From positions 1-10,321 of the forward strand of contig JBDRIG010000019.1 of the NCBI GenBank assembly GCA_043816185.1: 10,321 bases of DNA, given 5' to 3'. The translations under genes and the position numbers were made by a program. Below the pieces are notes generated by a model. The model was not told the origin of the DNA. It searched no databases and saw only the letters and a list, made by a program, of their open reading frames with translations. This DNA is from Elusimicrobiota bacterium. GTDB lineage: Bacteria; Elusimicrobiota; UBA8919. This document shows, piece by piece, positions 1 through 10,321 of the stretch; position 1 is the stretch's first letter; each line of letters begins with the position of its first letter.

Positions 1-157
1 AGTACGTAACTACAAGGATGCCCCTGTTCTATACTCAGTTATACCAAAAAATTGCGTTTTATAGCAATCCAAAAGTTATCCACAAGATAATTTCTGGATT
101 TTGTCCCAAATTTTATAAATTTTGTCTTATTAACTTTTCAAAGAACAGTTGGTTGCT

Positions 158-173
158 ATTATGACACAGTCTG
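158..173. mobile_element. Terminal inverted repeat of a MITE/IS-like element (other end not seen; probably outside the window)
   Basis: ATTATGACACAGTCTG; its reverse complement CAGACTGTGTCATAAT matches the MITE end CAGACTGTGTCGCAAT at 4413 and 10295 (14/16). It is followed by AATGAC (GTCATT on the minus strand). Confidence 0.55.
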
Positions 174-266
174 AATGACGGCACACGACGCACGACGATA
201 TACATATCACACGCACAATGGCACATTGTCACGGACCGTGCCTATTTCACAATTGGGGAGAATATA

Positions 267-854
267 ATGAAACTATTAAGGAAACTTTATAATTGGGTTT
301 TATCATTAACAGAATCAAAACATTCAAACTGGGCATTGTTTTTATTAGCATTTGCGGAGTCATCGTTTTTTCCAATACCACCAGATGTTCTTTTGATCAC
401 ACTCTCAGTAGGCAAACCTACCAAATCGTTTTTTTATGCAACCATTTCGACTATCGGTTCTGTACTTGGTGGAATTTTTGGGTATGCTATTGGTTATGGT
501 ATATGGGAAGTAATAAAAGGTTTTTTCTTTCGCTATGTTTTCAGCGAAGTACTCTTCCTTAAAGTTCAAGGATTATATCAACACAACGCATTCTTGGCAG
601 TATTCACGGCAGGATTTACTCCTATACCATATAAGGTTTTTACAATTGCAGGAGGAGTGTGTCACATAGGGCTTACTGTTTTTATTCTTGCATCTGTATT
701 ATCTCGGGCGGCAAGATTTTTTATGGTGGCGGGTTTGATATGGAAATTTGGAAAAAAAATAAATAATTTTATTGACAAATATTTTAATTTGCTTACAATA
801 ATATTCACGATTTTATTAGTCGGCGGATTTTTGATATTAAAAAAGGTCTTTTAA
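267..854 (+). CDS. YqaA/DedA (VTT-domain) family membrane protein
   Basis: 195 aa hydrophobic protein with AFAESSFFPIPPD and GFTPIPYKVFTI motifs typical of YqaA/DedA proteins; GGGGAG Shine-Dalgarno upstream. Confidence 0.9.
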   Translation: MKLLRKLYNWVLSLTESKHSNWALFLLAFAESSFFPIPPDVLLITLSVGKPTKSFFYATISTIGSVLGGIFGYAIGYGIWEVIKGFFFRYVFSEVLFLKVQGLYQHNAFLAVFTAGFTPIPYKVFTIAGGVCHIGLTVFILASVLSRAARFFMVAGLIWKFGKKINNFIDKYFNLLTIIFTILLVGGFLILKKVF

Positions 855-876
855 CAGCAACCATAAGATATTTATT

Positions 877-1698
877 ATGACTGAAAATACAACAACCAAA
901 AAAGAACAACAAAACAAATTTTATTTTAAATCTGGTAACATTGTAATTTATAAAGATGATATTTTAAAATTTAATACTTTGCCAAATAATTATATTGATT
1001 TAATTATCACTTCGCCACCATACAATGTTGATATTCATTATAATTCTCATGCTGACAATTTGACTTATGAGGACTATTTAGAATTTACTCAAAAATGGAT
1101 TAAGAAATGTTTTGATTTAGCAAAAAATGAAGGGCGTTTTTTACTAAACATTCCCCTTGATAAAAATAAGGGCGGACAAAAATCAGTTGGTGCAGATATT
1201 ACAAAAATTGCAAAAGATGTTGGTTGGAAATATCATTCAACGATTATTTGGAACGAAGGAAACATATCTCGTCGCACCGCTTGGGGTTCGTTTATGTCTG
1301 CTTCCGCTCCATATGTTATTGCTCCAATAGAGTTGATTTTAATTTTGTACAAAGACAGCTGGAAAAAAACGGGTGGTAGTCGGAAAAATGATATTACAAA
1401 GCAAGAATTTATGGATTGGACAAATGGAGTTTGGACATTTCCTGGCCAAAACAAAAAAGGAGCGGGTGGACATCCTGCGCCTTTTCCAATTGAATTACCA
1501 AAACGCTGTATTAAATTATTTAGTTTTATTGATGATATAGTTTTGGACCCATTTTTAGGAAGTGGTTCAACACTTATCGCATCATATTTAAACAACAGAA
1601 AAGGTATTGGAGTCGATATTGATAAAGATTATTGTGATATAGCAATCAGACGATTACGGGCAGAAGCAAAAATAGATCAACCGAATTTGGTAATTTAA
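877..1698 (+). CDS. Site-specific DNA methyltransferase, beta-class amino-MTase (probably N4-cytosine)
   Basis: Catalytic motif IV (ITSPPY) near the N-terminus, HPAPFP, and SAM-binding motif I (LDPFLGSGST) near the C-terminus give beta-class order. SPPY usually indicates m4C. Confidence 0.93.
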   Translation: MTENTTTKKEQQNKFYFKSGNIVIYKDDILKFNTLPNNYIDLIITSPPYNVDIHYNSHADNLTYEDYLEFTQKWIKKCFDLAKNEGRFLLNIPLDKNKGGQKSVGADITKIAKDVGWKYHSTIIWNEGNISRRTAWGSFMSASAPYVIAPIELILILYKDSWKKTGGSRKNDITKQEFMDWTNGVWTFPGQNKKGAGGHPAPFPIELPKRCIKLFSFIDDIVLDPFLGSGSTLIASYLNNRKGIGVDIDKDYCDIAIRRLRAEAKIDQPNLVI

Positions 1699-1706
1699 GA
1701 ACACAT

Positions 1707-2294
1707 ATGAACGAGAAAAACAAATCAATACAATACCTACTTATTGAATATTTTAAGTCGCATCCAAAAAAAGATATGACACACGGTCCAGTTGTTGATT
1801 GGGTAGAAACCAAATACAAACGACTTTATAACAAAAAACCGAGAGATACTTGGCGATCAATTAGAAAACTTCATGAAATCGGATTTTTGGTAAAAGTCAA
1901 AAAAGGAATTTATCGTTATGACCCTGATGTAGTTAGACAGAGAGAACTAGAAGATTTTACACTTGAACAAAAAGAGATAATTCTGAAACGAGATTGTTAT
2001 AAATGCGTTGTTTGCGGTCGTGGCAAAAAGGAAGGAGTAGATATTCAAGTTGATCATATAAAACCAAAATATCTGGACGGCAAATCAACGATAGAAAATG
2101 GCCAAACATTATGCGCCCAACACAATTTTATAAAGAAAACATTAAAACAAACAGAAACTGGAAAAAAAATGTTTATCCGTTTGTATGAGTTAGCAAAAAG
2201 CGAAGACAATGAAGAATTAAAAAAGTTTTGTGCCGATGTTTTGGAAACTTACCAAAAACATAACATAAATGGACATATTATTTGGGAAAAATAA
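1707..2294 (+). CDS. HNH endonuclease, probable restriction endonuclease partner of the upstream MTase
   Basis: RDCYKCVVCG...VDHIKP...GKSTIENGQTLCAQHN is an HNH/Zn motif. The N-terminal part resembles a winged helix. Starts 8 bp after the MTase stop. Confidence 0.85.
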   Translation: MNEKNKSIQYLLIEYFKSHPKKDMTHGPVVDWVETKYKRLYNKKPRDTWRSIRKLHEIGFLVKVKKGIYRYDPDVVRQRELEDFTLEQKEIILKRDCYKCVVCGRGKKEGVDIQVDHIKPKYLDGKSTIENGQTLCAQHNFIKKTLKQTETGKKMFIRLYELAKSEDNEELKKFCADVLETYQKHNINGHIIWEK

Positions 2295-2475
2295 AAATAT
2301 AGAAGACAATTCTATCATTATTAACACAAATGAAATCCGCAACATTTTCAAAGAATTTTGTGAGAATAATGGAAAATCTTTTAGCGAAATTCGATTTCAA
2401 AAATTTCAGAAATTTTTAGAAATTGATTTTTACGATTGGGTGAAAGATAATCTGAATCAATTTGAAAAACAATAA
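2269..2475 (+). CDS. Small hypothetical protein (start uncertain, possibly a remnant)
   Basis: 68-codon ORF overlapping the HNH gene end; amphipathic, protein-like sequence (FLEIDFYDWVKDNL); no family recognised. Confidence 0.4.
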   Translation: MDILFGKNKNIEDNSIIINTNEIRNIFKEFCENNGKSFSEIRFQKFQKFLEIDFYDWVKDNLNQFEKQ

Positions 2476-2487
2476 ATAGTGGTGTTA

Positions 2488-2509
2488 CTCCTGCTTTTGC
2501 AGGAATGAC
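2488..2509. repeat. REP-like hairpin ending in AATGAC
   Basis: TCCTGC-TTTT-GCAGGA stem-loop followed by ATGAC; resembles short GTCATT-ended extragenic palindromes. Confidence 0.5.
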
Positions 2510-2550
2510 TGTCACAAATTCTTAATTCTCAATTCTGAATTGCCTTTATT

Positions 2551-2622
2551 CGGGGTGTGGCCCAGTGGTAGGGCACTCGCTTGGGGTGCGAGTAGTCGCA
2601 GGTTCGAGTCCTGTCACCCCGA
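2551..2622 (+). tRNA. tRNA-Pro (anticodon GGG), no encoded CCA
   Basis: Cloverleaf: acceptor CGGGGTG/CACCCCG, D arm GCCC/GGGC, anticodon arm CTCGC-TTGGGGT-GCGAG, T arm GCAGG-TTCGAGT-CCTGT. Confidence 0.95.
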
Positions 2623-2759
2623 AAAGAATAAGGACGTTCGCGAGTTCACGGGAAAGATAAGGGCGTTCACGAGTTCATGGGTTGTGATGCATAAACACAT
2701 GAACATATGGACGCCATTTTGCAGTTTTGGACGCTGTTACCGTTGTTCGTGCCGTTGTT

Positions 2760-2836
2760 CGGGGTGTAGCTCAGTTGGCTAGAGCGTACGGTTCGGGACC
2801 GTAAGGCCGCAGGTTCAAGTCCTGTCACCCCGACCA
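2760..2836 (+). tRNA. tRNA-Pro (anticodon CGG), CCA encoded
   Basis: Acceptor CGGGGTG/CACCCCG, D arm GCTC/GAGC, anticodon arm TACGG-TTCGGGA-CCGTA, T arm GCAGG-TTCAAGT-CCTGT, ends ACCA. Confidence 0.97.
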
Positions 2837-3204
2837 TACGAAACTTGACGGATTTTGTGGGCAGTTTGTTTACTCACTCGCCACGCCGGAGTTTATCCCG
2901 CACGGCGACGCGAGCGATGCTGGAATGGGTCTCACTTCGCAAAAAACCCTGTATTTCGGAATTAAATCAAAAGGTCGGACAAAATCAAAATCAAAAATCA
3001 GTTTTTTGTTCAGCACACGGCAGTCGACGATTCATTCAAATTTTTTCTGCAAATGAGGTTTTCAACTCACGGTGTTGCACTTAATGGTTGAATTCACTAT
3101 CTATCAGAAAAAATATTGAAAAAAGAACGGGTTGACAGGTTGATGAATTAACTGATTCACAGGTCAACGCATCAATTTATCAACACGTAAACGTCGTTAC
3201 TGCT

Positions 3205-3483
3205 ATGATGTTTAAATATGAGATTACGATAACGGGCAGTGTTCAAGGAATTGGTTATAGATATTTTGTCATGGCAGAAGCACGAAGATTAAAATTAACT
3301 GGCTGGGTAAAAAATTTGTACAATGGAGATGTCGAGATATTGTTAGAAAGTGAAAAAAATATTCTTGAAAACTTTGTTAGCATACTAAAAACAAAACATC
3401 GATGGGCAAAAATTGATAATGTAAAAATTTCAGAAACAGAAACATCAAAAAAGGAGTTTTCAGATTTCAATATAATTTTTTAA
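3205..3483 (+). CDS. acyP: Acylphosphatase
   Basis: 92 aa with ITGSVQGIGYR and LTGWVKNLYNGDVE signature motifs. Confidence 0.93.
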   Translation: MMFKYEITITGSVQGIGYRYFVMAEARRLKLTGWVKNLYNGDVEILLESEKNILENFVSILKTKHRWAKIDNVKISETETSKKEFSDFNIIF

Positions 3484-3515
3484 TTTTACATTCTCAATTC
3501 TTAATTGGTTTTAAT

Positions 3516-4358
3516 ATGGATACACTTGACCCTATAAAACTTTATTTTACAAATATTGGAAAGATTCCACCTACTACGAAAGAAGAGGTAGAATTTTTAA
3601 TTCCAAAAATACGAAATTGCTGCGCTAATGCAAAAAAGAGAATGATAGAAGGGAATCTTAGATTGGTAATTCCTATCGCAAGAAAATATCACAAACCAGG
3701 AGTTTCGTTTTCCGATTTAATTGAAGAAGGGAATCTTGGCCTCATACGAGCAATTGAAAAATTTGACATCAATCGACGGTATCGTTTTTCCACATACGCA
3801 ACTTTTTGGATAGCACAGCGTATCTCACGTTATGTTTCTTCTCAATTAAAAACAATAAAAATTCCTGAACATATAATGGCACAGATGAAAAAATGGCTTA
3901 AAGAATATGAATTTTTGAAACAAAAACTTGGTAGAATTCCAATACCAGAAGAAACTGCAAAAAAATTAAAACTTACATCTGGAGAAATCGCACAGCTTTT
4001 GAAAAATTTGGAACTTTCAAAAACCGTTATATCGTTAGATATGAAGATTGATGAAGACGAATCGGTTTCGCTATCAGATATTATTTCCGACAATAAAAAT
4101 GATGATCCTGTAACGCTTATTAAATATCTTAAAATAACTAATCAAATAAAAGTGGTTCTCAAAAAACTTACACCAAAAGAAAAAAAGATAATAATTTTGC
4201 GGTTTGGCTTGGATACGGGAATTCCTTGCACACTTGAAAAAGTTGGAAAAAAAATGAATCTTAGTCGCGAAAGAATCAGGCAAATAGAAGCAATGGCATT
4301 TAGAAAAATAAAAAATGCTGTAATGAAACTGCAATTCTTAAAAAGTGAAGAAATGTAA
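3516..4358 (+). CDS. Sigma-70 family RNA polymerase sigma factor (RpoD/RpoS-like, lacks region 1.1)
   Basis: Region 1.2 (DPIKLYF), region 2 (NLRLVIPIARKY, DLIEEGNLGLIRAIEKFD, FSTYATFWI), region 3, region 4 HTH (TLEKVGKKMNLSRERIRQIE). Confidence 0.92.
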   Translation: MDTLDPIKLYFTNIGKIPPTTKEEVEFLIPKIRNCCANAKKRMIEGNLRLVIPIARKYHKPGVSFSDLIEEGNLGLIRAIEKFDINRRYRFSTYATFWIAQRISRYVSSQLKTIKIPEHIMAQMKKWLKEYEFLKQKLGRIPIPEETAKKLKLTSGEIAQLLKNLELSKTVISLDMKIDEDESVSLSDIISDNKNDDPVTLIKYLKITNQIKVVLKKLTPKEKKIIILRFGLDTGIPCTLEKVGKKMNLSRERIRQIEAMAFRKIKNAVMKLQFLKSEEM

Positions 4359-4412
4359 CGACGGTGCAAAAACGCACGAATAGTTTGTAGTGCGTAGTCA
4401 GACTGTGTCATT

Positions 4413-4529
4413 CAGACTGTGTCGCAATCCATCTTTTACTATCTATTGTTGAATTACAGTGCCATATTTTACTATTAGTTGCTATCTTCTATAAAAATGC
4501 AACTTTTTAGCTCATTGCGACACAGCCTC
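4413..4529. mobile_element. 117-bp MITE, copy A
   Basis: TIRs CAGACTGTGTCGCAAT and ATTGCGACACAGCCTC; no coding capacity; 107/117 identical (manual count) to the inverted copy at 10179-10295. Confidence 0.85.
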
Positions 4530-4586
4530 AATGTATAAGTTATGAGTTCATAATACTGAGCTTATATCGTTTTAATTATTATCAAT

Positions 4587-5099
4587 ATGAATCTTAAAAA
4601 ACTAATTCGTGATGTACCAGACTTTCCAAAACCAGGAATAATTTTTAAAGATATAACACCACTTCTTAAAAATCATAAGGGTTATAAACTGGCAATAAAT
4701 CAGATGGCAAAAAAATATAGAAATGAGCATATAGATAAAATTGTTTCAATGGAATCTCGTGGATTCATTTTCGGTGCACCTGTTGCGTTAAAACTTGGAG
4801 TCGGATTTGTACCGATAAGAAAAAAAGGGAAACTTCCATATAAAACTATCAAAGAAGAATATCAGCTTGAATACGGAACAGATATTTTGGAAATTCACGA
4901 AGATGCCATTGCCAAAGGAGAAAATGTTCTAATTGTTGATGATGTTCTTGCTACGGGTGGAACCGCAAAAGCGGTTTGTTCTTTAATTAAAAAATTAGGG
5001 GGAAGAGTTATTGGGTTTTGCTTTTTAATAGAATTATCATTTTTGAATCCACGGGAAAAATTAAAGAACCACGAAATTTTTTCACTGATAAAATACTGA
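4587..5099 (+). CDS. apt: Adenine phosphoribosyltransferase
   Basis: PDFPKPGIIFKDIT, ESRGFIFG, RKKGKLP, YQLEYG and the PRPP motif VLIVDDVLATGGT. Confidence 0.97.
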   Translation: MNLKKLIRDVPDFPKPGIIFKDITPLLKNHKGYKLAINQMAKKYRNEHIDKIVSMESRGFIFGAPVALKLGVGFVPIRKKGKLPYKTIKEEYQLEYGTDILEIHEDAIAKGENVLIVDDVLATGGTAKAVCSLIKKLGGRVIGFCFLIELSFLNPREKLKNHEIFSLIKY

Positions 5100-5113
5100 T
5101 AAAATATTAAAGA

Positions 5114-5190
5114 ACAATTAAGAATTAAAATTGAAAATTACGATTAAAGGTTTCGACATTTATAATTCTCAATCCTTAATCCTTAATTGT
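5114..5190. repeat. Imperfect inverted repeat built from AATTCTY-like heptamers (possible terminator or structural hairpin)
   Basis: ACAATTAAGAATTAAAATTGAAAATTA pairs imperfectly with TAATTCTCAATCCTTAATCCTTAATTGT, between apt and tRNA-Arg. Confidence 0.55.
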
Positions 5191-5197
5191 CTCCATC

Positions 5198-5271
5198 GCC
5201 CCTGTAGCTCAGCTGGATAGAGCATCGGTTTCCTAAACCGGTTGTCGGCAGTTCAAATCTGCCCAGGGGTA
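5198..5271 (+). tRNA. tRNA-Arg (anticodon CCT), no encoded CCA, G1-U72 terminal pair
   Basis: Acceptor GCCCCTG/CAGGGGT, D arm GCTC/GAGC, anticodon arm TCGGT-TTCCTAA-ACCGG, T arm GGCAG-TTCAAAT-CTGCC, discriminator A. Confidence 0.95.
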
Positions 5272-5375
5272 GTAACTGATGACTAAACCATTGACAAATA
5301 TGTGATATCCATTTCTTCTAAGCGAATGTCATTATTGCTGTAGTAACTGATGACTAAACCATTGACAAATATGTG
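5269..5375. repeat. Exact 36-bp direct repeat pair separated by a 35-bp unique spacer (CRISPR-like single unit)
   Basis: GTAGTAACTGATGACTAAACCATTGACAAATATGTG at 5269-5304 and 5340-5375; spacer 5305-5339 ATATCCATTTCTTCTAAGCGAATGTCATTATTGCT. The repeat is certain; a CRISPR function is not. Confidence 0.95.
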
Positions 5376-5390
5376 TAAATATGGTATGAC
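5362..5390 (+). promoter_or_regulatory. Sigma-70 promoter for tnpA-tnpB (probably leaderless transcript)
   Basis: TTGACA (5362-5367), 17-bp spacer ending in TGG, TATGAC (5385-5390); ATG at 5397 with no Shine-Dalgarno. Confidence 0.6.
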
Positions 5391-5396
5391 ATCGCC

Positions 5397-5713
5397 ATGA
5401 AATTAAGTCAATGGGCTAAAGAGGCTGTCCGACAACATAGTCCGCTTTACCGACGACACAGCGTCAGTAAAAAAATGATATGTTGTTTGTTGCCATTAGT
5501 TGCCAAATACTGCTATATTTTACAAAAAAATGACTGTTTTACGATTTGTCGGACAGCATCGGTGGAGATATATTCGTGATAGACACAAACGAAATAAAAG
5601 ATGATTTAGTTCAGGACATGCTGGATGTTTTAACTTCTTTTTGTGCAAGACTGTATGAAAGGAGGAGCGCGAAGAATAAAGCCAAAAAAGCGATAGAAGC
5701 GATAAAAGGATGA
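5397..5713 (+). pseudogene. tnpA: IS607 TnpA serine recombinase remnant with an internal deletion occupied by a MITE
   Basis: N-terminal MKLSQWAK (5397-5420) and C-terminal GGDIFVIDTNEIKDDLVQDMLDVLTSFCARLYERRSAKNKAKKAIEAIKG* (5561-5713) are typical of IS607 TnpA. Most of the HTH and the catalytic YxRVS region are missing. Confidence 0.88.
5421..5560. mobile_element. 140-bp MITE inside tnpA
   Basis: TIRs GAGGCTGTCCGACAA (5421-5435) and TTGTCGGACAGCATC (5546-5560), 14/15 complementary; boundaries coincide with the tnpA breakpoints. Confidence 0.8.
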
Positions 5714-6921
5714 TTCGTCAAGCTTACAAATACGAACTAAAACCGAATAATTTACAGAAAATGCTTCTGGTTAAGCATGCGGGGTGTGCGCGTTTTGCAT
5801 ATAACTGGGGGCTTGCTCGGAGGATAGAGGAATATAAAAAGACAGGGAAATCCTCTAACGCAATTGAACAACACAGGCAGCTAAACGTTTTGAAGGGAGC
5901 AGAGTTTTCCTGGATGTATGAGGTTTCCAAATGTGCTCCGTAGGAAGCATTAAGGAATTTAGAGTGTGCTTATCGGAACTTCTTTCGTAGAGTAAAAAAT
6001 GGGGAAAATCCCGGATTCCCGAAATTCAAGAAAAAAGGCATTCACGACAGTTTTACTTTAACGACGGGGGTAATTAGGATAGATGATACTGCTCATATTG
6101 TCCTTCCGAAAATCGGGAAAATTAGAACGAAGGAAGACACATCTAAATTCAAAGGAAGGATTATTTCGGCCACAGCAAGTCGTCAGGCGGATAGGTGGTA
6201 TGTGTCGTTTCAAGTGGAGCGGGAAAGAATAGTCCCAAACTTAAACCATCAAGGCATCACGGGTTTTGACTGTAATATCGGCGAAATTGTGGATTCAGAG
6301 AACAATCGTTATATTCTTCCCCGTCCTCTTAAAAAACTTCTATCCCTTTTACAAAGAAGATCAAATCGGCATTCAAGAAAACAAAAAAGGTCGATGAACA
6401 GGAAGAAGTCAGTGCTGGTTCTATCCAGATTGCACAGAAAGATTAAGAATATCAGGCGGGACTTTTTCCATAAATTATCCACAGACATTGCGAAAACCAA
6501 GCAGGTGATCTGTGTGGAGAGTTTATCAATTCAGAAGATGTTGCAGAATCGGTTTCTTGCACGTAGTATTATGGACGCGGGATGGAGAGAGTTTTTGACC
6601 ATGCTTGAATACAAAGTAACATGGTATGGTTCTATTTTCCTTGAAACTCCAAAATACTTCCCGTCTACTAAAAAGTGCTCTGTTTGTGGCGTGGTGAAAC
6701 CCAAAATGAATTTGTCTGAAAGGATTTTCATATGCGATGCTTGTGGGCATATGATGGACATAGACTTAAATGCGGCTATAAATATCAGAAATTACGCTTA
6801 TAGTGTAATTCCGAGTACCGGGAGTTTCCCGGGAATCAACGCTTGTGGAGAGGTGGCACAATTATGCCCCTCGTTGAAGCAAGAAGAAAGCACATTGGTT
6901 ATGGGAGACTGTAATAAATGA
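5710..6921 (+). pseudogene. tnpB: RNA-guided endonuclease TnpB with one in-frame TAG at 5941-5943
   Basis: One frame of 403 codons before the terminal stop: AYKYELKPN, HAGCARFAYNWGL, SKCAP*EALRNL, GFPKFKKK, RuvC-I GFDCNI, RuvC-II ICVESL, Zn finger CSVC/CDAC, RuvC-III DIDLNAAINI. Confidence 0.92.
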
Positions 6922-6954
6922 TAAGATTTTTGGAACGGCAATTCATCCCCACGA
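6814..6954 (+). ncRNA. Putative omegaRNA (reRNA) scaffold plus guide
   Basis: AGTACCGGGAGTTTCCCGGGAATCAACGCTTGTGGAGA...CTCGTTGAAGCAAGAA is the pattern seen at tnpB 3' ends, running to the right end (6938). The guide is inferred as the next ~16 nt (CAATTCATCCCCACGA). The 5' boundary is approximate. Confidence 0.7.
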
Positions 6955-6991
6955 CCAAAGTTGGGGGTTTTCTTGCCAAGAGGTCTTTAAT
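6937..6991. repeat. IS200/IS605-end-like hairpin; left arm of a 30-bp inverted repeat
   Basis: GGCAATTCATCCCCACGACCAAAGTTGGGGGTTTTCTTGCC forms an imperfect hairpin; 6962-6991 matches the reverse complement of 10059-10088 at 27/30. Confidence 0.65.
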
Positions 6992-7042
6992 CAAACCCTG
7001 CGACGACAAAAATATAAAAAAATCTGGAAATAAAAAAAGTAC

Positions 7043-7080
7043 TTGACAAAAATCAAAACTTTAATGTATAATATACATTA
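7043..7080 (+). promoter_or_regulatory. Promoter with palindromic operator for TA operon 1
   Basis: TTGACA (7043), 18 bp, TATAAT (7067); perfect palindrome TAATGTATA-A-TATACATTA (7062-7080) over the -10; AGGAGGTGA Shine-Dalgarno follows. Confidence 0.8.
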
Positions 7081-7096
7081 TAGGAGGTGAAAACAA

Positions 7097-7342
7097 ATGC
7101 AGAGAACACAAATTTATTTATCAGAAAAAGAGAGAAATATTCTTTCTTCTTTAAGTATAAGTAATAGCAAAAGCATTAGTGAACTCATTCGTGAAGCAAT
7201 TGATTATTTTTATTTTAATAGGAAAAAAATAGATTTTGCACAAACACTATGCTATGTAAAAGGTATTTGGAAGGATAGAAACGATATAGAGAGTGCAGAA
7301 AATTATGTACGAAAATTACGGGTTGACCGGAGATCTAAATGA
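7097..7342 (+). CDS. Ribbon-helix-helix (CopG-like) antitoxin, VapB type
   Basis: MQRTQIYL...SISELIREAID RHH pattern; ATGA overlap with the PIN toxin gene. Confidence 0.85.
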   Translation: MQRTQIYLSEKERNILSSLSISNSKSISELIREAIDYFYFNRKKIDFAQTLCYVKGIWKDRNDIESAENYVRKLRVDRRSK

Positions 7343-7719
7343 CTAAATTTCTTATTGACACCGACGTGCTAATTGAAATACTGCGAGGAAATATAAAAAT
7401 ACTTTCTTGTTTTGATACATTAAACAAAAAAGGGGCAACATTTTTCTATTCTCCGGTTACAAAGGCCGAAATTTTTCATGGAATCCGAGAAAAAGAAGAA
7501 CCAAAAATAAATTTATTATTTCAATCTATGGAATGTATTTTTATAAATGATGAAATAGGAAGAAAAGCTGGGCTTTATTTAAAAGAATTTCATCGTAGTC
7601 ACAATGTACAATTAGGTGATAGTTTAATTGCGGCTTCTGCATATTTTGCGGATACTATTCTTTTTACTCTCAACCGGAAACATTATCCTATGAAAGATAT
7701 CAAGGTTTTCGCTGATTAA
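7339..7719 (+). CDS. vapC: VapC-family PIN-domain toxin
   Basis: FLIDTDVLIE, TKAEI, GDSLIAASA and TLNRKHY PIN motifs; 126 aa. Confidence 0.92.
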   Translation: MTKFLIDTDVLIEILRGNIKILSCFDTLNKKGATFFYSPVTKAEIFHGIREKEEPKINLLFQSMECIFINDEIGRKAGLYLKEFHRSHNVQLGDSLIAASAYFADTILFTLNRKHYPMKDIKVFAD

Positions 7720-7912
7720 AGTTTTGACGCTACTAAAAAATGCTCTTTGTCATAACAGGATTGTCGTGTGATGAGTGGCGTCTTAACATAAAAGAAAAAT
7801 ATAATTATTAGTGTTCCTGAAGAAAGGATTAAAACAAAAAGAAAGGGAAGGGTTCCACCGACGGGGAAAAACCGTCCCCATTTCTACCTCAAAATAATAA
7901 TTTAAAAAATAC

Positions 7913-7941
7913 TTGACAAAATTGTTAAAATGTATTAGAAT
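7913..7941 (+). promoter_or_regulatory. Promoter for TA operon 2
   Basis: TTGACA (7913), 17 bp, TAGAAT (7936); GGAGGTGA Shine-Dalgarno before ATG 7977. Confidence 0.75.
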
Positions 7942-7976
7942 AATAATGAACACAAAAGAATATTGGAGGTGAATCT

Positions 7977-8219
7977 ATGTCTAAAACGGTAACAATCCGG
8001 CTATCAGAGGAAGAATATAAAAAGATTTCGTTGTCTGCACAGTCTGAATATCGTCCTATTTCTAATTTTATTACTAATACAGTATTAAAAGAAATAGAAG
8101 AATCACTTTATACAGATGTGGTTGAGATAGATCAAATTAGAGGTAATAAAAAATTACTGGAAAAACTAAAATTAGGACACAACGATGCTAAAAAAATGAG
8201 AGGTAATTTTATTGGATAA
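7977..8219 (+). CDS. RHH-type antitoxin
   Basis: MSKTVTIRLSEEEY...PISNFI RHH pattern; overlaps the RelE-like gene. Confidence 0.8.
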   Translation: MSKTVTIRLSEEEYKKISLSAQSEYRPISNFITNTVLKEIEESLYTDVVEIDQIRGNKKLLEKLKLGHNDAKKMRGNFIG

Positions 8220-8496
8220 TTTTAAAATATTTGAAACGAAACAGTTTTTATCTGACCTGGAAAAAGATTTTAGTGGTCAACAGGAACGGATAAAGAAAAA
8301 ACTTATAACATATGTTTATCCACAATTACGGTATCAACCGTACTTTGGAAAAAATATAAAGAAGTTAACTAATTATGAACCCGAAACCTGGCGGTATAGA
8401 ATTGGGGATTATCGTTTTTTTTATGAAATTAATGAGCAGAAAAAAATAGTTTTTATGATAACAGCAGATATCCGCGGGAGTGCCTATAATATATGA
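8212..8496 (+). CDS. RelE/ParE-family toxin (TTG start)
   Basis: 94 aa with NIKKL...TWRYRIGDYRFFYEI...R C-terminal RelE pattern. Confidence 0.88.
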   Translation: MDNFKIFETKQFLSDLEKDFSGQQERIKKKLITYVYPQLRYQPYFGKNIKKLTNYEPETWRYRIGDYRFFYEINEQKKIVFMITADIRGSAYNI

Positions 8497-8562
8497 GCAG
8501 TTACCAAAATTAAAATTACAAAAATTAGCCGTGGATAATACCATATCAAAACATTAGGCACA

Positions 8563-8685
8563 GTGGGAACAACAGGCACAGGAGGAACAACAACAGGCCA
8601 TCCCCAAAAAAAAGTAAAAGAAATACGCATTTGTCCTTATTGCAAAAGTCCTTATTGGGATAGGCCCAGGGGAAAAAAGCGTTAA
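8563..8685 (+). pseudogene. Remnant of a small Zn-ribbon protein
   Basis: Frame ends GHPQKKVKEIRICPYCKSPYWDRPRGKKR*. Only the second CxxC pair survives; upstream is low-complexity G/T-coding sequence and a stop at 8536. Confidence 0.55.
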
Positions 8686-8732
8686 GTACGAACGACAAAA
8701 AACAATAAAGTAATTAAAATAGGAGAACAAAA

Positions 8733-9278
8733 ATGATAAATAAAAAACTGATAGAAATTGAAAACAAAATCATTGAAGTAAGATAACAAAAAGCGATTCT
8801 TGATAGTGATGTTGCAGAACTTTACGGCGTTGAAACAAAAGACATTAATAAAGCAGTTAAAAATAATCCCGACAAGTTTTTGGAAGGATATATTTTGGAG
8901 TTGTCTAAAGCAAAGAAAGATGAACCGGTGGAAAATTTCCACCGGTTCCGAAATCTAAAACATTCAAGCATAAATCCTAAGGCCTTTACTGAAAAAGGTC
9001 TTTATATGCTTGCCATGATATTGAAGAGTACCAAAGCCACCCAAACTACAATATACATTATTGAAACTTTTGCAAGAATTAGGGATCTTTCGCAAAACAT
9101 CAAAGCATTAACAGTGGTACAAGACGAACAACAAAAACAAAATTTACTTCAAAAGAGTGGCAAAATCATCGGCGAACTTCTTGATGATAATCTGACAACG
9201 AGTGAAAAAGAGATAACAATAGAACTAAATCTTGCTTTATTGAAAATCAAACACACTATCAAAAAAATAAAGAAATGA
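8733..9278 (+). pseudogene. ORF6N-domain DNA-binding protein with an in-frame TAA at 8784-8786
   Basis: AGGAG Shine-Dalgarno, ATG 8733: MINKKLIEIENKIIEVR*QKAILDSDVAELYGVETKDINKAVKNNPDKF...PKAFTEKGLYMLAMILKS. Same frame as the listed 8880-9278 ORF. Confidence 0.88.
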
Positions 9279-9395
9279 GAACAACCGCAATTTATGTCAG
9301 AGTTTCTACAATAGGTCAAGAGTTAAAAAATCAAATAAGGGATTTAACCGCCTATTCTCTTAAAAATAAATAGGAAATTTATAACACTTACGAGT
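9275..9395 (+). pseudogene. Truncated serine recombinase (resolvase) N-terminus
   Basis: ATGA-coupled to ORF6N: MRTTAIYVRVSTIGQELKNQIRDLTAYSLKNK*EIYNTYE, containing the catalytic YxRVST motif; TAG at 9371; similarity lost shortly after. Confidence 0.82.
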
Positions 9396-9489
9396 TACCC
9401 AAACCGGAAATGGAATGAGGGCGTTAACTACTTAAGAATCTCCATGGCGATATTTTAATAGTTTTATCGTCGAGGCTTGGGTTTTGTAA

Positions 9490-9518
9490 TTGACAAAATT
9501 ATTAAATTGTGTTATACT
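9490..9518 (+). promoter_or_regulatory. Promoter for TA operon 3
   Basis: TTGACA (9490), 17 bp, TATACT (9513); AAGGAGG Shine-Dalgarno before ATG 9539. Confidence 0.78.
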
Positions 9519-9538
9519 ATGTTTAACAAGGAGGCGAT

Positions 9539-9769
9539 ATGGAAACAAAGATTAAACTTATAGGGGTCAAAATGCCTTTAAAACTTGCTTCTGCACTTGA
9601 GCATATTGCGACGGAGCAATACAAATCAGTTTCAACATTTATCAGAGAAATGATAGTAGATTACATTGAGGATGAACTCAGTGTAGGATCATGGAAATTA
9701 ATTGAAAAAGGGCGGAAAGAATACAGGGAAGGAAAATGCATTCCATGGAGAGAAGTAATTCATGAATAA
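9539..9769 (+). CDS. RHH-type antitoxin
   Basis: LIGVKMPLKL...SVSTFIREMI RHH pattern; C-terminal GRKEYREGKCIPWREV typical of RelB-like antitoxins. Confidence 0.82.
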   Translation: METKIKLIGVKMPLKLASALEHIATEQYKSVSTFIREMIVDYIEDELSVGSWKLIEKGRKEYREGKCIPWREVIHE

Positions 9770-10034
9770 ATTCACGGTTCTTTTGTCATCACAGGCAAAG
9801 AAGTATTACAAAAAGGTTAACAAAAAGACACAGGATTTATTGAGAGATTGTTTTCTGTATCTTGAAGAAAATCCTTTTTATCACCCGGGTGGAATAATAA
9901 AAAGAATTAGAGGACAGAGTTTATACAGATTTCGGGCAGGTGATTTAAGAATTATTTACGAAATAAATGAATTAAAAAGGGAAATTCCGATCCATTTAAT
10001 TGGGCCAAGAGGGGATATTTACAAAAAAATATAA
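9762..10034 (+). CDS. RelE-family toxin
   Basis: LSSQAKKYYKK...IKRIRG...YRFRAGDLRIIYEI...IGPRGDIYK. Confidence 0.9.
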   Translation: MNKFTVLLSSQAKKYYKKVNKKTQDLLRDCFLYLEENPFYHPGGIIKRIRGQSLYRFRAGDLRIIYEINELKREIPIHLIGPRGDIYKKI

Positions 10035-10058
10035 ATATTATTGTGGAACAAAAATTAA

Positions 10059-10088
10059 ATTACAGACCTCTGGGCAAGAAAGCCCCCA
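10059..10088. repeat. Right arm of the 30-bp inverted repeat bracketing the TA cluster
   Basis: ATTACAGACCTCTGGGCAAGAAAGCCCCCA; its reverse complement is 27/30 identical to 6962-6991. Confidence 0.75.
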
Positions 10089-10178
10089 TATTCAGCGGGT
10101 TAACTGGCTATATTTTAAGAATCCATAGTATGGTTTTTAACGGTAGTAACGCTACTTCGTTAAATTCAGTTCGTCATT

Positions 10179-10295
10179 GGGACTGTGTCGCAATGAGCTA
10201 AAAAGTTGCATTTTTATAGAAGATAGCAACTGATGATAAAATATGGTACTGCAATCCAACACTAGATGGTAAAAGATGGATTGCGACACAGTCTG
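10179..10295. mobile_element. 117-bp MITE, copy B (inverted relative to copy A)
   Basis: TIRs GGGACTGTGTCGCAAT and ATTGCGACACAGTCTG; flanked by ATT on both sides (10176-10178 and 10296-10298), a possible 3-bp TSD. Confidence 0.87.
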
Positions 10296-10321
10296 ATTGG
10301 CGAACGAAGCGAAGCAATCTC

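Follow-up and report, generated by a model that had tools for sequence, protein, structure and literature searches.

Two identical 36-nt copies of the left end of an IS607 element, separated by 35 nt that occur nowhere else in the genome, lie at the 3' end of a tRNA-Arg(CCT) gene in the 10,321-nucleotide stretch of Elusimicrobiota DNA analyzed here (hereafter the window). This unit is a real insertion-plus-duplication scar with the build of a CRISPR repeat-spacer-repeat unit, with two others like it in the genome. As a CRISPR array it does not work. The reading we favor, with a probability of about 0.45, is that the unit is the scar of an off-target integration by a CRISPR integrase or a similar enzyme.

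A repeat search of the window placed the two copies at positions 5269-5304 and 5340-5375 of the forward strand, which is also the strand of the tRNA, the element, the MITE, and the solo repeat described below. The copies are 100% identical and are 71 nt apart from start to start, and the 35 nt that separate them occupy 5305-5339. The assembly, a MAG of 1.44 Mb in 112 contigs that is 94% complete, contains the 36-mer twice, both times in this unit, and the 35-mer once, with no other match longer than 14 nt. The preliminary description of this DNA had reported two identical 36-bp copies around a unique 35 bp, and both the repeat search and the genome-wide match search confirm it. It had also considered the boundary to be ambiguous by 1 nt, which is not so. 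The bases bordering the copies differ on both sides (g at 5268 against t at 5339, and a at 5305 against t at 5376), and the repeat is thus exactly 36 nt long. Because identity spans 36 nt of the 71-nt period and the 35 nt 3' of copy 2 do not resemble the insert, a simple tandem duplication was rejected. Neither the repeat nor the complete unit folds better than shuffled sequences, and an Rfam search of the window returned tRNAs only, with no match for the unit. An inverted likeness between the 3' end of the insert and the left tip, seen in a predicted fold, was dropped because that fold is weaker than those of shuffles.

The tRNA-Arg(CCT) gene occupies 5198-5271 (ARAGORN; 64.7 bits with the Rfam tRNA model), downstream of a phosphoribosyltransferase gene (4587-5099), and its last 3 nt overlap copy 1. 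The IS607 element is inserted at the GGGGTA that forms the 3' end of this tRNA. This end is native in six of the eight relatives' loci compared; the remaining two end in GCA. Homology to the apt-tRNA loci of the eight relatives ends at 5269-5272 (query 683-686 of 834), and public contigs with the identical tRNA diverge from the window past 5271-5273. Elements of the IS607 type choose GG as their insertion site and leave no duplicated target (PMC6188088). The window element follows this rule and also begins and ends with GG, its left tip abutting the GGGG of the tRNA and its right end finishing in ACGG.

Copy 1 is the true left tip of the element, joined to the tRNA at the G run. Copy 2 is preceded by GCT, not GG, and a by-eye alignment with the IS607 copies of a genome of the same genus (G001) shows it running on into the tnpA promoter and start. 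The stretch 5362-5420 contains promoter-like hexamers (TTGACA at 5362-5367 and TATGAC at 5385-5390) and the first ~8-10 codons of tnpA, starting with the ATG at 5397. The -10 hexamer of the window is TATGAC, against TATAAT in G001, and a consensus promoter scan did not flag the window site. Two WTGACW motifs and the -35 hexamer fall within the duplicated 36 nt.

The element is dead, its tnpA gutted by a MITE and its tnpB carrying one stop. The MITE, ~140 bp long, lies at 5415-5560 with inverted ends at 5421-5435 and 5546-5560, replaces the middle of tnpA, and matches 29 further places in the genome at 91-98%. What remains of tnpA is about 10 N-terminal codons, which match the start of tnpA in G001, and 50 C-terminal codons, recognized from translation at 5561-5714, which overlap the start of tnpB as in IS607; neither remnant gave a Pfam match. 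A search with the NF033518 profile found no IS607 transposase in this genome. The tnpB gene (5710-6921) is interrupted by one in-frame TAG at 5941-5943 and matches the Pfam families HTH_OrfB_IS605, OrfB_IS605, and Cas12f1-like_TNB. The right end (6803-6938) finishes in GGAACGG, with the terminal GG at 6937-6938, and is 84% identical to the two right ends in G001. Three toxin-antitoxin pairs follow downstream of the element.

The order of events within the element was read from its closest relatives. G001 has two related IS607 copies, both at contig ends. In each, the left end is a GG followed directly by GTTAGCAAC..., then TTGACA, 17 nt, TATAAT, 6 nt, and the tnpA ATG, and both right ends finish in ...CAGAACGG, past which they diverge from each other. 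Each of the two copies thus has a single left end whose tip and promoter-to-ATG layout agree with those of the window, and neither has the 36-bp duplication present there. Both also show GG termini and insertion at GG. The left junctions in G001 (GG next to GTTAGC) are resembled by that of copy 1. The preliminary description had held that copy 1 keeps the upstream context of the tRNA GG junction and copy 2 the native downstream context. Both statements stand, as copy 1 abuts the tRNA at the G run in the manner of G001, and copy 2 leads into the same succession of TTGACA, 17 nt, a -10 hexamer, 6 nt, and ATG. Because copy 1 has a G-run junction, copy 2 follows GCT, and the right end GGAACGG lies at 6938, both 36-nt copies and the insert lie inside one element. 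Since the G001 copies have one left end each and only copy 1 has the G-run junction, the event was an insertion with duplication within one end. After the IS607 element had landed at the GG run ending the tRNA, a 35-bp fragment entered its left end 36 bp from the tip, with the result that a copy of those 36 bp now lies on either side of it. The claim of a ~35-bp insertion with a ~36-bp target duplication is therefore upheld.

Relatives of this element are few. A DNA search of 11 family genomes and 401 phylum genomes found it in G001 only, and a pattern scan for further left ends returned only the two G001 contigs among the genome contigs and none among the metagenome contigs. A TnpB-fragment pattern gave 145 matches in metagenome contigs, none of them confirmed. 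A true IS607 transposase was found in one of 121 phylum genomes (G006) and is unrelated at the DNA level. The window element shares with IS607 and IS1535, as far as these are covered in the consulted part of PMC6188088, the GG termini, the insertion at a G run, the absence of a target duplication of its own making, a tnpA of presumed serine-recombinase type, reduced here to its ends, that overlaps the tnpB following it, and short phased motifs within the first ~50 bp of the left end. It differs in having the 36 bp of its left end doubled around 35 foreign bp, an arrangement that the same part of PMC6188088 does not describe for the family.

The source of the insert was sought widely, as the preliminary description had advised for what it called the spacer. 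No match at E below 1 was found in phages and plasmids, no exact match in viral contigs, no match in 400 further phylum genomes when up to 3 mismatches were allowed, and none in 1.51 Mb of G001 or elsewhere in its own genome. The origin of the insert was thus not traced. Templating from nearby DNA was rejected, the best matches within the window scoring 19-20, below the mean of 23 obtained with 10-kb pieces drawn at random from the genome. Over its last 20 nt the insert bears a loose likeness to the DNA ahead of the tnpA ATG in G001; 339 of 5000 shuffles align as well, and an identity as IS607 left-end DNA was dropped for that reason. The preliminary description had said that its reading would fall if the insert proved to be flanking DNA of another IS607 copy. 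The insert has no match in G001, and the genome has no other IS607 copy.

The unit in the window has two counterparts. We scanned the genome for non-tandem direct-repeat pairs with at least 27 of 36 matches at 86 periods and obtained 22 pairs, four of them at periods 71-72. A scan of 1.51 Mb of G001 placed 1 of 41 pairs at these periods, that one being a tandem REP array. One of the four pairs (on contig C28) was set aside as a REP hairpin cluster, and a fifth (C111), which appeared at a stricter setting, as a diverged coding repeat. The unit at C50:35927-36033 is built as 36/35/36 with copies identical at 35 of 36 positions, and its copy 1 contains the start codon of a histidine-kinase gene; the site is single-copy in four relatives (G001, G005, G008, and G010). 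The unit at C6:3254-3361 is built as 36/36/36 with copies identical at 33 of 36 positions, and lies between a restriction-modification gene and gyrA. No outgroup was found for this site, and 15 nt of a dispersed repeat are included in its repeats. The C50 insert could be traced to no source. The C6 insert is a 34/36 copy of C60:12769-12804, and the likeness stops 0-2 nt from the repeat borders. The C60 sequence is the native one, because the orthologous promoter in G001 retains part of it. The three targets have no shared motif (6 identical columns of 60 at best, against a shuffle mean of 4.2), and among the three units only that of the window has G at both borders. The pile-up at periods 71-72 was noticed after the fact, and we therefore give no formal probability for it.

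A CRISPR system with repeats of the same length exists in the lineage. G001 encodes a Cas9-like protein (1090 aa; HNH_4, RuvC_III), cas1, and cas2 next to an array in which 36-nt repeats alternate with 30-nt spacers; the locus is probably type II-C-like, since nothing lies between cas2 and the array. The window contains a trace of such a system, a solo degenerate type II CRISPR repeat at 7721-7754 (blastn-short E 1.8e-6 against the whole genome), which is context and not part of the unit. Its first 22 nt (7721-7742) are identical to the 36-nt repeat of G001, and the rest is degenerate. From this identity it follows that a CRISPR locus with 36-nt repeats probably once lay 2.35 kb from the duplication, the present distance between the solo repeat and the unit. 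Of a possible leader past the solo repeat there is no more than AGGA and an alignment that is weak, and we make no claim of a leader remnant. The repeat length of the G001 locus equals that of the duplication, and the solo copy in the window lies in the same kind of toxin-antitoxin island. The G001 locus differs in its 30-nt spacers, and its repeat is unrelated in sequence to the duplicated IS607 end, which shows no likeness to the lineage CRISPR repeat. All 29 spacers counted in the family, 4 of them in G001 and 25 in G004, are 29-31 nt long. The lineage type II system thus fits the 36-nt stagger but not the 35-36-nt inserts. Repeats of about 36 bp, which the preliminary description had suggested looking for in the host, are present in its lineage, as a remnant in the window and intact in G001, whereas the accompanying expectation of arrays with ~35-bp spacers failed on spacer length, and this genome has no array. 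Cas1 was found in only 2 of the 11 family genomes, and no integrase known from the lineage would suit inserts of 35-36 nt. In G001, which keeps its CRISPR system, no ectopic 36/30 unit was found in 1.51 Mb; a 30/36 pair at L204:13542 was set aside, as it looks like operator repeats ahead of a gene.

Integration by a CRISPR-like integrase would account for the build of the window unit as follows. The enzyme would have cut one strand 36 nt away from its cut in the other and joined the 3' ends of a ~35-nt fragment to the nicked strands, and repair would have filled both gaps. The chemistry would be that of the CRISPR adaptation enzyme Cas1-Cas2 acting off target, and the product would be a 'neo-CRISPR' unit. 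The integrase would since have gone from the assembled genome, either lost together with a CRISPR-Cas locus that left the solo repeat behind, or having come from a mobile element. The precedents, as far as the cited excerpts describe them, are that Cas1-Cas2 also inserts DNA outside CRISPR loci, staggered by one repeat length (PMC6698737; PMC6895254), that the Pyrococcus furiosus enzyme carries out off-target full-site integration in vitro (PMC6698737), that the off-target sites of the type II-A enzyme of Streptococcus thermophilus resemble the leader-repeat junction (PMC6895254), and that in E. coli 'neo-CRISPR' arrays arose from such events (Nivala, Shipman and Church 2018, cited in bioRxiv 10.1101/148544).

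The comparison with these neo-CRISPR loci is favorable in part. As in them, a spacer-sized insert lies between copies of ordinary DNA whose length, 36 nt, is that of a CRISPR repeat and equals the repeat length of this lineage; and there are several units at unrelated sites, one with a self-derived insert. The window genome differs in lacking cas1-cas2, in inserts of 35-36 nt (35 in the window) against 29-31 nt for spacers in the family, and in targets that resemble neither a leader-repeat junction nor the repeat or its borders. A source comparable to a protospacer could be traced for the C6 insert only (to C60), not for that of the window. Neo-CRISPR loci are also known from an over-expression experiment, whereas the present units come from a natural, uncultured genome. 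Cas1-Cas2 is absent from this 94%-complete genome and present in G001, and the solo type II repeat lies in the window. The suggestion of Cas1-Cas2 off-target geometry in the preliminary description is accordingly supported by the build, by the 36-nt repeat of the lineage, and by the two further units, while the missing cas1, the insert length, the untraced protospacer, and the lack of likeness to the repeat speak against it. We name Cas1-Cas2 as the candidate because it is the known enzyme with fixed rulers of that kind.

A wider proposal is that this genome records the repeated birth of proto-CRISPR units, three or more of which were placed at unrelated sites by one integrase with a stagger of 36 nt and a ruler of 35-36 nt for the insert, an enzyme that the genome does not encode today. 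We put this forward tentatively, at clearly less than even odds. That an enzyme with fixed rulers rather than accidents of repair was at work is argued from the three duplications, each of 36 nt, whose copies are separated by 35, 35, and 36 nt.

The strongest rival is a process of duplication and insertion that needs no CRISPR integrase, either break repair or template switching with filler DNA, or an undescribed process that adds ~71-72 nt. We consider it the less likely of the two readings, though by a modest margin. The absence of cas1 from the genome, the misfit of the insert length to the CRISPR system of the family, and the lack of a motif common to the three targets would all be expected under it. 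The C6 insert copies DNA of its own genome, as filler DNA often does. The C28 REP cluster and the C111 coding repeat likewise have periods of 71-72 with shorter exact repeats, which would fit a process that keeps the sum constant. Repair accidents, however, should not yield 36 nt three times with 35, 35, and 36 nt between, and the three clean units show no trade-off between the length of the duplication and that of the insert. The inserts are not significant hairpins either (79, 33, and 17 of 200 shuffles fold at least as well), and no part of the window insert is templated from the window. Apart from spacer integration, we are not aware of any bacterial process on record with a 36-nt stagger.

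A rearrangement particular to IS607 is improbable. The first 71 bp would then be what is left of an older or second left end, after serial or nested insertion followed by deletion, or the result of TnpA acting on its own end, and the insert would be IS607 or flanking DNA. The two WTGACW motifs of the duplicated stretch, at left-end positions 12 and 24, may be TnpA-binding sites, by analogy with the phased TnpA sites of IS1535 in the cited part of PMC6188088. The loose resemblance of the last 20 nt of the insert to the DNA ahead of tnpA in G001 points the same way, as does the residence of the IS607 copies in a mobile toxin-antitoxin island. That resemblance, however, is equaled by the shuffles mentioned above and is not significant; copy 2 lacks the GG junction typical of IS607 insertions; and a pair of diverged elements should not agree at 36 of 36 nt and be unlike from there on. 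Past the right end there is no tnpA remnant, tandem duplication is excluded, and the genome has no other IS607 copy. A mechanism confined to IS607 would also leave unexplained the units of like build on C50 and C6, where IS607 is absent.

An assembly artefact is very improbable. The genome is a MAG in 112 contigs, and the public read runs add little: the best contains 0.14 of the sampled words, and the four runs that were mapped cover only the tRNA, at 5197-5273. Yet a unique stretch of 35 nt needs reads across both junctions to be assembled where it is, and the contig is coherent on both sides. The units on C50 and C6 also carry 1 and 3 mismatches between their copies, which a k-mer overlap artefact would not.

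The preliminary description had suggested that the unit may be a new-born array inside a TnpB element. A working array, or a tie to tnpB, finds no support. There is one unit with two copies, the repeat is without structure, and the 94%-complete genome has no cas1, cas2, or cas9, so the unit is not a working array. Profile searches found neither Cas1 nor Cas2, and a tblastn search with the Cas9-like, Cas1, and Cas2 proteins of G001 found no match in this genome. No RAMP or Cas6 protein was found in the genome, the only hint being a sub-threshold Cas4-like domain in a 1376-aa frame. A k-mer scan of the genome found no array; the three multi-copy loci that it flagged are a 97-nt tandem repeat, a 49-nt tandem repeat, and a coding repeat. 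The host cas1 and cas2 that the preliminary description had thought worth seeking are thus absent. We found no tie between the unit and tnpB. The element is dead, and a guide RNA for tnpB would be expected at its other end. That the unit nevertheless is a nascent array in use, transcribed with the tRNA and serving TnpB or another effector, is hardly credible: no terminator-like site lies between tRNA and unit and tnpB begins 335 bp downstream of copy 2, but tnpB has its in-frame stop and would take its guide from the right end, the repeat and the unit fold no better than shuffles with Rfam matching the tRNA alone, and there are neither cas genes nor a spacer target in phages, plasmids, viral contigs, or 400 phylum genomes. 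With tnpA destroyed, tnpB interrupted, and a repeat that has no RNA structure, the unit has no visible present function, and we regard it as a neutral scar.

There is good evidence for off-target spacer integration from test tubes and engineered E. coli, and natural examples are few and circumstantial. CRISPR arrays must have started as single units of such a build. The three scars in this genome, among them one within a TnpB element and another whose insert is traceable and self-derived, provide material for asking which enzyme makes such units, how often they become fixed, and whether they persist after the cas genes are lost. They also bear on annotation, where two-repeat 'orphan CRISPRs' can be real insertion scars and not software noise. 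If the enzyme was not Cas1-Cas2, a process with a 36-nt stagger would be at work that is as yet undescribed. If an integrase did seed these units, the genome would offer a natural snapshot of the birth of arrays beside TnpB-like nucleases.

Two further units built like the one in the left end of the IS607 element (a direct duplication flanking a short insert) are present elsewhere in the 1.44-Mb genome of the window, G000. The second 36/35/36 unit (copy 1, insert and copy 2, in nucleotides) is located where a histidine-kinase gene begins (contig C50:35927-36033, corresponding to L059:5928-6034), with copies that match at 35 of 36 positions. Copy 2 carries a second occurrence of the histidine-kinase start codon together with the 18 nt upstream of it, and it is adjoined by a REP-like hairpin element. 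Four relatives have a single copy at this site. The other unit, of 36/36/36, has a type I restriction-modification gene on one side and gyrA on the other (contig C6:3254-3361, L058); its copies agree at 33/36 positions, and its insert reproduces part of contig C60, a promoter region (C60:12769-12804, L060:4770-4805), at 34 of 36 nucleotides. We also considered a pair of 30-nt direct repeats with a spacing of 66 nt in the same-genus genome G001 (L204:13542-13643), which are identical at 27 of 30 positions, each contain GTCAAATAA twice, and stand immediately ahead of a gene start. An insertion scar is disfavored for this pair, which looks more like operator sites.

Within the IS607 element of the window, a MITE of approximately 140 bp with 15-nt inverted ends (5415-5560) stands in place of the middle of tnpA, and G000 holds 29 further matches to it at 91-98% identity. 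The tnpB gene retains a 403-codon frame that is open except for one in-frame TAG (5941-5943), and the presumed RuvC catalytic residues of its product appear intact when the sequence is judged by eye. Immediately past the right end of the element is a short dispersed repeat (6937-6991), found again at 10059-10088 on the minus strand and, at 86-90% identity, on contigs C95, C79, C49, and C20; the C95 copy is close to another tnpB-like gene. Elsewhere in the window (877-2294 and 2550-2836), genes for an N6/N4 DNA methylase and then an HNH endonuclease are followed by two tRNA-Pro genes (GGG and CGG).

Directly after a PIN toxin gene comes a solo, degenerate type II CRISPR repeat (window 7721-7754), which over its first 22 nt agrees at every position with the 36-nt repeat of G001. 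The cas genes and the remainder of the array have been lost from G000. In G001 (C83:8596-9350), 107 nt separate an IS607 right end from a ParE-type toxin-antitoxin pair with 85% identity to window positions 9529-10037, whereas the window carries an extra 2.6 kb between the two, comprising two more toxin-antitoxin pairs, the solo repeat, and an ORF6N fragment. Window positions 6939-10037 look like a variable toxin-antitoxin island.
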